From positions 98,774 through 162,773 of the forward strand of contig CAZEED010000001.1 of NCBI GenBank assembly GCA_964510945.1: a stretch of 64,000 bases of DNA, given 5' to 3'. This DNA comes from an uncultured Candidatus Saccharibacteria bacterium (GTDB lineage: Bacteria; Patescibacteriota; Saccharimonadia; Saccharimonadales; JAGQNJ01). Of this stretch, positions 1-64,000 are shown in pieces. Each line of letters starts with the position of its first letter. Position 1 is the first letter of the stretch. The notes below the pieces were generated by a model. That model saw only the letters and a program-made list of their open reading frames with translations, was not told where the DNA came from and searched no databases. A program made the translations under genes and the position numbers.

Positions 1-27
1 TTGAAGTTACTGGACCGAAGTTTGAAA

Positions 28-2583
28 TTACCGAATTTCTTGAAGATATTTCTTAATCTTTGGTTCGTCACGTTTTCGCCATGCGGTACGGGCGTCGATA
101 TCAGCAAGACCAATTTCAATGTTCTGCTTTAAGGTTTTATTCGATAAGTGCGGGACAAACAAATCTTCGTATTGCTTTTTTTGTTCATTCGTAGTTACTA
201 CGCTAGCAAAGTACGTAGGTAGATAGTCAAAAGATTTGCTATCACCAAGCTGTTTCTCTATCCACTTCCAGTTATCGACAACATAATCCCACATGACATC
301 TCTGATGTAGTAGTTTCGGAGAAATAATACAATCCAACGCGTTAAGTCTTGGGGCCGAACAAAACCTTTTTCGCCAAGAGCTTTTTTGATAATTGAGCTT
401 GCAGATTTTGGATCTCTAGTACTAGATAGGGCTCCGGCGATATCCATTTGCAAATCTGGCGAAGCATCTTCGTATTTTGATACAAGGTCGTCAGTGACTT
501 TCTTGCCTTTTTCTCTGACTGCAGCGCTAAGAATCACAGACCTGAGCTCCGAAGGAATTTCTATTATATTTTTCGTTTCATACATTGTAATTGCCTGTTC
601 TAAAGACTTTTTGTCATCAGATCCGACCATGATGGCAATTAAAGTCCGCCTGAACTGTTTTTGATTCGCATCATCAGACTTTTTATCTTCCCAGCCAAGT
701 TTTTCAAGATGACTACTAGCGAGTTGGACCTTGAGATGTTTTAACTTTTCTTCCGCTTTCTCATCTCCTTCAGTTAACTGATGAGATGCGCCAATGATCC
801 GTAGCATTGTAGTCCAGACAGAGTCTCGTTGCTCTGGCTGGTTAGCGACAACTACCTTTAGCCCATCAACAATAGAGGTATCGCCCCTTCTGGCCAGCAT
901 ATACATATCGTTAAGGGTGTTAATACGACCTTCAGCGGGCATGGAGTCGTCATGTAAGGCTTTGGCTACGGTTTTTTTATGATCAGCTGATTGGTAATCA
1001 ACAAAATAATGACCACTACCGTGAGTGTTAAAAAGCGTATTAACATCACCGTCAACTGTAATTTCGGACTCTTTCATTATTTTGGGATGTATTGAGGTAT
1101 TGGCAAGTAGTGGAATTGGCCAAACCGAACTCGATTTTTCGACAGAATCGAGTAGAAACCGCTGTTGCTTCAGTTTGAGGCCAGTATCAGACTCGCTAAC
1201 GTGTAGTACTGGCATACCTGGTTGTGTTATCCAGGCATCCATTAGTGCCGGAACATCGTGTTTAGTTACTGAGCCTAGACTGTCCCAAAGATCATTCCGA
1301 GTGGCGTTACGATATGCGAACTTTTCAAAGTATTTTTTCAATCCCAACCTAAAATCATCATCGCCAATATATTCTCTTAGCATTTTTATTAAACGTCCAC
1401 CTTTAGCGTAGACAATCCCGGGATCGAATAGAGTTTCGATAAGTTCTGGATCGTTTACTGGGACTACGACTGGTTGAATACCACTATAGACATCGCGACT
1501 AGTTGTAGACAGGACATCTTGAGATGTGTATAGCTCCCATTGATTCCACTCTGGATGAATTTCATCCAAGGCAATATGTTCCATAACGCTAGCAAAACTT
1601 TCGTTTAACCACAGATCATCCCACCATTTCATTGTGACTAGGTTGCCAAACCATTGGTGTGAAATTTCGTGAGCGATTACTAGGCTAACATATTGCTCGG
1701 TAGAAATTGAACGATTCTTAGGATCGGCTAGAAGTACTACCTCGCGGTAGGTGATTAAACCCCAATTTTCCATGGCGCCTGCGTCAAAATCAGGCAAAGC
1801 TACCATGTCGAGTTTTTTTAACGGATAAGGAGTCTGAAAATAGTCGGTAAAGAACTCTAATATTTTAATTCCCTCGTCGACAGAATACCGTAAATGGCTT
1901 TTATCTCTGGCGGTGCATGCCCAACTTCTTATTGTTACGCCGTCCTTGGTTTTGCCTTCAATAAAGTTCATGTCACCACAGACAAAAGCTAAAAGGTATG
2001 TGGACATTATAGGAGTTGTCTTAAACGTTGTTACTTTCCGGTTAGCAACTCTATTGACGCTTAATTCATTGGTATTGGATAAAACTATGTCAGTCTTGTC
2101 AGTTTTTAGCGTAAGGTCAAAGGTTGACTTTGCATCTGGTTCGTCAATGCACGGGAAGGCTTTTCGAGCATGATGACTTTCAAATTGTGTCGCTATCAGA
2201 CTCTTCTTTTTATTCTTTTCAGTGAAAGAGCTTGAATAAATCCCGAGCATTTGTTCGCTTATTTTCGCTACATACTTAATAGTGATTATATATTCACCGG
2301 GATAGATCAACTCGTCAGTGTGGATTCTTACCTCGTGCAATGATTTATGGGTATTTACTCTTTTAATTTTGACGTCAATATTTTGTTTTTTGTTGTGTAA
2401 TGAAGCGCTAATAATCTTAAGATTCTGCTGATGAAATGTTACCCGTTTACTTGGTCTGCCAACTTTTTTGCCTGTAATCGTTACTTGTCCCGATACGGAG
2501 CTGTTAGTTTTATCAATATCAAGTATCAAGTTGTAGTTATTTGGTGCAAATTGCTTTATTAGATGATCGACTTTCTTTGCCAT
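28..2583 (-). CDS. pepN: Aminopeptidase N, M1 family zinc metallopeptidase
   Basis: 851-aa ORF; GAMENWG exopeptidase motif and HEISHQWFGNLVTMKWWDDLWLNESFA (HExxH-x18-E zinc site). Confidence 0.88.
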   Translation of the reverse strand: MAKKVDHLIKQFAPNNYNLILDIDKTNSSVSGQVTITGKKVGRPSKRVTFHQQNLKIISASLHNKKQNIDVKIKRVNTHKSLHEVRIHTDELIYPGEYIITIKYVAKISEQMLGIYSSSFTEKNKKKSLIATQFESHHARKAFPCIDEPDAKSTFDLTLKTDKTDIVLSNTNELSVNRVANRKVTTFKTTPIMSTYLLAFVCGDMNFIEGKTKDGVTIRSWACTARDKSHLRYSVDEGIKILEFFTDYFQTPYPLKKLDMVALPDFDAGAMENWGLITYREVVLLADPKNRSISTEQYVSLVIAHEISHQWFGNLVTMKWWDDLWLNESFASVMEHIALDEIHPEWNQWELYTSQDVLSTTSRDVYSGIQPVVVPVNDPELIETLFDPGIVYAKGGRLIKMLREYIGDDDFRLGLKKYFEKFAYRNATRNDLWDSLGSVTKHDVPALMDAWITQPGMPVLHVSESDTGLKLKQQRFLLDSVEKSSSVWPIPLLANTSIHPKIMKESEITVDGDVNTLFNTHGSGHYFVDYQSADHKKTVAKALHDDSMPAEGRINTLNDMYMLARRGDTSIVDGLKVVVANQPEQRDSVWTTMLRIIGASHQLTEGDEKAEEKLKHLKVQLASSHLEKLGWEDKKSDDANQKQFRRTLIAIMVGSDDKKSLEQAITMYETKNIIEIPSELRSVILSAAVREKGKKVTDDLVSKYEDASPDLQMDIAGALSSTRDPKSASSIIKKALGEKGFVRPQDLTRWIVLFLRNYYIRDVMWDYVVDNWKWIEKQLGDSKSFDYLPTYFASVVTTNEQKKQYEDLFVPHLSNKTLKQNIEIGLADIDARTAWRKRDEPKIKKYLQEIR

Positions 2584-2621
2584 ACAGAAATATATACTAA
2601 CATGCTCTGGCGATAGCTAGC

Positions 2622-2650
2622 TTGACTGGGCATTAAGCGACTGATATGAT
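2622..2650 (+). promoter_or_regulatory. Sigma70-like promoter upstream of nusA (TTGACT-17 nt-TATGAT)
   Basis: TTGACT at 2622-2627, 17-nt spacer, TATGAT at 2645-2650, read directly. Confidence 0.5.
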
Positions 2651-2662
2651 ATCTATAGTTAG

Positions 2663-2685
2663 GTCGGCCGGAAGGTCGACTTTTT
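2663..2685 (+). terminator. Leader hairpin with GGAA tetraloop plus T5 (intrinsic terminator/attenuator before nusA)
   Basis: GTCGGCC-GGAA-GGTCGAC (7 bp incl. one G-T) followed by TTTTT, located between the promoter and the nusA start. Confidence 0.45.
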
Positions 2686-2711
2686 AAATGCTAAACGGAA
2701 GGAAAAATATA

Positions 2712-3929
2712 ATGGATTTAGACATGAAACAGTTAGCGTTAGCCGTACGGACTATCGCAGAAGAGAAAAATTTGCCGGAAGAAACAGTTAAAGAAAGCGT
2801 AGAGCAAGCTTTAGCAGCAGCTTACAGACGAGATTATGGAGATCGTGAACAAGAAGTCCGAGTAACTATGAACCTTAATACAGGCGATATTGACGCTTAT
2901 GTCACTAAAGACGTCGTAGAAAAAGTTGAAGACGACAAAATTCAGATAAGTCTTCGCGATGCCAGTGTGATGAAGAAAGACGCTAAAGTAGGCGATCAGA
3001 TTGAAGTGCATCAAACAGTCGAAAGTTTTGGACGAGTAGCAGCCCAGACAGCAAAACAAGTAATTTTACAAAAACTTCGAGAAAGTGAACGCGAGATCAT
3101 CTTGGCCGAATACGAAGATAAAATCGGAACAGTAATCAATGGAATCGTGTCCCGAGTTGAAGGACGACTAGTGCGCGTTGACATTGGCAAGGCGCAAGGA
3201 ATAATGCCGGTTAGCGAACAGATTCAGGGCGAACACTACTATAGTGGTCAAAGGGTTAAAGTATACCTAAAAGACGTTGAGCGCGGGCTTCGAGGACCAC
3301 AGCTAATAGTGTCTAGAGGAAATACCGAGTTTATAGAATGGTTATTCCAAAACGAAGTGCCCGAGATGGAGAGTGGCGCTGTAGAAATCAAAAAGATTGC
3401 CCGTGAGGCTGGCGTCAGGACAAAACTTGCCGTTAATTCGACTGTACCTGGTGTTGATCCGGTAGGGACATTTGTTGGTGGACACGGCACCAGGGTAAAC
3501 GCGGTGATGAGCGAAGTTGGCGAACAAGAAAAAATCGATATTGTAGTCTGGGATGATGACGTTAAACAGTTCATAATCAATGCTTTGAGCCCAACAAAGG
3601 TTACTAAAGTAGAATTAGATGAAGCTACAAAAAAAGCAAAAGTTTTCGTACCGGAAGATCAACTATCAATTGCTATCGGTAAGAGTGGGCAGAACGTCAG
3701 GCTTGCGAGCAAACTCTCTGGCTATGAGCTAGATATTGAAGGTGATAAATCAAAGGTTGAAGAACCGACTTCTGCTGACGAGAATCCTGAAGTTACAGGA
3801 CCAGTACAAGCTAAGCCTGCGCATAAACCAGCAGAAACTGTTGATACTAAACCAAAAAAGTTAAAGAAGAAAAGTGAGCTAGAAAGTAGCCTGCTCGATG
3901 CTGTCGAAGAACACGGTACTGAAGAGTAA
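2712..3929 (+). CDS. nusA: Transcription termination/antitermination factor NusA
   Basis: ORF 2688-3929; N-terminal NusA domain, S1 then KH region (SIAIGKSGQNVRLASKLSGYELDI). Start placed at ATG 2712 behind GGAAGGA; ATG 2688 abuts the leader T-run. Confidence 0.9.
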   Translation: MDLDMKQLALAVRTIAEEKNLPEETVKESVEQALAAAYRRDYGDREQEVRVTMNLNTGDIDAYVTKDVVEKVEDDKIQISLRDASVMKKDAKVGDQIEVHQTVESFGRVAAQTAKQVILQKLRESEREIILAEYEDKIGTVINGIVSRVEGRLVRVDIGKAQGIMPVSEQIQGEHYYSGQRVKVYLKDVERGLRGPQLIVSRGNTEFIEWLFQNEVPEMESGAVEIKKIAREAGVRTKLAVNSTVPGVDPVGTFVGGHGTRVNAVMSEVGEQEKIDIVVWDDDVKQFIINALSPTKVTKVELDEATKKAKVFVPEDQLSIAIGKSGQNVRLASKLSGYELDIEGDKSKVEEPTSADENPEVTGPVQAKPAHKPAETVDTKPKKLKKKSELESSLLDAVEEHGTEE

Positions 3930-3955
3930 AAGAAGAATAGGTAAATTACATAAAC

Positions 3956-3983
3956 GGCACTCTTGACCCATGTCAAGAATGCC
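3956..3983. promoter_or_regulatory. Imperfect palindrome GGCACTCTTGAC-CCAT-GTCAAGAATGCC sharing its left arm with the CIRCE sites
   Basis: 12-nt arms with one mismatch; the left arm GCACTCTTGAC also occurs at 4141 and 20409. Confidence 0.35.
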
Positions 3984-4029
3984 AAGTATGTTCATCCGCT
4001 GGCACTATCTCTCCAGCGAACTACTCTAA

Positions 4030-4096
4030 CTATTTAGTAATAACTTCACTTTAGTGTAGCTACGGCTACACTAAACTCTGAGTTATTACTAAATAG
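4030..4096. other. Long stable hairpin (16 bp + 11 bp stems, C-TACG-G apical tetraloop) in the nusA-clpC spacer
   Basis: CTATTTAGTAATAACT/AGTTATTACTAAATAG and TTTAGTGTAGC/GCTACACTAAA pair perfectly; 4x5 internal loop; loop TACG at 4061-4064; no T-run. Confidence 0.6.
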
Positions 4097-4137
4097 CGAG
4101 TACTTCATCTTTATAGATACGCTTTCGAACAAACATA

Positions 4138-4175
4138 TTGGCACTCTTGACATGAGAGTGCTAATTTCATAATAT
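4138..4175 (+). promoter_or_regulatory. CIRCE-like operator overlapping the clpC promoter
   Basis: TTGGCACTC-N9-GAGTGCTAA (4138-4164) versus consensus TTAGCACTC-N9-GAGTGCTAA (17/18). The spacer starts with TTGACA (4147-4152); 17 nt later is TAATAT (4170-4175). Confidence 0.7.
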
Positions 4176-4226
4176 GGGAATACGATTATAGTCGTATACA
4201 AAATTAATTCGAGGGATAATTAATAC

Positions 4227-6701
4227 ATGCACCCAAATTCATCTGACTTTCAAGAGTTCTTAAATCACCTGACGGAAAACGCCCTGCAAAGTTTGCGACA
4301 CGCCGACGCTATTGCTCGTAGTGCAAATAGTCCGTACGTAGGTACAGAGCACCTACTGCTCGGTGTATTGGCGCAGGAAGGGTCGTTAGGCTCAAAAGTG
4401 TTAGTTGACGCAGGCGTAACTCTTGATAAAGCTCGGGTTGCGCTAAATCTAAGCCCAAAGAATATCATAATTAATATGGGCGCTAAGGGGCTGAGTGAGA
4501 CCGCAAAATTGACATTAAAAATGGCCTACGATGTAGCACAGGAATTTAATCAAGAGTTCTGCGGGACAGAGCATATTGTGTATAGTATTTTGACTCAGAA
4601 GAATGCTCGAGCCACAGTTTTGGTTAGAGATATGAGAGTTGATGTTGATCGACTAATAACTGAGCTAGAACAATTTTTAAATAAGCAACAATATGATGAG
4701 AACGGCAGTCCGGGTTCAACAAAGCGAGTTAAAAAAGGCAGAAAAACTGCTTTAGACTTTTTTGGCACAGATTTGACCGCTCAGGCAAAAGAAGGAAAGC
4801 TTGATCCAGTAGTTGGTAGAGACCCACAGATCAGACGACTAATCACTATTTTAAATCGTAGAACCAAAAATAACCCAGTATTGATCGGTGAGCCAGGAGT
4901 AGGAAAAACTGCAATCGCTGAGGGGCTTGCTCAAAGAATAGTAAGCGAGGACGTTCCTGACGGTTTGTTGGACAAAAAGATAATAATGCTCGATCTAGCG
5001 GGTATGATCGCAGGGACTAAATACAGGGGCGAATTTGAAGATCGCCTGAAGAAAGTCATGAATGAACTAGAACGAGATAGGAATATTATAATTTTTATCG
5101 ACGAACTTCATTTGATTGTTGGTGCAGGCGCCGCTGAGGGTGCTATGGATGCCGGGAATATTCTAAAACCGGCACTCGCTCGAGGTAAGATTCAGATGAT
5201 TGGTGCTACGACGACAAATGAATATACTAAGCACATCGAGAAAGACGCCGCGTTAGAGCGTCGACTACAGCCCATTCAAGTGCCAGAAACGAACGTTAAT
5301 GAAACAATAGCAATCCTAAAAGGTCTGCGTAAACATTACGAAGCTTTCCACGGAGTAACTATTAGCGATGAAGTTATAACGGATACTGTTCAGCTAGCTA
5401 AAAGGTATATTAATGACAGATTCATGCCTGATAAAGCAATTGATCTTATAGACGAGACTGCGGCGCATCTTCGCCTAGATAAAGGTAGAACACCACCGGA
5501 AGTGAGAAGGCTTAAACAAGAGCTGAAGTTAGTTAATACCCGTATTGAAGATGCAGTTGATGCGGAAGATTACGAGAGAGCCGCCCAAAATAAACAAAGG
5601 GCCAGTCAGATTCAAGAAGAGCTCAAAAAACTAAATTCAAATGAAAAAGTAAACAAAAAAATTGTTATGAATAGCGAGGATGTCGCCGGAACAGTTGCAC
5701 GTATGACCGGTGTACCAGCTAGAAAAGTTATTAGATCTGAAGCAAAGTATCTGATGAACCTAGAAAAGTCTTTAGGTAAGTATGTTATAGGTCAAGACGA
5801 GGCCGTTGAGGCCGTATCTAAGGCTATTAGACGAAATAGATCAGGAGTTGGTAGCGAAAAACGGCCTGTTGGCTCATTCATTTTCCTAGGACCAACAGGG
5901 GTAGGTAAAACGGAACTTGCTAGAGTGCTGGCTAGAGAATTTTATGGATCAGAAGAAGCGCTAGTAAAAATAGACATGAGTGAATTTAGCGAACGACATA
6001 CTGTTGCGCGTTTAGTAGGTGCTCCTGCAGGATACGTTGGATACGATGATGGCGGACAATTAACTGACAAAATCAGACGTCAACCTTATAGTTTAGTTTT
6101 GTTTGACGAGATTGAAAAAGCTCATCCTGAAGTTTTTAACATGCTACTACAAATATTAGAAGATGGACATTTAACTGACGCCAAAGGACGAAAAATTGAT
6201 TTTACTAACACTATAGTGATTATGACTAGCAATATCGGAGCCGAAAAACTCCAGAAAGAAGCGTCATTTGGCTTTTCGGTAAACACTAGCAAACAATTAG
6301 AAAATCTCGACGAGCTTCACAAAGCCAATAAAGATAAGGTGCTAGATGATTTGAAGAAAATGCTACGTCCAGAACTGCTGAATAGAATCGATAAAACAAT
6401 CGTATTTAGAGCTTTAACGAAAAAAGATATTATTCGAATACTTGATCTTCAGGTTGATGAGTTGAAAGAGCGTTTAGTAAAGCATGGTCTTAGCGTTAAA
6501 CTGACGCCTCAGGCTAAGCAATACATGCTAGACAATGGTTATGATGCCAAAAACGGTGTCCGACCGCTCAGACGGCTCCTGCAAGACACGTTGGAGGACT
6601 ATATTGCATCAGAGCTATTGTCTGACAAATATAAAAAAGGCGACATCATATCTATTGATACAAAAAAACACGATTTGACGTATAAAGTAGCTACTGAATA
6701 A
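4227..6701 (+). CDS. clpC: ATP-dependent Clp protease ATP-binding subunit ClpC (class I Hsp100)
   Basis: 824 aa; duplicated Clp_N repeat; Walker [16 protein letters not shown] and [15 protein letters not shown]; short coiled-coil/UVR-like linker between the AAA modules. Confidence 0.9.
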
Positions 6702-6725
6702 GCATTTTTAGTTATAATAGATAGA

Positions 6726-7694
6726 ATGAATTCCAGAAAGAAATCATTTGAGATATTCATTGTTTTCTGTTTATTGTTGGTTGGATTAGGATTTGTCTTT
6801 CGACAGGATTTGATGGATTGGTACACGCTCAGGACCTATGACCCTCCGGCATCTATTGAAAAAATAACAAAAACCAATAAATTCACCGAGTCAGGAAAAA
6901 GATATTTTTATGTAGCTCGTCCCGCGATCGTTAGAGGGGCACAATTTAATCAAAAGTGTCGGGATGGTTTGCCGACAGAGTTTTCTATAGTCCTGGGGTG
7001 TTATATCAATACTGACGGTATCTATCTTTTTAGAGTCACGGATAAGCGATTAAATGGAATTGTAGAAGTAACAGCAGCACATGAAATGTTGCATTCGGCA
7101 TACGACCGATTAAACAGTGATCAAAAAAACGAAGTAGATAAAATGTTGCAAGAAGCTTACCAGGGAATAAAAGACGTTAGGATTAAACGAACGATCGAGC
7201 AATACAAGCAACAAGATCCCTCGAGTGTCCCGAACGAACTACATTCTATACTCGGAACAGAAGTCGCAAATTTGCCCGAAGATCTCGAAAATTATTATAA
7301 GCAATATTTTAAAGATAGGACCACTATTACAGATCTGTCGTCTAGCTATGAATCAGAATTTAGCTCAAGACAGAATAAGGCCGACCAAATTGGCTTGCAG
7401 CTTTCGGGCCTTAAGTCTGAAATTGATTCCGCCCAGCAGTCAGCTAATCAAAAGCGCGCCCAACTCTTAGGTGATAAAAGTTCGTTAGATGATTTATTGG
7501 CGAGCGGAAAAACAGACGAGTATAATTCGCGTGTCGATTCATTCAATAACGAAGTCGCTGTTTACAACGCACTCGTTAAGCAAATTCAAACAAAAATAAA
7601 GTCGTATAACTTGCTGGTAGCCGAGTACCAAGACGTTTCTGTAGAGATAAATGATTTATATCAATCTATAGACAGCCGTCCAAAGTCCCTGTAA
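6726..7694 (+). CDS. Hypothetical membrane-anchored protein with HExxH motif and coiled-coil C-terminus
   Basis: N-terminal hydrophobic helix (IFIVFCLLLVGLGFVF), AAHEMLHSAY, Q/S/L-rich C-terminal third; family not recognised. Confidence 0.5.
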   Translation: MNSRKKSFEIFIVFCLLLVGLGFVFRQDLMDWYTLRTYDPPASIEKITKTNKFTESGKRYFYVARPAIVRGAQFNQKCRDGLPTEFSIVLGCYINTDGIYLFRVTDKRLNGIVEVTAAHEMLHSAYDRLNSDQKNEVDKMLQEAYQGIKDVRIKRTIEQYKQQDPSSVPNELHSILGTEVANLPEDLENYYKQYFKDRTTITDLSSSYESEFSSRQNKADQIGLQLSGLKSEIDSAQQSANQKRAQLLGDKSSLDDLLASGKTDEYNSRVDSFNNEVAVYNALVKQIQTKIKSYNLLVAEYQDVSVEINDLYQSIDSRPKSL

Positions 7695-7714
7695 TCTGAT
7701 ACAATTTTATCTAT

Positions 7715-9049
7715 ATGGCAAAACAGCAAAGAATGTATGTTTGTAGTAATTGTGGTGCTGAGTCTATTGTCTGGGCGGGAAAATGTCAGAGTTGCCAAGA
7801 ATGGAATACTTTAGAAGAAGTAGTAATCGAGAAGAATGTCAGTAAAAGCGCTTCTAAAACGGAAATAAAAATTGTTAACGCAAAAGATGCAATCAACAAT
7901 TTTGAAAAACGAATTGTTGTTGGAATAAGTGAAGTTGATAAAGTTTTGGGCGGAGGATTGGTTAAGGGTGGAGTTGTATTAATTGCTGGAGAACCCGGAA
8001 TTGGAAAAAGCACTCTTTTGTTACAGATGGCCGATGGTTCGGGTGAAAAATCGAAAGTTTTATATGTTAGTGCAGAAGAATCTATTCATCAAGTCGGTCT
8101 GAGAGCGGGTAGGTTAGGAGTAGAAAAAAGTAATATTTCTTTATCGGACGAAACAGATGTGGATTCAATCTCAAACGCGATAAGTTCAAAAAAATTTGAT
8201 GTAGTGATAGTGGATTCTATTCAAACTATATCTACAAATCTACTATCAAGTTCATCTGGTTCTATTAGCCAAATCACTAGTTGTGCTCATATGTTGATCG
8301 AAGCAGCAAAATCATCAAATACAGCAATTATGATCGTTGGACATGTCACTAAAGAGGGAAGTATTGCTGGACCAAAGATCCTCGAGCATCTTGTTGATGT
8401 AGTATTACAGCTGGAAGGTGATAGATACGGTGGCTTTAAATTACTGAGGAGTATAAAAAATCGTTTTGGGAGTACCAATGAGGTGGCTATTTTGGAAATG
8501 GCTGAGAATGGACTAAGAATAGTAGATAACCCTTCAAAAGAACTGCTAAAAGAGCGGCAAATAACTGATGGATCGGTAGTGCTAGCTACAATGGAAGGCA
8601 CACGGCCAGTGCTAGTTGAGGTTCAGGCGCTTGTAAACAAAACTGCCTACGGCTACCCTAAACGCACCGCTAGTGGATTTGATATAAATAGGCTAAATCT
8701 TCTGATTGCAGTTCTAGAGAAAAGGACTAAGCTAAATCTTGCCGATAAAGATATATACATTAATATCGTTGGGGGTATTAGAGTGACCGAGAATGCCGCT
8801 GACCTAGCTGTTTGTATGGCTATAGGATCAGCGGCGAAAGGTCTTAAACTAAAAACTAACTCTGTGGTTTTTGGAGAAATTGGACTAAGCGGTGAAGTTC
8901 GGCATGTTGCAAGTGTTGAAAAAAGAATTCTAGAATCAACAAAAATGGGTTTTAAACAGACGATTGGGCCAAAATCAATGGCCGTAACTAGCCCAAATCA
9001 TTACCGAGCTAAAGATATTCGTACAACTTTAAACGACTTCTTGAAATAG
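7715..9049 (+). CDS. radA: DNA repair protein RadA/Sms
   Basis: C4 zinc ribbon CSNCGAESIVWAGKCQSCQEW, Walker A GEPGIGKST, KNRFG motif, Lon-like C-terminal domain; clpC-radA linkage as in Firmicutes. Confidence 0.92.
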   Translation: MAKQQRMYVCSNCGAESIVWAGKCQSCQEWNTLEEVVIEKNVSKSASKTEIKIVNAKDAINNFEKRIVVGISEVDKVLGGGLVKGGVVLIAGEPGIGKSTLLLQMADGSGEKSKVLYVSAEESIHQVGLRAGRLGVEKSNISLSDETDVDSISNAISSKKFDVVIVDSIQTISTNLLSSSSGSISQITSCAHMLIEAAKSSNTAIMIVGHVTKEGSIAGPKILEHLVDVVLQLEGDRYGGFKLLRSIKNRFGSTNEVAILEMAENGLRIVDNPSKELLKERQITDGSVVLATMEGTRPVLVEVQALVNKTAYGYPKRTASGFDINRLNLLIAVLEKRTKLNLADKDIYINIVGGIRVTENAADLAVCMAIGSAAKGLKLKTNSVVFGEIGLSGEVRHVASVEKRILESTKMGFKQTIGPKSMAVTSPNHYRAKDIRTTLNDFLK

Positions 9050-9064
9050 ATACTTTATTTATTT

Positions 9065-12000
9065 CTACAGAGGGTACGTGAAGCTGATACTACTGTATTT
9101 TCCATTTGCCGTTACTGTAGCGGTATAGCTCTTGCCGATTTCTACATCTCTGAGTAGTGATTTACTTGACGTCGAAGAACAACTATTAGGTCCGCTAGTT
9201 TCTTTAAGACAAACTTGGTAGGTTGTGCCAGACGGCAGTGTTGAGCCTGACCACTGAATTTTTACTTTGTCGCTACCTTGGTCGGAAACTGACAGTGAAC
9301 CAACGCTTGATCCGTCAGATGATTCACCGCTAATAGTTGAAGAATCGGTTGCGTCATACAATACGCTATCGATTACTGTTGCTGTCACAGTCCTTGAACC
9401 ATTAAAGTTTGGTTTGTAGTTTTTATATATCACTGTGCCTGGCTTTGTAATAGTGAAAGAACCTCCAGCAATCTGAGAACCGTTAACAGAAAAGGTAACT
9501 TTGCCTTTAAATCTCTCGCTAGACAAAGGATGTGTGCCTTGGCTAATCGTTGCAACTAAATTATAGCTATTAGATCCTTGTTTTTGAACAGACAAGCTAA
9601 TCTTAGGCTTACTGTCGCTACATTTATGTACGTCATCCTGTTGACTCGAACTATTTCCTCCAGCATCGACATAAGTGTCACCCGAGAAACTAGAAGCGTC
9701 GGTTTCGGTAAGAGTTTTCTTAGCTCGCGTTGGTGTACAGCTTGTAGCTATTTTGTTGGATACTATATCAATAGTCTTTTTTGAAGCAGATTTCTTTTTG
9801 TTGTTTTGATACCAACTAGGGAATAGATCTGTTGCTGGGCTTGGCTCTACAGAACCTATACCGACATGTGTTCTAATTACAAAGGCAGGATCTTGTTTTA
9901 CACCCGCTGGTTTTGTCCAATCTTTTGCCTTTTTACCATCGTGAGCTGATTGCATCCATCCTTGCCAAATCGGCTGGGTCATATTCTCCATTGTGCCACT
10001 CATTTCAACTTGTCTAGTGTGATGCCCAACCCACACGCTGGCTGCATATTTAGATGAGTAGCCTGTCATCCACCCGTCTTTTCCGTCGTTAGTCGTTCCG
10101 GTTTTCATGGCAAATTTCCAGCCATTAGGTCCAATCTGAGGTTTTCGTCCAGCTGGGAAGTAACTAGCATTAGGATCAGATAATATGTTGTTAATAATGT
10201 AAGCCGCGTCTGCTTTAACAGCTTGTCTTGATTTACCTTTTTCGTCTCGACTCCAGTCGTATACTGGTTTTGATGTTGAATCTTCAATCTTTAAGATATA
10301 GGTCTGTGGAATCCATTTTCCGTTTCTAGAAAGAGAAGCTTGAGCGTGTACATGTTCGTCGAGTTTAAGAAAAGCTCCATCACCAATCGCTGATGACGCT
10401 CCACATTGGATTTCTTTTGTCAGCGCTTGGTTACCGTAACATTTATAGCCACTCTCTAATCCAAGGTTCTCAGCAGTCTTTATAGTTTTATCAACACCGT
10501 TAATAAGCATTGCTTTTACCGCTGGGACGTTCCTAGAACCACCTAAAGCATAGCGAATTGTTAGTGGTCCCGGATATCGAAAATCGTAATCGTAGAGGCA
10601 GTTACCGCTTCCTCGTGGTGGAGGTAGCCCTTTATTAGTACAATCATAGCCTTCAAGTGGGCCTTGGGTGTCATATAACACTGAGCCAGCCCCAAAATTG
10701 TTCTGGTTATCTATTAGCGATACATAGTCGTATGGTTTAAAGCTTGATCCGGGAGGTAGTTTAGTTTGAGCATAGTTTAGTTGTCCGTATTGCTTATTAG
10801 TAAAATCGTTACCGCCAACTAGTGCTACCATTTGACCTGTTTCTACGTCTTCAGCTGCGATTGCAGCGTTATCTCCACCTTGAGCATAGATTTGACCCAT
10901 ACCTGCGGCAACTTGTTCTTCAGCCTTTTTCTGAAGTCCTAGATCAAGAGAGGTAGTAACTTTCCACCCACCAATGTCGGCAGTTTCTGAAGCAATTTTA
11001 TTCTGGATTTGGTTTTTTGCTGCTAGTACAAACCATGGTGCTTTAATACCAGCAAATTTTGCTTTTCTAGGCTTAACAGTTTTTAGTACATCTACTTTCT
11101 TGGCTTTGTCTCGTTGGGCCGATGTAATCATATTTTGTTCTACCATGAGGTCAAGAATATAGTGTTGTCGATTTAGGAAAGCTTCTTTTTCAAAATCTTG
11201 GCTATACGGTGAATAGTATCTTGGTGACTGTGGAATAGCCGCGAGCATCGCAGATTCTGCAATGGTTAGCTCGTCGGCTGATTTATTAAAGTAATCTCTA
11301 GCTGCGGCTTCAGCCCCATACTCGATTCCACCATAGGGCGCAGTATTTAAATATCCAGCTAATATCTCTTGTTTTGAATAACTTCTCTCTAACTCAACGG
11401 CTAGGATAACTTCTTTTACTTTTCTGCTAACAGTTCTTTCTTGAGTCCAGTTTTGGGTTAACTTAACTAATTGTTGAGTGATAGTTGAACCACCCTGCGT
11501 ACTACCGCCGAAGGCGTTATTCCAAGCGGCTCTAGAAATACCTCTAACATCGAACCCTCCGTGTTTGAAGAAGTCTTTATCTTCTATAGCAACAGTCGCA
11601 TCTTTTAGGTTTTGGGAGATCTTGTCATCTTCTACAGGTATTCTTTTTGCAGCGTCATAATCTTCCCACAGCAGCACTTTACCGCTTCGATCGTAATACT
11701 GAATACTACCGCCTAAATTACTACCAGTAATTGATCGTAAGTCGGGTAGATCTTTACGAAAGTATGCAAACATACCAACCAAAATTAAAAAACCAGCTAT
11801 AAAACCAATACCCATAATTTTTAGGGCCATTATCCCACCTTCACGACTGAACCAGTATTGATAAAGTCTTTTTGGGTGAAGGCGATATACGAATCGCTGT
11901 AGTTTACCTTTAGGCATTCCAGCTAATCGCTCGGCCTTGGACCTTGATTTCTGATCATTTCTAATTTTTAACTTATCAGAGATACTTCGATGAATTTTTA

Positions 12001-12067
12001 CAGTTGCACCACTTCTGGTTGTGAACGTATTTCTTCCGACTCTAGGGCTACGGCGACTTCGTGCCAT
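9065..12067 (-). CDS. Class A penicillin-binding protein (transglycosylase/transpeptidase) with long Ser/Thr-rich C-terminal extension
   Basis: GT51 motifs EDKDFFKHGG and GGSTITQQL; transpeptidase SSFK, SRN, KTGTT; basic N-tail plus one TM; about 250 aa beta-rich C-terminal region. Confidence 0.9.
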   Translation of the reverse strand: MARSRRSPRVGRNTFTTRSGATVKIHRSISDKLKIRNDQKSRSKAERLAGMPKGKLQRFVYRLHPKRLYQYWFSREGGIMALKIMGIGFIAGFLILVGMFAYFRKDLPDLRSITGSNLGGSIQYYDRSGKVLLWEDYDAAKRIPVEDDKISQNLKDATVAIEDKDFFKHGGFDVRGISRAAWNNAFGGSTQGGSTITQQLVKLTQNWTQERTVSRKVKEVILAVELERSYSKQEILAGYLNTAPYGGIEYGAEAAARDYFNKSADELTIAESAMLAAIPQSPRYYSPYSQDFEKEAFLNRQHYILDLMVEQNMITSAQRDKAKKVDVLKTVKPRKAKFAGIKAPWFVLAAKNQIQNKIASETADIGGWKVTTSLDLGLQKKAEEQVAAGMGQIYAQGGDNAAIAAEDVETGQMVALVGGNDFTNKQYGQLNYAQTKLPPGSSFKPYDYVSLIDNQNNFGAGSVLYDTQGPLEGYDCTNKGLPPPRGSGNCLYDYDFRYPGPLTIRYALGGSRNVPAVKAMLINGVDKTIKTAENLGLESGYKCYGNQALTKEIQCGASSAIGDGAFLKLDEHVHAQASLSRNGKWIPQTYILKIEDSTSKPVYDWSRDEKGKSRQAVKADAAYIINNILSDPNASYFPAGRKPQIGPNGWKFAMKTGTTNDGKDGWMTGYSSKYAASVWVGHHTRQVEMSGTMENMTQPIWQGWMQSAHDGKKAKDWTKPAGVKQDPAFVIRTHVGIGSVEPSPATDLFPSWYQNNKKKSASKKTIDIVSNKIATSCTPTRAKKTLTETDASSFSGDTYVDAGGNSSSQQDDVHKCSDSKPKISLSVQKQGSNSYNLVATISQGTHPLSSERFKGKVTFSVNGSQIAGGSFTITKPGTVIYKNYKPNFNGSRTVTATVIDSVLYDATDSSTISGESSDGSSVGSLSVSDQGSDKVKIQWSGSTLPSGTTYQVCLKETSGPNSCSSTSSKSLLRDVEIGKSYTATVTANGKYSSISFTYPL

Positions 12068-12222
12068 TGTATGTATTTCTCCTTGAATTTAACATGATCA
12101 TTATAGCAAATGTTAGTAATATTATCGCTATCTATATGCAAAAGTAGTTGTGTAAAAATATCAGAATAGTAATCAAGTAAGAAAATTTGCATTCGACAAA
12201 AACCTGATATACTTTTGCGTAC

Positions 12223-12993
12223 ATGGCTAAAGAAAACACAAAACATAAGCGTGCTGATCAGTATAATGATCCAAAACATAATTATAAGAAATACTGGGAT
12301 GGCCGCGAATATGAAAATGCCGCTGAAGAGCTTGCAATTAGAAGACTGTTAAAAAACAGATCATTTAAACATGCTGTAGATGTTGGTGGAGGCTATGGTC
12401 GGCTTTGTATATTGCTAGAAGAATTTGCGAAAAAAGTAACCCTTGCAGAACCAAGTAAGCAACAGCTAGATATCGCAAAAGAGTATTTGGCGAATCACAA
12501 ACGGATAGAACGGGAATTAATGCAAGCTGATGACCTAAAGTTTAAAGACGATAGTGTTGATCTAGTAACGATGGTGAGGGTGATGCATCATCTTCCAGAC
12601 CCTTCACTAGAGTTTTCAGAGATTGCCAGAATACTATCTAATGATGGGGTTTTTATATTAGAGATTGCAAACCTAGCACATATACGTAATAGGATTAAAT
12701 ACATGATGAAGGGCAAGAAAATTCCGATTGACCCAGTAGATATACGAAGCCCGAAAAACCGCAATAAGAACGAGATCGAATTTGTTAATCACAATCCAAA
12801 AAAAGTCGCAAAACAACTTGCGCACGCTGGTTTAAAAGTTGATAAAGTTCTGTCTGTTTCTAACCTTCGTAGCCCTGGACTCAAAAAAATTGCACCGATA
12901 AGCGCGATGGTAACTGTTGAAAAGTTTCTTCAGCGTCCGCTTGCAAGAGCGCATTTTGGCCCTAGCGTATTTTTCTTAGTCAAAAAAGCCTAA
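12223..12993 (+). CDS. Class I SAM-dependent methyltransferase
   Basis: Glycine-rich SAM loop VDVGGGYGRL, acidic loop LAEPS, VRVMHHL motif. Confidence 0.7.
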   Translation: MAKENTKHKRADQYNDPKHNYKKYWDGREYENAAEELAIRRLLKNRSFKHAVDVGGGYGRLCILLEEFAKKVTLAEPSKQQLDIAKEYLANHKRIERELMQADDLKFKDDSVDLVTMVRVMHHLPDPSLEFSEIARILSNDGVFILEIANLAHIRNRIKYMMKGKKIPIDPVDIRSPKNRNKNEIEFVNHNPKKVAKQLAHAGLKVDKVLSVSNLRSPGLKKIAPISAMVTVEKFLQRPLARAHFGPSVFFLVKKA

Positions 12994-13033
12994 GTTAAAA
13001 CAAGCCGTTAATTACCGCTATACTATTAGGTAA

Positions 13034-15070
13034 ATGGTGATGATCAAAGAACTATCTGAACTACGTGGAGTTGGGCCTGCTGTCGTAAATAGCCTGAAAT
13101 CTGTGGATATCCGCTCCATAGAAGATTTAATTAATTATTATCCACGGCGGTATGAAGACTATTCTAACTTGTCACTAATAAGCCAGATTAAACCTGGACA
13201 AGTTTCTATCAAAGGTAGGGTGACAAGTATTCATGGTCGGTATGTACGACGAGGCATGCATATTACTGAAGCAGTGATAACAGATAAAACAGGGTCTGTT
13301 CGGATGGTGTGGTTTAACCAGCCTTATCGATCGAACTCGATAAAAACTGATAACGAATATTTTGTTTCTGGTCTGTTTCAGCTAAGCCGGCAAAAAATGA
13401 GCATCATGAATCCTTCGTTAGAATTAGTCACTGATTTTCCCTTAAACACAGCTCGAATAATTCCAATTTATCCTCAATCAAAAACTGTTAAATCTACACA
13501 ACTTAGAAAATATATAAAAGCTGCTTTTGATAGTGATTTTGAAATTTTGGAAGTTTTGCCAAATAAACTAAAAAAGAAATACAAGTTATTGAGTTTAAAA
13601 CAAGCTTTATTCCAACTGCACTTTCCAAGTTCAAAAGAGGATTTAGATACTGCGAAATATACGCTAGGCTTTATAGAGTTATTTGAATTGATTATGGCAA
13701 ATCAGATGACTAAAAACGAGATTGGCAAAATAGCATCTATACCAGTAAATTTTGATGAAAAAGTTGCAAAAAAATTCGTAAAAAATCTTAAATTTACGTT
13801 AACAACTGATCAACGTGTAGTAACCTGGCAGATATTAAAGGATATCGACAGTGAGGTAGCTATGAATCGACTGCTTGAGGGAGACGTGGGTTCTGGTAAA
13901 ACTGTTGTGGCGGCGATGGCAAGTGCAATGGTGATGGCAAGAGATCTACAAGTTTTAGTCCTAGCTCCAACTGAGATTCTAGCCAGACAGCACGCGATAA
14001 CTTTTTCAGAGCTCCTAAGTCCACTTGATTTAGATAAGCAGGTGACATTGCTGGTAGGTAGTATGAACAAAAGCCAAAAACAAAATGCATATGAATCAAT
14101 TAAATCCGGTCAGTCGAAGTTAGTAGTCGGAACGCACGCAATATTACAAGAGAGCCTCGATGTCCACTCGCTTGGCTTGATTGTTGTTGATGAGCAACAT
14201 CGGTTTGGTGTCGAACAAAGAAAAGCCTTACTTAAAAAAGCTGGCCATATGCCGCACATGTTAAGCATGACTGCTACACCAATACCTAGGAGTTTAGCTC
14301 TAACCGTTTACGGTGATCTCGAGATCAGTATCTTAAAAACCAAGCCTATTAATCGCAAACCCATTGATACGCAGATGGTACTTGAAAATGAAAGAACTAA
14401 GATATATGAGAGTTTAAAAACAAACATAGAGAATAATGAACAAATATTTGTTGTTTGTCCTATAATTGACGATTCTGAAGTAATTAAAGCCAGATCTGTT
14501 AATGAAGTCTATAATGATTTAGCCAATAATATTTTTACTAATAATATTGTTGCTTTGTTACATGGTCGTTTGTCGTCAGATGACAAACAAAAAATAATGC
14601 AAGATTTTGTAGCTGGCAAGATCGATGTCCTAGTGTCGACAACTGTTATTGAAGTTGGGGTAGATGTGCCTAATGCTACGATAATGTGTATAGAGTCGCC
14701 AGAGCGCTTTGGGCTAGCTCAGATCCATCAGTTACGCGGAAGGATCGGCAGAGGGGATAAGAGCGGAACATGTTATATGATGCTCAATAGTAACGAGAAC
14801 CCATCTAGAAGGCTCAGAGCGGTGTTATCTAGCAATGATGGATTCAAGCTGGCTGAGCTTGATCTAGAGCTCCGTGGACCAGGGGCAATATATGGTGAGT
14901 CTCAGCATGGAGAATTAGATCTTAGGATGGTTAACTTAACTGATACGAATCTTATAAAAAATGCCCGAAAAGCCGCTTTAGAGTTATTAGACGAAGACCC
15001 CAACCTGCTACAATATAGTGGACTAAAAAAGCGGATAGAAAATCTACAAAAAATAACACATCTAAACTAA
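13034..15070 (+). CDS. recG: ATP-dependent DNA helicase RecG
   Basis: 678 aa; OB/wedge N-terminus; helicase motifs GDVGSGKT, VVDEQHRFGV, SMTATPIPRS, QLRGRIGRG. Confidence 0.92.
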   Translation: MVMIKELSELRGVGPAVVNSLKSVDIRSIEDLINYYPRRYEDYSNLSLISQIKPGQVSIKGRVTSIHGRYVRRGMHITEAVITDKTGSVRMVWFNQPYRSNSIKTDNEYFVSGLFQLSRQKMSIMNPSLELVTDFPLNTARIIPIYPQSKTVKSTQLRKYIKAAFDSDFEILEVLPNKLKKKYKLLSLKQALFQLHFPSSKEDLDTAKYTLGFIELFELIMANQMTKNEIGKIASIPVNFDEKVAKKFVKNLKFTLTTDQRVVTWQILKDIDSEVAMNRLLEGDVGSGKTVVAAMASAMVMARDLQVLVLAPTEILARQHAITFSELLSPLDLDKQVTLLVGSMNKSQKQNAYESIKSGQSKLVVGTHAILQESLDVHSLGLIVVDEQHRFGVEQRKALLKKAGHMPHMLSMTATPIPRSLALTVYGDLEISILKTKPINRKPIDTQMVLENERTKIYESLKTNIENNEQIFVVCPIIDDSEVIKARSVNEVYNDLANNIFTNNIVALLHGRLSSDDKQKIMQDFVAGKIDVLVSTTVIEVGVDVPNATIMCIESPERFGLAQIHQLRGRIGRGDKSGTCYMMLNSNENPSRRLRAVLSSNDGFKLAELDLELRGPGAIYGESQHGELDLRMVNLTDTNLIKNARKAALELLDEDPNLLQYSGLKKRIENLQKITHLN

Positions 15071-15082
15071 ACAAGGACAATC

Positions 15083-15898
15083 ATGTATTCAGGCTCGACA
15101 CTTACACCATTTTCAGGACGAATTTTAGGTGCGCACCAAAAACTCGATAGGGTTGCTAGAAATAATTTAGACAAAATAACTCAGAATAAGGATGATTTTC
15201 CGGCATCGAAAAAAATCCTTCATTTTGAAGGTAAGAAAGGGCCTGATGCCATAAAGCGAAAAAGTCCTTCCAAAGATGAACCTTGGCATTATTATAGTCC
15301 GTTTGACGATAAAGACTCTCAACTTTTAGATTTAATCGACGACCATTACAAAAAGCTGGTTAACGAGCTAAAGTCTAATAACCAAGAGCGAATAGCTTTT
15401 GAAGCCGCTTGGCTTGCTCATGCAATAACTGACGGTTTAACGCCAGCTCATCACTATCCATACGAGGAAAAGGTTGAAGAATTATGGGAAGGTAGCAAAG
15501 ATCAACGAACGACTCTTAGTAAGAAATGGTTTCCGCCTGCAGATACAAAGCGTGGACGAATTAAAAAAACATGGAAGTATCTTGGCCCAAAGGGTTTAAT
15601 GAGTACTCATGGGTTATTTGAATTTGGGATTGCCACAATTATCGCACCCTTATCAATGAAAGAATCTGTTCCAACTCAAGAAGATATTGTTAACGCACGA
15701 AAAATTGGCCATATTGAAACATTCAAGCATTCGGCAAGAGAAATTGCCGTTCTTGATATGTACGAAAGATTTATGAAAAAAGGTTGGTCGCCAAAGTTGG
15801 TTGTCAATGTTCGAAATAAGTTAGGCCCGACTATTGCAAAAACTATCACACTTATTTGGTTTTTAGCCGTTAGTGAAGCAAAAAATGATAAAGCATAA
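15083..15898 (+). CDS. Hypothetical protein (His-rich, possibly zinc phospholipase C/P1-nuclease-like fold)
   Basis: 271-aa ORF; AAWLAHAITDGLTPAHH segment; assignment tentative. Confidence 0.45.
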   Translation: MYSGSTLTPFSGRILGAHQKLDRVARNNLDKITQNKDDFPASKKILHFEGKKGPDAIKRKSPSKDEPWHYYSPFDDKDSQLLDLIDDHYKKLVNELKSNNQERIAFEAAWLAHAITDGLTPAHHYPYEEKVEELWEGSKDQRTTLSKKWFPPADTKRGRIKKTWKYLGPKGLMSTHGLFEFGIATIIAPLSMKESVPTQEDIVNARKIGHIETFKHSAREIAVLDMYERFMKKGWSPKLVVNVRNKLGPTIAKTITLIWFLAVSEAKNDKA

Positions 15899-15903
15899 TT
15901 AGC

Positions 15904-16437
15904 ATGAGAGTAATTGCCGGATTTTTAAAAGGACAGCAAATCATAGCACCCTCAGGCCATAGAACACATCCTATGAGCGAAAAGGTTAGGGGTGGCCTGT
16001 TTAACGTTTTAGGAGATTTAAGCGGGCTTGATATTCTGGACGCGTTTGCAGGTAGTGGAGCGTTGAGTATTGAAGCGATTAGTCGAGGCGCTAACGGTGT
16101 TGTTGCCATCGATATAGACAAAAAAGCCAATACTGTTTTAAAACAAAATATCAAAGCTCTGAAAATTCCTGATCGAATAAAGCCTATTAATGCTAACGCC
16201 AGCGGTTGGTCAGACAATAATCCAGATGCTCAGTTTGACATTGTAATAGCTGCGCCACCGTATGATGGGATAAAAATGCAGATGTTAGTTAAACTAGTAC
16301 AACATGTTAAATCTGGGGGATTGTATATTCTTGACTGGCCGGGAAAAATGGAAATTCCTGACTTTGATTCTTTATCTCAACTTAGAGTAAAAAACTATGG
16401 CGACGCACAACTGGTCTTTTATAAAAAAACAGGGTAA
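15904..16437 (+). CDS. rsmD: 16S rRNA (guanine-N2)-methyltransferase RsmD family
   Basis: 177 aa; DAFAGSGALSIEAISRGA SAM site and AAPPY catalytic motif. Confidence 0.8.
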   Translation: MRVIAGFLKGQQIIAPSGHRTHPMSEKVRGGLFNVLGDLSGLDILDAFAGSGALSIEAISRGANGVVAIDIDKKANTVLKQNIKALKIPDRIKPINANASGWSDNNPDAQFDIVIAAPPYDGIKMQMLVKLVQHVKSGGLYILDWPGKMEIPDFDSLSQLRVKNYGDAQLVFYKKTG

Positions 16438-16461
16438 AATCTTACAGTATTCATTGCTCAA

Positions 16462-16546
16462 GCCGGAGTGGTGGAATTGGTAGACACGCTAGTCTTAGGA
16501 ACTAGTGCCGCAAGGCGTGAAGGTTCGAGTCCTTTCTCCGGCACCA
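16462..16546 (+). tRNA. tRNA-Leu (anticodon TAG), long variable arm, CCA encoded
   Basis: GCCGGAG/CTCCGGC acceptor, anticodon loop CTTAGGA, variable arm GCCGCAAGGCGT, T-loop TTCGAGT, 3' ACCA. Confidence 0.92.
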
Positions 16547-16565
16547 AATATCAGGGATTTATATT

Positions 16566-16811
16566 ATGCAGCCAGAATTATCGAAAAATTACGTAGAAGT
16601 GCCTCTTGGGGATGGAACTGTAGAGCGCAACAGTCCGCTATATGTGGGGGCTATGATAGATGGCGGACAAGCTAGTCTGTCGATCAGAGGTGACATAAGT
16701 TTCAGAAATCTGGTCGGAGAACAAGCACATGAAGAGTATATTGGATATCTTAACCCATCTCAGCGAGTAACTCTTCGAGAAAGGTTACTGGGGAAGCTAG
16801 GTATAGTGTAG
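16566..16811 (+). CDS. Hypothetical protein
   Basis: 81-aa ORF only; no recognisable motif. Confidence 0.35.
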   Translation: MQPELSKNYVEVPLGDGTVERNSPLYVGAMIDGGQASLSIRGDISFRNLVGEQAHEEYIGYLNPSQRVTLRERLLGKLGIV

Positions 16812-16840
16812 TTGCGTAGCATTGCCTAGTATGTTATAAT
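16812..16840 (+). promoter_or_regulatory. Promoter TTGCGT-17 nt-TATAAT driving the hisS leader
   Basis: TTGCGT 16812-16817, 17-nt spacer, consensus TATAAT 16835-16840. Confidence 0.55.
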
Positions 16841-16935
16841 AATATTGTAATGAATATAATTTACATTAACCAAAATCATGTACATCTGTTGCCGGAGCTG
16901 ATCGGTTAGTTTACTATTTTCCTAAAAAACATACA

Positions 16936-16961
16936 AACGCCGGATCTCCCCGGCGTTTTTT
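16936..16961 (+). terminator. Intrinsic terminator in the hisS leader
   Basis: AACGCCGG-ATCTCC-CCGGCGTT followed by T-run, 18 nt before the hisS ORF. Confidence 0.75.
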
Positions 16962-16978
16962 CTTTTAAAAGATAACAA

Positions 16979-18235
16979 ATGTATAATAGAGGAAATATGA
17001 AACTTTCAACACAACCATATAAAGGAACACGAGATTTTTACCCCGATGATATGCGCATTCGCAAATGGATGTTCGATAAGTGGCGCAAGGCCTGTGAATC
17101 GTTTGGTTACGAGGAATACGATGGCCCAATTTTGGAGCCACTTGAGCTTTACGCCGCTAAAACAAGTGACGAAATTGTAAACGAGCAAACTTATGCCTTT
17201 ACCGATAGAGGTGAGCGTAAGGTGGTCATGCGCCCAGAAATGACGCCGACCGTAAGTAGGATGGTCGCGGGACGCCGCCAGGAGCTTACTTATCCGTTGC
17301 GAATGTTTAGTATACCCAACTGCTTTCGATATGAGCGGCCACAAAAAGGTCGTTTACGCGAGTTTTGGCAGCTGAATGCCGATATTTTCGGTGTTGTTGG
17401 CACTGAAGCTGATATTGAAGTAATTATGCTTGCCGATGAAATCATGAAATTATTTGGCGCTAAGCCTGAGCAATATGAGATACAAATAAGTAGTCGAAAA
17501 ATAGTCCAAGATATTTTTGACGAATTAAATCTTTTGGACTATCAAAGAAAAGATATAGTTACACTGATAGATAAAAAAGAAAAAGTCGATAAACAAGAAT
17601 GGGAGAATCTATTCTATGAAGTACTTGAGAAAAATACTGCTGACAAAATATTAGAATTTTTACGTGAAGACGAAACGCCAGAAAATGCAAATAAAGTTAT
17701 ACAAGAGCTAAAGCGACGTAGCATCAAAAATGTTGTTTTTAATAGGTATCTAACCAGAGGATTTGAGTACTACACGGACATTGTGTTTGAGGTGTTCGAT
17801 ACCAACCCAGACAATAATCGCTCAATGTTTGGTGGTGGTCGCTATGATGTATTAGTGGGTGCATTTGGCGTAGAACCGGTACCAACTGTAGGTTTTGGAA
17901 TGGGCGACGCAACCTTTCAGAACTTTTTGGAGAGCAATAACTTAATCCCAGAATTGAACACACAAACTGATATCTATATTGCTACTATTGGCGATGCGGT
18001 TTTTGGTGCACAAGATGTCGCCCAAGAACTTCGAAGCAAGGGCTTAAATGTTGCGATTGATCTTTCGGGTAAAAAACTAGAAAAACAAATCAAAACTGCT
18101 GACAAAAAGGGCATAAAAAACGTACTTTTTGTGGGTGAAGAAGAACTAAAAACGGATAAGTACAAGCTAAAAAACCTAGATACCGGTGATGAACAGAATC
18201 TTTCAGTGAATGAAATAGATGAAAAGCTAAATTAA
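16979..18235 (+). CDS. hisS: Histidine--tRNA ligase
   Basis: Class II aaRS motifs: GTRDF, MRPEMTP, FRYERPQKGRLREFWQ, GGGRYD; anticodon-binding C-domain. True start may be ATG 16997. Confidence 0.92.
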   Translation: MYNRGNMKLSTQPYKGTRDFYPDDMRIRKWMFDKWRKACESFGYEEYDGPILEPLELYAAKTSDEIVNEQTYAFTDRGERKVVMRPEMTPTVSRMVAGRRQELTYPLRMFSIPNCFRYERPQKGRLREFWQLNADIFGVVGTEADIEVIMLADEIMKLFGAKPEQYEIQISSRKIVQDIFDELNLLDYQRKDIVTLIDKKEKVDKQEWENLFYEVLEKNTADKILEFLREDETPENANKVIQELKRRSIKNVVFNRYLTRGFEYYTDIVFEVFDTNPDNNRSMFGGGRYDVLVGAFGVEPVPTVGFGMGDATFQNFLESNNLIPELNTQTDIYIATIGDAVFGAQDVAQELRSKGLNVAIDLSGKKLEKQIKTADKKGIKNVLFVGEEELKTDKYKLKNLDTGDEQNLSVNEIDEKLN

Positions 18236-18691
18236 ATGCGAGCGATAAATCATGCGTTAACTGGGTCGATTATTGGATTTATTATTGTGAGTCCAATTGC
18301 TATTCCAATAGCTTTTGCTTCGCATTTTGTTCTCGATAGTTTGCCTCATTATGGAGACAGAAGTAGATCCGAGGTGGAAATTCACAACAGTAAGGAATTT
18401 AAAGTATTGCTCGTAATCGACGCAATTTTGTGCGGGCTACTCGTGATTGTACTTGGTATTAGCGGTGCAGATAACTGGCAATTAGCGGGTCTGTGTGCGT
18501 TTGCAGCTGCATCGCCAGACTTGTTTTCTATTCCACGATTTAAACGGTCAATAACTGAAAAGAAGGAATACGTCGGTAATGCATTTCAGAGATTCCACAA
18601 AAAGATCCAATGGGGCGAAAAACCTTGGGGTAAGTACGTTGAAATTTTTTGGTTTAGTGCCTCAGTTGTAATACTGGCAATAATTATCTGA
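18236..18691 (+). CDS. Small integral membrane protein (possibly YdjM/DUF457-like)
   Basis: 151 aa, 4 predicted hydrophobic segments, His residues near helix ends; TAAATG junction with hisS. Confidence 0.45.
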   Translation: MRAINHALTGSIIGFIIVSPIAIPIAFASHFVLDSLPHYGDRSRSEVEIHNSKEFKVLLVIDAILCGLLVIVLGISGADNWQLAGLCAFAAASPDLFSIPRFKRSITEKKEYVGNAFQRFHKKIQWGEKPWGKYVEIFWFSASVVILAIII

Positions 18692-18711
18692 ATCTGTTAA
18701 TATAGCAAACC

Positions 18712-19992
18712 ATGCAAGTAAAAAGACAAAATATCACTGATACAAAATTAACACTGACGGTTTCGGCTGATCCTAAAGATCTTGAGACAATTAAACAGAT
18801 TACACTCGAAAGACTTCGATCATCCGTAAAGCTACCAGGTTTTCGTGAAGGAAAAGTTCCTATCAATCTAGTCGAGAAAAACGTTGATCAGCAGACTTTA
18901 CAGACAGAGTTTATGGATGAAGCGCTAAATCAGTTGTATCCGCAGGCTGCGAAAAACGAAAAAATTCGACCTGTCGATAGACCCAAGATATCTATTAAAA
19001 AGTTCGTACCGTATGCAGACTTAGAATTCGAAGCAGAAGTTGAGATATTAGGACCAATAAAGCTCGCTAATTACAAAACCATAAAAAAACCTCTAAATAA
19101 AGTGTCTGTAACGGATAAAGAAGTTGACGATGTGTTGGATAATTTAGCTATAAGACAATCTAATAAAACTGAAGTTAAACGATTAGCAAAAAATTCTGAT
19201 GAAGTTTGGATTGATTTTAGTGGAGTCGACTCAAAAAACCAGCCCATTCCTGGTGCAGACGGTAAAGACTATCCTTTAGTACTTGGCAGTAAAACGTTTA
19301 TTCCTGGTTTTGAAGAAAAGTTAGTTGGTAAAAAAGCCAAAGATGAAGTCACATTTACACTGACATTTCCTAAAGACTATGGTGCAAAAAAACTTGCCGG
19401 TCAAAAAGTCACATTTACAGTGACCGTTAAAAAAGTCGAAGAAGTTACAAAACCCAAGATTGACGATGATTTTGCAAAAAACGCCGGACCATTCAAAAAC
19501 CTCGCAGGGCTAAAATCTGACATTAAAGCCCAGCTGTTGGCTGAAAAGCAAAAACAGGTGTTGCAGCAACAAGAATCAGATATTATTCGTGAAGTTACTG
19601 AAAAATCGACTGTTTCTATACCAGATTCACTTGTTACTGATCAAGTTGAACGACTGCTTCAAGATTTTAAACAAGATCTTACTTATCGTGGTTTAACCTA
19701 TCCAGAGTTTTTAAAACAAGAAGGTTTTACTAAAGAATCGTATAAAGAAGAAGTATTACTCCCTGAAGCGAAGAGTAGAGTTAAAGCTGGACTAGTATTG
19801 GCAGAAATAGCTGAAAAAGAAAGTATAAGTGTGTCGTCTGATGAGGTTGACGCAAGGATCCAGACTTTAAAAGCTCAATATACTGATCCAAAAATGCACG
19901 AAGAACTAGATAAAGAAGATTCAAAACGAGATATTTCGTCTAGGTTAATGACTGAAAAAACTATCAACCAATTAGTTAGCTATTCAAAATAA
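18712..19992 (+). CDS. tig: Trigger factor
   Basis: 426 aa; ribosome-binding signature GFREGKVP, central FKBP-like region, C-terminal arm domain; tig-clpP linkage. Confidence 0.92.
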   Translation: MQVKRQNITDTKLTLTVSADPKDLETIKQITLERLRSSVKLPGFREGKVPINLVEKNVDQQTLQTEFMDEALNQLYPQAAKNEKIRPVDRPKISIKKFVPYADLEFEAEVEILGPIKLANYKTIKKPLNKVSVTDKEVDDVLDNLAIRQSNKTEVKRLAKNSDEVWIDFSGVDSKNQPIPGADGKDYPLVLGSKTFIPGFEEKLVGKKAKDEVTFTLTFPKDYGAKKLAGQKVTFTVTVKKVEEVTKPKIDDDFAKNAGPFKNLAGLKSDIKAQLLAEKQKQVLQQQESDIIREVTEKSTVSIPDSLVTDQVERLLQDFKQDLTYRGLTYPEFLKQEGFTKESYKEEVLLPEAKSRVKAGLVLAEIAEKESISVSSDEVDARIQTLKAQYTDPKMHEELDKEDSKRDISSRLMTEKTINQLVSYSK

Positions 19993-19995
19993 ATA

Positions 19996-20024
19996 TTGAC
20001 AAAACCACCCTTAACTTATACAAT
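19996..20024 (+). promoter_or_regulatory. Consensus promoter TTGACA-17 nt-TACAAT placed for a leaderless transcript
   Basis: TTGACA 19996-20001, 17-nt spacer, TACAAT 20019-20024, then 6 nt to ATG 20031. Confidence 0.6.
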
Positions 20025-20030
20025 AGTGTG

Positions 20031-20408
20031 ATGTCAAGGAAACCCGAATTAAACTTTGAAGACGTTCGTTCAAATGAAGATTTAGTGAATCTAGGTGTTG
20101 AGCTAGAAAGAAGATACCCTGAGCTTGAACTTGGAATTCTAACAGTCATGTCAAGATACATTGATACACAAAGAGGACCGAATGATGTTGATAACGCAGT
20201 TAACGGATTAAAAAGTTTGGTTATGAGCGGCATCGATCATAGCGACATGACTGAACAAGTAGTACAACCTCATGGTAGCGCACTTACCTCAACTACGTAC
20301 AGAAGGCTCGAAAGACGAGGAATCCTACCTGCTTTTCGGGTTGACGTATCGAAGTCGTCAGCACCAGATCATGGGGTCATTGGAAAGATCTTAACACGTA
20401 AAAACTAG
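20031..20408 (+). CDS. Hypothetical protein (orphan between tig and clpP)
   Basis: 125-aa ORF, no recognisable motif, own promoter, no Shine-Dalgarno. Confidence 0.45.
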
Positions 20409-20431
20409 CACTCTTGACACGAGAGTGCCAA
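20405..20431 (+). promoter_or_regulatory. CIRCE-like operator upstream of clpP
   Basis: CTAGCACTC-N9-GAGTGCCAA (16/18 to consensus); spacer again begins TTGACA (20414-20419). Confidence 0.65.
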
Positions 20432-20470
20432 TTAATGTATTCTATTTGTACAATAAAAGGAGAGAAAATA

Positions 20471-21070
20471 ATGTCCACGAAAGCATCATCAGTATTAATC
20501 CCGACAGTTATTGAATCAGATGGTAGAGTTGAACGGGCTTATGATATATATTCGCGTTTACTCAAAGATCGAATTATATTTTTAGGCACAGACGTTAACG
20601 AGCACACTGCTAATTTAATTGTTGCTCAATTGCTGTTTCTTGAGTCTGAAGACCCAAAGAAAGATATTAAGCTATATATCAATAGTCCAGGTGGTAGTGT
20701 TTATGACGCTCTGGCAATTTATGACACTATGCAGTTTGTAAAAAACGACATAGAGACGGTTGGAATCGGTATCCAAGCTAGTGCAGCGGCATTTTTATTA
20801 AGCTCTGGAACTAAAGGTAAGCGGTTTTTGCTAAAAAACGCCACGGCAATGATCCATCAGCCTTCAGCAGGTACTCGTGGCAAGGTTACTGATATGGAGA
20901 TTGACCTTAAAGAAGGTATAAGAATTAAGCATAAATTAAACGAAATTATGGCCAAAAATACCGGTAAACCTATCAAGCAAGTCGAAAAAGACATGGACCG
21001 AGATTATTGGATGACATCTGATGAAGCAGTAAAATACGGCCTAGCCGACAAAGTCATCACCAACCGCTAA
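20471..21070 (+). CDS. clpP: ATP-dependent Clp protease proteolytic subunit ClpP
   Basis: ORF 20414-21070; start moved to ATG 20471 behind AAAGGAGAG. Catalytic Ser context [37 protein letters not shown]. Confidence 0.93.
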
Positions 21071-21082
21071 AATACCCACTTT

Positions 21083-21682
21083 ATGAGTACATTGCAAAAT
21101 CGATCTGAAAAATATTTAGTATCAGTTGCCGAAGCGACTCAATGGATTGTTGAAATGGGTTTACCGGAAGAACATATACCCCAATACAATTCTTTAAATA
21201 GATTGTATTGGGGTGGACATTTTGGTCAGGCAGTAATAGTTCTCGCTAACCAAGAGCCAGTAAATCGCAGTATGGATCTAGGTCTAATCTATGCCGCAGT
21301 AAGTGCTCGTAACTCTTGCAGCTATTTGGGGACACCAATTAAATCTCGACAAGATCAATTCGCTAAATCGTATAGTAAATTCGGTAAAGCATGGGCAGCT
21401 GCAGATAATAGGTTCCAGAAGGGATTAGAGCCCAGTATGATGGGTGCGTTAGCATTTGTGTTCGCTCCATCAAAGAGCGAATTAAGTTCTCCAATACCTG
21501 GTGGTGTACTTATCGCGGCACATCCCTCAAATTCTGAATATTTGCCGGATTTCTGCGGATTGTATGGGTGGGATACTAATAGATATGCGCCTTTTGAGGA
21601 TGAAGATCATAAAGTCGGCGCAGCAGAAGACCATTACCCTAATAGACTCGGATTCCTATTACCTGAAGTTCAGCCAAACTAG
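21083..21682 (+). CDS. Hypothetical protein (cargo between clpP and the clpP 3' relic)
   Basis: 199-aa ORF; Trp/Gly-rich, no recognised family. Confidence 0.45.
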   Translation: MSTLQNRSEKYLVSVAEATQWIVEMGLPEEHIPQYNSLNRLYWGGHFGQAVIVLANQEPVNRSMDLGLIYAAVSARNSCSYLGTPIKSRQDQFAKSYSKFGKAWAAADNRFQKGLEPSMMGALAFVFAPSKSELSSPIPGGVLIAAHPSNSEYLPDFCGLYGWDTNRYAPFEDEDHKVGAAEDHYPNRLGFLLPEVQPN

Positions 21683-21702
21683 TCTTGGATCAATAAATCT
21701 AT

Positions 21703-21786
21703 GAAGACACGGATAGGGATTACTGGATGACTTCGGACGAAGCAGTAAAATACGGTCTAGCCGACAAAGTCATCACAAACCGTTAG
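21703..21786 (+). pseudogene. Relic second copy of the clpP 3' end (last 27 codons plus stop)
   Basis: Aligns with 20988-21070 (13 mismatches in 83 nt by my count). Encodes [27 protein letters not shown] versus [27 protein letters not shown]. An in-frame TAA lies immediately upstream and there is no start. Confidence 0.8.
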
Positions 21787-21824
21787 TACTTGCTAATTTT
21801 GAATATCGAGAATACAGTTTTAAT

Positions 21825-22457
21825 ATGGCGAAACTAGAACAGATAACTGCACATCGAGCTACTACACAATTAATGCCAGTGCGTCGGTTCGTCGAAAGAC
21901 ATAGATTTGATTTATCAAGAAATGCACCAGCTACACTTGATCGTTTCGGATCATTTTTCTCAACCGTTGTTAATGTGGGTAGATACGCAATCGATCCGTC
22001 AATCTTACAGTTTTTAGTCAGAGAAGATAAAACAAACCGCATGATGGGATTTGCAACTATAATTCCTAACATTGTTGTTGAGCCGCCGGTAGGAGCAGCT
22101 GTTACAGGAAATTATCTTGATTACGTTCTCTCTGACTCGGTATCAGAGTCAATTCACGAGTCTGTTTCTAAGGCTTTACTTAGACGGAACGAAAAGTATG
22201 AACTAAAATATCATGGCATATCAGAGTCTAGATTTGTCGGAGAAGAAACGTATGCTCAAGTGAATACTATTGCAGTTAATCGGTTCCCTGAAAGAGATAG
22301 GTATGACATACCCAACAGGGGTTTAATCCGAATGATTCCACCCCTAACGGGGGTAGTTTCGCTTGAATCACCACAAGTTACTGGTCTTGAAACGCAAGGA
22401 TTCGTTCCTTCAGATCAGGTTGTGTTTCACTATATGTCAAACCGAGCAGTCAGTTAG
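21825..22457 (+). CDS. Hypothetical protein
   Basis: 210-aa ORF; no recognised motif. Confidence 0.45.
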   Translation: MAKLEQITAHRATTQLMPVRRFVERHRFDLSRNAPATLDRFGSFFSTVVNVGRYAIDPSILQFLVREDKTNRMMGFATIIPNIVVEPPVGAAVTGNYLDYVLSDSVSESIHESVSKALLRRNEKYELKYHGISESRFVGEETYAQVNTIAVNRFPERDRYDIPNRGLIRMIPPLTGVVSLESPQVTGLETQGFVPSDQVVFHYMSNRAVS

Positions 22458-22631
22458 TTTAGCATTTCCTACTACAATAAGCGCTTGACATAATTAAATT
22501 GTTATATAAACTATGATTCAAGAAGTAGGGTAAGCGGGCCTTGCTATGATTTATCAAAAAATTGTGTGAGCTACCCCTTAGAGATCTTCGTTCAAAATCA
22601 ATCTAACAGATTCAAGGAGAACTTGCTCTAT

Positions 22632-25600
22632 ATGGCAAAGTCGCTAACGCTCACGTCTGGTAAACGGCAATATTTCACAAAAACAGAAAACATCTTAGAT
22701 CTACCAAATTTAGTTGACCACCAAAACAAATCTTTTCAATGGTTCATCGAAGAAGGCCTCGGCGAATTACTAGCAGAAGTTAGTCCAATCGAAGACTACA
22801 CAGGCACAAAATTATCACTAAGCTTCAAAGACTATCGATTCGAAAAGCCAAAACTAACAGAACAAGAAGCTCGCGAGAATAACGTAAGTTTTGACGCGCC
22901 TCTTAAAGCGACAGTTGTTCTTACTAATAAAGTTACCGGTGAAGTTAAAAAACAAGAGATTTATCTTGGCGATTATCCATGTATGACCTCACGGGGAACT
23001 TTTGTGATTAATGGCGCAGAACGTGTTGTAGTAAGCCAGCTTATTAGATCAGCTGGCGTTTTCTTTACTAGCGAACAAAGCGCAGGGAAGAATTTGTACG
23101 GAGCCAAGGTTATTCCCGGACGAGGTGCGTGGCTAGAATTTGAGACATCCGCCAAAGGCGCAATGTTTGTAAAAATTGATCGAAAACGAAAAATTCCTGT
23201 TACTACACTGCTTAGAGCATTAGGTGTTTCTGATGCCAAGATGAAAGAAGAATTTGCTCATGTTGATCAAGGTAGTGAAAGTTACATTGACATGACTCTT
23301 GATAAAGATCCGGCTCGAGGCACAAATGAAGCCTTAATTGAAGTCTACAGACGTCTTCGACCAGGGGATCTTGCTACAGTTGATAACGCTCGTAGCTTGC
23401 TTGAAAACATGTTCTATAACTTTAAACGTTTTGATTTTAGTCGTGTCGGAAGATACAAAATCAACAAACGCTTAGATATCGATCTACCAAATACTATCGA
23501 AAACCGAGTGATGAGATTAGAAGACCTCATCGCAATTATTGCTGAAATTATTCGACTTAATAATACACAAGAACCGGCTGATGACATTGACTCGCTTGCA
23601 AATAGGCGAGTCAAATTAGTTGGAGAGCTTGTTCAGCGTCAGTTCCGTATCGGATTACTTCGAATGGAGAGAAACACTAAAGACCGAATGTCGATGAGTG
23701 AGATTGAGACAGTTACACCAGGTCAACTGATTAACGCACGTCCAGTTGTTGCTGCGGTTAGAGAATTCTTCGCTAGTTCGCAGTTATCTCAGTTTATGGA
23801 TCAGATTAACCCGTTGTCAGAGCTTGCACACAAAAGACGATTGAGCTCAATGGGCCCGGGTGGATTATCAAGAGAGCGAGCCGGCTTTGAGGTTAGAGAT
23901 GCGCACGCTACACACTATGGCCGTATTTGCGCGGTTGAAACACCTGAAGGTGCCAATATTGGTTTAGTGTTAAACATGGCAACTTATGCTCGAATTAATG
24001 ATTACGGATTTATTGAAACGCCTTATCGAAAAGTAACTAACGCTGTAACAGCCAAAAAAGCTGCCGGACACATTGCCGCAGTAAACCTAGAAAATGAAAA
24101 AGGCGCAGTAATCGTTAAAGCAGGTGAAAAAATCTCAGATGCTCAGGCTAAAAAACTCGAAGCCGTTAAAAAACAAGTTACTTGGCCGATAAAAGCCAAA
24201 GCAACCGATGAAATAATATATTTAGATGCCTTCGAAGAAGGAAAAGCCGTTATTGCCAGTGCTGGAGAAACAATTGATGACGACGGTTATTTCGTTAATG
24301 ATCGTGTTTCTGCTCGAATCCGACTAAAAACTGGTGAGATCGACGCTAACGAAGTTACTCATATGGATGCTTCTAGACGTCAGATCATTGGATCAAGTGC
24401 GGGATTGATTCCATTCATTGAGAAAAACTATGTTTATAGGAGTTTGATGGGAAGCAACCAGCAACGTCAAGCAGTACCGCTAATTAATCCACAATCTCCA
24501 ATTGTTGGAACTGGTCTAGAATCGACTGTAGCTGAAAATACTGGACAACTAATTGTTGCCGAGGAAAATGGAGAAATCATCAAAGCCGAAGCTGATGAAG
24601 TTGTAATTAAATACAATAAATTAGGTAAGAGAAGCTACTATCCACAACATTTTGTACGAAGTAACGAAGGAAGTTGTATTAATCAAAAGGTCGTGGTAAA
24701 TACTGGCGATAAAGTTAAAGCCGGTACACCGCTTATTGAGGGAATGTCTATTCAAGGTGGAGAGTTAGCGTTAGGAAAAGACCTAATCGTGGCATTTATG
24801 CCATGGAAAGGCTATAACTTTGAAGACGCTGTAATTATCTCTAGAAAACTTGTTGAAGATGATACTTTGACATCAATTCATATCGTCGACTTTATGACTG
24901 AAGTTAGAGAGACAAAACTTGGACCAGAAATCGTTACAAGAGATATTCCGAACGTCTCAGAAGAAGCATTAAGGCACCTTGATGATGACGGAATAGTGCG
25001 GATTGGTGCAGAAGTACATCCTGGGGATATTTTAGTAGGAAAGATTACACCAAAGGGTGAGCAAGAGCTGTCAAGCGAAGAACGACTTCTTCGAGCAATC
25101 TTTGGTGAAAAAGCTAAAGATGTTAGAGATACATCACAGCGCATGAGTAACGGTAAACACGGAAAAGTTGTTGGAGTCAAAGTATTCTCTAGAGAAAATG
25201 GTCATGAACTAAAAGCCGGTGTCATCATGCAGATTCAAGTCTTTGTGGCACAAATGCGCAAGATCGCTGTAGGTGATAAATTAGGTGGTCGACACGGTAA
25301 CAAGGGTGTAATCGCCCGAATACTTCCAGTTGAAGATATGCCATTTATGGAAGACGGAACGCCTGTAGACATCATCCTAAACCCTCTAGGTGTGCCGAGT
25401 CGTATGAACATTGGACAATTATTTGAGACTCACTTAGGTATGGCTGCGCACGCTTTAGGCTTTAAAGTTGCTACTCCACCATTTAATGGCGTGCCTCTAG
25501 AAAAGATCCGTAGCCTCCTTAAAGAAGCGGGACTTCCTGAAACAGGCAAACAACAGTTATATGATGGAAGAACTGGCGATAGATTTACAGAATTAACTAC

Positions 25601-26171
25601 TGTTGGTTCAATGTACATGATCAAACTAAATCACATGATTGTAGATAAAATCCATGCTCGTTCAACCGGACCATACACAATGGTTACACAACAACCTTTG
25701 GGTGGTAAAGCTCAGAATGGTGGTCAAAGATTTGGAGAAATGGAAGTATGGGCTTTAGAGGCTTACGGCGCCGCCCACACTCTACAAGAGATGCTAACTA
25801 TTAAGTCTGACGATGTTTACGGACGTTCAAAAGCTTACGAGTCAATTATTAAAGGAACAGAAATTGTTGGACCGAAGGTCCCTGAAAGCTTTAACGTTCT
25901 TGTTAAAGAACTTCAAGGACTAGGACTAAAAGTTGATCTGTTTACTAAAGAAAAAGCCATCGATGCTGAAGATATTCTGTCAGAAAATATCAAAACTGAA
26001 GGAAGTCATCCTTCTGATATAGATGTACCTCAGCCTGAAGCATCAGAAGTTGACGTTACAGAAGACGTAACAATAGATGAATTTGACGTAATGGATATCG
26101 ACAGTACGGCTCCGGAGAATGAAGTTACACTGGATGCACCTATCGACGGAAAGGAGATGGAAAATGCGTAG
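22632..26171 (+). CDS. rpoB: DNA-directed RNA polymerase subunit beta
   Basis: ORF 22566-26171; start placed at ATG 22632 behind AAGGAGA. Motifs GDKLGGRHGNKGV, NPLGVPSRMNIGQ; acidic C-terminal tail. Confidence 0.96.
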   Translation: MAKSLTLTSGKRQYFTKTENILDLPNLVDHQNKSFQWFIEEGLGELLAEVSPIEDYTGTKLSLSFKDYRFEKPKLTEQEARENNVSFDAPLKATVVLTNKVTGEVKKQEIYLGDYPCMTSRGTFVINGAERVVVSQLIRSAGVFFTSEQSAGKNLYGAKVIPGRGAWLEFETSAKGAMFVKIDRKRKIPVTTLLRALGVSDAKMKEEFAHVDQGSESYIDMTLDKDPARGTNEALIEVYRRLRPGDLATVDNARSLLENMFYNFKRFDFSRVGRYKINKRLDIDLPNTIENRVMRLEDLIAIIAEIIRLNNTQEPADDIDSLANRRVKLVGELVQRQFRIGLLRMERNTKDRMSMSEIETVTPGQLINARPVVAAVREFFASSQLSQFMDQINPLSELAHKRRLSSMGPGGLSRERAGFEVRDAHATHYGRICAVETPEGANIGLVLNMATYARINDYGFIETPYRKVTNAVTAKKAAGHIAAVNLENEKGAVIVKAGEKISDAQAKKLEAVKKQVTWPIKAKATDEIIYLDAFEEGKAVIASAGETIDDDGYFVNDRVSARIRLKTGEIDANEVTHMDASRRQIIGSSAGLIPFIEKNYVYRSLMGSNQQRQAVPLINPQSPIVGTGLESTVAENTGQLIVAEENGEIIKAEADEVVIKYNKLGKRSYYPQHFVRSNEGSCINQKVVVNTGDKVKAGTPLIEGMSIQGGELALGKDLIVAFMPWKGYNFEDAVIISRKLVEDDTLTSIHIVDFMTEVRETKLGPEIVTRDIPNVSEEALRHLDDDGIVRIGAEVHPGDILVGKITPKGEQELSSEERLLRAIFGEKAKDVRDTSQRMSNGKHGKVVGVKVFSRENGHELKAGVIMQIQVFVAQMRKIAVGDKLGGRHGNKGVIARILPVEDMPFMEDGTPVDIILNPLGVPSRMNIGQLFETHLGMAAHALGFKVATPPFNGVPLEKIRSLLKEAGLPETGKQQLYDGRTGDRFTELTTVGSMYMIKLNHMIVDKIHARSTGPYTMVTQQPLGGKAQNGGQRFGEMEVWALEAYGAAHTLQEMLTIKSDDVYGRSKAYESIIKGTEIVGPKVPESFNVLVKELQGLGLKVDLFTKEKAIDAEDILSENIKTEGSHPSDIDVPQPEASEVDVTEDVTIDEFDVMDIDSTAPENEVTLDAPIDGKEMENA

Positions 26172-29100
26172 ATATTCACATGGACCTGACATAACAGATT
26201 TTGATGCAGTGAGACTTGCAGTTGCAAGTTCAGCTGATATTTCAGACTGGTCATACGGAGAGGTTACAAAACCAGAGACTATAAACTACCGAACTCAAAA
26301 ACCAGAACGAGATGGACTGTTTTGTGAAAGGATCTTTGGACCAGTTAAAGATATCAATCCACATGACGCTAAATATAAAGGCGTTAGATCAAGAGAAGCT
26401 GCAGTTGATAAAAAAGGTGAGATCGTTACTCGTAGTATTGTGCGACGTGAAAGAATGGGCCATATTCAACTTGCATCACCAGTTGCACATATTTGGTTCT
26501 TACGAGGCACACCATCAGCGATGGGGCTACTACTTGGCTTGACTGTAAAAAATCTTGAGCGTGTTGCCTACTTCGCTAGTTACATCATTAAAAAAGTCGA
26601 CGTTAAGAAGCGCGATCAACTACTAACTGATAGAGAAGCGCAGACTGATGCAGCAAAACAAGCTATTGACGCCAGATATGAGGCTGAAGCTAAAAAAGAC
26701 GATGCCAATATTAAAGCACTTGCCGAAATGCGTACTAAAGAGCTTGAAGAGTTGGTTAACGAGTTTAACGAGTTTAAAGAACAAATTGATATGTTAGTCG
26801 AATACGGCCTTATCAACGAAGGTGACTATCAAAACCTTCCGGATAATTTGAAAGAAATCATCGAAGTTGGTATGGGCGGTAACGCTTTGAAACAAATGCT
26901 AGACGAGATTGAACTTGAAGATCTAATTAAACAACTCAATGAAGAAGCTGAAGGCGCAAAAGGCCAACGTAAGAAAAAACTACTAAAACGTCTAAGATTA
27001 CTCGAGAGCATGAATAGAGCTGGTATAAAGCCTAACTCTATGTGTTTACAAGTTTTGCCAGTTATACCTCCAGACCTTCGTCCAATGGTTCAGTTGACTG
27101 GCGGTAGGTTTGCTACATCAGACCTAAACGATCTTTACAGACGTGTTATCAACCGAAATAATCGATTGAAAAAACTAATTGACCTAAATGCTCCAGAAGT
27201 TATTTGCCGTAACGAGCAGAGAATGCTTCAAGAAGCTGTCGACGCACTAATTGATAACGGCAATGCCCGCTCTGGACGTGCAGTAGCAGCATCCGGTCAA
27301 CGACGACGCCTAAAGTCACTTAGCGATATGCTTAAGGGTAAACAAGGACGTTTCCGTCAAAACTTGCTTGGTAAACGTGTAGATTATTCTGGTCGTTCAG
27401 TCATTGTATCTGGACCAGAGCTTAAGATTGACCAATGTGGACTGCCGAAGATGATGGCTCTAGAATTGTTCAAACCATTTGTAATAGGGTCGTTAATAGA
27501 AAACGATTACGCGCACAACATTAGAAGTGCGACAAGAATGATTGAGCTAGGCGAAACACCAGTTTGGGATGCACTAGATGAGGTTATTAAAGAAAAATAT
27601 GTATTGCTAAACCGTGCTCCAAGTCTTCACAGATTAAGTATCCAGTCGTTTAAGCCGATTCTTATTGAAGGTAAAGCTATTCAGCTTCACCCACTAGTTT
27701 GTAGAGGTTTTAACGCTGACTTCGATGGAGACCAAATGGCTGTACATTTGCCGTTATCTGATGCTTCACAAAAAGAAGCTAAAGAAATAATGGCTGCAAA
27801 TAAAAACCTATTGAAGCCAGCAGATGGTTCACCGATACTACACATAGAACAAGATATTGTGCTTGGATGTTACTACTTGACATATATAAAGCCAGGTAGC
27901 GAGACTAAACCAAGAGCCTTTAAATCCCTAGAAGAAGCGATGATGGCTTATGATTGCGAGTATATCAAGCTTCAATCCGCTGTACGTGTTCCATTTAGAG
28001 GTAAAGTACAAGAAACTACATTAGGTAGACTACTCTTCAACGAGATCTTCCCAGAGGATTTTGAATTTCACAATACTACAATGACCAAAAAACTTTTAGG
28101 ACAGGTTATGTCTGAAGTTTACGAGAAGTATGGTCAAGACGTAACTGCTGAAATTGCAGATGACTTAAAAGATATTGGATTCGAATATGCGACAGTTTCT
28201 GGTCTGTCTCTCGGAATCTCAGATTTTAGCGATATTGTTGGGCTAGATAAGAAACTAAGTGAAGGTGAAACAAAATCTGCAGATATTAGCACACAATACA
28301 ATGAAGGGTTCATTACAGATGATGAGCGCTATAGACTAACTGTGAATAACTGGAAAACAATTGATTCTGACATTCAAGAAATGCTAACCAAACAATTTAC
28401 ACAAGAAGACAGTGCCATGGCTACAGCTGTGACATCTGGAGCTAGAGGTAATATTGGACAGGTTAAAACTGCTGTTGGAATGCTTGGAATTACTCAGGAT
28501 ACTACTGGACGAGCTATTGAGCTTCCAATTAGATCTAGCTACAAAAAAGGTCTAAATCCATTGGAATACTTTACCGCGACACGTGGTGCTCGAAAGCAAA
28601 TGATTGATACAGCCCTAAAAACCGCTGACTCAGGATATTTGACTCGACGTTTAGTAGACGTGAGTCAAGATGTATTTACCGATGATGAAGAGGCGCCAGA
28701 TCCTGGCTTCCCAGTTTATAGGTCTGATTCGATTGAAATTGGCGTAACCCTTGGTTCTCGACTTGAAGGCCGATTTGCGGCTGAGACAGTCAAGCCACAT
28801 ATTAAAAAGGGTGAACTGATAACTAGAGCCATTGCTGAGATGATCGATAAAGACTTGAGTATTGAATCAGTTAAGATTATGAGCGTTCTAAGTTGTAGTA
28901 GCCCTCGCGGTATTAGCCGAAAATCTTATGGTATTGACCCAGCTACTGGTAACCTTGTCAGTGCGTACTATCCTGTTGGGGTAGTAGCAGCGCAAAGTAT
29001 TGGTGAACCGGGTACACAGTTGACTCTAAGAAGTTATCACGCTGGTGGACAATCGGTTGAAGATATAACAACTGGTCTGCCGCGTGTTGAAGAACTTTTC

Positions 29101-29976
29101 GAGACTCGCACACCAAAAGGACAGGCTGTATTGTCTGAGCTTGCCGGTACAGTTAATGTTTGGGAAGAGGGCGAAAAATATATTGTCCAAGTAACTTCAG
29201 ACGACAAATCGCGAGTCGATCTAGACCTTAATGATAGAATTGCCAAGATTGAATCTAATACTGAAGTTGGTGTTGGAGATGTAATCGCAATCGGGCCAAA
29301 TGATTCTGACCCACTTGTCGCGCCAGTTGCCGGAAAAGCATCTGTAACTAAGAAAAAGATTAGTATTAGCCCTGTAAGCGAACAGGTTGTGAAATACGAA
29401 ATACCTGGAAATAAGCCAGTTGTAGTCAAAGATGGCGACACTGTAGTAGCCGGACAACGACTAACTGGTGGATCGATTAGCCTACACGAGTTAATGGCAT
29501 TACAGGGCATAGAGGCAACTCAACGCTACATCATGAATGAAATCCTTCAGATCTTTGTATCGCAAGGGCAGAATATTGCTAACAAACACCTTGAAGTAAT
29601 TGTTAGACAAATGTTCTCCAGAGTACAGATAGATGATGCAGGTGATAGTGAATACGTAACAGGTGATATCGTCAGTAAAGTTGATGTGTTAGAGAAGAAC
29701 GAAGAACTAGCTAAGAACAAAAAACAGCTCGTTCAGTACAGTCAATTACTGCTGGGAATCACTAAAGCCTCACTATCAACAGAATCATTCTTGTCAGCCG
29801 CTAGTTTCCAGGATACTACTAGAGTACTTATAGCAGCAGCGACAAGTGGAAAAGTTGATTACCTAAGAGGGCTAAAAGAAAACGTAATCTTGGGACGCAT
29901 GATTCCAGTAGGAACAGGCTACAATGCCTACGACAAAAAAGATGCTACCCCCGTTGACGAAGAAGATGAAAAGTGA
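26164..29976 (+). CDS. rpoC: DNA-directed RNA polymerase subunit beta'
   Basis: ORF 26119-29976; start at ATG 26164 overlapping the rpoB stop by 8 nt; catalytic [12 protein letters not shown]. Confidence 0.96.
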
Positions 29977-29993
29977 TAGGGTTATAGACTGAT

Positions 29994-30407
29994 ATGCCAA
30001 CAATTAACCAACTAATTCGAAAACCTAGAAAACCTGTGACTAAGAAATCAAAGTCGCCAGCGCTTCATCGGGTTGTTAATAACCTAAATACGACTAACTA
30101 CGAAAAGCCATCACCTTTCAAGCGTGGTGTCTGCGTTAAAGTAACAACAAAAACACCTAAAAAACCAAACTCTGCGCTCCGTAAAGTTGCCCGTGTTAGA
30201 TTGACTAATGGTCATGAAGTCTGGGCCTACATCGGTGGCGAAGGGCACAACTTACAAGAGCACGCTGTAGTACTAATCCGTGGTGGTCGAGTAAAAGACC
30301 TTCCGGGTGTTCGATATCACATCGTACGTGGTGCATTAGACCTTCAGGGTGTTTCTGACCGAAAACAAGGCCGATCTAAGTATGGTACAAAGAAGGCGAG
30401 TAAGTAG
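29994..30407 (+). CDS. rpsL: 30S ribosomal protein S12
   Basis: PTINQLIRK..., [15 protein letters not shown]. Confidence 0.97.
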
Positions 30408-30884
30408 ATGCCAAGGAAAAAGACCAAAGAACTAATTCGAAAAATTCCTGGTGATCGCTTATACGACAGCGTCATGGTACAACGCGTAATTAATCGTGTA
30501 ATGCTAGATGGTAAAAAACAAGTTGCTGAACGTTTGGTCTATGGTGGTATGCAGGATGCTGCCGACAAACTTAAAGTTAAAAATCCTCTAGAAGTCTTTG
30601 ATAAAGCGCTTGGTAATATCCGTCCAAGTGTAGAGACTAGGTCTAGACGAGTTGGTGGAGCTAACTATCAGATACCATTTGAAGTTAAAGGCCAGAGACA
30701 ATCTCACCTTACAATTATGTGGTTTGTTGAAGCAGCACGTGCACGATCAGGCATGAGCATGAAAGATCGAATCGCCCAAGAGCTTATGGATGCGTATAAC
30801 GAATCCGGTTCAGCAGTTAAAAAACGCGAAGATATGCACAAAATGGCAGAAGCCAACCGTGCCTTCGCTCACTTCGCGAGATAG
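30408..30884 (+). CDS. rpsG: 30S ribosomal protein S7
   Basis: 158 aa; RRVGGANYQIPFEV, KMAEANRAFAHF. Confidence 0.96.
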   Translation: MPRKKTKELIRKIPGDRLYDSVMVQRVINRVMLDGKKQVAERLVYGGMQDAADKLKVKNPLEVFDKALGNIRPSVETRSRRVGGANYQIPFEVKGQRQSHLTIMWFVEAARARSGMSMKDRIAQELMDAYNESGSAVKKREDMHKMAEANRAFAHFAR

Positions 30885-30888
30885 CAGA

Positions 30889-31092
30889 ATGATTTCTGAA
30901 ACTGTCGGACGGTTTAAAAGAAACGTGGCTGATCAATTAGTCCAGCACGAAGATAGGCTAAGAACTTCGTTTGAAGATCAGGAAAATAATATCCGCCTAA
31001 ACTTTGAAGTTGCAGGTTTAAGCGTTGTCCATGCTTTAGCAAGTTTAGCAGTAACAACAGTTGAAATATTAACACCTAGGAGTACAGAATAA
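30889..31092 (+). CDS. Possible 67-aa ORF filling the rpsG-fusA spacer
   Basis: ATG 30889 is 5 nt after the rpsG stop; its TAA abuts the fusA ATG (TAAATG); the fusA SD AGGAG lies inside it; no homology recognised. Confidence 0.3.
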   Translation: MISETVGRFKRNVADQLVQHEDRLRTSFEDQENNIRLNFEVAGLSVVHALASLAVTTVEILTPRSTE

Positions 31093-33180
31093 ATGGCGGA
31101 CAAAAAATCAGATCTAAAAAATTATAGAAATATCGGTATTATAGCGCATATTGATGCTGGTAAAACTACAACAACAGAGGGTATTCTTTACCGTACTGGC
31201 TTAAAGCACAAAATTGGTGCAGTTCACGAAGGTGAAACGACCACCGACTGGATGGAACAAGAACGCGAACGCGGTATCACCATCACATCTGCCGCGGTTA
31301 CCTGTTTCTGGAAAGATCACAAGATCAACATCATAGACACACCTGGGCACATTGACTTCACCGCCGAAGTTGAACGTAGCCTAAGAGTACTAGATGGTGC
31401 TGTAACAGTATTTGACGGCAAAATGGGTGTCGAGAGTCAATCAGAGACAGTATGGCGTCAAGCGAACAAATATAATGTCCCTCGGATCTGTTTTATTAAC
31501 AAAATTAACCAAACAGGTGGCGATTTCTACAAATCACTTGATACTATTCACGCAAGGTTAACAAAACGTGCTTTTCCGATACATCTACCATTAGGTTTCG
31601 AACAGTCGATTAATGGAATCATTGATCTGATTAGTATGAAAGCATACACCTATAAAGAGTTTACTGATCACGAATTAGTCGAATCAGACATCCCAGAGAA
31701 TATGGCAGATCAGGTAAAGAAGTACCGAAGTCTATTGGTCGAAAACGCAGTAGCCGAAGATGAAAAAATCCTAGAAAAATTCTTCGAAGTTGGAGAAGAT
31801 GGATTATCAGAGGATGAAATAAGGCAAGCCGTCCGAACAGCAACACTTACCAGTGATTTCTTCCCTGTAACGGGTGGTGATGGTCGCGGGGTGATTGTAG
31901 AGAAAGTCCTTGATGCAGTTAATGACTTTTTACCAAGCCCACTAGATCGTGGCTCTGTCTGGGGCACACATCCTAAGAGTGGCGATGAGATTGAAAGAAA
32001 ACCTTCAGAGTCTGAGCCAATGTCAGCTTTAGCGTTTAAAATTGCAACTGATCCTTTTGTAGGTAAATTATGCTTTGTAAGAGTATATTCAGGTAAGTTG
32101 CAGGCAGGATCATATGTCTATAACAGCTCTACAGGCGAAAAAGAACGTGTTGGACGCGTTGTACGTATGCAAGCCGATAAACGAGAAGACATTACAGAGA
32201 TTAGCGCTGGTGACATAGCTGCGATAGTAGGCCTAAAAGGTACTACGACTGGTAATACCCTATGTGACGTAAATAACACAGTTGTACTCGAGAATATTAC
32301 TTTCCCTGATCCACCGGTATCGATTGCCATTGAGCCAAAAACTAAAGCCGATCAAGAAAAGATGGGTATTGCTTTGCAAAGACTAGCCGAAGAAGATCCA
32401 ACCTTCCAAGTAAAGGTTGATCACGAGACAGGGCAAACAATTATTAAAGGGATGGGTGAATTGCACCTCGAAATCATTGTCGATCGAATGAAAAGAGAAT
32501 TTGCTGTTGAGGCTAACATTGGTCAACCGCAAGTTGCTTATCGCGAGACAATCCGAAAAGATGGTGTTGAAGTACAAGGCAAATTTATCCGACAATCAGG
32601 TGGACGAGGTCAATATGGTGACGTTTGGCTGCGACTTTCGCAAAATGAACAAGGTAAGGGCTTTGAATTCATCAACAAAATTAAGGGTGGTGTGATTCCT
32701 GCAGAATATATTAAGCCAGTTGAAGAGGGAATCAAAGAAGCCATGAGCAATGGAGTACTCGCTGGATATCCAGTCGTAGACATCGTTGCCGAACTTTATG
32801 ATGGTAGCTATCATGACGTGGACTCTAGTGAAATGGCCTTTAAAGTTGCAGGATCTATGGCATTACAAGCGGGTGTTAAACAAGCTGCGCCAGTATTACT
32901 AGAGCCAGTGATGAAAGTAGTAGTTGTTACACCTGAAGAGTTTATGGGTGAAGTTATTGGTGACCTTAATAGTAAACGTGGTCGTATCGAGTCTATGGAA
33001 GATCTAACAGCCGGTATTAAAGAAATTACAGCCTTTGTACCACTCGGAGAAATGTTTGGCTACACTACTAATCTACGTAGCAATACACAAGGTCGCGCTA
33101 GCTCAAGCATGGAGCTGGATCACTACGCTGATGTTCCAAGCCACGTAGCCGAAGCAATCATCGCCAAAAACAGTAAATAA
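31093..33180 (+). CDS. fusA: Elongation factor G
   Basis: 695 aa; [24 protein letters not shown](Q). Confidence 0.97.
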
Positions 33181-33241
33181 CATATTCATATAAATATATA
33201 GAAAAATCTCAAAGAATTAAATTTCAACACCTAGACAAATG

Positions 33242-34048
33242 CTATTTATTTATATTCGTTCCGTCTCCGAATAATTTACCAGAATTAAAATCAGCGCGCA
33301 TCCCCGTATAATCGCCAGTAGGTAACTGTATACTCCTAACCCTTATTGCAGCAATATCTATAGGATCTCCCATGACCGCTACATACATTCTCGCTTTTAC
33401 TTGTCTATTGACTGGGGTGCCATAGTCATCAGTGTCATATATGTACTCGTTAAAGCCGTAGCAACCTATTCTACGTGCAGTCTTATTACTTTCTTGTCGA
33501 TGGTCATAACTACTATTACTAGTTGTATACCATGATCTTGTTCCTTCTCTGTATAAACGAATGCTAACATGCGTATTCCAACTTTTTGCTTTCCAGCAAA
33601 GCTGTACTGCCATCGGACGATTACGAGTGTTTTCGGGCTTTGGAATGATAAAAGACTTTGATATATAGGTCATTCTTGGCGTATATAGACTAGTTCTAGA
33701 TCTCCAACCATTTATTTTACGCCCTTTAGAATTAGTGGATACTTTGATCTTGTGGCCAACAGACCTCCAATTTACTTGCGGAATACTAGTATCATACTGA
33801 TCTTCATTATTATTTTCTGCTGCTGCGTCGTCGTAGTTGAGTACTTTAATAGGTTTTTTCTCTACTATATCCCCAGCCGGATATGTTTTGCTGTAACCCT
33901 TCGATTGCGCGTCTGAATTTCTGATGTTGAATAAATCATTTTTGTATGCGAATACCCCTAAAGCTAACACTAAACCAATCAATAGCGACATAACTAATAT
34001 TGGTTGAAATCTACGATTTGTAGTTTTAGTTTTATTATTTGACTTCAT
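33242..34048 (-). CDS. Membrane-anchored two-Cys extracytoplasmic protein, paralog 1 (unrecognised family)
   Basis: 268 aa; basic N-tail plus TM (ILVMSLLIGLVLALGVFAY). Shares DLFNIRNSDAQSK.YSKTYPAG, RPMAVQLCWKA, GCYGF, IAAIRV with the two downstream paralogs. Confidence 0.6.
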   Translation of the reverse strand: MKSNNKTKTTNRRFQPILVMSLLIGLVLALGVFAYKNDLFNIRNSDAQSKGYSKTYPAGDIVEKKPIKVLNYDDAAAENNNEDQYDTSIPQVNWRSVGHKIKVSTNSKGRKINGWRSRTSLYTPRMTYISKSFIIPKPENTRNRPMAVQLCWKAKSWNTHVSIRLYREGTRSWYTTSNSSYDHRQESNKTARRIGCYGFNEYIYDTDDYGTPVNRQVKARMYVAVMGDPIDIAAIRVRSIQLPTGDYTGMRADFNSGKLFGDGTNINK

Positions 34049-34080
34049 ATGTTTAGTCTCATTTCAATTATTTAATATAA

Positions 34081-34881
34081 TTATCTTGTGATGTCCGTTT
34101 CGAATTGTCTCAGGTAATATCCATTACTGTCGTGTTCTTGTGGTTTTGTTGGTTCAAAGATTTTAATAGATGCCAGTTCAATGCCACCTTCAGGTACTTT
34201 AATGAAGAGTTTTGCTTTTATGGATTTTTTTATTCTTACCGCGTATTGTCCTCGATGTATTGGCTCACTCTGCGGATGTGATCTAGGTACGACAGATTTA
34301 TAGCCAACATCATAAAAACCCCAGCAAGCAATTTCGCGATACCGATTAGGATCGCTTTCATATCGATGGGTGAAATTTATATGATATGCTCCATCCTTGG
34401 TCCCCCACACTTTATTGATATCTCTACTCAAACGTAGTTTTATGGTTGTATTCTTTTCTAGAGCTCGCCAGCAAACATACACAGCCATTGGACGTTTTGA
34501 TGTAGGAATGGTAAACCATTTACTGAAGTAGACCCATCCTTCGTTATCTAGAGTGTGTTTTTCATCGGCGTGATTCATCCTCCAACCATCAATCATAGGG
34601 CCACCTGGTTTAGCGGGCATACGAATATTCCCGCCTTGAGATTTAACCGATACTAACTTACCTCTGTAATACTTGAATGGTGTGGGTTTGTAATTAACTA
34701 TTTTTCCCGCAGCATAGGTTTTATTATATCGTTTAGAATCCGCCGACGAATCTTTTAGATTCAGCAAATCCATACTAAAAATAACAAGTCCAATTACGAA
34801 TATTAATATAATTGAAAAAGTTATAATTTTTGATTTATTTGATAATTTAAGATCCTTATTTTTCTTTTTTTTGTTTGCCAT
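34081..34881 (-). CDS. Membrane-anchored two-Cys extracytoplasmic protein, paralog 2
   Basis: 266 aa; MANKKKKNKDLKLS tail, TM, NIRMPAKPGGPMIDGWR, RPMAVYVCWRA, IACWGFYD, LASIKIF; SD AAGGA before the ATG. Confidence 0.65.
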   Translation of the reverse strand: MANKKKKNKDLKLSNKSKIITFSIILIFVIGLVIFSMDLLNLKDSSADSKRYNKTYAAGKIVNYKPTPFKYYRGKLVSVKSQGGNIRMPAKPGGPMIDGWRMNHADEKHTLDNEGWVYFSKWFTIPTSKRPMAVYVCWRALEKNTTIKLRLSRDINKVWGTKDGAYHINFTHRYESDPNRYREIACWGFYDVGYKSVVPRSHPQSEPIHRGQYAVRIKKSIKAKLFIKVPEGGIELASIKIFEPTKPQEHDSNGYYLRQFETDITR

Positions 34882-34912
34882 ATTTGTCCTTAGCTACATT
34901 TATTAGTTATCT

Positions 34913-35869
34913 TTAATTGGTGATGTCAGATTCAAACTGTCTATCGTAATAATTTGCACCGAGTTTAGATCTTTCAGGCGGTTGTGTTGGGTGAAAAACT
35001 TTTATTGAAGCAATTTCTACTTGGCCACGAACCTTTATATTAATTCTAGCCTTAATGGATTTGGATTTATTCATTTTTTTCATGTATTGCCCTGGATATA
35101 TTGGCTCGTTTTGCGGATGTGATCTAGGCACGACACGTTCATAGGCGATATCGTAAAAACCCCAACATTTTATTTTTTGCCACTCATCGTCACCATGTTC
35201 ATAACGATGTATATAGTTCATTATAGGCGCGCCATTTTTGTCTGACCATAATTCTCGTCTATTCTTGTTACTGAGCGTAGGACCTGCGAATAGAAGTTTT
35301 AATGATGTTTCTTTGCCGGACAATGATCTCCAGCAGACATATAAAGCTAGCGGTTTATCACTCTTGTCTTTTGGGATATTTATTTCTTTTGAAAAATAAG
35401 ACCAGTCAGGTAAATATGTAGTAAGTCTAGGGTTTACAGCTTTTTTATTGGGTTTTAACTTTTTAAAAAGTTTATCGTAGGTTGATGAGTTAACTAATGG
35501 CGATCGCCATCCCTTAATCATAGGACCTCCTGGTTTGGCAGGCATTCTTATGTTCTTTCCTAAAGATTTCATCATTACAAAATCATCGTCGCCGTATATT
35601 CCGCTATCTTTACGAACTTTTGTTTTGCCGTAGTTAACGATTTCGCCGGCTGGGTAAGTTCTATTGTAATTCTTAGAATCTGCAGATGAGTCTCTTAGAT
35701 TCAGCAAATCCATACTATAAATTAATAATGCAAGTACAATTACTAATAAAATTGAAAAAGTTATAATTTTTGTTTTATTTGATAATTTAAGATTCTTATT
35801 TTTCTTTTTTTGTTTGGCATTTTCTCTCCTATACTTAAGCATTATACATAACACACTAATTGATTCCAA
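34913..35869 (-). CDS. Membrane-anchored two-Cys extracytoplasmic protein, paralog 3 (conserved ATG at 35820 is out of frame because of an A7 tract)
   Basis: ORF open to 35869. The homolog of the paralog-2 start (ATG 35820 behind AGGAGAG) is in the +1 frame. Motifs NIRMPAKPGGPMIKGWR, KPLALYVCWRS, IKCWGFYD, IASIKVF. Confidence 0.55.
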   Translation of the reverse strand: MESISVLCIMLKYRRENAKQKKKNKNLKLSNKTKIITFSILLVIVLALLIYSMDLLNLRDSSADSKNYNRTYPAGEIVNYGKTKVRKDSGIYGDDDFVMMKSLGKNIRMPAKPGGPMIKGWRSPLVNSSTYDKLFKKLKPNKKAVNPRLTTYLPDWSYFSKEINIPKDKSDKPLALYVCWRSLSGKETSLKLLFAGPTLSNKNRRELWSDKNGAPIMNYIHRYEHGDDEWQKIKCWGFYDIAYERVVPRSHPQNEPIYPGQYMKKMNKSKSIKARINIKVRGQVEIASIKVFHPTQPPERSKLGANYYDRQFESDITN

Positions 35870-36034
35870 TTTCTTATTTTATGTACTCTATTAACTATAA
35901 TTAAGAGTTAAAAGAATAATCCAAAAATGATTCTTTACTTGTATGCGTATTTTCGCTATTATATTCAGGTATCTCGCGTGAGTATTATATACTTATGCTA
36001 AATAATTAAGTAATTAACAGGAGTAACAACTAAA

Positions 36035-37216
36035 ATGGCAGATTTTGATCGAAGTAAACCACACGTAAACGTTGGAACAATGGGGCACGTTGACCATGGT
36101 AAAACAACACTAACAGCAGCAATTACAGCTGTACTAGCTAAAAAGCTTCCTAGCGACGTTAACAAACCAGTTAAATACGACGAAATTGACAAAGCACCAG
36201 AAGAAAAAGCACGTGGTATAACAATTGCGACATCTCACCAAGAATACGAGAGTAAAAAACGACACTACGCACACGTTGATATGCCAGGTCACGCTGACTA
36301 CGTCAAGAACATGATTACAGGTGCCGCACAGATTGACGGAGCGATTCTAGTAGTATCAGCTGCAGATGGCCCTATGCCTCAAACACGAGAACACGTACTA
36401 CTCGCAAAACAGGTCGGCGTTCCATCGATACTTGTATTCATGAACAAGATGGACCTTGCAGATCCAGAACTAGTTGAACTAGTAGAAATGGACATTCGTG
36501 AACTACTCGGCAAATACGAATTCGACGAGAACGCTCCAATTATTAAAGGTTCTGCAACTAAAGCTCTTGAAGGTAGTGCCGCAGATGAAGATGCCGTTAT
36601 GGAACTTGTCGACAAGATGGACGAATATGTTCCAGAACCAAAACGAGACCTTGATAAAGACTTCTTGATGGCTATTGAAGACGTTTTCTCAATTAAAGGA
36701 CGCGGAACTGTAGCAACCGGTCGTATTGAACAAGGAGTTGTTAAGGTAAACGAAGAAGTTGAAATTGTCGGTATCCATGATACAAAAAAGACTGTTGTTA
36801 CAGGTGTAGAGATGTTTAAAAAGAATCTAGATCAAGGTCAGGCTGGAGATAACGTCGGAATCTTACTTCGAGGTATCGAACGTGATGATATCGAACGTGG
36901 TCAAGTTTTGGCTAAACCCGGTTCAATTACGCCTCACACAGAATTTGACGCAGAAGTATACGTGCTAACAAAAGAAGAGGGTGGACGACACACCCCATTC
37001 TTTAAAGGTTACAAACCTCAATTCTACTTCCGAACAACGGACGTTACAGGTGAGGTAGAACTACCGGCTGATAAAGAAATGGTCATGCCTGGTGATACAG
37101 TAACTTTCAAGGTTAAATTGATCCAACCGATTGCTATGGATCAAGGTCAACGATTCGCCATCCGTGAAGGTGGACGAACAGTTGGCGCCGGTGTTGTAAC
37201 AAAAATTACAAAATAA
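36035..37216 (+). CDS. tuf: Elongation factor Tu
   Basis: 393 aa; [25 protein letters not shown]. Confidence 0.98.
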
Positions 37217-37250
37217 TAGTCCTTCCGCCACAAGGCAGACGAGAAGCCAA

Positions 37251-37279
37251 AAAGAGCCTCCAAAACAGAGGCTCTTTTC
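37251..37279 (+). terminator. Intrinsic terminator after tuf
   Basis: AAAGAGCCTC-CAAAACA-GAGGCTCTTT, T-rich tail. Confidence 0.7.
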
Positions 37280-37402
37280 ATATTTATCATTTTGTTATAC
37301 AATACAGTAACAAACTAATCGTAATGACTAAAAGTCGTTGTATATGATCTATTTATCATTGCAAAGATGTTACATTACACCCATAAAGAAAGGTATTTTT
37401 AT

Positions 37403-37789
37403 ATGGCTGAAGCCGATAAGACACAACCAACAAAAAAGCCAGCAGCAAAGTCTGCTGATCTAAAAGAAAAGGCCGTAGCTTCTACGAGTCAAAGGATTCG
37501 GATCCGATTAAAGGCTTATGATCATAAAGTAATTGATCAGGCTACAAAACAAATTGTCGATACTGCAATTCGTACAGGTGCTAATATTGCAGGACCAATC
37601 CCACTGCCAACAAGAAGAACCGTCTATACAGTCGTAAAAAGTCCGCATGTCTTTAAAAAAGGCCGAGAGCAGTTCGAGATGCGTACGCACAAACGACTCA
37701 TTGACGTATTAGAACCAACCCCTAAGACAATTGACTCGTTAATGAACCTAAGTCTGCCCGCTGGTTGCGATGCAGAAATTAAAATGTAG
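37403..37789 (+). CDS. rpsJ: 30S ribosomal protein S10 (with about 25-aa Lys/Ala-rich N-extension)
   Basis: ORF 37367-37789; start at ATG 37403; core [18 protein letters not shown]...RTHKRLIDV. Confidence 0.93.
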
Positions 37790-37798
37790 ATTTCTTGT

Positions 37799-37975
37799 AT
37801 ACTTTTGTGCCGGCAAAAGTATGGCAAAACCTCGGGCTATCCGTTTGTCTTTACATATCTTCTTGTCAATAATCACAACAGCCTGCGGAACTCATCCGCC
37901 TGCTGGCGGACTCAAACAGTCCTCGGCATTCTAGTTGTGATTTTGACGAAGTTAATCAGGACAAGCCGGAGGCCC
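37799..37975 (+). repeat. Structured foldback element, copy A (5' hairpin ATACTTTTG/CAAAAGTAT plus long imperfect stem with variable apical hairpin)
   Basis: Alignable with 53015-53206 (+) and 53277-53467 (-). Conserved blocks ACAACAG(C/T)CTGCG(G/A)AAC and CA(A/G)ACAGTCCTCG(G/C)C; helices maintained by paired substitutions. Confidence 0.65.
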
Positions 37976-38013
37976 AAACAACATCATCGAAAATATAATG
38001 ATACAATACGTTT

Positions 38014-38277
38014 ATGGCAAAAAAACAAAAACGTATAAGAGAAACAGACGATGCATATTTCTTAAAACTAGTATTATTCATGATCTTGGGATCAATGTGG
38101 TTAAAAGTCAGTGATGGTCAATCTTGGCAAATTCCGTTACCCATAGGACTAGTTTTCGGAATACTACTGGCGAGACATGACCATTTTAGGATAGATCGTA
38201 AAATAGAATATGCTGTGCTACTAATTGCAGCGTTTGTGGGTTTTTGGGCGCCAATAGGGATTTATATTAATCTGTAA
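38014..38277 (+). CDS. Small hydrophobic protein (about 3 TM) inserted between rpsJ and rplC
   Basis: 87-aa ORF; TACAAT (38002-38007) lies 6 nt before the ATG, no SD; no family recognised. Confidence 0.45.
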   Translation: MAKKQKRIRETDDAYFLKLVLFMILGSMWLKVSDGQSWQIPLPIGLVFGILLARHDHFRIDRKIEYAVLLIAAFVGFWAPIGIYINL

Positions 38278-38433
38278 TATACACAACATATTGACAGAGG
38301 TAAGTTATTCGTGTTAATCTGTTATGGTATCAAGAAAAACCTTGGTGATTCTAGTGAAGGTTTGCTCGTTTTAACAGGGGCAAAAACCACATAAGAGCCA
38401 ATTTTTTTATGCAAATAAACGAAAGGTTAGATA

Positions 38434-39057
38434 GTGGACTTTAAGAGTCTTATTACAACTAAAATTGGAACAACAAGCACCATCGCTGAAGATGGTAGTG
38501 TTGAAGCAATTACTCTATTGTCGGCCACACCTAATACAATTACTCAGATAAAGACTGATGAAACTGATGGATACACTGCTATCCAACTAGGTTTTGAAGA
38601 TAAGAATAAATCAAAACTAGGCAAAGCACTTCTAGGACACGTCAAAAAATCTAAAGTAATGCCAAGAATTATCAAAGAAGTGCGTATTAATGAATTAAAT
38701 GAAGAACATAGCGTCGGCCAACAATTTACAGCCGACGTTTTTAGTGTTGGCGACATTGTTGATGCATCCGGTGTAAGTAAAGGAAAAGGCTGGGCTGGAA
38801 CAATTAAACGACACAACTTCCATCGTGGACGTAAAACACATGGTGGACGTAGTTATCGACGACCGGGTTCAATTGGATCAATGTATCCCCAAAAGATTTT
38901 TAAAGGTAAGAAAATGGCCGGACAAATGGGCAACGAAAACGTAACTGTTAAGAATTTAAAAGTTACTATTGTTGACGTTGAAAAGAATATTATTGGGGTA
39001 AAAGGGGCTGTCCCTGGTCCAAAACGCGGTACTGTAGTGCTGAGGGGAGTGAAATAG
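38434..39057 (+). CDS. rplC: 50S ribosomal protein L3
   Basis: GTG start; [22 protein letters not shown]. Confidence 0.95.
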
Positions 39058-39058
39058 A

Positions 39059-39694
39059 ATGCAAGCCTCAACTTTTACCAAGACTGGTTCAAAAGCTACC
39101 TCAGCTACATCTTTGAATAAAGATATTTTTGGTCTAGAAGTGAAATCTACAGATTTATTGAAAAAAGCATATCTAGCAAACCAAGCAAAAGGGCGACACA
39201 CACCTGCTGTAACTAAACTTCGCGGAGAGGTCCGTGGTGGTGGTCGTAAGCCGTGGAGACAAAAAGGCACTGGTAATGCACGTGTTGGCTCGATTCGTAG
39301 CCCAATCTGGCGTGGCGGAGGGATAACCTTTGGCCCAACAGGAAATGAGAATCACGAAATTAGAATGTCTAAAACTGAGAAACGCACTGCTACAAAACAG
39401 GCATTGAGTCTAAAAACTAAAGATATATGTGTAATTGACAGTTTTGATATTAAAGATAAACCAATGACTAACAAAGTCTCCAAAGTTTTAGACAAAATTG
39501 CACCGAATAAGAAATTTCTAGTTGTGATTGATAAATCAGATGATACAACAAGCCAAACTTTCCGAAATATAGAGAAGGTTAGACTAATCACCGCTAATTC
39601 ACTTTGTGTCGCAAATGTACTCGATGCAGACAAAATACTCGTTACTAAAGACGCGCTAGCATTAATCTCAGAGAACTTAGGAGCTAAAAAATGA
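39059..39694 (+). CDS. rplD: 50S ribosomal protein L4
   Basis: [30 protein letters not shown]. Confidence 0.96.
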
Positions 39695-40191
39695 GCGCCA
39701 CAGCCGTAAAACCAACTACTCCTACCAAAAAATCAACTAAGCCAAGTACGGTTACTGGTATGTTGATGGCTTTAAAACCCAGAATTAGCGAAAAATCATA
39801 TACTTCAGCCGACATAGATAATGTTTACATATTTGAAGTACCAAAATCTGCTAACAAACATACAATTACCCGAGCTGTAGAATCTCAGTTTTCAGTAAAA
39901 GTATCTGATGTCAGAACAGTTAATGTTGTAGGCAAGCCAAAACGAGCGGTCAGAAAGCGACAAAGACCAGCCAGCGGTAAACGCAAAGACATCAAGAAAG
40001 CTTACGTTGGCCTTATTGTAGGTGATAGTATTAATATTTTCGGTAATGATGAGAAAAAGACAAAAACCGCAAAATCCGAAAAACCAGCTCAAGAAGCTAA
40101 AGCTACTGAGAAAGTTCAGAAAAAGTCTGGCTTAAGAGGCGCGTTCAATCGTGGTCCACGTCATACTCAAGATAAAGGCGGAGGTAAGTAA
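39691..40191 (+). CDS. rplW: 50S ribosomal protein L23 (N- and C-terminal extensions)
   Basis: Core [26 protein letters not shown]; 166 aa, against roughly 100 aa for most bacterial L23. Confidence 0.92.
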
Positions 40192-41045
40192 TGGCTATTA
40201 AGTATTACAAACCAACTACTCCAGCGAGACGAGGTATGACTAACCGTGACTTTACGCAAGTTACCGCAAAAAAACCTCTTAAATCTTTAACGACAATCAA
40301 AACTAGGACAAATGGACGTAACAACAGCGGTCGAATTACCGTTAGACATCGTGGTGGTGGCGCAAAACGATTCTACAGAAATGTAAATTTCAAACTATCA
40401 CCAGGTACTTCCGCTACTGTAGAAGCTATAGAATATGATCCTAATAGAACAGCTCATATCGCCAGAATCAAAGATAATGAAGGCAAGTATCACTACATTA
40501 TCGCACCAACAGGCGTTAAAGTAGGAGCAAAGATTGAGTGCGGGGAAGAAGTCCCTATCGAAAAAGGAAATCGACTAATATTAAAGAACATTCCAATCGG
40601 TAGTAGTATTCACAGTATTGAACTCGTCCCAGGACAAGGTGCAAAGCTGGTTAGATCTGCTGGTGCATCAGCACAGTTGGCAGCTAGAGAAGGAGAATAC
40701 GCCCAGATCAAGTTACCTAGCGGCGAAGTACGGTTGGTAAACATTAAATGTAGCGCGAGTCTAGGTGGAGTAGGTAATATTTCACACCAGAACGTGAAAT
40801 ATGGGTCTGCCGGTAGAAAACGACACATGGGCTTTAGACCATCCGTAAGAGGTGTTGTAATGAATGCTGTAGATCACCCACATGGTGGTGGTGACGGCGG
40901 AAGACACGGTATTGGTGGCGGTAAAAACCACGGTTCTGCACCACGAACGCCTTGGGGCCAAAAAACACTTGGTTACAAGACTAGGCGACGAAAAATTAGT
41001 AATAAATTTATTGTCCGTTCACGACATGAAAGTAAGAGGAGATAG
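40191..41045 (+). CDS. rplB: 50S ribosomal protein L2
   Basis: [31 protein letters not shown]. Confidence 0.97.
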
Positions 41046-41047
41046 AT

Positions 41048-41323
41048 ATGAGTCGATCACTTAAAAAAGGACCATATATTGACTTTAAGCTTGCTAAGAA
41101 AGTGGAAGCTTTAGCTAAAGAAGACCGTACAATTATCAAAACTTGGGCAAGATCTTGTACTATTCCTCCAGAATTCGTTGGACGAACGATCGCTGTTCAT
41201 AACGGTAAGGTTCACGTTCCGGTTTTTGTATCAGAGAATATGGTTGGTCATAAACTCGGCGAATTTTCTCCTACACGAAAATTCCGATCACACGGCGGTA
41301 AACTAGCGAAAGGTCAGAAATGA
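41048..41323 (+). CDS. rpsS: 30S ribosomal protein S19
   Basis: [10 protein letters not shown]...[18 protein letters not shown]. Confidence 0.97.
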
Positions 41324-41712
41324 GTGTAAAAGCTATTGCTAAAGGTGTACAGATAAGCCCACGAAAAGTTGAAGTGGTTGCTGATTTAGTACGCAATCAA
41401 TCTGTTAAGAACGCTCTTACTATTTTGGAGCATACACCTCGCCGTAGCGCAGTAGCAGTTCAAAGCGTTATTAAATCTGCAAAAGCCAACGCCGAGAATA
41501 ATCATAACTACAAGCCTGATACTTTAACAATCACCGAGATATTTGTTACATGCGGCCCAAGAATGAAACGTTTTAGACCAGCAGCACGTGGCCGAGCATT
41601 ACCTTTCCAGAAAAAGTCATCACATATTCGAGTAGTTGTTGATGGCGAAAAACGAGTAGTAAAGAAAAAAACTGAATCAGTATCAGCAAATGCTAAAAAG
41701 GAGTCAAAATAA
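41320..41712 (+). CDS. rplV: 50S ribosomal protein L22
   Basis: [15 protein letters not shown]...[21 protein letters not shown]. Confidence 0.95.
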
Positions 41713-41819
41713 TGTTTTTCGTAAGGAAAAAGAGCAGCCAGATCCAGCGAATTTATTTCGCTGACCTGCGCGATGAGAAAAAACGTAGTTTTGTCTCATG
41801 GACCGGAGGGACGATATAA
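41712..41819 (+). CDS. Possible 35-aa basic peptide ORF between rplV and rpsC
   Basis: [35 protein letters not shown]; TAATG overlap with the rplV stop and TAATG overlap with the rpsC start. Confidence 0.3.
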   Translation: MFFVRKKSSQIQRIYFADLRDEKKRSFVSWTGGTI

Positions 41820-42448
41820 TGGGTCAAAAAGTAAATCCAATTAGCATGCGACTTCAAGCCAACAAAGATTGGCGTAGTAAATGGTTTGCTAACAAACGTG
41901 AATACCCAAAATATCTAAAACAAGATCTTGATGTCCGGCAATTGATCATAACTAAGCTTGGTACAAGGGCCTCAATCAACAAGGTTGATATTGAACGCTC
42001 GCCAAATCTTGTTACTGTGACTATTGTTACCGCAAAAGCCGGTGTAGTAATCGGACGAGGTGGTACAGGCGCAACAGAGCTAAAAACCGCAATTGAAAAA
42101 ATCTATGGCGTCCCAACCAGAGTAAATATCGAAGAAATTAAAAAACCAGAATTATACGCAAAATTAGTCGCCGAAAACATTGCCTTTCAATTACAACGAC
42201 GAATATCGTTTAGACGAGCAATTAAAATGGCAGCTCAAAATACAATGCGCTCTGGAGCTAAAGGTATCAGAATCCAGGTGTCAGGACGACTTAATGGTGC
42301 AGAGATGGCTAGACGAGAGAAAGAAATTCAAGGTAGCGTGCCTCTTCACACAATTAGAGCCGATATTGACTACGCCTACGTTCCTGCCCAAACACCAGCT
42401 GGAGTTATAGGGATTAAAGTATGGATTTATAAAGGAGAGGTAGCTTAG
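41819..42448 (+). CDS. rpsC: 30S ribosomal protein S3
   Basis: ORF 41798-42448; start ATG 41819 behind GGAGGG; [14 protein letters not shown] domain. Confidence 0.95.
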
Positions 42449-42450
42449 TC

Positions 42451-42870
42451 ATGTTAATGCCTAAACGGTCAAAGTTTAGAAAAGCCCGAAAAGGCCGTAT
42501 TACTGGTGTGGCAACCAGAGGTAACTCTATTGCTTTTGGTACATATGCACTGCAAGCCCAAGGCATTGATCGAATTACTTCTAGACAAATCGAAGCTGCC
42601 CGACAAGCTATGACAAGATATGTTAAGCGTGGTGGAAAGATTTGGATCAGAATTTTTCCTCACACTCCAGTTACACGAAAACCTCAAGACGTAAAAATGG
42701 GAAGTGGAAAAGGAAACCCAGAATTTTTCGTTGCAAAAGTTCGACCAGGGACAATTTTGTTTGAGATGCAAGGCGTAGAAGAAGAAATCGCGCGAGAAGC
42801 GATGAGACTTGCTAGTCATAAACTACCGGTCAAGACCAAGTTTTTGGTTAGAGAGGATGGATCACAATGA
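42451..42870 (+). CDS. rplP: 50S ribosomal protein L16
   Basis: [16 protein letters not shown]... Confidence 0.96.
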
Positions 42871-43067
42871 AATTAGCAGAAATCCGAAAACTACCTACAA
42901 AGAGTCTGACAGAGCAATCCACGAAAATTAGAGAAGAGATTGCTGATATGAGACGTCAATATGCACTAGGAGAAATCCAGAACACTAGAGGAATACGAAA
43001 TAAACGAAAAGAATTAGCTAGAATACTGACCGTGTTAGGCGAAGAGCTAGTGAAGGAGACGAAATAA
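42867..43067 (+). CDS. rpmC: 50S ribosomal protein L29
   Basis: 66 aa, position and helical L29 pattern (EIRKL...[22 protein letters not shown]). Confidence 0.9.
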
Positions 43068-43345
43068 TGGCAAAACAATTTACCGGTATCGTAACAAGTG
43101 ATAAAGCCGACAAAACTATAGTCGTGACTATTTCTGTTAAGAAAACTCATCCAATTTATCGAAAGCAATTTACAGAGACTAATAAAATAATGGCGCATGA
43201 TGAAAAAAACGAAGCAAAAATTGGAGACAAAGTAATTATTTCAGAAACTAGGCCAATTAGTTCACGCAAGTCATTTAAGCTAGATAAAATCGTTGAGCGT
43301 CCGGTTCTTCAATTGACTAGCGATGACAAAGGGGACGAAAAGTGA
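43067..43345 (+). CDS. rpsQ: 30S ribosomal protein S17
   Basis: [14 protein letters not shown]...[25 protein letters not shown]. Confidence 0.94.
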
Positions 43346-43710
43346 TACAACAAGAATCTAGACTAGTTGTGTGTGACAACAGCGGTGCAAAAGAGATTCT
43401 CTGCATACGTGTTCTTGGTGGTAGCCGTAAAAGATACGCACGGGTAGGTGACGTTATCGTTGCGACAGTAAAAGACGCTAGTCCATCTGGAAACGTGAAG
43501 AAAAAGTCCGTTGTTAGGGCTGTTGTGGTACGCACGAAATACGTAATCAACCGTAGAGACGGATCGTCAATCAAATTTGACGATAATGCCGCGATCATAA
43601 TTGGAGACGACAAACTACCTAAAGCCACTAGAATATTTGGTCCCGTACCAAGAGAACTTCGTGAAATGGGCTACAGTAAAATTGTTTCTCTCGCACCGGA
43701 GGTACTGTAA
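43342..43710 (+). CDS. rplN: 50S ribosomal protein L14
   Basis: [27 protein letters not shown]. Confidence 0.97.
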
Positions 43711-43982
43711 TGAATGAACAAGTATACAAGATCAAATTGAAGCTTAACGATACTGTGGAAGTTATTTCTGGCAAATACAAAGGCAAAAAAGGCAAAGTTG
43801 TCAAAACTCATCCAAAACTTAACAAAGTTACAGTTGAAGGTATCAATATTGTTAAAAAACATCAAAAAAAGCCAAACAAAAAATACCCACAAGGTGGAAT
43901 TATCGAATTAACTCAACCGATATGGGTATCCAAAGTCAAATTGTCTACCAAAGCTACAGGAAGCAAAGGAGTTAAGAAATGA
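43710..43982 (+). CDS. rplX: 50S ribosomal protein L24
   Basis: KOW motif [13 protein letters not shown]. Confidence 0.93.
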
Positions 43983-44578
43983 CCGACGTAAGGACAAACT
44001 CCAAAATGCCTGTACGACTTAAAGCTCAGTATCAAACTGAGATTAGAAAACAGTTAATGGACGAACTAAAGCTGAGCAATATAAACGAAGTTCCTAAGCT
44101 AGAAAAAATTGTGTTAAATATTGGCCTTGGTAAAGCTAAGGATGATAAAAAAGCTATGGAAGTTGCGACTACTACACTAAAGAAAATTACTGGTCAAACA
44201 CCAGTTCAGACTTTAGCTAAAATCTCTGTTGCCGGCTTTAAGCTCCGAGAAGGTAACAAAATTGGCCTCAAAGTAACGCTTAGAGGTGACAAGATGTACG
44301 AATTTTTAGATCGATTAATCAACATAGTACTACCACGACTTCGAGATTTTCATGGTTTAAGCCTGAAATCTTTTGATAAACAGGGAAATTACAGTATCGG
44401 AATAGTTGATCAAACTGTTTTTCCTGAAATTACCTTCGAAGATAGTCCAATGACTCATGGTCTTCAAGCAGTTATAGTTACTAATTCTTTAGAAAAAGAA
44501 CATTGCAAGGCGCTACTAGAGAAATTTGGTCTGCCGTTTGAAAAAGAGTCAGATAATGATAAAGGAAAGGAGAACTAG
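43979..44578 (+). CDS. rplE: 50S ribosomal protein L5
   Basis: Position; [38 protein letters not shown]. Confidence 0.95.
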
Positions 44579-44580
44579 CA

Positions 44581-44850
44581 ATGGCAAAAAAATCAATGAT
44601 TGCAAGAGATTTAAAGCGTCAAAAGATGATAATGAAATATGCTGCAAAACGAGCTGAGTTGAAATCTGTTGGAGATCAAGAAGGACTTGCTAGATTACCG
44701 AAAAATTCATCTCCTTCGCGATGGAATAACCGTTGTCTTGAGACTGGTCGATCTCGAGGTTATATGAGAACTTTTGGACTTTCAAGAATATCGTTCAGAG
44801 AACATGCAAACAAAGGGGAGATACCTGGTGTCACAAAATCAAGTTGGTAA
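44581..44850 (+). CDS. rpsN: 30S ribosomal protein S14 (long, non-zinc form)
   Basis: [25 protein letters not shown]...PGVTKSSW. Confidence 0.94.
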
Positions 44851-44854
44851 TAAT

Positions 44855-45265
44855 ATGAAAATCGTAGGCAGTACTTCAACTGATCCAATCGCTGATATGC
44901 TCAGTCGTATCAGGAACGCTATTTTAGTCCATAAAACAGAGATTATGGTTCCTCATTCAAAGTTGAAAAAGGCTGTCCTTCAAGTTCTTGTAGATAATAA
45001 TTTTATCTCAAAGTACGAAGAAATCTCGCTTGGAGTAGGTAAAGTTTTGAAAGTTACTATCAATACCCCAAGTGAAAATGCAAGAATTACGCACATCTCG
45101 AGGATTAGTAAGCCTGGACGCCGAATGTATGTAAAATCAAAGGACATTCCTAAAGTAAAACATGGTAGAGGAATTGTGATAGTCTCAACATCGAAAGGGC
45201 TGGTCACGGATAAGCAAGCTAGAGCTCAGGCTTTAGGCGGAGAGTTGATCTGTAAGGTATATTAA
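44855..45265 (+). CDS. rpsH: 30S ribosomal protein S8
   Basis: ORF 44774-45265; start at ATG 44855 after the rpsN stop; DPIADMLSRIRNA. Confidence 0.94.
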   Translation: MKIVGSTSTDPIADMLSRIRNAILVHKTEIMVPHSKLKKAVLQVLVDNNFISKYEEISLGVGKVLKVTINTPSENARITHISRISKPGRRMYVKSKDIPKVKHGRGIVIVSTSKGLVTDKQARAQALGGELICKVY

Positions 45266-45267
45266 TT

Positions 45268-45804
45268 ATGAGTAGAATAGGCAAATTACCAATAAATGTA
45301 CCTAGTAATGTGACAGTGTCTGTTGATAATGGCATTATTAAGGTTAATGGTCCAAAAGGTGAATTAACAGAAAACGTTCTTGTTGGAGTTAAAATCGAAC
45401 AAAAAGATAACCTTATAACAATTACAAGAAATTCTGACAGTAAAATTGACAAATCCAACCACGGCCTAATGCGAAGCTTAATCAATAATATGGTCATTGG
45501 TGTAACTGAAGGATTCAAAAAAGAACTAGAAGTTACGGGAGTAGGTTTTAGAGTAGCCGTATCTGGCAATGTACTAAAACTAAAAGTCGGATTTTCTCAT
45601 GAAATTGAATATAAATTCCCTGAAGGCATCAATGTATCAGTTGAGCAGAACAAAATAACAGTTGAAGGCATTAGCAAGCAACAAGTTGGTCAAACGGCCG
45701 CAGAAATCCGATCTTTTAAGAAACCTGAGCCATATAAAGGTAAAGGTATCAGCTACGTAGGCGAAAGAATTCTACGAAAAAGCGGTAAGTCAGGTAAAGA
45801 ATAG
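45268..45804 (+). CDS. rplF: 50S ribosomal protein L6
   Basis: [15 protein letters not shown]...; two L6 repeats. Confidence 0.95.
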
Positions 45805-45812
45805 GTAAGATT

Positions 45813-46163
45813 ATGAATAGATTATTTAAAAAACAAACTAATTTGTTTAGACGAAAAGCTCGAATTCGAAAGAAGATTTCTGGAACGACAGAAAGACCTC
45901 GAATGAGCGTTCATATTAGTAACAAGAATATTACGATTCAATTGATTGACGATAGCAAACATACTACTTTAGTGGAATTGAACACATACAAAGAAAAGAA
46001 CAAGAGCCTAACAGACAAAGCAGTGTTAGCCGGCACTGAAATTGCTAAAAAAGCTAAAGCAAAAAAGATTAAGACTGTAGTGTTTGACCGTAACGGTAAG
46101 TTATATCATGGACGTATTAAAGCTCTTGCGGATGCAGCAAGAAAAGAAGGATTGGAGTTCTAG
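45813..46163 (+). CDS. rplR: 50S ribosomal protein L18
   Basis: [33 protein letters not shown]. Confidence 0.94.
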
Positions 46164-46727
46164 ATGTACCAGAAACAGACAGATAGAAAAAATGTTTTTG
46201 AAGAAAAACAATTTGACGAACGAATGGTGCACATAGATAGAGTTGCTAGAGTTGTAAAAGGTGGACGTCGATTCAGATTTCGTGCTCTAGTCATTGTAGG
46301 CGATCACAAAGGGAAAATCGGTGTAGGGACTTCTAAAGGCGCAGACGTTACAACAGCAGTAACCAAAGCAACTGACGTTGCTAAAAAGAATATGGTTCAG
46401 ATAAGCCTATATAACGATACAATCCCTCATGAATCACAAGCAAAAGTTAGTGGTGCAAAAATCCTAGTAAAGCCGGCAAGCCCAGGTACAGGTCTAATAG
46501 CTGGTGGAGTTGTGCGAGTCGTTCTAGAAGTAGCTGGTATTAAAAATGCTCTATCTAAGTCACTAGGTTCAAGTAATAAGATTAATATTGCTTATGCGAC
46601 AGTTGAAGCACTTAAAGCAATCGAGCCTATGAAAAATTGGGTAACGACATCCGATAAGCCTAAATCCGTAAAAAAGACCACAAAATTATCAGAAAAAGCT
46701 AAAGCATTAGATGAGGCCAAAGTATGA
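46164..46727 (+). CDS. rpsE: 30S ribosomal protein S5 (C-terminal extension)
   Basis: RVARVVKGGRRFRFRALVIVGDHKGKIGVGTSKG. Confidence 0.95.
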   Translation: MYQKQTDRKNVFEEKQFDERMVHIDRVARVVKGGRRFRFRALVIVGDHKGKIGVGTSKGADVTTAVTKATDVAKKNMVQISLYNDTIPHESQAKVSGAKILVKPASPGTGLIAGGVVRVVLEVAGIKNALSKSLGSSNKINIAYATVEALKAIEPMKNWVTTSDKPKSVKKTTKLSEKAKALDEAKV

Positions 46728-47185
46728 AATATAACGAGTTAGAGCTAAAAAGCTATAAAAAAACCCGCCGAAAGGGTCGGGGTATTGGTTCTGGCGCCGG
46801 TAAAACGGCTGGTCGTGGAACAAAAGGTCAAAACTCTAGAACTGGTGGTGGCGTAAGGATAGGATTCGAAGGTGGCCAAACTACGTTAATGCAAAAAATG
46901 CCGAAAAAACGTGGTTTTACATCTCATCGTACAAAACCAATCGCTATTACACTGGACAAATTGAGCCTAATAAAAGGAAAAATAACTAACCAAGCAGTTT
47001 TTGAGACAAGATTAGTAGACGATGTTTACCTTCCTATAAAAGTTTTATCCGCTAAAAAAGATATTCCAAAGATGTCAATTGAACTTCAAGCTATATCAAG
47101 CGGGGCCTTAAAACAATTAGAAAAAGCCGGTGGCAGTTTTAAGAAAATCGATAATCCAAAACGTAGTAAAAAAGAAAAAGTTTAA
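46724..47185 (+). CDS. rplO: 50S ribosomal protein L15
   Basis: RKGRGIGSGAGKTAGRGTKGQNSR; overlaps rpsE directly, leaving no room for rpmD. Confidence 0.94.
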   Translation: MKYNELELKSYKKTRRKGRGIGSGAGKTAGRGTKGQNSRTGGGVRIGFEGGQTTLMQKMPKKRGFTSHRTKPIAITLDKLSLIKGKITNQAVFETRLVDDVYLPIKVLSAKKDIPKMSIELQAISSGALKQLEKAGGSFKKIDNPKRSKKEKV

Positions 47186-47233
47186 AGCTACGAAATACAG
47201 TATTATATATAGTAATAACTAATTGAGGGTTTT

Positions 47234-48727
47234 ATGAGCTGGAAAACAATATGGCTGTCTTTTAAGAACAAGGATATGCGAAAACGGATTTTTGCCGTTC
47301 TCGGAATGCTATTTATTTTTAGAATACTCGCACATATTCCCATACCATTAGCCGACGGGGCCACTTTAAAGCAAATATTAGAGACTCTATTTGCTTCCAA
47401 AGATACTCCTCAACTACTTAGCTTTATAGATGTTTTATCTGGTGGAGCTTTAGCAAAATTCTCCATTATGCTAGTTGGTCTTGGGCCTTACATTAACGCA
47501 TCAATCATTATGCAGTTATTAACTAAGGCAATACCAAAGCTTGAAACTTTAAATAAAGAAGGCGAGTACGGGCGAAAAAAGATTAATCAATATACTAGAA
47601 TGTTAGCTCTGCCGCTTGCAGTCATTCAATCAATTGGAACAATATTCTTGGTAAGACAGACCGCTAGTCAGATCGGTGGTCTTGGCGACATCACTGCCAA
47701 CACTTCGATTGCTCAGTGGGCCTTGATGGTTACTGCGTTAACTGGTGGCTCTATGCTACTAATGTGGTTAGGCGAATTAATTACAGAAGAAGGTATCGGA
47801 AATGGTATCTCACTAGTGATTACCGTTGGTATTGTTAGCCGATTACCTAGCACTATATCATCCATTGCAAATGCAATATTTAAAGAAGGCGCCAAGACAA
47901 ATGTACTTGGTTTTACCTTACCGATTGATACCGATGCGTTACTATACGCCTTACTTATTGCTGGAACCGTAATTTTAGTTACAGTACTAGTAGTCAAGCT
48001 CAACGAAGCTTCCAGGAACCTTACTATTCATTATGCTAAACGAGTACAGGGAAATAGGGCCTATGGAGGCGTCCAGACCACTTTGCCAATAAAACTCATT
48101 ACAGCTGGAGTCATACCTATTATATTCGCTGTAGCGTTCTTAAGTGTCCCTAGCTTCGCAGGACAATTGATGAGTTCATCGAGCAATCCAAATATCCAAT
48201 CTTTAGGGCTTAATTTGACTCAATGGTTCCAACAACCAACCCCTCAGTCCTTCGCCGCAGGTGGCCTGCAACCATACATATATCCAATTGTATATTTTAC
48301 CTTAGTGTTTGCATTTACGTTTTTCTATACAAATATCACCTTCAACTCTCAAGAAATAGCCGAGAACCTTCAAAAACAAGGTGGATTCTTCTCAGGAGTT
48401 AGATCAGGTAAGCAAACTGAAAAATACCTATCAAAAATGGTCAACAAATTAACCTTATTCGGCGCCTTAAGCCTTGGAGCGTTGGCCGTTTTCCCGATAA
48501 TACTACAAGCCTTTATAAATACGAGTATCGCATTGCAAGGGACAAGTATTCTGATTTTAGTGGCTGTGGCACTTGAGACACTTCGACAGATTGAATCTCG
48601 AGCATTAATGGTAACTTACGACCAATATGATCAACCTGATTTCTTTTACGATACTTCTGATCCTGCAAGTGCCGCAACAGGGGGGAGAAGATTGCGATTT
48701 CGTGGACGAAAAAAATCAAAAAAATAA
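47234..48727 (+). CDS. secY: Preprotein translocase subunit SecY (basic C-terminal extension)
   Basis: 497 aa, 10 hydrophobic segments, position after rplO; LGPYINASIIMQLL, GISLVITVGIV. Confidence 0.95.
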   Translation: MSWKTIWLSFKNKDMRKRIFAVLGMLFIFRILAHIPIPLADGATLKQILETLFASKDTPQLLSFIDVLSGGALAKFSIMLVGLGPYINASIIMQLLTKAIPKLETLNKEGEYGRKKINQYTRMLALPLAVIQSIGTIFLVRQTASQIGGLGDITANTSIAQWALMVTALTGGSMLLMWLGELITEEGIGNGISLVITVGIVSRLPSTISSIANAIFKEGAKTNVLGFTLPIDTDALLYALLIAGTVILVTVLVVKLNEASRNLTIHYAKRVQGNRAYGGVQTTLPIKLITAGVIPIIFAVAFLSVPSFAGQLMSSSSNPNIQSLGLNLTQWFQQPTPQSFAAGGLQPYIYPIVYFTLVFAFTFFYTNITFNSQEIAENLQKQGGFFSGVRSGKQTEKYLSKMVNKLTLFGALSLGALAVFPIILQAFINTSIALQGTSILILVAVALETLRQIESRALMVTYDQYDQPDFFYDTSDPASAATGGRRLRFRGRKKSKK

Positions 48728-48777
48728 CCCTTTACAAACAGATAAGAAGTAGGCTATAATTACCTCTTGTTATATTT

Positions 48778-48999
48778 ATGACTAAACAAAAGGAAGTTAT
48801 TGAACTAGAAGGTAAAATAGTAGAGACGCTTCCTGGCGCTCAGTTCAAGGTAGAACTAGAGAATGGTCATCAAATTATAGCTCACGTCGCCGGTAAAATG
48901 AGGAAATATTTTATCCGCATTGTGCCAGGTGACAGCGTGACGGTCGAGTTGACCCCTTACGACCTAACTAAGGGAAGAATCACCTATCGCAAAACGTAA
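48778..48999 (+). CDS. infA: Translation initiation factor IF-1
   Basis: 73 aa; [33 protein letters not shown]. Confidence 0.96.
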
Positions 49000-49099
49000 T
49001 ATTAAAGCAGTGTGTCCTTCGTAGCTTTAGCGAAGTAGGATCCGCATCGATCGTTTATAGCTAAACGATAACCCAATTAAGAGAGGAAAATCTAACGGG

Positions 49100-49216
49100 A
49101 TGAAAGTGCGTGCAAGTGTTAAAAAGATAAGTCCAGACGATAAGATAGTTCGTCGTAAAGGCCGTGTCTATATTATAAATAAACTAAAGCCTAAACATAA
49201 ACAGAGGCAAGGTTAA
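49100..49216 (+). CDS. rpmJ: 50S ribosomal protein L36 (Cys-less form)
   Basis: Not in the ORF track (38 aa); hand translation [38 protein letters not shown]. Confidence 0.9.
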
Positions 49217-49218
49217 AT

Positions 49219-49605
49219 ATGGCTCGAATATCTGGAGTTACGATTCCTACTGATAAGCAAATAGAAATTGCGTTAACTTACGTATACGGAATCGGCAGAA
49301 AGTCTAGCCACGATATTTTAGTTAAAGCAAAGATTGATCCAACGATCAGAGTCAAAGATTTAACAGATAGTGAAATATCTAAAATTCAAGACATTATTAA
49401 TGAGCAATACTCAGTTGAAGGTGATTTACAACGAGTTGTTACAACAAATATTAAACGGCTTAAAGATATTGGATCCTACAGAGGTCTAAGGCATCAACGA
49501 AGCCTGCCTAGTAGAGGTCAACGAACAAGAACAAACGCCAGGACTCGTAGAGGTAAAAAAGTAACTGTAGGCGGTACTAAAGTTAAGGCAGCGACAAAAA
49601 CATAG
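49219..49605 (+). CDS. rpsM: 30S ribosomal protein S13
   Basis: [26 protein letters not shown]. Confidence 0.96.
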
Positions 49606-49612
49606 GTAATTT

Positions 49613-50071
49613 ATGAAAGAAGATAACCCAATTATTGAATCAAAAGCTCCAGAAGTAGCTGAAACGCTTGATACTGATAAAGTCGTTACTAAATCAGTAA
49701 AGCGAAAAAAAGTTAAACGAACTGTACCTTACGGTCAAATGCATATTCTCGCAACTTTTAATAATACAATTATTACTTTTACTGACTCTAAAGGTAACGC
49801 TTTGACATATAGCAGTGCAGGAGCATGTGGGTTTAGAGGATCGAAAAAAGGCACAGCCTACGCTGCCCAAATCGCTGCTGAGAAGGCTGCCAACAGTGCA
49901 AAACAGAATTTTGGACTGTCTAAAGTTGATATTTTTGTAAAAGGAGTAGGTCTTGGGCGAGAAGCCGCAATTAGGACTTTGATAAACGCGAACATAAAAG
50001 CTGAAAGTATAGCAGACGTTACTGGTGTACCACATGGTGGCGTTAGACCAAAGAAAGCACGGAGAGTATAG
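49613..50071 (+). CDS. rpsK: 30S ribosomal protein S11 (N-terminal extension)
   Basis: HILATFNNTIITFTDSKGNALTYSSAGACGFRGSKKGTAYAAQ. Confidence 0.95.
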   Translation: MKEDNPIIESKAPEVAETLDTDKVVTKSVKRKKVKRTVPYGQMHILATFNNTIITFTDSKGNALTYSSAGACGFRGSKKGTAYAAQIAAEKAANSAKQNFGLSKVDIFVKGVGLGREAAIRTLINANIKAESIADVTGVPHGGVRPKKARRV

Positions 50072-50692
50072 ATGGCCCGAGATAGAAGCAGTATTGTAAA
50101 ACAGAGTAGGAGAGAAGGCTATGCTTTGCATCCAAAAGCACATAAAGCCCTAGTAAAGAAAACTTCACTACCTGGTAAAGCACCAAATTATCGTGCTCGA
50201 AATAAAGATAGCCAGTATTCTCTGCAACTAAGAGAAAAGCAAAAAGTTAAAAGACTATATGGGCTATTAGAAAAACAATTCAGAAAATTAATGAAAGAAG
50301 CTAGCGCAACTAAAGGCCAATCCGGCGAAACGCTTCTAAAATATCTAGAACAGCGTGCTGATAATGTTGTTTACCGATCAAGTTTTGCAACAAGCCGTAG
50401 AGCCGCTAGACAACTCGTCACCCATGGTCATTTTGAGTTAAACGGTAAAAGATTTGATATTCCTTCAATAAGAATCAACCCAGGCGACGTTTTGAGCGTT
50501 CGCGATAAGAGCAAAAAATCCGAGTACTTTAAACTAATTGATGATCTTAGTCCTGCAGGAGCAGAAGGATCGATCAGTTGGTTAAAAGTTAATAGAAAGA
50601 AACTTGAAGTATCTGTTACGGCCCTCCCGCCGCGCGAAGAAGCCGAACCAGATATTAACGAGCAATTAATAGTAGAGTATTACTCACGATAA
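50072..50692 (+). CDS. rpsD: 30S ribosomal protein S4
   Basis: 206 aa; S4 RNA-binding domain RADNVVYRSSFATSRRAARQLVTHGH. Confidence 0.95.
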   Translation: MARDRSSIVKQSRREGYALHPKAHKALVKKTSLPGKAPNYRARNKDSQYSLQLREKQKVKRLYGLLEKQFRKLMKEASATKGQSGETLLKYLEQRADNVVYRSSFATSRRAARQLVTHGHFELNGKRFDIPSIRINPGDVLSVRDKSKKSEYFKLIDDLSPAGAEGSISWLKVNRKKLEVSVTALPPREEAEPDINEQLIVEYYSR

Positions 50693-50709
50693 GGGAGGTG
50701 AGCAGTCAA

Positions 50710-51645
50710 ATGTCAAAATCAATTTATACACCAGGAGTAGTCACCGTAGACGACCATAGCAAAACAAGTGCAACGTTCGTCATTGAACCACTTCATACTG
50801 GATATGGTATGACTCTAGGGAATAGCCTTCGTCGAGTACTGTTATCTAGTATTTCAGGAGCATCTATCACAGCATTTAAAATTGAAGGTGTAACTCATGA
50901 ATTCACCGGAGTTCCAGGTATCAAAGAAGATGCTGTTGATATCATGCAGAACCTCAAAGGCGTCAATTTCAAAGTATTTAGTGAAGAGCCTCAGACGTTA
51001 AGGATCGTGAAAAAAGGTAGCGGGACAGTTACCGCAAAAGATATTGAAGTTAACGCAGATGTCGAAATTGTCAATCCTAAGCACGTTATATGCACGATTG
51101 ACGATTCTAAAGGTTCTTTTGTTGCCGACATAGTTGTCGAAACAGGTAGAGGCTACCGTCCAATCGAAGAAGGGGCACTACGAAAACCAAGTGATATGAT
51201 CGCAATTGATGCAATCTTTGGACCAGTACAGAGGGTTCGATATAAAGTTGAGCATACTCGTGTTGGCCAAATGACTGACCTAGACAAGCTAATAATTGAT
51301 GTAGACACTGACGGTTCTATATCTCCAAGCGATGCGTTTGAAGAAGCGGCTGCTATTTTAGTTAATCAATATACTGCTCTAGCTGGCCAGACTCGTGTTA
51401 AAGCGGCAGCACCAATTACTGCTGAGCCAGAAGTTGAAAACGCAGTTGAAGAACAAACAGAACTAATGACCCCAATCGAAGACCTCAACCTATCAGCCCG
51501 AACAACCAACGCACTTGTAAATAATGATATCCATACCTTAAAAGACCTATTTAGTCTTAGCGACATTGAATTACGAGAGCTAAAAGGCTTTGGATCAAAA
51601 GCACTAGATGAAGTGAAAGATAAAATGGCGGAACTGGAGCTGTAA
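50710..51645 (+). CDS. rpoA: DNA-directed RNA polymerase subunit alpha
   Basis: ORF 50698-51645; ATG 50710 follows GGGAGGTG; N-terminal dimerisation domain and C-terminal helix-hairpin-helix (LNLSARTTNAL). Confidence 0.95.
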   Translation: MSKSIYTPGVVTVDDHSKTSATFVIEPLHTGYGMTLGNSLRRVLLSSISGASITAFKIEGVTHEFTGVPGIKEDAVDIMQNLKGVNFKVFSEEPQTLRIVKKGSGTVTAKDIEVNADVEIVNPKHVICTIDDSKGSFVADIVVETGRGYRPIEEGALRKPSDMIAIDAIFGPVQRVRYKVEHTRVGQMTDLDKLIIDVDTDGSISPSDAFEEAAAILVNQYTALAGQTRVKAAAPITAEPEVENAVEEQTELMTPIEDLNLSARTTNALVNNDIHTLKDLFSLSDIELRELKGFGSKALDEVKDKMAELEL

Positions 51646-51646
51646 T

Positions 51647-52132
51647 ATGCATCGACACGGATATCAGGGAAGAAAGTTTGGCAGAGAGCGCGATCAGCGT
51701 AAATCTCTTATTAAGTCATTGGCTGATTCTTTGATTATCCATGAATCGATTGAAACAACCCTAGAGAAAGCTAAAGAAGTTAATCCGTACGTAGAAAAGC
51801 TAATAACCAAGGCAAAAAAAGGCGGGTTAGCTAATCGACGATACATTATTGCGCACCTTCAGACCAAAGAAGCATCACACAAGCTTGTTGATGGTATTGC
51901 ACCCCAACTAACCGGCCGAACCAGCGGACACCTTAGGATTGTAAAAACTACTTCTAGGCGTGGCGATAATGCCCAACTTGCTAGAATTAGTTTTGTTGAC
52001 GAACTTAAGCAGATTACTGCCGAAGAGTCTGCAAAAAAATCTTTAAGTAAACCAAGTGAGACATCACAAACGAAAAAAGTCGCTACAAAAATGACAGTAG
52101 CAAAAAAACCAGTTAAGGCGGAGAAAAAATAG
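51647..52132 (+). CDS. rplQ: 50S ribosomal protein L17 (C-terminal Lys-rich extension)
   Basis: MHRHGYQGRKFGRERDQRKSL. Confidence 0.94.
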   Translation: MHRHGYQGRKFGRERDQRKSLIKSLADSLIIHESIETTLEKAKEVNPYVEKLITKAKKGGLANRRYIIAHLQTKEASHKLVDGIAPQLTGRTSGHLRIVKTTSRRGDNAQLARISFVDELKQITAEESAKKSLSKPSETSQTKKVATKMTVAKKPVKAEKK

Positions 52133-52573
52133 ATGAAAACTTATAGTGCCAAAAATACCGATGTAGAACGCAAATGGTGGCTGGTTGATGCTTCTGATTT
52201 AACTTTAGGTAGATTATCAACTGTTATTGCGACAAAACTCACAGGCAAAGATAAACCTATATTTAGCCCTCACGTTGATTGTGGCGACTATGTAGTAGTA
52301 ATAAACTCAGATAAATTAGTAGTTACTGGCGATAAACTTAACAAAAAGACTTATTATCGACATAGTGGCTTCCCTGGAAATCTTAAAGAGTCTAGCCTTC
52401 AAGAGCAAATCGATAAGGATTCGAGAAACGTAATTATATACTCGGTACGCGGAATGCTACCTAAAAACAAGTTACAAGACCCTAGAATAAAACGATTAAA
52501 AGTGTACGCTGGACCTGAGCACGATAACACCGCACAACAGCCAACAACGCTAAATCTTAAGGAAGGTAAATAA
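52133..52573 (+). CDS. rplM: 50S ribosomal protein L13
   Basis: RKWWLVDASDLTLGRLSTVIATKLTGK. Confidence 0.95.
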   Translation: MKTYSAKNTDVERKWWLVDASDLTLGRLSTVIATKLTGKDKPIFSPHVDCGDYVVVINSDKLVVTGDKLNKKTYYRHSGFPGNLKESSLQEQIDKDSRNVIIYSVRGMLPKNKLQDPRIKRLKVYAGPEHDNTAQQPTTLNLKEGK

Positions 52574-52974
52574 TGGCTATAAAAAACGCATATTTCTATG
52601 GTTTAGGACGAAGAAAAAGTGCCTCAGCACGAGTCAGGATTTCGGGCGGTAGCGGAAAATTCATTATCAATGATCACACAGCTGAAGATTATTTCGCTAA
52701 TAGTAAAAATTTGCTAAATGAACTAACAAAACCATTTACTGCGGTTGATCTAGTTAATAAGTTTGATGTTAGCGTTAAAGTTATTGGTGGAGGACACAGT
52801 GGACAAGCTGATGCCATTATCCTAGGTATTTCAAAAGCACTTGCAGTTATGAACGAAGATCTTAGAAGCACATTGCGTCGTGCAGACCTACTCGGTCGCG
52901 ATCCAAGAGAGAAAGAACGTAAGAAGTTCGGACTCAAGGGCGCTCGTAAACAAAGACAGTTCACAAAACGATAA
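52573..52974 (+). CDS. rpsI: 30S ribosomal protein S9
   Basis: GGGHSGQADAIILGISKAL...DPREKERKKFGLKGARKQRQFTKR. Confidence 0.96.
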   Translation: MAIKNAYFYGLGRRKSASARVRISGGSGKFIINDHTAEDYFANSKNLLNELTKPFTAVDLVNKFDVSVKVIGGGHSGQADAIILGISKALAVMNEDLRSTLRRADLLGRDPREKERKKFGLKGARKQRQFTKR

Positions 52975-53014
52975 TTTTCAAATTTTTGAGTAAAATAACA
53001 TTTTCGCAGTTTCA

Positions 53015-53206
53015 ATACTTTTGACCGCCAAAAGTATGACAAAAGCTCGGGCTTAACGTTTTTTCTTGACTAACTCACTAGTCAAGACAAACAACAGTCT
53101 GCGGAACTCCCCCGCACCTATTGCTTAGACAAAAGGTGCGGGGTCAGACAGTCCTCGCCTGATAGTTGTTTGTTTGACCTGAGTCATCAGGAAAAAGCCG
53201 ATGCCC
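53015..53206 (+). repeat. Structured foldback element, copy B
   Basis: ATACTTTTG-ACCGC-CAAAAGTAT hairpin; ACAACAGTCTGCGGAAC...CAGACAGTCCTCGCC; apical hairpin CCCCGCACCT/AGGTGCGGGG; aligns with copy A. Confidence 0.65.
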
Positions 53207-53276
53207 AACACAAAAAACAACCCCGCAACGTTAGTCTGGTCGTTGGCCAGATAAACGATGAGTATTACATATTGTT

Positions 53277-53467
53277 GGCATCCGGCTTGTCCTGAATAAC
53301 TTCGTTAAAGTAACAACAAAAAAGGCGAGGACTGTTTGAAGTTAGTAGTATGCCTGAGTGGCATATTACTAACAAGTTTCGCAGTCTGTTGTTATCTTTA
53401 ACTAGAAGTTATATAAAGACAAACGAAAAGCCAAGAGTTTTGTATTACTTTGGCGATACAAAGTAAT
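53277..53467 (-). repeat. Structured foldback element, copy C (inverted relative to B)
   Basis: The reverse complement aligns with copy A (CGTTTGTCTTTATATAACTTC..., ...GACGAAGTTATTCAGGACAAGCCGGATGCC); apical hairpin GTTAGTAATATGCC/GGCATACTACTAAC. Confidence 0.65.
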
Positions 53468-53513
53468 AGTTTTTGAATTATATTTACAAAATTTCTGACA
53501 TGATTGATAATAC

Positions 53514-53542
53514 TTGACAAATTATATATGAAGCTGTATTGT
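53514..53542 (+). promoter_or_regulatory. Candidate promoter TTGACA-17 nt-TATTGT for the G+C-rich operon leader
   Basis: TTGACA 53514-53519; TATTGT 53537-53542. Confidence 0.4.
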
Positions 53543-53656
53543 CTTATGGTTATGTTTCAAAACATTATAAACAACACAACTTATTGGTTTACCTCCAAAT
53601 ATTCATGGCGGCAAACTTCGTATTGTCTATAAAATAACAAACTATCAAGAAATATT

Positions 53657-53679
53657 AACCGCCACCAAGGCGGTTTTTT
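53657..53679 (+). terminator. Intrinsic terminator 20 nt upstream of the first ORF of the G+C-rich operon (attenuator candidate)
   Basis: AACCGCC-ACCAA-GGCGGTT plus T-run. Upstream TGGCGG (53606-53611) can pair with CCGCCA of the left arm. Confidence 0.65.
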
Positions 53680-53699
53680 AATAGTAAAGGAGAATAATC

Positions 53700-53960
53700 A
53701 TGATAAGACCAGAGCATAATCCAGAGAGAGTAACGGCAGGTCTACCGGACCAGATAGAATCAATCCCGAGTAGATTGCTAATTGCTCTAGATCAAGGAGT
53801 AATTAAAGAATCAGATTTAGTACCAAATATTGCAGCGACTATAAGCAGTAATCATAGGCCCGAAGTTGACCCACCATTAAATATTCATGAACAAGTAGAA
53901 CGAACCAGACACATAAATCAATTAGCAGCTAGCTGCGTAGAACAATTTTCAAAACAATAA
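53700..53960 (+). CDS. Hypothetical protein (first ORF of the G+C-rich operon)
   Basis: 86-aa ORF behind AAAGGAG; no motif recognised. Confidence 0.45.
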   Translation: MIRPEHNPERVTAGLPDQIESIPSRLLIALDQGVIKESDLVPNIAATISSNHRPEVDPPLNIHEQVERTRHINQLAASCVEQFSKQ

Positions 53961-54025
53961 GATTTAAGGAGAAAATATCATGCAAACTATAACAACAGAA
54001 CAATTACATACAGCAACTGAAGCAC

Positions 54026-56200
54026 TTGAACGACGGGGGTTGGTTTGGCTCGCCTGAAATTGCAGCCATACGCTTAAGAGGATATCCGTACGAGCAAGTT
54101 ATCGACGGAGAACCTCACGACAGTACAGATACTTTAAATGGCTTTGCACGTAACGAGAGCTATGAAAACAATCTTGCCCTAAAGCTAGCTGAGCACGAAC
54201 CAGACCTAGAACCACTGCGAGAACTCGGATTTCATGGACTAGATGCCAAGGTGAAAAGCCCTGGTGCCCTAACCTATGAAGAGGCTTTTAGCCTAGCGAC
54301 CTTCGTATGCCTAACAAGCAACAGAGAGCTACACAAGGCTTTTGAGCCTGAGCTAGCAGGTATTGGTGAGCCGGAAACTTTGCGTCTTCAGGCGGTTTCA
54401 TTGCTTCAAGGCATGTCAACTCGTGAGAGCCTGATCGGTTTTGAACCACAGGAAATTGCTGGAATGGTAGCCGCTACTTTAGAGCTAGATACCGTGGCTC
54501 GAGTAGCATCCCCTAGCGAAACCCCGACATTCATTGTTGGCGGTATGGGCGGTGATAGGGGTATACCCTCTCACGGGGAGCAGTCAAAACTATTTAGTAC
54601 CTCTACGCTTGCTTCAATAGCATTGGCTGGACTCGTGGCTGTTCATAAGCATCACTCTTACCCCAATACATCCAAAGCAGCTGGCCAATCAGCTATAGAA
54701 GCTTTGGGCGCAAGATCCGATATGGAGGATGCCGCAACTATGGAACTGGCACTAGGCATATCTGGAATGCTTATGACGAGTTGTCATAGCGTAAGAACCC
54801 TGCACACCATATCCCATATTCTTAAGGGAGAAACAGTCAATCACGCTATCGGGCCTTTGGCGGTTCCGCATGCCAGCAGCGATAAAGTTAACGCTCTAGT
54901 TGGCGTGAACCATAATGTTCACCCGACAACAATCATTGAAACCTTGCGTGTACTACAGACTAAAGGTATCCAAGACTACGGTAATAGCGTAGCGTTTTGT
55001 GGAGTTACTGCTCCGGTTGAAGAGCTCCCTGCTGAGATCTTAGACCCTAAAGCTTACTATGCTGCTCCTGATCTAAAGGAGTTAATCATGCTGGATGAAG
55101 TAGCGCCACCACCATTTGTAACGATGGCATCATTCTTAGTTGATGGCCAATCAAGTGGACCGTATTTAATCGAACCAATTGACTTCATGGAAGCCGAAGA
55201 GGCAGAAGCTATGTCATCAGATGGATTGCTGATTCCAAATACCCTGGAAGACATCATGACAGCCAATAATGCGGTCATCCAGGCCCAGGATCATATGAAG
55301 ACAAAGTACGTGGCGATGACCGTTGCTTTGGCCAACTTCGCGAGAGATTATGCGCATCTGCCTGACGCACTTGATGTGGATGCTCGTACTGTGAACAGAG
55401 CCTATCTTCGAGCATGTTTTAGAGCTGCTGTAGAAAATATGAGCGATGGGTCTATGGAGAACACAACAAGACTCTACGGCGAAGCAACGCAGAAAGACAT
55501 GCTTCCAAACATAGATGTGGTGGTCTTGGATATCGATAACACCTTGATTCGCCCTAAAAACCAAGACTTCTACGAACAATACTCAGAAGCTGTAAACTTG
55601 GCCATTGCTAACTATCTTGGCGTTAACCTAGAAGAAGCTACAAAAGTTGCGGACTTTTTCAGGGAAAACTTTGGTGGTGGCGAACAAGCCTTGTTTTCAG
55701 GAGCTGTTGGGGATTACTTTCCACAATACGGGAATCCTAGCCCTGACTTCGAGCTGCTTTACGATGCTATGTCCCAGATCAAGATTGATGGTCAATTTGG
55801 TGATGATGGCTTGAGTGCCAAGCTAGTTAAATTACTACGAGCCAAAGGCAAGAAAGTTGTAGCTATGACCGATTCGCCTGAAAGTCTATCGAGGCAGACA
55901 CTAAAAGCATGCGGCTTCGACCCAGATTCTGATTTTGACCTGTACGTTCCCTACACCAAAGAATCCGGTCCCCCGAAAATCGTGCAGGCCGATGAGGCTT
56001 TCAAGAGCATCGCTGACTATTTCGAGGTAGATCCTAATAGAGTGCTGAGTGTGGGTGATAGTCTAACAAGAGATATTGTACCAGCAGAAAGGTCTGGTAT
56101 GAAAACGTGCCTTGTCTCTCAGTACGATGTGCCTGGATACGAAGGCCTACAAGTAACTAATCTTGCGGATACATTCCGCACATATAGGAGAAGTTTATGA
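54026..56200 (+). CDS. Fusion protein: glycosyltransferase family 3 (TrpD/nucleoside phosphorylase-like) N-domain plus HAD-superfamily phosphatase C-domain; 5' end apparently frameshifted
   Basis: GGMGGDRG...LFSTSTLASIALAGLVAVHKHHSYPNTSKAAGQSAIEALGA resembles the TrpD GTGGDG...KHGNR...GSAD.LEALG pattern. HAD motifs VVLDIDNTL, MTDSP, VGDSLTRD. Strong SD plus ATG at 53980 is in another frame. Confidence 0.6.
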   Translation: MNDGGWFGSPEIAAIRLRGYPYEQVIDGEPHDSTDTLNGFARNESYENNLALKLAEHEPDLEPLRELGFHGLDAKVKSPGALTYEEAFSLATFVCLTSNRELHKAFEPELAGIGEPETLRLQAVSLLQGMSTRESLIGFEPQEIAGMVAATLELDTVARVASPSETPTFIVGGMGGDRGIPSHGEQSKLFSTSTLASIALAGLVAVHKHHSYPNTSKAAGQSAIEALGARSDMEDAATMELALGISGMLMTSCHSVRTLHTISHILKGETVNHAIGPLAVPHASSDKVNALVGVNHNVHPTTIIETLRVLQTKGIQDYGNSVAFCGVTAPVEELPAEILDPKAYYAAPDLKELIMLDEVAPPPFVTMASFLVDGQSSGPYLIEPIDFMEAEEAEAMSSDGLLIPNTLEDIMTANNAVIQAQDHMKTKYVAMTVALANFARDYAHLPDALDVDARTVNRAYLRACFRAAVENMSDGSMENTTRLYGEATQKDMLPNIDVVVLDIDNTLIRPKNQDFYEQYSEAVNLAIANYLGVNLEEATKVADFFRENFGGGEQALFSGAVGDYFPQYGNPSPDFELLYDAMSQIKIDGQFGDDGLSAKLVKLLRAKGKKVVAMTDSPESLSRQTLKACGFDPDSDFDLYVPYTKESGPPKIVQADEAFKSIADYFEVDPNRVLSVGDSLTRDIVPAERSGMKTCLVSQYDVPGYEGLQVTNLADTFRTYRRSL

Positions 56201-57060
56201 GTAACCCAGAAATTATCTATGAAGTTGGCGAAGGTAACCCTATCGTCGTCATCAACACAGGAACACATGGCAACGAATATCAACCAGTAGAAGCAGCTAA
56301 TCAGTTTGCGGAAAATTTTGACGGATCCGAGTTAGTAACGGGGACAGTAAGACTTATTGTCTCAAACCCCCCTGCCTTGGAGCAGAATAAAAGATTCTTA
56401 GACGAAGACTTAAATAGAGCTTTTCCTGGTGATCCATCTTCCCCAAGTCGAGAGGCAAGATTAGCCTCTCAAGTACTTGGGTTAGTTGATGATGCGGATT
56501 TTGTAGTTGATCTGCACACTGCTCCAGACGGACCACCTTTTACAATTTTGGGCTCAAGGGATAGATCAAGACTTGATCTTGCTGAGCTTGCGCCGGTTCA
56601 GGATATTGTTCTATTTGAAGCTACTGAACCATGCGCAATGGTTGATTTTACTAAGTGTGGTATAGGCATTGAGATAGGAGCTCACACGGACGAACAGTCA
56701 ACGCAAGAAGGGGTTTCAATTATCGAAGCATACCTCGAGCGATTAGGCCTAACTCCTTCGACCCTAACAGGTGGCCGTAAATACGCTTACTCAAGACGAG
56801 GCTTAGGCGATCTGTTCCCACATCAATACCATGAAGTATTTTCGCGCTTAACCAGAGCAGACATACCCGAAGATGCTATAGCACAACTCAAGAATCTTGA
56901 GCCAATAGATAGTGCAACACTGGGTTTGAACCTAGAGGAGCCCGTTGTTCATCCTGTGCTATGTGGCGACAAAGATTACTCTCCCGTCTTCTGCTACTTA
57001 GCTAAACCGGTGGATAGAGAAAGTCTGGGAGGAAGGAAACGATACAATGCTTATTTTTGA
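56197..57060 (+). CDS. Succinylglutamate desuccinylase/aspartoacylase (AstE/AspA) family zinc deacylase
   Basis: INTGTHGNEYQP, EDLNRAFPG, VVDLHTAP; ATGA overlap with the upstream gene. Confidence 0.65.
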   Translation: MSNPEIIYEVGEGNPIVVINTGTHGNEYQPVEAANQFAENFDGSELVTGTVRLIVSNPPALEQNKRFLDEDLNRAFPGDPSSPSREARLASQVLGLVDDADFVVDLHTAPDGPPFTILGSRDRSRLDLAELAPVQDIVLFEATEPCAMVDFTKCGIGIEIGAHTDEQSTQEGVSIIEAYLERLGLTPSTLTGGRKYAYSRRGLGDLFPHQYHEVFSRLTRADIPEDAIAQLKNLEPIDSATLGLNLEEPVVHPVLCGDKDYSPVFCYLAKPVDRESLGGRKRYNAYF

Positions 57061-57958
57061 TACTGACGCTGGGCATGACGATGTCTTAGCGATGCTGATG
57101 TTACTCAAGTCCAAACAGTTCGATGTGTTGGGCATAACTACGGTTGCCGGTAATTCAACGCTTGAAAATGCTACCCGTAATACCGCGTTTGCGCTTGATC
57201 TGTTAGGAAGACGCGATATTCCTATTTTTTCAGGCGCAGCTAAACCTCTCAAGAGACAGCTCGTCCAAGCGGTTGTTCACGGACATAGTGGTCTTGATGG
57301 TGCCGATACATCTAGAACTAGCTATACACTCACCAATAATGCTGTCAATAAGCTTATCGAGCTAGTTCGAGCTCACCCTTACGAAGTAACAATCCTGACA
57401 CTGGGGCCACTAACCAATATTGCAAAAGCATTCGAGGCTGACCCAGATCTTCCGACGCTTGTTAAGGGACTGGTCATTATGGGCGGTGTTGTTGATGGCG
57501 TTGGTAACAAAAACCGTGTCGCCGAGTTCAATATATTCGTTGACCCAGAAGCTGCCCATATCGTGTTTAGTGCAAATGTGAAAAAAACGCTCATTCCGTT
57601 TGATATATGTAGAGACATTGTTTTCCCGCTGAAAGACTTCGACAAGCTCAAAGGAACAAGCCTGCATAAGCCTGTTAAGAAAATGATGAAACCATTCATA
57701 TCTGGACTTAAGGCCGAAGAGGGAATCAACGGGGCGCTATTGCCTGATCCTATAGCAGCCTACTACCTATTAAACCCAAGAGTCTACACTATAAAACCAA
57801 TGGATATAGTCGTCGAAACATCTGGTAAGCATACTTCAGGAATGACAGTCATTGAAAAAAGAAAGAACAAACCACAAAAATATAATATAGAAGTAGCAAC
57901 AAGAATTATCGAAAATAAATTTAAACAACATTTCTTTAAGCTACTGAGGAAAGCCTAG
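57047..57958 (+). CDS. Inosine/uridine-preferring nucleoside hydrolase family protein
   Basis: N-terminal fingerprint LIFDTDAGHDDVLAMLM (DxDxxxDD); 14-nt overlap with the upstream gene. Confidence 0.85.
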   Translation: MLIFDTDAGHDDVLAMLMLLKSKQFDVLGITTVAGNSTLENATRNTAFALDLLGRRDIPIFSGAAKPLKRQLVQAVVHGHSGLDGADTSRTSYTLTNNAVNKLIELVRAHPYEVTILTLGPLTNIAKAFEADPDLPTLVKGLVIMGGVVDGVGNKNRVAEFNIFVDPEAAHIVFSANVKKTLIPFDICRDIVFPLKDFDKLKGTSLHKPVKKMMKPFISGLKAEEGINGALLPDPIAAYYLLNPRVYTIKPMDIVVETSGKHTSGMTVIEKRKNKPQKYNIEVATRIIENKFKQHFFKLLRKA

Positions 57959-58002
57959 AAGTTAATAACTAGGACGTAAATAATATATAATAGGAGAAAG
58001 TT

Positions 58003-59055
58003 ATGAGCAAACCACTTCAACAAGTTCAGGACAAGCCAGTAATTTTGACAGGCCTTCGGGCAAATAACGACTTGCACCTCGGTAGCTACCTAGGGGCGAT
58101 GTTACCTATGGCGCAGATGCAAAAGAAATATGGAGAAACCTATCAGTTGAATATGTTTATCCCTGACTTGCACAGTTTTACTACGCCTATCGACCACAGT
58201 AAGCTATACGAGCAATCAATACATAATCTAAAGTTATTTACAGCATCAGGACTAGATATAACTCATCCTGATACATATATATACCGTCAGAGTCGAGTAT
58301 CCGCCCATAGCGAATTAACCGTAATTTTGAACTGTTTTACCTATATGGGCGAGCTTCAGAGGATGACTCAGTTTAAAGAAAAGAGTGCGAAATCAGATTC
58401 CGTTTCTGTTGGACTTTTTGACTATCCGGTTCTTATGGCAGCGGATATTTTGCTTTACGGTGCAAAATACGTTCCGGTAGGGGCCGACCAGACGCAGCAC
58501 GTAGAACTAGCTCGAGATATTGCAATTCGCATGAACAACAAGTTCAACCGAGAATTATTTGTACTGCCAGAGGCCGAGAAAGATCAAATTGCCTTTGCGA
58601 CTCAAGACGAAAGATTACGCGTCAGGGATTTGCTTGATCCTTCTAAAAAAATGAGCAAATCTGACGAAACAGGTAAAGGAGTGATTTTCTTAGGTGATAG
58701 CCCTGAGACAGGTGCAAAAAAGATTATGAGCGCCACGACTGATAGTCTAGGTGAGATTAACTATGATTTTAATAAGCAACCAGGAATTAGTAATCTACTA
58801 GATATCTTAAGTGCACTTACCGATACACCAATAAAAGACACTGTCGCAAAATACAAAGGCCAAACACAATACGGCCCGCTAAAACAAGATGTTGCAGAAG
58901 CTGTAAAAAACTTCTTAACAAATTTCCAAACAAAATTAACGCAAGTTGATGAAAAAGCACTAATGGATAAGCTAGAAGAGTCAGAAAAAGCCATGAACAT
59001 AGTCGCAAACCAAACCCTACACAAAGTCCAAGAAGCCGTCGGTCTCCGTATTTAG
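58003..59055 (+). CDS. trpS: Tryptophan--tRNA ligase
   Basis: 350 aa class I aaRS; GLRANNDLHLGSYLGA (HIGH-type), KMSKS. Confidence 0.88.
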   Translation: MSKPLQQVQDKPVILTGLRANNDLHLGSYLGAMLPMAQMQKKYGETYQLNMFIPDLHSFTTPIDHSKLYEQSIHNLKLFTASGLDITHPDTYIYRQSRVSAHSELTVILNCFTYMGELQRMTQFKEKSAKSDSVSVGLFDYPVLMAADILLYGAKYVPVGADQTQHVELARDIAIRMNNKFNRELFVLPEAEKDQIAFATQDERLRVRDLLDPSKKMSKSDETGKGVIFLGDSPETGAKKIMSATTDSLGEINYDFNKQPGISNLLDILSALTDTPIKDTVAKYKGQTQYGPLKQDVAEAVKNFLTNFQTKLTQVDEKALMDKLEESEKAMNIVANQTLHKVQEAVGLRI

Positions 59056-59056
59056 T

Positions 59057-59917
59057 ATGCAGAAAATCATAGTTGATCAGAATGAGAATACACGGCTTGA
59101 TTTGTTTTTAGTCTCAAAAATCCCCGAATTAAGTAGAAGTTCTATCGCAAAACTAATTAACGACGAAAAAGTATTAGTTAATAAAAAACCTTGTTCTAGT
59201 AAATATAAAACAAAGCTAGATGATGAAATAACTGTATATTTTGATCCTAGAGATTTGGATGAAATTCCAACAATCGATCTACCGATTTTGTATGAGGACG
59301 AAAACTGCGTTGTTATTGATAAGCCCTCGGGCATTTTAACGCATAGTAAAGGTGCATTTAATCCTGAGGCAACTGTAGCGACTTTTATCAGAGAAAAGAT
59401 AACGGATATAGACAGCGAACGGGCAGGTATTGTGCATCGACTAGATAGAGGCACTTCAGGTGTAATTATTTGCGCAAAAAACCAAAAGTCACTGGATTAC
59501 CTGCAAAAGCAATTTGCCGAGAGAAAAACAGTCAAAAAATATATCGCAATTATCGAAGGAGAGATTACCCCGAGCGAAGCCGTAATTGATATGCCGATTG
59601 CCAGAGATGTTAAAAATCCCAAAGCATTCTGTGTGAAAACAAGTGGTAAAAATGCAGTCACCAGCTATAAGGTACTAAAACAACACAATAACTATTCAAT
59701 GCTAAAACTAACCCCAAAAACCGGCAGAACTCATCAATTAAGAGTCCATTTATCACACCAAAAGCACCCAATTGTTGGCGACGACCTCTACGGCGGCAAG
59801 CCATTTAATAGAATTCTGCTTCATGCAAAAGACTTAACAATAAACTTGCCGGAAGGAAAAACAACGACTTTTGAGTCCAAACTGCCGTCCGAATTTACAG
59901 ATATAATGGATATATGA
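59057..59917 (+). CDS. rluD: RluA/RluD-family 23S rRNA pseudouridine synthase
   Basis: S4-like N-domain; catalytic HRLDRGTSGVII; GRTHQLRVHL. Confidence 0.85.
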   Translation: MQKIIVDQNENTRLDLFLVSKIPELSRSSIAKLINDEKVLVNKKPCSSKYKTKLDDEITVYFDPRDLDEIPTIDLPILYEDENCVVIDKPSGILTHSKGAFNPEATVATFIREKITDIDSERAGIVHRLDRGTSGVIICAKNQKSLDYLQKQFAERKTVKKYIAIIEGEITPSEAVIDMPIARDVKNPKAFCVKTSGKNAVTSYKVLKQHNNYSMLKLTPKTGRTHQLRVHLSHQKHPIVGDDLYGGKPFNRILLHAKDLTINLPEGKTTTFESKLPSEFTDIMDI

Positions 59918-60765
59918 CGCAACCTCTAGTAAATCCTCGCACCAAAAATCAAGTTGATGATTTTATTAAAAATCCGTCACACGCTCTAATTATTTCTGGT
60001 CCTGACGGCTCAGGAAAAAATCAATTAACTGAATATATTTCACTGTCTATCCTCGAAACGTCTGATATAAATACTTATCCGTACTTACACAAAATCATGC
60101 CAATTGATAACAAACTTGGTATAGAACAAGTTAGAGAACTGCAAGAACTAACTAAACTTAAAATCCCTAGCAATAAAAGAATCTCTAGAATTGTAATAAT
60201 TGAAAAAGCAGATATTTTGGGTGACGAAGCCCAAAATGCACTGCTAAAAACATTAGAAGAGCCTCCAAAAGACACAATACTAATCTTAATTGTTAATGAT
60301 CAAAATAATCTACTGGGTACTGTAAGCTCAAGAGCAGTAACAATAGAGCTTTTACCTCCCACCAAAGATCAACTTTTAAAGCACTTTACTAATAAAGGTT
60401 TCGACAATACACAGGTTGAACGAGCGATCTTACTGGGATCTAACAGGCCGGAAATCATTAGCGACATACTAGAAAAGAATGAATCTAAATTCGAGAAATC
60501 AATATCTAAAGCAAAAGATATTCTGTCAAACAGTGAGTTTGATAGATTAGTTAAAATTAACGAACTGTCAAAAGACAAACAAGTTTCATCCGAGATTATA
60601 GATTCGCTAATACTAATTGCCCGATCAGCGATGAAGTCAGCAGCAAAACCGGAGCAAGTTAAACGCTGGCATAAGATACTTAAAAATGCTGATAAGGCAA
60701 AACAAATGATGGCCAAAAATGGCAATACCAAAATTATACTAACTGACTTGTTCTTGAACCTATAG
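59914..60765 (+). CDS. holB: DNA polymerase III delta' subunit (clamp-loader AAA+)
   Basis: GPDGSGKNQL P-loop variant, AQNALLKTLEEPP sensor motif. Confidence 0.72.
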   Translation: MTQPLVNPRTKNQVDDFIKNPSHALIISGPDGSGKNQLTEYISLSILETSDINTYPYLHKIMPIDNKLGIEQVRELQELTKLKIPSNKRISRIVIIEKADILGDEAQNALLKTLEEPPKDTILILIVNDQNNLLGTVSSRAVTIELLPPTKDQLLKHFTNKGFDNTQVERAILLGSNRPEIISDILEKNESKFEKSISKAKDILSNSEFDRLVKINELSKDKQVSSEIIDSLILIARSAMKSAAKPEQVKRWHKILKNADKAKQMMAKNGNTKIILTDLFLNL

Positions 60766-60780
60766 TATAATCATGTACAG

Positions 60781-61437
60781 ATGTTAGAACTATTATTTGT
60801 TATAGGATTTGGAGTTATCGCTTATCGGAGCGCTACAATTCGAGACGAGGATTTATCACCACTTCCGCGAAAACTTAGCGACAAACTAGGTCAATTATGG
60901 GGCATAGCCCACCAAGGGATGAAAGATAATAGCCTAATTCGGGCAGAAAAAGCCTTATTGACTATCCTTAAAATTGATAAAAAGAACGCTGCTGCCTATA
61001 ACCGTCTAGGAATCTTGTATGCAAAACAAAAAGAATACAAAGACGCCATAGATTGTTTTGAAATTGCTTCGAGCATCGAAGTTAGCCCGTCTAGTTTGCA
61101 CAACCTAGGTTTGATTTATTACGAAACAGAAAATTATGAAAAAGCCGCGACTGCGTTTGAGCAAGCTTTAAAACTTGAAGATAATCTTGCGGCAAGACAC
61201 GTAGCATACGCAAAAGTCCAAGAAAAATTAGGCAATAATAAACTCATGTTTGCAGAGCTAGAAAAGGCCGTAGAATTAGAGCCTACAAAAGAATCATTAA
61301 AATATCTTCATCAGGCTTATGAAAATAACGATATGCACGAACAAGCAAAAAGTATTCGTCGAAGACTAGACCGCGCGACCGTATCAAAAACAAAACCAAA
61401 AAAGCTTATTCGTCCAAAACGCAGAGTTGTTATTTAA
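60781..61437 (+). CDS. TPR-repeat protein with N-terminal membrane helix
   Basis: Repeated A..YN.LG..Y....Y..A...FE.AL pattern, three to four repeats. Confidence 0.7.
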   Translation: MLELLFVIGFGVIAYRSATIRDEDLSPLPRKLSDKLGQLWGIAHQGMKDNSLIRAEKALLTILKIDKKNAAAYNRLGILYAKQKEYKDAIDCFEIASSIEVSPSSLHNLGLIYYETENYEKAATAFEQALKLEDNLAARHVAYAKVQEKLGNNKLMFAELEKAVELEPTKESLKYLHQAYENNDMHEQAKSIRRRLDRATVSKTKPKKLIRPKRRVVI

Positions 61438-61612
61438 CCCCTGTTCTGATAAAATTTACAGGTACTTTTCGCTGTTTTAACCTAGCTTTTCAACCTAACG
61501 ATTCGATTTATTCGGCTCGAGCGATTGAAAGGCTAAGAAAAAGAAGCGACTAGAGATTGAAGGCAAATATTCGTAGAATGTTAGCGGAAAGTCGACCGTC
61601 GGTTCTGACGAG

Positions 61613-61689
61613 CCGCCTTAGCTCAGTTGGTTAGAGCGACGGTTTTGTAAACCGTAGGTCGTCGGTTCGAATCCGACAGGCGGCTCCAA
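61613..61689 (+). tRNA. tRNA-Thr (anticodon TGT), CCA encoded
   Basis: GCCGCCT/AGGCGGC acceptor, anticodon loop TTTGTAA, T-loop TTCGAAT. Confidence 0.92.
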
Positions 61690-61724
61690 AAGAGACGTAT
61701 GCAACTTTATGTTACAGGCGGCTC

Positions 61725-61737
61725 CACAGAAAACTTC
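61725..61737 (+). repeat. Direct repeat of the tRNA-Thr 3' end (ACAGGCGGCTCCA), copy 2
   Basis: Identical 13-mer to 61677-61689. Confidence 0.85.
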
Positions 61738-61790
61738 TACTAGTTTACTGGAGAGAAGTTTTCGAGGAAGCAACTGCAGCCCGAAGGGCT

Positions 61791-61803
61791 ACAGGCGGCT
61801 CCA
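61791..61803 (+). repeat. Direct repeat of the tRNA-Thr 3' end (ACAGGCGGCTCCA), copy 3
   Basis: Identical 13-mer; preceded by hairpin AGCCC-GAA-GGGCT in a T-arm-like position. Confidence 0.85.
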
Positions 61804-61918
61804 TCCTTCGTCGCTGAAGCTATGAAGGATAAACATATAGAATGCCATGCGAGAGCATTCTAGAACATTTGAGGTGAGTTCAGAGAAGTGTTGACGACCC
61901 GAAACTCGGGTCGTTTAC

Positions 61919-62004
61919 GCAGGGTTAGTGAAGCGGTCAAACACGGCAGACTGTAAATCTGCTGGCTTATGCCTTCGTAGGTTCGAATCCTACACCCTGC
62001 ACCA
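61919..62004 (+). tRNA. tRNA-Tyr (anticodon GTA), long variable arm, CCA encoded
   Basis: GCAGGGT/ACCCTGC acceptor, anticodon loop CTGTAAA, variable arm, T-loop TTCGAAT. Confidence 0.9.
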
Positions 62005-62011
62005 ACTATAG

Positions 62012-62036
62012 AATCCCGCATTTGTGGGATTTTTTA
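62012..62036 (+). terminator. Intrinsic terminator after tRNA-Tyr
   Basis: AATCCC...GGGATT stem followed by TTTTT. Confidence 0.65.
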
Positions 62037-62143
62037 GTTGGTCCTGATTAATAAATTCGAACCGACAGGCGAGAACAGTCGGGGACTGTTTGAGTTATAA
62101 ATATTTATAGCGAGATGCTTTAGCTCTCGAGCGGATAAATCAA

Positions 62144-62166
62144 TTCGAGTCCTACACCCTGCACCA
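62144..62166 (+). repeat. Direct repeat of the tRNA-Tyr 3' end (TTCGAGTCCTACACCCTGCACCA)
   Basis: 22/23 identical to 61982-62004. Confidence 0.85.
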
Positions 62167-62220
62167 ATTCTGTAAAGTATTAAGGACGTCAGAACCGCGT
62201 CCTTTTGTTATAGTAGAGTC

Positions 62221-62379
62221 ATGAATTGTCCTAAATGCAACAAACCGATGCTCAAAGTTCGCTCAGAAATTACCAACAACCTCAAATCAGGTAAAGACTT
62301 TAAGGAGTACAATAAGTTCACATATGAATGTAAAACTGATGACATCTGGGTAACTACTGAGACTCCTGTATCAAAATAG
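62221..62379 (+). CDS. Possible 52-aa zinc-ribbon-like peptide
   Basis: Hand translation MNCPKCNKPMLKVRSEITNNLKSGKDFKEYNKFTYECKTDDIWVTTETPVSK; CPKC plus a single distal Cys only. Confidence 0.3.
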   Translation: MNCPKCNKPMLKVRSEITNNLKSGKDFKEYNKFTYECKTDDIWVTTETPVSK

Positions 62380-62429
62380 ATCGTTATAATTGCTCAAAAG
62401 TTGCTAGAACCATAGCAAAACATAGTAAG

Positions 62430-62795
62430 ATGAAGTATGTAATGGTTGTTTCAGAAGTTGTTATTCATCACAAAGCACGATTTAATGTTGCTGTGCCAAT
62501 TACAACTGACGTAACAGGTGAATGTCTAGATATTGTTCAGGCATATTCAGATTCAATTCCCTCATTGGGAATACCTACATTAGAACATGTGATTCCTGGA
62601 CTAGTAGAAGTAGCATTAGTATCGTGGGAAGAAGCTAGATATAGCAAGAAAGTAATAGATTCATGGGTAAAAATTGGCGCGGGTAGGATATCGTTATCTG
62701 AACTATTCTATTGCCAACCCATACCTCATGATCCAAAAATTACGTATAATAGGGATGAACACTTCAAGCAATTAGAACTAGGTTTGCCAACATAG
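62430..62795 (+). CDS. Hypothetical protein
   Basis: 121-aa ORF, no motif recognised. Confidence 0.4.
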   Translation: MKYVMVVSEVVIHHKARFNVAVPITTDVTGECLDIVQAYSDSIPSLGIPTLEHVIPGLVEVALVSWEEARYSKKVIDSWVKIGAGRISLSELFYCQPIPHDPKITYNRDEHFKQLELGLPT

Positions 62796-62859
62796 CCCCG
62801 CCTGTCTGGTCAGAGGTAAAACATCCATACATATCGATTTTAAGTGGTACAATCAATAC

Positions 62860-63060
62860 ATGGAAAGAATTTCGATCCAAAAAACACCAATTGAAACAAA
62901 GTCCGATGGAGATCACGATACTTTATGGCTCGTAGAACCTAGCGAACAAGCTATAGTGGCTTTCGAAAGAAGAGAAGCCGAGATAATCATGGCAGAAACA
63001 CCTGACCCAGTCTTTGATGCAGATCACTGCATTGGAAGCCTGGTGCTAATGCCGACATAG
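62860..63060 (+). CDS. Hypothetical small acidic protein (3' end overlaps tRNA-Thr by 10 nt)
   Basis: 66-aa ORF only. Confidence 0.25.
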   Translation: MERISIQKTPIETKSDGDHDTLWLVEPSEQAIVAFERREAEIIMAETPDPVFDADHCIGSLVLMPT

Positions 63061-63125
63061 CTCAGGGGTAGAGCGCATCCATGGTAAGGATGAGGTCCTG
63101 GGTTCAAATCCCAGTGTCGGCTCCA
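63051..63125 (+). tRNA. tRNA-Thr (anticodon GGT), CCA encoded
   Basis: GCCGACA/TGTCGGC acceptor, anticodon loop ATGGTAA, T-loop TTCAAAT. Confidence 0.92.
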
Positions 63126-63171
63126 AAATTTATACTTGAATATATCAATCTAATCTGTTAATCTATACTTC

Positions 63172-63378
63172 ATGGCTAAAAAAACAGGTAAACGAAAAAC
63201 TATTGGACTTGTGAGCGAACTCTCAGGTCATCGTCATTATTACACCAACAAGAATCAACAAAATACTCCGGACAAATTAAGCATCAAAAAATACGATCCA
63301 GTAGCCCGAAAACACGCACTTTATACAGAGACAAAGAAGAGTTTGGGCCGCAACGAAGTCAAACCTCGTAAAAAATAG
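63172..63378 (+). CDS. rpmG: 50S ribosomal protein L33 (Cys-less, C-terminal extension)
   Basis: KRKTIGLVSELSGHRHYYTNKNQQNTPDKLSIKKYDPVARKHALYTETK matches the L33 pattern. Confidence 0.85.
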   Translation: MAKKTGKRKTIGLVSELSGHRHYYTNKNQQNTPDKLSIKKYDPVARKHALYTETKKSLGRNEVKPRKK

Positions 63379-63558
63379 TTATCCACACCCCCTCTATTGA
63401 CATTCAGTTTACGTCATGTAAGCTGGTCTTTGTGTCTTTTGTCAGTGAGAGTGGAACGCTGTATTAAAAAGCCCTGGACACACAAACATTAATTAGAAAC
63501 ATATTTCTAAAACAAAAATAACCTAAAAACAAAAGGGCAACAATTAAGAGGAGGTGTT

Positions 63559-64000
63559 ATGCGAAAACTCGCACTACTAGCGATGCTAGTATTGGGTGTA
63601 CTTTTTATTAGTACTACCACAGGATCAGCACATGCTGAAACAATTAAAAAAGTAAGCAAAAGTAAACAGAAAATCGTAACAGTACAAAGTGGTGACTCAT
63701 TAGTAAAAATTGCTAATAAGCACAAAACTACCTATAAACGCATTTTTGATGCGAACAAAAAAATAGAGAGTCCAGACTTGATCTTTCCAGGTCAAAAACT
63801 AAGGATTCCCAAGAAAAGTGAGAAGCTAAGGTCTAGAACAGTAGCACAAGTAGTCTCTGCGCCAGTGACGAGAACTCAACCAGTTGCTGTGGCAGCACCG
63901 CAACCCGCTCCTGCACCAGCCAACTACGCTACAGGCGACAGTGTTTGGGATCAGATTGCTGCATGCGAATCAGGCGGTAATTGGGCCATCAATACCGGCA
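63559..64000 (+). CDS. Secreted LysM-domain protein with Rpf-like transglycosylase domain (3' truncated by window end)
   Basis: Not in the ORF track because it runs off the end. SD AAGAGGAGGTG; signal peptide MRKLALLAMLVLGVLFISTTTGSAHA; LysM VTVQSGDSLVKIANKHKTTYKRIFDANK...LIFPGQKLRIP; Pro/Ala linker; GDSVWDQIAACESGGNWAINTG. Confidence 0.8.
   Translation, partial: MRKLALLAMLVLGVLFISTTTGSAHAETIKKVSKSKQKIVTVQSGDSLVKIANKHKTTYKRIFDANKKIESPDLIFPGQKLRIPKKSEKLRSRTVAQVVSAPVTRTQPVAVAAPQPAPAPANYATGDSVWDQIAACESGGNWAINTG

What the first reader, a model, noticed from the sequence alone, without database searches (positions are those of the whole stretch)
4138..4175. Near-consensus CIRCE operator embedded in the clpC promoter
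Seen: TTGGCACTC-TTGACATGA-GAGTGCTAA (4138-4164) matches the CIRCE consensus TTAGCACTC-N9-GAGTGCTAA at 17 of 18 positions. Its 9-nt spacer supplies a TTGACA -35 box, with TAATAT 17 nt downstream. A related palindrome reusing the left arm (GGCACTCTTGAC-CCAT-GTCAAGAATGCC) lies at 3956-3983.

Established: CIRCE is the HrcA operator and classically controls groESL and dnaK. clpC is normally under CtsR in Firmicutes or ClgR in Actinobacteria. Expanded HrcA regulons that include protease genes are known from Mollicutes.

Inference: in this reduced genome the Clp machinery has been placed under HrcA-type control, with the operator occluding the -35 box.
Basis: partly seen in the sequence, partly recalled or inferred. 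Interest (0 to 1): 0.55.

Follow-up and report, generated by a model that had tools for sequence, protein, structure and literature searches.

The report
HrcA heat-shock operator on Clp promoters
The clpC and clpP protease genes of this ultra-small Saccharibacteria (CPR) bacterium carry the heat-shock repressor site CIRCE wrapped around their promoter -35 box. In this lineage protein degradation therefore appears to be wired into the same HrcA stress switch as the chaperones, which is a real but modest extension of a well-known system.

Summary
TTGGCACTC-TTGACATGA-GAGTGCTAA (4138-4164) matches CIRCE at 17 of 18 positions. Its spacer holds a TTGACA -35 box, with TAATAT 17 nt downstream, 52 nt before a true clpC.

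Chance predicts 0.03 sites per window.

The downstream genes were dnaK (45), hrcA (32), hsp20 (14), clpC/clpB (12) and clpP (5).

clpC loci retrieved by protein similarity alone gave the same answer. All four close relatives have a CIRCE 60-90 nt upstream. Only 1 of 76 loci from more distant ClpC homologues has one, and that match is weak. Seven of those 76 carry ctsR instead.

No CtsR or ClgR boxes occur here. HrcA control of ClpCP is therefore well supported by comparison. hrcA in this same genome could not be checked.

The "related palindrome" is the left end of a conserved ~210-nt foldback with compensatory changes. This foldback recurs upstream of hrcA, dnaK and clpC promoters, and its function is unknown.

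The site is a new variant of a known system, of moderate interest.

The parts
4138..4164 (.). CIRCE operator of clpC: TTGGCACTC-TTGACATGA-GAGTGCTAA, 17 of 18 matches to the consensus with an exact 9-nt spacer
   Evidence: conserved in orthologous clpC promoters
4147..4152 (+). -35 hexamer TTGACA, lying inside the CIRCE spacer
   Evidence: TTGACA or TTGnnn occupies the same place in relatives
4170..4175 (+). -10 hexamer TAATAT, 17 nt after the -35 box; the transcription start is inferred near 4182
   Evidence: 105 of 121 sites of this architecture have a -10-like hexamer at 16-18 nt
4227..6701 (+). clpC (824 aa): Clp_N, two AAA+ modules, short middle domain. The best solved-structure matches are S. 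aureus and B. subtilis ClpC, aligned end to end
6726..9049 (+). Probable co-transcribed genes: orf322 (6726-7694, no Pfam family) and radA (7715-9049). The gaps are 24 and 20 nt on the same strand. The operon itself is an inference
20405..20431 (.). Second CIRCE operator, CTAGCACTC-TTGACACGA-GAGTGCCAA (2 mismatches), with TTGACA at 20414-20419. It overlaps the stop codon of the upstream orf126
   Evidence: conserved between strains whose upstream gene differs
20438..20443 (+). -10-like hexamer TATTCT, 18 nt after the embedded -35 box of the clpP promoter
   Evidence: read; the same geometry occurs in clpP promoters of L033, L053, L065, L074 and L105
20471..21070 (+). clpP (199 aa; Pfam CLP_protease E=1e-77; NCBIfam PRK00277 above its cut-off)
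3954..3985 (.). P1, a pseudo-CIRCE: ACGGCACTC-TTGACCCATGTCAA-GAATGCCAA. The half-sites are CIRCE-like but the spacer is 14 nt. Its right half is the reverse complement of the true operator's left arm plus spacer. It starts 25 nt after the nusA stop codon
   Evidence: (repeats I1, I2, D1)
4030..4096 (.). Central long hairpin of the foldback. Its apex is GTAGC-TACG-GCTAC (4056-4069)
3954..4164 (.). The whole ~210-nt foldback module: P1, central hairpin and CIRCE. It is conserved with compensatory changes in nine loci upstream of clpC, hrcA or dnaK

Best explanation
The site at 4138-4164 is a genuine CIRCE operator, the DNA target of the HrcA heat-shock repressor. It is built into a sigma-70-type promoter of clpC so that the two 9-bp arms flank the -35 hexamer.

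Under non-stress conditions an HrcA dimer bound to the arms would cover roughly positions -44 to -18 and stop RNA polymerase from contacting the -35 box. When HrcA loses activity under heat or unfolded-protein stress, clpC is transcribed, probably together with orf322 and radA.

An equivalent operator-promoter controls clpP 16 kb away. The ClpCP protease therefore belongs to one HrcA regulon together with hrcA-grpE-dnaK, dnaJ and hsp20, and this holds across Saccharibacteria.

Shown here: the sequence, its geometry, its statistical excess, its conservation at orthologous promoters, its co-occurrence with hrcA and dnaK operators in the lineage, and the absence of CtsR and ClgR signals.

Inferred: that HrcA binds it, that binding represses transcription, what signal inactivates HrcA, and that this particular genome still encodes hrcA.
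For: - Sequence and promoter geometry agree with the model.
- A second site lies at clpP.
My own arithmetic gives about 17 expected by chance in 596 Gb. About 80 loci are titled Saccharibacteria and 14 other Patescibacteria.
- First downstream ORFs were DnaK 45, HrcA 32, Hsp20 14, Clp ATPase 12 and ClpP 5. Representatives were confirmed by Pfam, NCBIfam and PDB searches.
- The three outer bases of each arm were not part of the search pattern, yet they match the consensus: T 88%, T 98%, A 81%, then T 79%, A 100%, A 86%.
- 105 of 121 sites have a -10-like hexamer at 16-18 nt.
- Unbiased clpC loci: 4 of 4 close relatives (60-78% identity) carry a CIRCE 61-87 nt upstream, against 1 weak hit in 76 distant loci.
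- The arms are invariant while the flanks are unalignable.
- In hrcA loci retrieved by protein similarity, a CIRCE precedes hrcA wherever at least about 50 nt of upstream sequence was present, and dnaK wherever its upstream region lay within the locus.
- At least 8000 short-form HrcA homologues exist in the metagenome database.
- No CtsR or ClgR box and no ctsR gene were found.
Against: - hrcA was not found for this very genome. The window lacks it, and six look-ups of candidate HrcA proteins hit other organisms.
- No binding or expression data exist. HrcA is not mentioned in any Saccharibacteria paper in the library.
- groESL, described as the only constant HrcA target in other bacteria (PMC545781), was never seen downstream of this motif in Saccharibacteria. 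The usual GroEL-based feedback on HrcA may therefore not apply.
- The lineage's HrcA is a short form of 234 aa. It scores just below the NCBIfam hrcA cut-off (181.8 against 197.2 bits).
- The operator is also the 3' arm of a conserved foldback, so part of its conservation could serve that structure instead.
Confidence: 0.85

Rival explanations
1. The conserved palindrome is recognised by a repressor other than HrcA. This would be a lineage-specific regulator that happens to share, or has taken over, the CIRCE sequence. The Clp genes would then be co-regulated with the chaperones, but not by HrcA.
For: The lineage's HrcA is a truncated form lacking about 100 residues of the canonical protein, and it falls just under the NCBIfam cut-off. 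There are no binding data. hrcA was not verified in this genome.
Against: The motif is the canonical CIRCE over all 18 arm positions with the exact 9-nt spacer. It precedes hrcA itself in 32 motif-selected loci and in every protein-selected hrcA locus with enough upstream sequence. That is the classic autoregulatory arrangement. The winged-helix DNA-binding domain aligns with T. maritima HrcA, PDB 1STZ, at E=1e-17.
Confidence: 0.05
2. The element is mainly structural. It would be part of a long hairpin that terminates or insulates read-through from nusA, or that extrudes as a cruciform. Its resemblance to CIRCE at clpC would be secondary, and HrcA would not regulate clpC in this genome.
For: The operator is the 3' arm of a ~210-nt foldback. 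The RNA fold has z = -10.4. Across nine loci, 90.5% of cells are paired and 23 pairs show compensatory changes, against 11.2 +/- 2.3 in shuffles. All nine modules follow a co-directional upstream gene.
Against: Most clpC and clpP promoters with the CIRCE have no foldback; only 6 of 123 fully flanked sites have the upstream copy. They still keep the arms, the -35 and the -10. The clpP site in this window has no foldback. No terminator-like T-tract follows on the + strand. The arms are invariant rather than covarying, as expected for a protein-binding site (helix 1). The antisense strand folds better than the sense strand, which argues against a sense-RNA terminator.
Confidence: 0.07
3. The site is a relic. 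The lineage once regulated clpC through HrcA, but this genome has lost hrcA or the operator no longer functions.
For: hrcA was not seen in the 64-kb window and could not be traced for this organism.
Against: Both operators are near-perfect (1 and 2 mismatches) and both keep intact -35 and -10 boxes. The clpP operator is preserved between two strain types of this species whose upstream gene differs. HrcA is highly conserved and ubiquitous in the order.
Confidence: 0.03

Closest known systems
Class I heat-shock regulon: HrcA repressor and CIRCE operator (Bacillus subtilis dnaK and groE operons; Zuber & Schumann 1994, as cited in PMC6305308)
   Same: It has the same 9-N9-9 inverted repeat, TTAGCACTC-N9-GAGTGCTAA. 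The same autoregulated hrcA-grpE-dnaK cluster occurs in relatives. The logic, a repressor blocking a vegetative sigma-70-type promoter, is also the same.
   Different: The targets here include clpC, clpP and hsp20. groESL was not seen among the targets. The operator flanks the -35 box instead of lying between the transcription start and the ribosome-binding site. The lineage's HrcA is about 100 residues shorter.
Expanded HrcA regulon of Mycoplasma pneumoniae: dnaK, dnaJ, clpB, groESL, lon, pepA, pip (PMC7737663)
   Same: It is a reduced genome with a single stress repressor, and CIRCE controls a quality-control protease (Lon) and an Hsp100 ATPase (ClpB) in addition to chaperones.
   Different: The protease system differs: ClpC plus ClpP here, Lon there. 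The phylum is unrelated (Patescibacteria). GroEL feedback is documented in Mycoplasma but is unverified here.
clpP of Streptococcus salivarius, dually regulated by CtsR and HrcA (Chastanet & Msadek 2003, J Bacteriol 185:683; seen only as a reference in PMC3842655 and PMC6305308, content from my own knowledge)
   Same: A CIRCE lies in a clpP promoter, so HrcA control of clpP has a precedent.
   Different: There HrcA acts together with CtsR. Here no CtsR box or ctsR gene is present, so HrcA would be the sole known regulator. clpC is included as well.
CtsR class III regulon of Firmicutes (ctsR-mcsA-mcsB-clpC operon; clpP, clpE)
   Same: The regulated genes (clpC, clpP) and even the clpC-radA neighbourhood are the same.
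   Different: The operator (tandem heptads) and the repressor are completely different. ctsR lies upstream of clpC in 7 control loci but not here.
Promoter-bearing foldback repeats such as Neisseria Correia elements (comparison from my own knowledge, for the 210-nt module only)
   Same: Both are short elements of about 100-200 nt that fold back on themselves. One end supplies promoter parts to the adjacent gene.
   Different: There is only one copy in 64 kb. It is found only next to HrcA-regulon genes. No target-site duplication or transposase link was established. The arms covary across genomes, which independent mobile copies would not be expected to do.

Membership tests
CIRCE / HrcA operator | Inverted repeat TTAGCACTC-N9-GAGTGCTAA with an exact 9-nt spacer and few mismatches | tested here: met
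   4138-4164 has 1 mismatch and 20405-20431 has 2 mismatches. Expected by chance: 0.03 per window.
CIRCE / HrcA operator | Position within the promoter or 5' region of a proteostasis gene | tested here: met
   The site flanks the -35 box of a 10/12 sigma-70-like promoter 52 nt before clpC. The geometry is the same before clpP.
CIRCE / HrcA operator | The same operator precedes hrcA itself and the dnaK (and/or groE) operon in the organism | tested here: inconclusive
   Met in relatives: hrcA 32 loci, dnaK 45 loci, plus dnaJ and grpE. Not testable in the same genome. groESL was never seen in Saccharibacteria loci.
CIRCE / HrcA operator | An hrcA gene in the same genome | not testable with these tools
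   The window has none. Six look-ups of candidate HrcA proteins led to other organisms. HrcA is ubiquitous in the order, with at least 8000 homologues.
CIRCE / HrcA operator | Site conserved at orthologous promoters while the flanks diverge (phylogenetic footprint) | tested here: met
   4 of 4 protein-retrieved close clpC relatives have it, against 1 weak hit in 76 distant loci.
CIRCE / HrcA operator | Binding by HrcA and derepression on heat shock | not testable with these tools
   This needs a gel shift or footprint, and transcriptomics.
CtsR (class III) regulon | Tandem heptad operator RGTCAAANANRGTCAAA in the clp promoter | tested here: not met
   No match with up to 3 mismatches in 3930-4226 or 20300-20470.
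CtsR (class III) regulon | A ctsR gene, typically the first gene of the clpC operon | tested here: not met
   tblastn with a CtsR query, validated against PDB 3H0D, found nothing in the window or in Saccharibacteria loci. It found ctsR upstream of clpC in 7 control loci. The rest of the genome was not tested.
ClgR regulon (Actinobacteria) | ClgR box CGCYNANRGCG in the clp promoter | tested here: not met
   No match with up to 1 mismatch in either promoter region.
ClpC (class I Hsp100, ClpP partner) | N-domain repeats, two AAA+ modules, a short middle domain and a ClpP-docking loop | tested here: met
   Pfam finds Clp_N, AAA, AAA_lid_9, AAA_2 and ClpB_D2-small. The best PDB hits are S. aureus and B. 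subtilis ClpC aligned end to end, whereas ClpB aligns in two pieces. An FGF tripeptide sits at the place of the B. subtilis VGF loop; this is read, and the loop's role is from my own knowledge.
Intrinsic terminator (for P1 and the foldback) | G+C-rich hairpin followed by a T-run on the transcribed strand | tested here: not met
   No + strand terminator-like site was reported in 3850-4300. The only hits are on the - strand.
MITE-like or Correia-like foldback element (for the 210-nt module) | Many dispersed copies per genome, terminal inverted repeats and target-site duplication | tested here: inconclusive
   Inverted ends are present. GCACTCTTGAC occurs only at the two promoters and P1 in 64 kb. 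No empty site or duplication was identified.

The most novel reading that the evidence does not exclude
The ~210-nt foldback is a functional unit in its own right. It runs from a half-CIRCE/-35 palindrome with a 14-nt spacer, through a central hairpin, to the true CIRCE promoter. It could be a copyable promoter-operator cassette that installs HrcA control in front of new genes, which would explain how clpC joined the regulon. Alternatively it could be a supercoil- or temperature-sensitive cruciform that gates access to the -35 box and operator at heat-shock promoters.

The evidence does not exclude this. The window's clpC module is 68% identical over 223 nt to the hrcA module of another genome. 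The two copies of TTAGCACTCTTGAC keep a fixed spacing of 176-185 nt in nine loci at three different genes. The arms covary, including the otherwise free spacer bases.
Probability: 0.2. Interest if true: 0.7.

Novelty: new variant of a known kind. Interest (0 to 1): 0.5.

Why it matters
Almost nothing is known about gene regulation in Saccharibacteria and other CPR/Patescibacteria. The library holds no paper linking HrcA to this group.

This result gives a concrete, testable regulon for them: one repressor, one 27-bp operator fused to the -35 box, and a target set of hrcA-grpE-dnaK, dnaJ, hsp20, clpC and clpP.

It shows that a reduced genome can put chaperones and the ClpCP protease under a single switch that Firmicutes split between HrcA and CtsR. 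The consensus operator-promoter is also a ready-made stress-inducible part for the newly tractable Saccharibacteria.

Two side observations could matter more than the operator itself if confirmed. One is the apparent absence of groESL from the target set, together with a short-form HrcA. The other is the covarying foldback.

Tried and rejected
**Explanations rejected**
- Chance match: rejected by shuffles and by the genome-wide scan.
- Known RNA family: Rfam at E<=1 gave only sub-threshold hairpin look-alikes for 3800-4400.
- CtsR or ClgR control: no boxes and no ctsR gene.
- P1 as a second working promoter: a -10 box is not conserved after its TTGAC in the nine modules (read).
- P1 as a normal HrcA site: its 13-14-nt spacer departs from the otherwise invariant 9 nt. 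Of sites with at most one arm mismatch, 195 have a 9-nt spacer and 1-4 have any other length.
- High-copy MITE: only one module occurs in 64 kb. A simple long-hairpin scan showed that other promoters have unrelated upstream hairpins.

**Searches that led nowhere**
- Tracing hrcA of the same organism. HrcA searches seeded from L072 and L048 and look-ups of P0098, P0128, P0129, P0134 and P0135 all led to other samples or assemblies.
- Looking for one locus carrying both hrcA and a clp gene: none found.
- The metagenome scan with ClpC mostly returned distant ClpC from other phyla, because one search peptide (FDEIEKAH) is universal. I used those loci as a control set instead.
- Strand test for an RNA structure. 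The sense and antisense alignments both fold and the antisense folds better, so no strand could be assigned.
- Whether Saccharibacteria have GroEL. Literature searches were uninformative. One supplement reports 42 of 505 CPR genomes lacking both groEL and groES, but not which classes.

Full report
**1. The observation**

The sequence is exactly as described. TTGGCACTC lies at 4138-4146, TTGACATGA at 4147-4155 and GAGTGCTAA at 4156-4164. That is one mismatch to the CIRCE consensus with the canonical 9-nt spacer.

The spacer begins with TTGACA. TAATAT follows after 17 nt. The promoter scan scores the pair 10/12. A GAGGG ribosome-binding site (4211-4215) and the ATG at 4227 follow.

The ORF 4227-6701 is a real ClpC. 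Pfam finds Clp_N, AAA, AAA_lid_9, AAA_2 and ClpB_D2-small. The best solved-structure matches are S. aureus and B. subtilis ClpC aligned end to end at E around 1e-236, whereas ClpB aligns only in two pieces.

With up to three mismatches, CIRCE is expected 0.03 times in this window, and two sites were found.

**2.

CTAGCACTC-TTGACACGA-GAGTGCCAA lies at 20405-20431. It has the same TTGACA-containing spacer, and TATTCT follows 18 nt after the -35 box. The site sits 40 nt upstream of clpP (20471-21070; Pfam CLP_protease E=1e-77).

Both genes of the ClpCP protease therefore carry the same operator-promoter. The window holds no hrcA, dnaK, groEL or ctsR.

**3. What the motif marks elsewhere**

I scanned one genome per species (185,579 species) for GCACTCTTGACANNNGAGTGC. 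My own arithmetic puts the chance expectation near 17 for the whole 596 Gb.

By record title:
- about 80 loci are Saccharibacteria, Saccharimonadales or Nanosyn-type;
- 14 are other Patescibacteria;
- 9 are unnamed "bacterium" MAGs;
- the rest are Chloroflexota (5), Streptococcus mitis/oralis group (5) and singletons.

The first ORF downstream of each site clusters as follows:

| Downstream gene | Loci | Note |
|---|---|---|
| DnaK | 45 | |
| HrcA | 32 | |
| Hsp20 | 14 | |
| Clp ATPase | 12 | 9 ClpC-like in Saccharibacteria; 3 ClpB-like in Fervidobacterium and other Patescibacteria |
| ClpP | 5 | |

Representatives were confirmed by searches. The HrcA representative matches PF01628 and PF03444, TIGR00331 at E=3e-53, and PDB 1STZ at E=1e-17. 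Hsp20 and ClpP were also confirmed.

The outer three bases of each arm were not in the search pattern, yet they match the consensus at 79-100%. A -10-like hexamer lies 16-18 nt after the embedded TTGACA in 105 of 121 sites.

A looser scan of the same loci added dnaJ (10 sites), grpE, and second operators downstream of the -10 box at many dnaK and hrcA promoters.

**4. An unbiased test at clpC**

I retrieved clpC loci from metagenomes by protein similarity only. The four closest relatives (78, 73, 62 and 60% identity) all have a CIRCE 61-87 nt before the gene. Their spacers hold -35-like variants: TTGCAT, TTGACT, TTGACC and TTGATA.

Of the 76 more distant loci, one has a dubious 3-mismatch match at -295. 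Seven of those distant loci instead have ctsR just upstream of clpC (the CtsR query was validated against PDB 3H0D).

Alignments show invariant arms, a -35 box and a -10 box in otherwise unalignable flanks, both for clpC and for clpP. For clpP this includes two strain types of this same species whose upstream gene differs.

In hrcA loci retrieved by protein similarity, a CIRCE precedes hrcA wherever at least about 50 nt of upstream sequence was present. It precedes dnaK wherever the dnaK upstream region lay within the locus.

Neither promoter in the window contains a CtsR or ClgR box.

**5. The mechanism I commit to**

HrcA binds the two arms and thereby occludes the -35 hexamer. Stress inactivates HrcA, and clpC is then transcribed, likely with orf322 and radA given gaps of 24 and 20 nt. 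clpP is transcribed in parallel, alongside the chaperone genes.

The operator lies upstream of the inferred transcription start, so the mRNA-level role reported for transcribed CIRCE elements does not apply to it.

Binding, repression and the inactivating signal are all inferred. I put the confidence at about 0.85.

**6. What remains open for this genome**

I could not show hrcA in the same organism. The window's ClpC and ClpP occur on Logan, JGI and ENA contigs and in NCBI assembly GCA_041908185.1. The HrcA candidates I looked up belong to other samples.

HrcA is nevertheless ubiquitous and very conserved in the order. At least 8000 homologues exist, and the top 120 are 85-100% identical to one query.

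This HrcA is a short form of 234 aa that lacks roughly 100 residues of the canonical middle region.

No groESL appeared downstream of the motif, or anywhere else, in about 1 Mb of Saccharibacteria loci. Yet groESL is called the only constant HrcA target elsewhere (PMC545781). One survey reports 42 of 505 CPR genomes lacking both groEL and groES, without naming the classes. How HrcA activity is sensed here is therefore unknown.

**7. The "related palindrome" is more than that**

P1 (3954-3985) reads ACGGCACTC-TTGACCCATGTCAA-GAATGCCAA. It has CIRCE-like half-sites but a 14-nt spacer. Its right half is the reverse complement of the true operator's left arm plus spacer (17 nt, 94% complementary).

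Midway between P1 and the operator lies a ~30-bp hairpin (4030-4096) with the apex GTAGC-TACG-GCTAC. The 297-nt intergenic region folds with z = -10.4.

The whole module is 68% identical over 223 nt to the gmk-hrcA intergenic region of another Saccharimonadales genome, L048. The alignment score is 106, against 8.4 +/- 4.3 for shuffles.

Profile searches find full-length copies upstream of dnaK (L076, L095, L057), hrcA (L048) and clpC (L099, L127).

Across all loci, same-strand pairs of GCACTCTTGA pile up at 176-185 nt.

Nine non-redundant modules align into one foldback:
- 90.5% of cells are paired, against 78.4 +/- 1.0 in shuffles and 33-41% when the partners are slid.
- 23 pairs show compensatory changes, against 11.2 +/- 2.3 (0 of 500 shuffles reach 23).
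- The covarying positions include the otherwise free spacer bases of the operator.

The antisense alignment folds even better (-57.5 against -33.5 kcal/mol). A sense-RNA terminator is therefore not specifically supported. A DNA-level palindrome or concerted evolution is equally possible.

All nine modules directly follow a co-directional gene. Only about 5% of promoters of this type have the module, and the window holds one copy. I leave its function unexplained.

**8. Comparison with what is known**

The system works like, and by sequence belongs to, the HrcA/CIRCE class I heat-shock system.
- Placing a protease or Hsp100 gene under HrcA has precedents in Mycoplasma pneumoniae (lon, clpB; PMC7737663).
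- By my own knowledge of Chastanet & Msadek 2003 (reference seen), clpP of Streptococcus salivarius is controlled by HrcA jointly with CtsR.
- Chlamydiae have other predicted extra members (PMC4652624).
- A -35 box inside the first CIRCE also occurs at the hrcA promoter of S. mitis/oralis.

What is new is the combination, conserved across a CPR phylum: clpC plus clpP plus hsp20 under apparently sole HrcA control, a short-form HrcA, groESL not seen among the targets, and an occasional covarying foldback that includes the operator. No paper in the library connects HrcA with Saccharibacteria.

**9. Verdict**

I rate it a new variant of a known kind, with interest about 0.5.

Noticed in passing
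window 3954-4164; also L048:1157-1368, L219:4702-4910, L227:4668-4878, L057:863-1065(-), L076:2712-2920(-), L095:3599-3805(-), L099:2855-3059, L127:2-211: A ~210-nt foldback module precedes clpC, hrcA or dnaK in different Saccharibacteria. It consists of a half-CIRCE/-35 palindrome with a 13-14-nt spacer, a central hairpin, and the true CIRCE promoter. The two TTAGCACTCTTGAC copies are spaced a fixed 176-185 nt apart, and the arms show strong compensatory covariation. Its function is unknown.
   Followed up: partly
window 4056-4069; L048 at about 1260; L076 at about 4850: The identical 14-mer GTAGCTACGGCTAC forms the apex of long hairpins whose stems differ in sequence. It occurs in three genomes, each time between a co-directional upstream gene (nusA or gmk) and an HrcA-regulated promoter. 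In L076 the loop is inverted relative to the direction of transcription.
   Followed up: partly
loci L007-L129 (Saccharibacteria subset): No groES or groEL was found downstream of any CIRCE, or anywhere else, in about 1 Mb of Saccharibacteria loci. The only groESL hit was in Dehalococcoides (L045). A published table lists 42 of 505 CPR genomes lacking both genes without naming the classes. The HrcA regulon here may therefore work without GroEL.
   Followed up: partly
L072:4223-4927 and other HrcA proteins (P0001-P0240): HrcA in Saccharimonadales is a short form of about 234 aa, against about 340 aa normally. It lacks roughly the first half of the Pfam HrcA C-terminal domain. It is very conserved, with at least 8000 homologues in metagenomes.
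   Followed up: partly
window 21083-21682: A 199-aa ORF with no Pfam family lies directly after clpP. It is present in some strains of this species and absent in others, where clpP is followed directly by the 210-aa ORF.
   Followed up: no
window 19996-20024 and 20028-20408: A near-perfect sigma-70 promoter (TTGACA-17-TACAAT) lies just after tig. It drives a 126-aa ORF of unknown family whose stop codon lies inside the clpP CIRCE. In other strains a different 143-aa ORF occupies this place.
   Followed up: no
window 4227-9049: The order clpC-orf322-radA recalls the Firmicutes clpC-radA neighbourhood, but without ctsR, mcsA or mcsB. radA may therefore be co-regulated by HrcA.
   Followed up: no
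L018, L025 (Chloroflexota): In Dehalococcoidia and Tepidiformales, the embedded-(-35) CIRCE precedes a small zinc-ribbon protein (MPTYDYHCAKCK..., FmdB-like by eye) rather than a chaperone gene.
   Followed up: no
L022 near 6141 and L123 near 5538(-): Some dnaK promoters carry two tandem CIRCE elements, each with a TTGAC spacer, 46-47 nt apart. Many others carry a second ordinary CIRCE between the -10 box and the start codon.
   Followed up: no
L003-L006 (Logan contigs of the same strain): Several short-read contigs of this organism end exactly at or inside the clpC CIRCE and foldback. This suggests that the repeated operator sequence breaks de Bruijn-graph assemblies.
   Followed up: no

Follow-up and report, generated by a model that had tools for sequence, protein, structure and literature searches.

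In Bacillus subtilis the CIRCE operator sits downstream of the promoter, and CIRCE is also known there as an mRNA-destabilising element. The consensus of this inverted repeat, TTAGCACTC-N9-GAGTGCTAA, is given in PMC545781 and PMC3842655, and groESL is reported as the sole constant member of the regulon of its repressor HrcA (PMC545781). In Mycoplasma pneumoniae the HrcA regulon comprises dnaK, dnaJ, clpB, groESL, lon and pepA, with the arrangement tig-CIRCE-lon (PMC7737663). The clpC operon, clpP and clpE form the class III regulon of CtsR in Firmicutes (PMC3842655), and clpP of Streptococcus salivarius is placed under both CtsR and HrcA by the title of a paper cited in the same article (Chastanet and Msadek 2003). 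In the literature searched, HrcA and CIRCE of Saccharibacteria are not the subject of any paper; the TM7x transcriptome papers list stress genes and are silent on HrcA control.

The window analysed here is a single stretch of DNA of 64 kb. The element in front of its clpP gene is very probably a CIRCE, the operator of HrcA, built around the -35 box of a predicted sigma-70-type promoter in a Saccharibacteria genome. It has the inverted repeat and the 9-nt spacer of the B. subtilis-type system (PMC545781, PMC3842655), with which the Saccharibacteria lineage also appears to share an autoregulated hrcA, dnaK as a target and a repressor acting on a housekeeping-type promoter. The two differ in their targets, which here include clpP, a clpC-like gene, hsp20 and dnaJ, with groESL found once among the Saccharibacteria-labelled matches listed; in the position of the -35 box, which here lies inside the operator spacer; and in the size of HrcA, ~235 residues here and ~340 there. 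The nearest analogue is M. pneumoniae, a bacterium with a small genome in which chaperones and an ATP-dependent protease are both under HrcA as their only specific regulator (PMC7737663). A CIRCE lies there between the genes for trigger factor and the protease, and in the window ~480 nt separate clpP from the upstream tig (18712-19992). In the window ClpP with a ClpC-like ATPase takes the place of Lon, the -35 box is embedded and the organism belongs to another phylum. As far as its title goes, the S. salivarius report is a precedent for CIRCE before clpP; the CtsR box is absent here, so control would be by HrcA alone. The CtsR system of Firmicutes has the same clpC and clpP targets and the same logic of a repressor overlapping a vegetative promoter (PMC3842655), but its operator is a heptad direct repeat and not the inverted repeat found here. 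The features of the two clp loci are collected in Table 1.

Table 1. Features of the clpC-like and clpP loci, in window coordinates
Feature	Position	Strand	Basis or remark
CIRCE-like palindrome ACGGCACTC-TTGAC-CCAT-GTCAA-GAATGCCAA, 14-nt spacer	3954..3985	.	Left end of the module
Central module hairpin, conserved apex GTAGC-TACG-GCTAC	4030..4105	+	Fold, homologous copies, covariation
Sister CIRCE TTGGCACTC-TTGACATGA-GAGTGCTAA	4138..4164	.	Window scan; at the clpC-like promoter
Predicted clpC-like promoter TTGACA-17-TAATAT	4147..4175	+	Promoter prediction
ClpC-like class I Clp ATPase, 824 aa	4227..6701	+	Pfam, NCBIfam, short M-domain, FGF at 690-692
Putative clpP CIRCE operator CTAGCACTC-N9-GAGTGCCAA	20405..20431	.	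Scans; orthologous position kept in 51/77 clpP loci
CIRCE left arm CTAGCACTC	20405..20413	.	Holds the TAG of the upstream ORF 20028-20408
Predicted -35 box TTGACA in the CIRCE spacer, register 0	20414..20419	+	Promoter prediction and lineage-wide design
CIRCE right arm GAGTGCCAA	20423..20431	.	Inside the -35/-10 spacer; CCAA variant common in relatives
Predicted -10 box TATTCT	20438..20443	+	18 nt after -35; 6 nt past the CIRCE end, as in the register-0 class (5-6 nt)
Shine-Dalgarno GGAG	20459..20462	+	8 nt before the clpP ATG
clpP, 199 aa	20471..21070	+	Pfam CLP_protease E=1e-77; NCBIfam PRK00277 294.8 bits, above cut-off

Read on the + strand, the clpP site (20405-20431) is CTAGCACTC-TTGACACGA-GAGTGCCAA, a 27 bp inverted repeat in which the spacer TTGACACGA measures exactly 9 nt. 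It agrees with the consensus at 16 of 18 positions; both mismatches are outer ones and the inner 6+6 core is perfect. The initial annotation had given the same count, had seen TTGACA at the opening of the spacer and had placed the element just upstream of a Shine-Dalgarno-supported clpP start. These statements were borne out on re-reading of the sequence: TTGACA occupies spacer positions 1-6 (20414-20419), GGAG stands at 20459-20462 and the clpP ATG (20471) follows the end of the operator by 39 nt. The core that it had described as common to the clpP and clpC sites is likewise present, as GCACTCTTGACA-YGA-GAGTGC. The predicted sigma-70-type promoter of clpP, TTGACA-18-TATTCT, agrees at 10 of 12 positions, with a weak -10 box and a spacing of 18 nt; TATTCT is invariant in the close relatives L001-L010, also where the upstream gene ends differently. 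TACAAT (20449-20454), 17 nt past the operator, looks better as a box than TATTCT, and was rejected as the -10 box of clpP because there is no -35 box at 16-18 nt from it and transcription would begin inside the Shine-Dalgarno sequence.

Scanning of the whole 64-kb window with up to three mismatches returned two CIRCE sites, 20405-20431 and 4138-4164, against a chance expectation of 0.03 per window from dinucleotide shuffles; two sites were reached in 1 of 100 shuffles. The same two sites were returned by GCACTC-N9-GAGTGC with at most one mismatch (0.09 expected, two reached in 0/100 shuffles). Both lie on the sense strand, each before a Clp gene. The genes hrcA, dnaK, hsp20 and groEL are absent from the window.

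Conservation was assessed with 80 metagenome clpP loci picked by protein similarity alone (63-81% identity), 77 of which had enough upstream sequence; a CIRCE was counted when it had at most four mismatches and lay within 250 nt upstream of clpP. It was found in 51 of the 77, mostly with 0-2 mismatches. The initial annotation had named frequent random matches in A+T-rich DNA as evidence against its reading; elsewhere in the 383 kb of these loci there were no further CIRCE sites. Every usable locus with a ClpP identity of ~69% or more has the element at clpP, L175 excepted. At identities of 68% or less the loci mostly have no CIRCE at clpP, and on this comparison the membership of clpP in the HrcA regulon is therefore clade-specific, gained or lost within the group. 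The clpP genes that have no CIRCE (the clade L175, L181 and L184-L208) stand directly after tig or have a plain, often leaderless, TATAAT promoter. When all loci were taken together, the spacer was 9 nt in 219 of 226 arm pairs (at most two mismatches). The arms of the clpP operator are conserved as sequence and not merely as pairing, and the relatives with a different upstream gene end carry the symmetric arms CTAGCACTC...GAGTGCTAG.

The clpP loci hold 52 CIRCE sites, and TTGAC reads along the gene strand within the 9-nt spacer of 48 of them, in register 0 (27 sites), register 4 (18 sites) or register 2 (three sites); TTGCA is found in three more. By an arithmetic estimate a random 9-mer holds TTGAC ~0.5% of the time. 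The best TAnnnT after the operator was sought without use of the -35 position; its distance past the operator is 5 nt for register 0, 6-7 nt for register 2 and 9 nt for register 4, and the -35/-10 spacing stays near 17 nt across the registers. Because the -10 box shifts by an equal number of bases, TTGAC in the CIRCE spacer is, judged from these sites, a genuine -35 box. The earlier argument that its placement is not due to chance is thus upheld, since the embedded box recurs at orthologous clpP promoters and at other stress genes of the lineage, and the -10 box tracks its register.

The regulon was surveyed with the motif GCACTCTTGAC-N4-GAGTGC in one genome per species (185,579 species), with at least 119 stretches matched. 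Those listed are mostly from Saccharibacteria or other Patescibacteria, with some from Chloroflexi, Streptococcus mitis (hrcA) and others. The gene after the motif encodes DnaK at no fewer than 30 sites, a ClpC-like protein at no fewer than 24, a short HrcA at 23 or more, Hsp20 at 12 or more (confirmed with Pfam), ClpP at 11 or more and GroES/GroEL at three or more. Among the matches listed, L075 is the single Saccharibacteria-labelled locus with the motif before groESL, the other cases being from non-CPR phyla. The same loci hold additional CIRCEs, namely second dnaK operators, hrcA promoters with the -35 box in other registers, and dnaJ. Embedded TTGAC was also found in the Chloroflexi, Thermotogota and S. 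mitis matches, and the operator-in-promoter design is therefore not unique to CPR. Two CIRCEs ~46 nt apart were seen in the dnaK promoters of L013, L021, L025, L042, L054, L218:4465-4537 and L230:4143-4216, the first with TTGACA in its spacer and the second just after the -10 box.

In Saccharibacteria and other Patescibacteria, dnaK, dnaJ, hsp20, the clpC-like gene, clpP and the short hrcA are all preceded by this predicted operator-promoter, and in the loci surveyed the element is confined to proteostasis genes. The initial annotation had proposed that clpC and clpP form a co-regulated unit. Comparative genomics supports the co-regulation of the pair, and the predicted unit is larger than had been stated, comprising hrcA, dnaK, dnaJ, hsp20, clpC and clpP. 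ClpP and ClpC proteins identical to those of the window are encoded in metagenome contigs and in the MAGs GCA_041908185.1 and GCA_041908465.1; among named relatives, Candidatus Saccharibacteria or Saccharimonadales MAGs come closest in ClpP and ClpC (~78-79% identity).

The ClpC-like protein has a Pfam architecture of Clp_N and two AAA modules, with a middle region of ~55 aa, and scores under the ClpB and ClpA equivalog cut-offs of NCBIfam. Its short middle domain and the FGF tripeptide at 690-692 are ClpC-like features, such as would be expected of a ClpP partner. The clpC CIRCE is the exact break point of the Logan assemblies L212-L214, L217 (start = window 4132) and L215 (start = window 4150). 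Because independent assemblies break there, the same operator sequence of at least 31 nt is suggested to occur elsewhere in the genome or community. The 31-mer ATTGGCACTCTTGACATGAGAGTGCTAATTT is common to the dnaK promoter of L102 and the clpC operator region.

The clpC CIRCE forms the right end of a structured module of ~210 nt (window 3954-4164). The nusA-clpC intergenic stretch 3930-4140 folds with z=-9.5, and compensatory changes were found at 18 of the 25 pairs of the module hairpin. Searches with nhmmer and with covariance model R1 (89-133 bits) gave homologues in other genomes before clpC (L067), clpP (L136, L137, L163), hrcA (L083) and dnaK (L098, L129). Their pairwise identities are 35-59% and do not group by downstream gene. 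The left palindromes in the lineage consist of CIRCE arms and TTGAC-N4/5-GTCAA, with a spacer of 14-15 nt, and lie 185 nt (L083, L136, L137), 184 nt (window) or 174 nt (L163) upstream of the canonical operator. A promoter inside the left palindrome was considered and rejected, its -10 box not being conserved across the aligned copies. All contigs with an identical ClpC keep the module. No Rfam family matched it at the gathering threshold, at which the window yields four tRNAs only; no plasmid similarity of the nusA-clpC spacer was found, and the hairpin arm occurs as a single copy in the window. L136 and L137 are 99.8% identical downstream and differ by a 285-nt indel (L136:2486-2770), the edges of which fall in two CIRCE-like palindromes; L137 has a hybrid palindrome, and the stretch inserted in L136 matches the module model weakly and in inverted orientation (29 bits). 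The module may serve as an auxiliary operator or insulate against read-through, or it may be a cassette that recombines. That it is a recombining or mobile promoter-operator cassette which recruits genes to the HrcA regulon, or alternatively an auxiliary HrcA operator ~175-185 bp upstream acting by looping or insulation, is a tentative proposal that we consider unlikely.

These observations bear on the alternative that a single mobile promoter-operator cassette was recently copied to give both the clpP and the clpC site. The two window sites agree exactly in a 12-nt left core and in the -35 box, the module of the clpC site is found before different regulon genes elsewhere and the L136/L137 indel ends in CIRCE-like palindromes, all of which would fit such copying. 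The similarity of the two window sites nevertheless ends at the operator, and neither nhmmer nor the covariance model matched the module at the window clpP site. The clpP CIRCE is moreover kept at the orthologous position down to a ClpP identity of ~69%, which argues for old vertical inheritance, and recent copying of the pair is thus improbable. The initial annotation had left the choice between a conserved and a copied cassette. Conservation by selection fits the window pair better, because the two sites are alike only in the operator and the -35 box; copying of a larger cassette is possible for the clpC site, because the module precedes clpP, hrcA or dnaK in other genomes.

The predicted repressor of the lineage is a protein of ~235 aa that follows its own CIRCE. 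It scores 65.8 bits with Pfam HrcA and 26.4 bits with HrcA_DNA-bdg, both above the cut-offs, and has the HrcA winged helix together with the distal half of the C-terminal domain. On TIGR00331 (hrcA) it reaches E=3e-51 and 175 bits, below the cut-off of 197.2 bits because ~100 residues are missing. The Patescibacteria HrcA proteins (L024:3852-4562, L102 and P0001-P0120) measure 223-252 aa, ~100 residues fewer than the canonical ~340 aa, which raises the question of how they dimerise and sense stress. At least 8000 database proteins resemble the short HrcA at E<=1e-20; the top 120 of these are all 230-252 aa long and 85-99% identical to the HrcA of L102, and some sources label the database matches heat-inducible repressor HrcA. 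By this search hrcA is ubiquitous in the relatives. The loci ascertained by HrcA have the order gmk-hrcA-grpE-(pfpI)-dnaK, and in all of them hrcA is preceded by a single CIRCE and dnaK by two. On this arrangement a cognate, putatively autoregulated short HrcA is present in the lineage. The hrcA contigs of P0119, P0079 and P0115 are all from samples other than those of the window. The present model assumes that hrcA is present in the genome of the window itself.

Another regulator, such as a CtsR-like class III repressor or a CPR factor, might read the same palindrome. Such a reading would accommodate the absence of hrcA from the window, the truncation of HrcA in the lineage and the standing of clpC and clpP as classic CtsR targets in Firmicutes (PMC3842655). 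Against it, scanning for the CtsR heptads RGTCAAA-NAN-RGTCAAA gave none near either clp gene (4000-4227 and 20300-20470), while weak heptad matches in the window numbered 17, with 11 expected. In the lineage a canonical CIRCE stands before dnaK and before hrcA itself, as is characteristic of HrcA autoregulation, and residues 16-91 of Thermotoga HrcA (1STZ) align with the short HrcA over its winged helix. We regard a different regulator as very improbable.

The sequence upstream of clpP was considered with respect to a function in RNA: it might terminate the transcript of the 126-aa ORF before it or stabilise the 3' end of that transcript, or it might destabilise mRNA in the manner of CIRCE in B. 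subtilis. The stop codon TAG of this ORF (20406-20408) sits inside the left arm of the operator, and transcription from the promoter at 19996-20024 may read through the element. The palindrome continues inward, so that a 9-bp stem with a 3-nt loop can form (centroid -12.6 kcal/mol, z=-2.3). A T-run is absent, however, and no intrinsic terminator was called on the + strand at the clpP site; the element is retained in L005, L006 and L008 despite a different upstream gene end, and its arms are conserved as sequence and not through compensatory change. The -35 box in the spacer would also place the left arm outside the clpP transcript: because this arm lies upstream of the predicted transcription start, the clpP CIRCE could not act within clpP mRNA. 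An RNA-level role is accordingly very improbable.

The upstream ORF is itself preceded by TTGACA-17-TACAAT (window 19996-20024), which ends 6 nt before the ATG at 20031 of this 125/126-aa frame. The ORF is longer in L006 and L008 (143 aa), with a C-terminus that differs. Leaderless arrangements are common among the relatives, clpP or hrcA starting 6-7 nt after the -10 box in many of them (L130, L138, L163, L218 and others); the clpP gene of the window differs in having a leader of ~21 nt with a Shine-Dalgarno sequence. Downstream, the 3' end of clpP is duplicated in a 91-nt direct repeat (84% identical) at 20979-21069 and 21695-21785, with an insert of ~625 nt (about 21070-21694) between the repeats. 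The insert holds an ORF of 199 aa (21083-21682), for which no Pfam or NCBIfam match was found; it is missing in L001-L006 and L008, is present in L007, L009 and L010 and resembles a small integrated cassette by which the 3' end of clpP is restored. The conserved ORFs 20028-20408 and 21825-22457 gave no significant Pfam or NCBIfam match. Neither 6726-7694 nor 18236-18691 gave a significant Pfam match, the former having a sub-threshold NCBIfam match only.

A chance palindrome with no function in A+T-rich intergenic DNA can be dismissed, for although short palindromes are common and the clpP site is two mismatches from the consensus, the window is expected to hold 0.03 such sites, the orthologous place is kept in 51/77 clpP loci with none elsewhere in 383 kb, and the arms are conserved in sequence and not only in pairing.

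With the element read as an HrcA operator, repression would most probably proceed by occlusion. An HrcA dimer bound to both arms would cover the -35 box and the promoter spacer, of which the right arm takes up the first half, and RNA polymerase would be kept off; the -10 box TATTCT begins 6 nt past the operator. Heat or protein-misfolding stress would inactivate HrcA, and clpP would then be transcribed, induced together with the clpC-like gene of the window and, in relatives, with dnaK, dnaJ, hsp20 and hrcA. HrcA binding, occlusion and stress induction at the clpP CIRCE are proposed by analogy with the sensing, binding and induction behaviour of the HrcA family (PMC3842655, PMC7737663).

The mechanism is an ordinary and known one, and the HrcA/CIRCE switch here reaches the Clp protease genes. 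The departures from the textbook CIRCE/HrcA system are the target set, the systematic placement of the -35 box in the spacer and the shortened HrcA. The operator-within-promoter could serve as a stress-inducible expression part as genetic work on the group emerges. Hardly any study has dealt with transcriptional regulation in Patescibacteria (CPR), and the present loci provide a concrete, testable regulon for these ultrasmall episymbionts, in which the entire proteostasis set (DnaK/DnaJ, Hsp20, the ClpC-like protein and ClpP) appears to be under one short HrcA that acts through a compact operator-within-promoter.

Follow-up and report, generated by a model that had tools for sequence, protein, structure and literature searches.

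The 3' end of clpP in the Saccharibacteria chromosome analysed here is the site of a real and recent insertion polymorphism: a 716-bp unit, carrying a clpP end of its own together with a single orphan gene, has been gained or lost, as sister strains lack exactly this unit. The explanation that we favour, and consider probable though by no means assured, is that cassettes are exchanged by homologous recombination at a hotspot next to conserved genes, and that they originated through homology-facilitated illegitimate recombination (HFIR).

Insertion at the 3' end of clpP

The analysed DNA, a 64-kb stretch of a Saccharibacteria (TM7) chromosome (hereafter, the window; all coordinates refer to it and all features lie on its + strand), is a housekeeping region that includes pepN, nusA, clpB/C, radA, a PBP gene, recG, hisS, tig, clpP, rpoB/C, fusA, secY and others, as well as ribosomal-protein operons. 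The clpP gene (20471-21070; 199 aa) is intact, as judged from the match to the Pfam family CLP_protease (E = 1e-77) and from comparison with the empty-site allele L086 described below. Its closest match among 185,579 GTDB species representatives is 82% identical at the protein level, and the top matches all come from Saccharibacteria.

The functional 3' end of clpP (20979-21070) recurs, ungapped, 716 nt downstream (21695-21786). A repeat search paired 20979-21069 with 21695-21785 (91 nt, 84% identity), and the 82-nt core alignment of the two copies is far above chance (blastn E = 4e-22). The repeat, which the original prediction had placed at 21703-21786 with 13 mismatches, is thus real, but the corresponding segment starts at 21704 and, when aligned with 20988-21070, shows 12 mismatches over 83 nt, including the stop codon (TAA versus TAG). 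Likewise, the predicted conservation of 25 of 27 residues holds, whereas the count of eleven synonymous differences does not: across the 27 codons, 10 differences are synonymous and 2 are non-synonymous (K to E and M to T). The resulting contrast between pS (0.61) and pN (0.03) departs strongly from equal rates (Fisher p ~3e-7). The longest identical blocks span 20 nt (21041-21060) and 17 nt (21023-21039); within the window, the 17-mer GAAGCAGTAAAATACGG of the latter block, hereafter the core, is found only in the two repeat copies (0.01 occurrences expected by chance), the second being located at 21739-21755. By reading of the alignments, homology to the clpP tail may extend, with a 1-nt gap, ~9 nt further upstream, to about 21686.

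The downstream copy (21695-21786), to which we refer as the relic, corresponds to ClpP residues 171-199 followed by a TAG stop codon and is untranslatable, with an in-frame TAA immediately upstream (21691-21693) and no start codon, as originally noted. A possible ATG with a Shine-Dalgarno-like context, considered as the start of a micropeptide, is not kept in the related loci L003 or L095, and the idea was dropped. As an RNA, the relic folds no better than shuffled sequences (z = -0.27).

The only ORF between the two copies, in agreement with the original prediction, is ORF199 (21083-21682), the protein-coding cargo gene of the unit, which starts 12 nt past the clpP stop codon. No Shine-Dalgarno sequence is present in front of ORF199, and its expression probably occurs by read-through from clpP; a weak TAAAAT site overlapping with the stop codon would be an alternative. 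The dN/dS values of 0.18-0.4 across three lineages indicate purifying selection and, therefore, a real gene. ORF199 has no family match in Pfam, PHROGs or PADLOC. A search of 5.8 billion proteins yielded one orthologue with 94% identity, and an exhaustive HMMER search yielded one real remote homologue, P0011 (29% identity, E = 2e-4), which corresponds to ORF193 of locus L103, in the arrangement clpP-ORF193-rpoB and with no relic. Another candidate homologue, P0010, proved to be a spurious match to a repeat protein. AF2 models of ORF199, obtained from the single sequence and from a 3-sequence alignment, were unusable (pLDDT 34-36).

The scarcity of homologues and the lack of a predictable fold would be compatible with a reading in which the clpP end was locally duplicated in tandem, or misassembled, and has since drifted, with ORF199 being a spurious ORF in junk DNA. 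However, the differences between the clpP tail and the relic are almost all synonymous, ORF199 is under selection in three lineages, and its 29% homologue occupies the same genomic position elsewhere. Furthermore, the repeat structure was found in three SRA runs (L001, L002, L091 and L093), in a Japanese run (L003) and in a JGI metagenome (L095), and the concordance of these five independent assemblies rules out an assembly artefact. Hence, this reading is effectively refuted and has, in our estimate, a negligible chance of being correct.

More direct evidence of insertion comes from relatives that contain an empty site. As sought on the basis of the original prediction, strains in which an uninterrupted clpP directly precedes the sequence from 21787 onwards do exist: in L084-L090, L094 and L096, clpP is followed by 38 nt and then by ORF210, without ORF199. 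The first seven of these were found through an exact look-up of the window ClpP in public assemblies, and L094 and L096 through homologues of ORF210. The most informative is L086 (SRR26978888), which is identical to the window over 18700-23480 (~4.1 kb of common sequence), the only differences being a SNP at 20444 and the indel of 716 bp. The end of the L086 clpP follows the window clpP through the core and then follows the window relic, such that it differs from the clpP tail of the window only at 21040, 21061, 21067 and the stop codon, and from the relic only at 21710-21738. The empty allele is, accordingly, exactly what a single crossover between the repeats would yield or act upon, with the switch of register between the window and L086 falling inside the first core copy (21023-21039).

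In one possible phase, the inserted unit occupies 21040-21755 (equivalently, 21023-21738). It starts with the replacement end of clpP and continues through a spacer of 12 nt to ORF199, beyond which come a second, short spacer, a decayed clpP-tail fragment (the 5' half) and, lastly, the core. The short spacer measures 6 nt if the tail homology is taken to begin, with the 1-nt gap, at ~21689, or 12 nt up to the ungapped start of the repeat at 21695. It follows from the comparison with L086 that the last ~31 nt of the present clpP, including the TAA stop codon (21040-21070), belong to the inserted unit, as do ORF199 and the 5' portion of the relic. As the cassette comes with a clpP end of its own, the gene remains intact, and the displaced host end is left downstream as the relic. 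The 3' part of the relic (21756-21786), identical to the clpP end of L086, represents this original host end, whereas the 5' half (21695-21738) is cassette-borne, older and more decayed. The relic thus does not represent the former host end throughout: this end lies from 21739 onwards, whereas the 5' part moves with the cassette.

Divergence between L086 and the window amounts to 4-5% outside the 4.8-kb identical tract, indicating that the gain or loss postdates a very recent recombinational exchange. Gain or loss of the cassette is fast relative to point mutation. Neither tblastn with ClpP nor self-blastn of the clpP tail of each locus revealed a tail duplication outside the lineage of the window (80 GTDB species representatives and ~10 closer relatives). 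A metagenome scan with the 17-nt core was too unspecific to be of use, returning chance matches or unrelated bacterial clpP genes, none of them with ORF199, ORF210 or ORF234 (the cargo of a second cassette, described below).

Horizontal spread and the mosaic relic

The arrangement clpP-ORF199-relic-ORF210 is also present in L003 (DRR404984; ~92% nucleotide identity to the window) and L095 (JGI 3300046786). The right junction between ORF199 and the relic, TCTTGRATCAATAAATCTATGAA, which contains a 1-nt deletion relative to clpP, is the same in all three lineages, implying a single origin of the structure. The three lineages differ by 9-14% in clpP, and yet at synonymous sites the divergence of clpP exceeds that of ORF199 by a factor of 3-9. 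Between the window and L003, dS is 0.065 for ORF199 and 0.59 for clpP (Fisher p 1e-11); for the window and L095, the corresponding values are 0.29 and 1.04 (Fisher p 1e-7). Given that ORF199 is far less synonymously diverged than the adjacent clpP, we conclude that the cassette moved horizontally between clpP backgrounds.

This divergence pattern also bears on the possibility of a single ancient insertion that was inherited only vertically, with the empty strains having arisen through independent precise deletions between the repeats. Such a history would be in line with the junction shared by the three lineages, which fits a single origin, with the tendency of direct repeats to promote deletion, and with the location of the crossover in one of the two longest blocks of identity. 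By contrast, the lower synonymous divergence of ORF199, seen in every pair of lineages, is unexpected if cassette and clpP were co-inherited; the filled strains are not monophyletic for their clpP alleles; and the flanks show a mosaic of well-defined recombination tracts. We consider strictly vertical inheritance unlikely, and horizontal movement of the cassette better accounts for the data.

The relic itself is a mosaic. At its 5' end, only 33-35 of 52 nt agree with any one of eight clpP alleles, whereas its 3' 48 nt match the eight alleles at 40-48 of 48 positions (p = 0.008 for the contrast), although a pseudogene of a single age would be expected to decay evenly. This pattern fits an old 5' tail fragment that moves with the cassette, with the 3' part being renewed from the recipient at each transfer. 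Within the 5' part, the stretch GGATAGGGATTACTGGATGACTTCGGAC of the window relic uses the same codons as the functional alleles of L094 and L084, which explains why the changes had initially seemed to be synonymous only; the corresponding stretch is degenerate in L003 and L095 (YLE, or a stop codon). The original suggestion that the relic stems from a different functional clpP allele and not from a recent local duplication is borne out by these codon choices. Over the 18 nt at 21711-21728, the window and L003 differ by more than neutral drift since the split of their ORF199 genes would predict; we ascribe this excess to serial crossovers, an explanation that is admittedly ad hoc.

A hypervariable interval and a second cassette

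The order hisS-(orf151)-tig-clpP-rpoB is near-universal among 80 Saccharibacteria genomes, but the spacing is not: in the 80 loci, the gap between clpP and rpoB ranges from 166 to 5265 nt and harbours ~90 unrelated ORF clusters, and that between tig and clpP ranges from 5 to 3104 nt. The interval between clpP and rpoB, two highly conserved genes, is thus a hypervariable cargo site in Saccharibacteria. In the clade of the window, this interval contains ORF199 or lacks it, contains ORF234 or lacks it, and carries one of several alleles of ORF210. The tig-clpP gap holds the strain-variable orphan ORF126 (20031-20408), which is context outside the cassette and is replaced in relatives by a 143-aa or a 194-aa ORF. 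The absence of the usual neighbours of clpP and rpoB (clpX and rplKAJL, respectively), to which the original prediction drew attention, is genuine but, given the conserved synteny in nearly all of the 80 genomes, represents the norm of the lineage and hence is not part of the insertion event.

Similarly, of the orphan ORFs that were pointed out across 21083-22457, only ORF199 was inserted, whereas ORF210 (21825-22457) is a resident of the clpP-rpoB gap in the clade, is present in all close relatives and lies outside the insertion. ORF210 is strongly allelic, with 61-94% amino acid identity among strains whose ClpP proteins are identical or 99% identical, and the identity falls as low as 61% where ClpP is 100% identical. 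The 38-nt spacer between the relic and ORF210 (21787-21824) is conserved in the empty-site strains and, as read from the sequence, probably holds the ORF210 promoter (predicted elements TTGCTA ... TACAGT).

In L003, an extra 764 nt holding ORF234 are located between the relic and ORF210. This second insertion is bounded by 32-nt repeats of the clpP end (L003 10681-10712 and 11445-11476) and so adds a third copy of the tail. ORF234 shows a weak, sub-threshold GNAT motif and, 7 nt ahead of its ATG, has an extended -10 element of its own, TGGTATAAT. Other short repeats, as well as one of 26 nt in L003 (D3), are out of register with the cassette and were judged to be chance occurrences.

Homologues of both cargo genes adjoin clpP natively in other Saccharibacteria, where both families belong to the normal content of the clpP-rpoB gap. 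In L100, ORF233, a homologue of ORF234 with 71% identity, occupies a native position, with a different clpP end on one side and the rpoB promoter region on the other, and the spacer upstream of ORF233 is homologous to its L003 counterpart. The sequence downstream of ORF233, TTGACAAACAAT, has the hexamer GACAAA in common with the clpP tail, and it is at this hexamer, ~24 nt ahead of the clpP stop codon, that the right joint of the ORF234 insertion in L003 lies; at 71%, L100 is a proxy and not the true donor. The clpP-ORF193-rpoB arrangement of L103 is the nearest donor candidate for ORF199, at 29% identity, and, like that of L100, is a distant proxy. A clpP-cargo-rpoB arrangement of this kind would be the donor type expected for a one-sided homologous event. 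Neither ORF199 nor ORF234 nor ORF210 has viral relatives in IMG/VR, and a phage origin of the cargo was accordingly rejected.

Probable recombination mechanism and comparison with known systems

We regard it as most likely that the cassette was moved by ordinary homologous recombination and not by a dedicated enzyme. At the origin, a donor fragment consisting of a clpP end and the neighbouring gene would have entered through natural transformation and paired homologously on the clpP side, whereas its far end would have been joined illegitimately, by microhomology inside the clpP tail of the recipient, that is, through HFIR. The two tail copies could then serve as portable homology arms, such that RecA-type crossovers with any clpP allele would insert the cassette in new strains, and a crossover between the copies would delete it precisely. 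The preferred site of these crossovers would be the core, where clpP is most conserved; because the core holds the longest invariant run (14 nt) across eight clpP alleles, it is the natural place for a crossover between diverged alleles. At 17-20 nt, the identity does not exceed the minimal length usually required for an efficient RecA crossover and may fall short of it. Transformation, RecA dependence and HFIR at the origin are steps that we infer from the sequences, and the difference between the window and L086 could equally have come about through gain or through loss, as both fit the sequence. Saccharibacteria have been shown experimentally to be naturally transformable and to integrate linear DNA by homologous recombination (PMC10633639), and other transformable bacteria are documented to undergo HFIR at microhomologies of 3-10 nt (PMC6382021).

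The features of the junctions argue in the same direction. No integrase, transposase or other recombinase domain was detected in ORF199 or in 20 further ORFs of the 64-kb window, and no inverted repeats were found at the insertion borders. The junction position varies, being located at 21023-21039 between the window and L086, at 21040-21046 in L089, which changes there from a window-type to an L084-type parent, and at GACAAA for the ORF234 joint. The repeats differ in length as well (~91-100 nt for ORF199 versus 32 nt for ORF234). These observations weigh against site-specific integration, in which a tyrosine or serine recombinase acting in trans would use the 3' end of clpP as attB, with ORF199 and ORF234 being remnants or satellites, and the gene for the enzyme lying elsewhere, perhaps on a larger element that has been lost or has decayed (cf. 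e14 or phage 21 in icd, and tRNA islands). Such integration would readily account for the attL-cargo-attR architecture with a replacement gene end, for the empty site being the attL/attR recombinant, for two tandem insertions at one target and for the similar cassette sizes (716 and 764 nt); moreover, the recombinase search covered 64 kb of the genome. Nonetheless, core-type sites with inverted repeats are lacking at the borders, both cargo families reside in the same gap elsewhere without the repeat, and none of the 80 species representatives and ~10 closer relatives has a duplicated tail, and we view site-specific integration as distinctly improbable. Of the two scenarios put forward originally, recombination with foreign DNA agrees better with the homologous mechanism that we propose, whereas integration of an element in the manner of tRNA-targeting islands holds, given that no integrase was found, for the architecture only.

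The closest architectural parallel is provided by e14 and phage 21, which insert in the 3' end of icd in Escherichia coli, supply a substitute gene end and leave the C-terminal pseudogene icdC downstream; the icd and icdC ends differ mainly synonymously, and loss of the insert results in a chimeric functional gene (PMC13626634). In the same way, the clpP insert restores the gene end, the displaced end persists as a fragment, and the differences are mainly synonymous. However, e14 is a 15-kb prophage that encodes an integrase and undergoes SOS-induced site-specific excision, whereas the clpP insert is 716 bp long and contains one ORF, no recombinase that we could find, and variable junctions. 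Thus, the locus has direct repeats with a restored gene and, in L086, an empty site that corresponds to the attL/attR recombinant, as expected of an integrative element, but neither an element-encoded recombinase nor a fixed short core with inverted binding sites. Nor do the repeats resemble those of IS, MITEs or other transposons, being direct, diverged, 32-100 nt long and derived from coding sequence, with no terminal inverted repeats.

In its population behaviour, the locus fits the definition of the minimal mobile element (MME) of Neisseria (PMC3082526). Across the 80 Saccharibacteria, clpP and rpoB are conserved genes that flank differing whole-gene cassettes, and the clpP locus contains no mobility genes of its own. 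A further likeness would be homologous incorporation after transformation, to which the mosaic tracts of identity and the transformability of Saccharibacteria (PMC10633639) point indirectly. The classical MME exchange, however, replaces the cargo via crossovers in both flanking genes and generates no duplication, whereas the clpP cassettes add cargo, each with a private copy of the left-flank end, resulting in stacked tail relics.

The addition of DNA, as opposed to its replacement, is what HFIR accomplishes in Acinetobacter, Streptococcus pneumoniae and Pseudomonas stutzeri, where a one-sided homologous anchor combined with a 3-10 nt microhomology joint adds foreign DNA (PMC6382021). The donor-type arrangements, in which cargo lies beside the homologous anchor (L103 and L100, both distant proxies), and the 6-nt GACAAA microhomology would fit this scheme, which in the present case is inferred from natural alleles. 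In general, HFIR is known chiefly from laboratory selections. By way of analogy, the clpP cassettes also resemble those of integrons, being ~0.7 kb in size, containing a single ORF with apparently no leader or RBS and a terminal recombination sequence, and stacking directionally downstream of a fixed expressed site. Unlike in integrons, no IntI was found, the repeat is the tail of a coding gene, and there is no attC-type imperfect palindrome or hairpin, in accordance with the unremarkable fold of the relic. We found nothing specific in the literature on such cassettes in Saccharibacteria.

The genomes of CPR bacteria (Patescibacteria) are tiny, rich in orphan genes and poor in recognisable mobile elements, and the ways in which these bacteria acquire new genes are poorly understood. 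Against this background, the chief value of the locus lies in its being a natural record of orphan-gene gain by CPR bacteria, through what is a variant of known phenomena. With filled, empty and doubly filled alleles as well as plausible donor arrangements, it provides a clean natural example of the addition of single genes beside an essential gene without damage to the latter, apparently by homologous recombination and one illegitimate joint. Much more tentatively, Saccharibacteria, and perhaps other competent bacteria with reduced genomes, may possess a recombinase-free cassette system, in which a single gene becomes mobile when packaged with a copy of the 3' end of a universally conserved and strongly expressed neighbour, here clpP. 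Under such a system, the portable clpP tail would combine the functions of a homology arm, a replacement gene end and an expression hook; cassettes would be inserted, stacked, with the newest nearest to clpP as in integrons, and precisely removed by the RecA of the host alone; and the decaying tail relics would constitute a record of past hosts in series. Apart from this possibility, the clpP-rpoB and tig-clpP gaps emerge as phylum-wide hotspots that concentrate strain-specific orphan genes, which may bear on host interaction or defence, and the clpP tail might serve as a practical landing site for the engineering of transformable Saccharibacteria.

Variable genes in the gaps on either side of clpP

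Between clpP and rpoB, the resident gene ORF210 (window 21825-22457) exists in several divergent allelic forms. The window allele and its counterpart in L084, an empty-site relative lacking ORF199 (4639-5271), are only 61% identical, with a saturated dS of 2.3 and a dN of 0.28, and occur in strains in which ClpP and the RpoB N-terminus are 100% identical. Other alleles were found at 82-83%, 94% and 35% identity. Either ORF210 evolves very fast, or it has been replaced repeatedly.

Like the clpP-rpoB gap, the tig-clpP gap differs between strains. It is occupied by the orphan ORF126 in the window (20031-20408), whereas close relatives with empty sites carry in its place a 143-aa ORF (25% identity, E = 0.08; L087 2278-2709) or a 194-aa ORF (L096 3695-4279). 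The dN/dS of ORF126 is approximately 0.56 between the window and L003, the sister strain that also has the cassette. A repeat search of the window revealed no relic of the tig tail.

In 80 Saccharibacteria genomes representing GTDB species (L004-L083), clpP and rpoB are separated by 166 to 5265 nt, and tig and clpP by 5 to 3104 nt; the gene order hisS-tig-clpP-rpoB is retained in nearly all of them despite this variation in size. Three of these genomes (L031, L037 and L050) carry, directly 3′ of clpP, distant genes resembling ORF234, the additional inserted gene of L003 (27-35% identity).

The 17-nt core within clpP, GAAGCAGTAAAATAYGG, codes for the conserved ClpP motif EAVKYG. It was found exactly in clpP of many unrelated bacteria (metagenome loci L104-L223), whose ClpP is just 32-62% identical to that of the window, indicating that the nucleotide conservation reaches well past the clade of the window.

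Promoter-like sites preceding the gap genes

A weak promoter-like site, CCGACA and TAAAAT separated by 17 nt (9/12 matches), lies at window 21045-21073. Its −10 element, TAAAAT, overlaps the cassette-specific TAA stop codon of clpP and is located 9 nt before the ATG of ORF199; the relic of the clpP tail ends with TAG followed by TACTTGC and lacks the site. Such sites are no more frequent in this region than in shuffled sequences. The site might give rise to a near-leaderless ORF199 transcript. In L003 (10712-10740), an extended −10 element, TGGTATAAT, is found 7 nt 5′ of the ORF234 ATG, with no Shine-Dalgarno sequence in this upstream stretch, and the ORF234 homologue in L100 is preceded by TGTGGTATAAT at the same distance (7 nt), suggesting leaderless expression of the gap genes.

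A tRNA-Thr repeat and further ORFs without Pfam matches in the window

The final 13 nt of tRNA-Thr(TGT) (61612-61688), ACAGGCGGCTCCA (61676-61688), are repeated 38 nt downstream (61714-61726) as part of a longer repeat (34 nt, 74% identity). Either an element excised from the 3′ end of the tRNA gene may have left a small att-like scar here, or the repeat may have arisen by chance.

Three paralogous ORFs of 268, 266 and 318 aa without Pfam matches (33242-35869, minus strand) are located between fusA (31093-33180) and a probable tuf gene (36035-37216), on the opposite strand to these, and have internal repeats of 201 and 106 nt in common (~80% identity). The block looks like another orphan insertion splitting core genes that are normally adjacent. 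Two further ORFs in the housekeeping region, of 322 aa (6726-7694) and 271 aa (15083-15898), matched no family in a Pfam search; the latter is also kept in L003.

What the first reader, a model, noticed from the sequence alone, without database searches (positions are those of the whole stretch)
33242..35869. Three tandem paralogs of an unrecognised membrane-anchored two-Cys protein inserted antisense between fusA and tuf
Seen: three consecutive minus-strand ORFs (268, 266 and about 300 aa) share one architecture. Each has a Lys-rich N-tail, a single hydrophobic helix, and then conserved blocks. The blocks are DL(L/F)N(L/I)(K/R).S.A.SK.Y.(K/R)TY(P/A)AG.IV, NIRMPAKPGGPMI.GWR (paralogs 2 and 3), (R/K)P(M/L)A(V/L).(V/L)CW(R/K), C(W/Y)GF(Y/N), and (I/L)A(S/A)I(K/R)(I/V).

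Each mature region contains exactly two Cys, and both are conserved. The 5' ends of paralogs 2 and 3 are nearly identical at nucleotide level (34801-34881 versus 35741-35820), while paralog 1 is far more diverged.

Established: rpsL-rpsG-fusA-tuf is normally contiguous and co-directional. Here about 2.85 kb of opposite-strand genes separates fusA from tuf.

Inference: these are N-in signal-anchored, probably disulfide-bonded surface proteins of a family I cannot place, expanding by tandem duplication or gene conversion. In a putative episymbiotic CPR cell they are candidates for host contact or surface variation.
Basis: partly seen in the sequence, partly recalled or inferred. Interest (0 to 1): 0.8.

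Follow-up and report, generated by a model that had tools for sequence, protein, structure and literature searches.

The report
Exported jelly-roll protein cassette splitting fusA-tuf
A small group of Saccharibacteria carries, backwards between two core translation genes, a recombining operon of two to five exported sugar-binding-module-like proteins of a previously undescribed family; these are plausible but untested cell-surface or host-contact factors.

Summary
Three minus-strand paralogs (33242-34048, 34081-34881, 34913-35842) fill the 2,854-bp gap between fusA and tuf. They are real genes: ortholog dN/dS is 0.09-0.20, they are syntenic in 8 other lineages, and the AlphaFold models are confident.

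No Pfam, NCBIfam, PHROGs, PADLOC or PDB sequence match exists. A profile search of 1.84 billion proteins finds only about 10 relatives, and both named genomes are Candidatus Saccharibacteria.

New points:
- P2 and P3 belong to old subfamilies and are not recent duplicates. Their similar 5' ends reflect recombination: signal modules follow lineage, bodies follow type.
- P3's ribosome-binding-site-led ATG is out of frame (A7 versus A8).
- Copy number is 2-5 where the family is present. Three relatives with equally similar EF-G lack it.

Best reading: exported, probably ligand- or glycan-binding surface proteins. The function is inferred. This is a new family of a known kind, of moderate interest.

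The parts
33242..34048 (-). P1, the B-type paralog (268 aa), last gene of the operon. The putative signal region is residues 1-47 (34048-33908) and the mature jelly-roll domain is 33907-33245. Cys151 lies at 33598-33596 and Cys196 at 33463-33461.
   Evidence: ORF. B clade in the tree. Ortholog dN/dS 0.09-0.20. AF2 pLDDT 76.3, with helix 15-36 and a beta-sandwich from residue 53.
34081..34881 (-). P2, the A-type paralog (266 aa). A Shine-Dalgarno AAGGA lies at 34891-34887 and an A8 run at 34872-34865. The putative signal region is 34881-34741, with the invariant Ala47 codon at 34743-34741. The mature domain is 34740-34084, with Cys137 at 34473-34471 and Cys186 at 34326-34324.
34913..35842 (-). 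P3, the C-type paralog, first gene of the operon. Gene callers give 309 aa from ATG 35842-35840. The body aligned to P2 starts at 35821. The mature domain is 35680-34916, with Cys at 35335-35333 and 35167-35165. It carries a roughly 25-residue insertion (SPLVNSSTYDKLFKKLKPNKKAVNP) typical of the C clade.
   Evidence: (P0011, 309 aa, identical in L004-L007). dN/dS against L015_C is 0.38.
35805..35830 (-). P3's ancestral translation start. It comprises the Shine-Dalgarno AGGAGA (35830-35825), ATG (35820-35818) and a poly-A run of 7 (35811-35805). The run is one A shorter than in P2 and in orthologs, so this ATG opens only a 19-codon frame (35820-35761).
   Evidence: Sequence. The same A7 occurs in four other assemblies. 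The ortholog in L015 has A8 and reads MPNKKKKKK in frame. There is no downstream stimulatory hairpin.
35841..35869 (-). Promoter-like element of the operon: TTGGAA (35869-35864), a 17-nt spacer, then TATAAT (35846-35841). The only in-frame ATG of P3 (35842-35840) overlaps the -10 box, and the 'TTG start' of the 318-aa ORF is the -35 box.
   Evidence: Consensus scan, 10/12. TTGAAT-17-TATAATGCTTAAGTATA is conserved upstream of the first gene in L001, L015 and L016. The -10/TSS part is also conserved in the more distant L008 and L011. In those loci this ATG is out of frame.
34049..34080 (-). The 32-nt P2-P1 spacer. Together with the 31-nt P3-P2 spacer at 34882-34912, the tight spacing indicates one operon.
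33181..33241 (.). The 61-bp convergent spacer between the fusA stop and the P1 stop. No intrinsic terminator is recognisable.
   Evidence: 0 terminators; weak fold, z -1.8.
35870..36034 (.). Divergent intergenic region between the operon and tuf. Its tuf-proximal half is highly conserved among relatives and presumably holds tuf's own promoter and leader.
   Evidence: conserved GCATAAGTATA.AATACTCACGCGAGATACC block. (93.7% identity to L016 across tuf plus the intergenic region).
31093..33180 (+). fusA (EF-G), the left flank.
36035..37216 (+). tuf (EF-Tu), the right flank.

Best explanation
The three ORFs form one minus-strand operon, transcribed divergently from tuf from a conserved sigma-70-like promoter and convergent with fusA. 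It encodes paralogs of a lineage-restricted family of exported proteins found only in a subclade of Saccharimonadales (Candidatus Saccharibacteria).

Each product is targeted to the Sec pathway by an N-terminal module made of a Lys/Arg-rich tail, a hydrophobic segment of about 19 residues and a polar stretch ending in [S/A]-x-Ala. It is then either cleaved after the invariant Ala to release a protein of about 24 kDa, or left tethered by that segment.

The exported part is a single beta-jelly-roll domain of about 215 residues of the carbohydrate-binding-module / galactose-binding-like type. It has two invariant Cys (a probable disulfide), a set of invariant aromatic residues and no invariant acidic residue. 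I therefore read it as a non-catalytic ligand-binding module, most likely glycan-binding, that acts at the cell surface. In an episymbiont that could mean binding the host envelope or the cell's own envelope.

Loci always combine at least one A/C-type gene with at least one B-type gene, which suggests the two types work together. The cassette evolves by gene gain and loss (2-5 copies), by recombination that swaps domain bodies behind a lineage-specific promoter-plus-signal module, and by frequent 5' lesions in the C-type copy. In this genome the C-type copy is frameshifted at a poly-A run.

Shown: gene reality, operon layout, restricted distribution, synteny, presence/absence and copy-number variation, signal-like N-terminus, fold class, mosaic recombination, and the P3 frameshift.

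Inferred: export itself, cleavage versus anchoring, the disulfide, ligand or glycan binding, A/B cooperation, and any role in host contact.
For: Gene reality:
- dN/dS is 0.09-0.20 for P1 and P2 orthologs.
- AF2 gives pLDDT 84.9 / pTM 0.76 for P2 and 76.3 / 0.70 for P1.

Operon:
- Spacers are 31-32 nt with Shine-Dalgarno sequences.
- A promoter-like TTGGAA-17-TATAAT is conserved in relatives.

Distribution:
- There are 15-16 clusters per subfamily among 5.8 billion proteins.
- Of the 12 profile hits among 1.84 billion representatives, 8 are full-length relatives, 2 are family fragments and 2 are spurious repeat proteins.
- The family occurs in 2 of 185,579 GTDB species representatives, both Candidatus Saccharibacteria, and at 1 locus in the JGI metagenome scan.

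Synteny and variation:
- The family lies antisense between fusA and tuf in L001, L002, L008, L011, L004-7, L016/17, L018 and L025, with 2, 3 or 5 genes.
- It is absent from L022-L024, whose EF-G is 87-90% identical, comparable to carriers.

Export signal:
- Every full-length member has 4-14 K/R and almost no D/E before a 19-residue segment with Kyte-Doolittle score 2.2-3.1.
- That segment is followed by a 10-14-residue stretch ending [S/A]-x-A.
- This Ala is invariant in 37/37 members, although the surrounding N-terminal sequence varies.
- The AF2 models are disordered exactly there, and the first beta-strand starts at residue 53.

Fold:
- Foldseek against PDB agrees, with best E 1.5e-4 to a pectate-lyase CBM.

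Non-catalytic reading: the invariant residues are Y52, Y56, W100, Y118, K121, W138, the two Cys and several Gly/Pro, with no D or E.

Mosaicism:
- N-terminal identity against body identity is 90% / 52% for P0012 versus L011_A, and 39% / 79% for P0012 versus P3.
- L018 is colinear with L002 from tuf into about the first 120 nt of the gene, then switches to a P3-like body.

Context: in cultivated Saccharibacteria, essential envelope proteins with polysaccharide-binding domains have been proposed to target host glycans (PMC10633639).
Against: - No signal-peptide predictor could be run. A hydrophobic segment of about 19 residues with a 10-14-residue c-region is long for a cleaved signal.
- There are no expression data.
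- GC3 equals the window mean. The cassette is therefore an old resident and does not look like a recently mobile host-range island.
- P3 may not be expressed at all.
Confidence: 0.5

Rival explanations
1. The proteins are uncleaved type-II (N-in) signal-anchored membrane proteins. The jelly-roll would be held within about 10 residues of the membrane, acting as a membrane-proximal receptor or envelope-organising protein rather than a released or wall-associated lectin.
For: The positive-inside N-tail and a 19-residue hydrophobic segment with Kyte-Doolittle score up to 3.1 are long enough to span a membrane. AF2 models it as one continuous helix, 15-43 in P2.
Against: The Ala (-1) and small (-3) residues are invariant in an otherwise variable region, which is hard to explain without cleavage. 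There is no stalk or linker between the segment and the domain.
Confidence: 0.3
2. The domain is catalytic: a small secreted jelly-roll enzyme, such as a polysaccharide lyase or glycosidase-like enzyme, acting on host or environmental polymers.
For: Jelly-roll enzymes exist. Y118, S120 and K121 are invariant and H172 nearly so. The domain (about 215 aa) is larger than a typical CBM of about 130 aa.
Against: No acidic residue is invariant. The best structural neighbours are mostly non-catalytic modules. There is no Pfam or NCBIfam enzyme hit even at E 10.
Confidence: 0.1
3. The locus is a contingency (phase-variable) locus. Poly-A runs in the 5' coding region of each paralog would switch individual copies on and off by slipped-strand mispairing, or the copies would be expressed through -1 ribosomal or transcriptional slippage. 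This would give combinatorial surface variation, with P3 caught in the OFF state here.
For: - P3 has A7 and P2 has A8 at homologous positions, and the shift exactly breaks the frame.
- A -1 slip on A_AAA_AAA_G would restore MPNKKKKNKNLKLSNK.
- A7-A8 runs occur in the first 40 nt of nearly all family genes.
- A7+ runs are otherwise depleted in the window (39 against 67.6 expected), and P2's A8 is the only A8 in 64 kb.
- C-type copies carry independent 5' lesions in three lineages.
Against: - All five assemblies of this species show the same A7, so no length polymorphism is seen.
- The lesions in L016 (nonsense codon) and L018 (ATG to ATC) are not reversible slippage events and look like decay.
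- Lys-rich signal n-regions in a 40%-GC genome generate A-runs anyway.
- There is no stimulatory hairpin.
Confidence: 0.15
4. The ORFs are decaying or functionless filler that drifted into a permissive spacer of the str cluster, with no adaptive role.
For: - The distribution is very narrow.
- Close relatives lack the cassette without apparent consequence.
- There are lesions in C-type copies.
- These genomes hold other small unknown ORFs in the same cluster.
Against: Purifying selection is strong on A- and B-type genes (dN/dS 0.09-0.20). There are 16 invariant residues across 37 members. Both types are retained in every carrier lineage, and the fold predictions are confident.
Confidence: 0.05

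Closest known systems
Type B/C carbohydrate-binding modules of the beta-jelly-roll class (CBM6, CBM35, CBM36, CBM86, CBM4/22; galactose-binding domain-like fold)
   Different: There is no detectable sequence relationship, with no Pfam hit even at E 10 and about 10% identity in structural alignments. The domain is about 215 residues against about 130. It stands alone behind a signal sequence rather than being appended to an enzyme. It has two invariant Cys. Ligand binding is untested.
Envelope proteins with polysaccharide-binding domains that are essential for epibiotic growth of Southlakia epibionticum (VCBS, dockerin and FN3-domain proteins; Wang et al., Cell 2023, PMC10633639)
   Same: Same phylum and the same proposed logic: exported proteins with glycan-binding-type folds, speculated to target host-associated glycans.
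   Different: The domains are unrelated. Those proteins are large and multidomain, and their phenotypes were measured. The family here is small and single-domain, is confined to an uncultivated subclade, and has no functional data.
Variable surface-protein cassettes that recombine behind a constant 5' module (general class: pilin or adhesin cassette variation, contingency loci)
   Same: A constant promoter-plus-signal module sits in front of exchangeable domain bodies. The paralogs are in tandem, and there are homopolymer runs in the 5' coding region, one of which is frameshifted.
   Different: The mosaicism is seen between lineages, not within a population. There are no silent cassettes, invertible elements or recombinase nearby, and no tract-length polymorphism among five assemblies.
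Canonical str operon (rpsL-rpsG-fusA-tuf)
   Same: The flanking genes and their order and orientation are the canonical ones.
   Different: fusA and tuf are separated by 2.85 kb of opposite-strand genes, and tuf has its own conserved upstream region. Relatives without the cassette have a spacer of about 330-450 bp holding a small co-directional ORF.

Membership tests
CBM6 / CBM35 / CBM36 carbohydrate-binding modules | Sequence match to the family profile (Pfam CBM_6, CBM_35 and related) | tested here: not met
   hmmscan against Pfam-A at E up to 10 gives 0 families for all three paralogs and for P0034-P0036. NCBIfam gives only noise. A profile search against PDB sequences gives only noise.
CBM6 / CBM35 / CBM36 carbohydrate-binding modules | Beta-jelly-roll (galactose-binding-like) fold | tested here: met
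CBM6 / CBM35 / CBM36 carbohydrate-binding modules | Binds a carbohydrate through a loop site or concave-face site lined by aromatic residues, often with structural Ca2+ | not testable with these tools
   Invariant aromatic residues exist (Y52, Y56, W100, Y118, W138). Their position in the model could not be inspected because no coordinates are returned, and binding needs an experiment.
CBM6 / CBM35 / CBM36 carbohydrate-binding modules | Occurs as an accessory module of a carbohydrate-active enzyme | tested here: not met
   All members are single-domain proteins of 238-309 aa. No glycoside hydrolase or lyase is adjacent.
Sec-dependent secretory protein with a cleavable (SPase I) signal peptide | Tripartite n-h-c signal with small residues at -3 and -1 | tested here: met
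   By inspection, not by a trained predictor. The n-region has 4-14 K/R, the h-region is 19 aa with Kyte-Doolittle score 2.2-3.1, and the c-region ends [S/A]-x-A. The -1 Ala is invariant in 37/37. Caveat: the c-region of 10-14 aa is long.
Sec-dependent secretory protein with a cleavable (SPase I) signal peptide | Actual cleavage and export | not testable with these tools
   Needs SignalP or DeepTMHMM at least, and N-terminal sequencing to settle it.
Bacterial lipoprotein | Lipobox L-[AS]-[GA]-C at the end of the hydrophobic segment | tested here: not met
   P1, P2, P3 and most members have no Cys in the N-terminal 60 residues. The occasional Cys in the hydrophobic segment (L001_B, L016_g3) is not conserved and not in a lipobox.
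Sortase-anchored (LPXTG) or type IV pilin-like proteins | C-terminal LPXTG plus hydrophobic tail, or N-terminal G|F/M-x-x-x-E prepilin motif | tested here: not met
   The C-termini are ...RQFE(S/T)DIT(R/N) in A/C types and ...GK.F.DG.N..K in B types, with no hydrophobic tail. There is no prepilin motif (alignment A3).
Phase-variable contingency gene (homopolymer slippage) | Homopolymer tract inside the 5' coding region whose length sets the reading frame | tested here: met
   P3 has A7 (35805-35811, frame broken) while P2 and orthologs have A8 (in frame).
Phase-variable contingency gene (homopolymer slippage) | Tract length polymorphic within a population or among close strains | tested here: not met
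   The window plus four independent assemblies (L004-L007) all carry A7. Read-level data were not available.
Programmed -1 ribosomal frameshift (dnaX-type) | Slippery heptamer plus downstream stimulatory structure | tested here: not met
   An A-run followed by G is present, but the 0-frame heptamer is not canonical. The 88 nt from the tract (35812-35725) fold no better than shuffles (z +0.89).
Recently acquired genomic island or mobile element | Foreign composition, integrase or transposase, flanking repeats or tRNA | tested here: not met
   GC3 is 0.29-0.32 against a window mean of 0.314. No mobility genes lie between fusA and tuf. There are no PHROGs hits and no tRNA nearby.

The most novel reading that the evidence does not exclude
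The cassette is a host-range or attachment determinant of this Saccharimonadales subclade. It would be a pair-wise acting (A/C plus B) set of secreted lectin-like proteins. Their exposed domains would be swapped by recombination behind a constant promoter-plus-signal module, and individual copies would be switched by slippage at 5' poly-A runs. It would sit antisense inside the str cluster, where convergent transcription from fusA could couple its expression inversely to translation-gene expression.
Probability: 0.12. Interest if true: 0.7.

Novelty: new member of a known kind. Interest (0 to 1): 0.4.

Why it matters
How ultrasmall episymbiotic Saccharibacteria recognise and hold on to host cells is largely open. 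So far type IV pili and a few large envelope proteins have been implicated, and only in cultivated oral strains (PMC10633639).

This locus offers a compact, easily cloned set of exported single-domain candidates in an environmental lineage. It comes with natural experiments already in the databases: carriers and non-carriers with equally similar core genes, arrays of 2, 3 or 5 copies, and domain swaps behind a fixed signal module.

It also shows that the str/S10 gene cluster can be split by opposite-strand accessory genes in reduced genomes, although it is usually treated as an invariant phylogenetic marker block. That matters for synteny-based annotation and for binning checks.

If the function turns out to be mundane, the family still deserves a profile. 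About 40 sequences currently carry no name or only 'hypothetical protein'.

Tried and rejected
- **Sequence libraries.** Pfam, NCBIfam, PHROGs and PADLOC scans and a profile search of PDB sequences gave nothing meaningful.
- **Two large repeat proteins from the 1.84-billion-protein profile search.** P0037 (1,646 aa, 12 stretches) and P0040 (1,382 aa) are an M43-peptidase/PKD/T9SS protein and a Flg_new/LRR protein. Their scores are sums of many weak repeat matches to a short 'I.GW' segment, so I rejected them as relatives.
- **Structure searches.** The BFVD viral search gave only weak CBM-like and tail-protein matches (E at least 1e-4, TM at most 0.34) and no specific phage link.
- **RNA and terminators.** Rfam on 29000-39000 at E up to 1 gave no hit. 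No intrinsic terminator was found between fusA and P1 or anywhere in 32900-36300.
- **Recent horizontal acquisition.** Rejected, because GC3 equals the window mean.
- **Sequencing error as the cause of the P3 frameshift.** Rejected, because four other assemblies share it.
- **The upstream in-frame ATG (35842) as the true P3 start.** Considered unlikely. It overlaps the conserved -10 hexamer, has no Shine-Dalgarno sequence, and the equivalent ATG is out of frame in all relatives.
- **dnaX-like programmed frameshift.** No stimulatory hairpin was found.
- **Habitat.** A literature search for the sample and run accessions found nothing.
- **Lipoprotein, sortase-substrate and pilin readings.** Rejected on motifs.
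- **Disulfide geometry and mapping of conserved residues onto the model.** Not possible, because coordinates are not returned.


Full report
**1. What is in the sequence**

Between fusA (31093-33180, +) and tuf (36035-37216, +) lie 2,854 bp holding three minus-strand ORFs:
- P1: 33242-34048 (268 aa)
- P2: 34081-34881 (266 aa)
- P3: 34913-35869 as the longest ORF (318 aa from TTG; 309 aa from ATG 35842)

rpoC, rpsL, rpsG, fusA, tuf, rpsJ and rplC are all on the + strand. Of the 46 ORFs of at least 150 aa in the window, 41 are on the + strand, and the three paralogs account for three of the five minus-strand ones.

The P3-P2 and P2-P1 spacers are 31 and 32 nt. AAGGA sits before P2 and a weaker GAGA before P1, so the three genes look like one operon.

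The three proteins align end to end. P1 is 32% identical to P2 and P3, and P2 is 56% identical to P3. The descriptive part of the finding is confirmed.

**2. They are real genes**

- Nei-Gojobori dN/dS between the window genes and their orthologs in other contigs is 0.09-0.20 for P1 and 0.15-0.19 for P2, at dS of about 0.8-2.7. For P3 against its only close ortholog it is 0.38.
- AlphaFold2 with the family alignment gives pLDDT 84.9 / pTM 0.76 for P2 and 76.3 / 0.70 for P1.
- Sixteen residues are invariant across 37 full-length members.

**3. How widespread the family is**

The family is very narrow.
- The word-indexed search of 5.8 billion proteins gave 15 hits for P2 and 16 for P1. All are unnamed or 'hypothetical protein', and none has a Pfam domain.
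- An exhaustive HMMER profile search of 1.84 billion cluster representatives returned 12 hits. Eight are full-length relatives and two are fragments. The other two are large repeat proteins, which I reject because their scores are sums of weak repeat matches.
- A degenerate-pattern scan of one genome for each of 185,579 GTDB species found the family in two genomes. Both are titled 'uncultured Candidatus Saccharibacteria bacterium'.
- The JGI metagenome scan added one locus.
- The closest EF-G homologues with names are from Candidatus Saccharimonadales.

**4. Synteny, copy number and absence**

In every related contig with enough context, the family sits in the same place and orientation: antisense between fusA and tuf.

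| Loci | Family genes |
|---|---|
| L001, L002/L013, L008/L014, L011, L025 | 2 |
| L004-L007 (same species as the window; proteins identical) | 3 |
| L016/L017 | 5, the first split by an in-frame TAA |

Three genomes lack the family: L022, L023 and L024. Their EF-G is 87-90% identical to the window's, comparable to L001, L008 and L011. Their fusA-tuf spacer is about 330-450 bp and holds only a small co-directional ORF. An HMM search of their ORFs found no family hit at E up to 0.01.

The cassette is therefore a lineage-specific insertion into the canonical str cluster, with presence/absence and copy-number variation.

It is not compositionally foreign. GC is at the low end (0.34-0.37 against a mean of 0.40), but GC3 is 0.29-0.32 against a window mean of 0.314. 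No mobility gene, tRNA or phage-family hit is associated with it.

**5. Three old subfamilies, not a recent duplication**

A neighbour-joining tree of the mature domains resolves the following groups:
- clade A (P2-like)
- clade C (P3-like, with an insertion of about 25 residues)
- clade B (P1-like)
- two divergent L016 genes, sister to A and to B
- an outgroup pair, P0035/P0036, which sits in tandem at a different locus next to a YbaK-like gene

Each of A, B and C spans several lineages, so the P2/P3 split predates those lineages. Every locus combines at least one A/C-type gene (tuf-proximal) with at least one B-type gene (fusA-proximal). In L016 the order is C, B, A', B'. From this I infer that the functional unit is a pair, but that is not tested.

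**6. Recombination behind a constant 5' module**

P2 and P3 are 43/45 identical per 45-nt window over about the first 75 nt of coding sequence, synonymous sites included. Identity falls to about 50-60% in the body.

The same pattern recurs in other lineages. The N-terminal 64 residues follow the lineage and the body follows the type:

| Pair | N-terminal identity | Body identity |
|---|---|---|
| P0012 vs L011_A | 90% | 52% |
| P0012 vs P3 | 39% | 79% |
| P0014 vs L002_A | 85% | 54% |
| P0014 vs P3 | 40% | 74% |

At DNA level, L018 is colinear with L002 from tuf through the intergenic region into about the first 120 nt of the first gene (85.5%). It then switches to a P3-like body (77.7% to the window). 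The switch point falls around the conserved SK.Y.KTYPAG.IV block.

Cassette divergence is also decoupled from flank divergence:
- L016 has flanks 88-94% identical to the window, but only its P1-type gene is alignable, at 73%.
- L001 has flanks at 74-83%, and its cassette aligns contiguously at 76%.

**7. P3 is frameshifted at its ancestral start**

The homolog of P2's start in P3 is AGGAGA-N4-ATG (ATG at 35820-35818). It is followed by A7 (35811-35805), where P2, L001_A, L008_A, L011_A and the P3 ortholog in L015 have A8. From that ATG the frame closes after 19 codons.

The same A7 is present in four other assemblies, so this is not a sequencing error.

The only in-frame ATG (35842-35840) overlaps the -10 hexamer of a promoter-like element, TTGGAA-17-TATAAT (35869-35841). 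The core of that element, TATAATGCTTAAGTATA, is conserved upstream of the first gene even in the more distant L008 and L011. In those loci this ATG is out of frame and quickly stopped.

P3 is therefore one of three things:
- poorly initiated
- dependent on a -1 slip or transcriptional slippage at the A-run, although no stimulatory hairpin follows
- an early pseudogene

C-type genes also carry independent 5' lesions in two other lineages: a nonsense codon in L016 and ATG changed to ATC in L018. P3's dN/dS is higher, at 0.38.

Runs of seven or more A are depleted in the window (39 against 67.6 expected), and P2's A8 is the only A8 in 64 kb. That keeps a phase-variation reading alive, but no tract polymorphism is seen. 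I rate it about 0.15.

**8. What the proteins look like**

Every full-length member has the same N-terminal layout:
- an N-tail with 4-14 Lys/Arg and almost no acidic residues
- a 19-residue hydrophobic segment (Kyte-Doolittle 2.2-3.1)
- a polar stretch of 10-14 residues ending in [S/A]-x-Ala

That Ala (A47 in P1 and P2) is invariant in 37/37 members, although the N-terminal region otherwise differs between lineages. Both AF2 models are disordered exactly there, and the first beta-strand begins at residue 53.

This is the n-h-c layout of a Sec signal with a (-3,-1) site, but it is longer than usual. I could not run a trained predictor, so cleaved secretion and an uncleaved signal anchor both remain open. 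I lean towards cleavage because of the invariant Ala. Lipobox, LPXTG and prepilin motifs are absent.

The rest of the protein is a beta-sandwich.
- Foldseek against PDB agrees at weak significance (best E 1.5e-4).
- The viral library adds only generic CBM-like tail-protein matches.

This establishes the fold class and nothing more.

The invariant residues are Y52, Y56, G59, G83, G99, W100, Y118, S120, K121, P126, P131, C137, W138, C186 and G188, with no Asp or Glu among them. That fits a binding module with a structural disulfide better than a glycosidase. The geometry could not be checked.

**9. Most likely mechanism**

The operon is transcribed away from tuf. Its products are exported through Sec, then released or held at the membrane. 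There a disulfide-stabilised jelly-roll domain binds a ligand, most likely a glycan of the host's or the cell's own envelope.

Several observations fit a surface-exposed function under changing selection: the A/C plus B pairing, the swapping of bodies behind a fixed promoter-plus-signal module, the copy-number changes and the losses.

The reading also fits what is proposed for cultivated Saccharibacteria, where essential envelope proteins with polysaccharide-binding domains are thought to target host glycans (PMC10633639).

Everything from 'exported' onward is inference of decreasing strength. My rough confidences are:

| Claim | Confidence |
|---|---|
| Export | 0.85 |
| CBM-like fold | 0.8 |
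| Non-catalytic binding role | 0.45 |
| Host contact specifically | 0.25 |

**10. Comparison with known families, and novelty**

The family works like, and may be distantly related to, jelly-roll CBMs. It fails the sequence-membership test and the 'accessory module of an enzyme' criterion, so I do not file it as a CBM family member. It is a new, unnamed, lineage-restricted family of a familiar kind: a small exported jelly-roll protein.

The unusual aspects are its position, antisense inside the fusA-tuf junction of a marker-gene cluster, and its modular recombination.

**11. Verdict**

Interest is moderate (0.4). The cassette is a tidy, testable candidate for surface interaction in an uncultivated Saccharibacteria subclade. 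It has no functional evidence, its fold is a very common one, and one of the three copies is possibly not expressed.

Noticed in passing
window 35805-35842 (minus strand): P3's Shine-Dalgarno-led ATG (35820-35818) is out of frame because its poly-A run is A7 rather than the A8 of P2 and orthologs. The only in-frame ATG (35842-35840) overlaps the conserved -10 box. The same state is found in four other assemblies. The possibilities are slippage-dependent expression, weak initiation or an early pseudogene.
   Followed up: yes
L016 4751-5680 and L018 989-1912: The C-type (P3-like) first gene carries independent 5' lesions in two other lineages. In L016 an in-frame TAA splits it into 80 + 225 aa, and this is seen in two samples. 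In L018 the start is lost (ATG to ATC) and the ORF begins inside the hydrophobic segment.
   Followed up: partly
L019 2441-4348, L020 2407-4314, L021 2421-4328: A second locus holds two tandem, distant paralogs of the family (P0035, 274 aa, and P0036, 238 aa). It is not between fusA and tuf but next to a YbaK/tRNA_edit gene, in contigs from the same samples as L016. It was not determined whether the window's genome has such a second locus.
   Followed up: partly
window 30889-31092 (+); L022 4686-4988, L023 4677-4976, L024 4712-5011, L008 4445-4744: A small ORF with no Pfam match (67 aa here, 99-100 aa in relatives) sits between rpsG and fusA in this Saccharimonadales group. Several relatives also have a 73-90 aa ORF between rpsL and rpsG, which is absent here.
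   Followed up: partly
window 38014-38277 (+): An 87-aa hydrophobic ORF with no significant Pfam match lies between rpsJ and rplC. Relatives have an ORF of the same size in the same position (87-88 aa in L001, L002, L011, L016, L022, L023), so a small membrane protein appears to be embedded in the S10 cluster.
   Followed up: partly
L022 7104-7286, L023 7131-7373, L024 7135-7431; L002 9838-10038: Relatives without the cassette have a small co-directional ORF (60, 80 or 98 aa) in the fusA-tuf spacer. L002 has a 66-aa ORF between fusA and its B-type gene. The spacer seems to have been a permissive site already before or independently of the cassette.
   Followed up: no
window 35900-36034 and homologous regions of L001, L002, L015, L016, L018: A highly conserved block, GCATAAGTATA.AATACTCACGCGAGATACC..., lies upstream of tuf, on the tuf side of the divergent intergenic region. 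It is presumably tuf's own promoter or leader now that the operon is split. It has no Rfam match.
   Followed up: partly
window, whole; 34865-34872: Runs of seven or more A/T are depleted in the window (39 found, 67.6 expected from shuffles). The A8 run at the 5' end of P2 is the only A8 in the 64 kb.
   Followed up: partly
L011 5569-6420: In L011 an additional 283-aa opposite-strand ORF with no Pfam match lies between tuf and rpsJ. It does not match the family HMM (E > 1). This is another opposite-strand insertion in the same gene cluster.
   Followed up: partly
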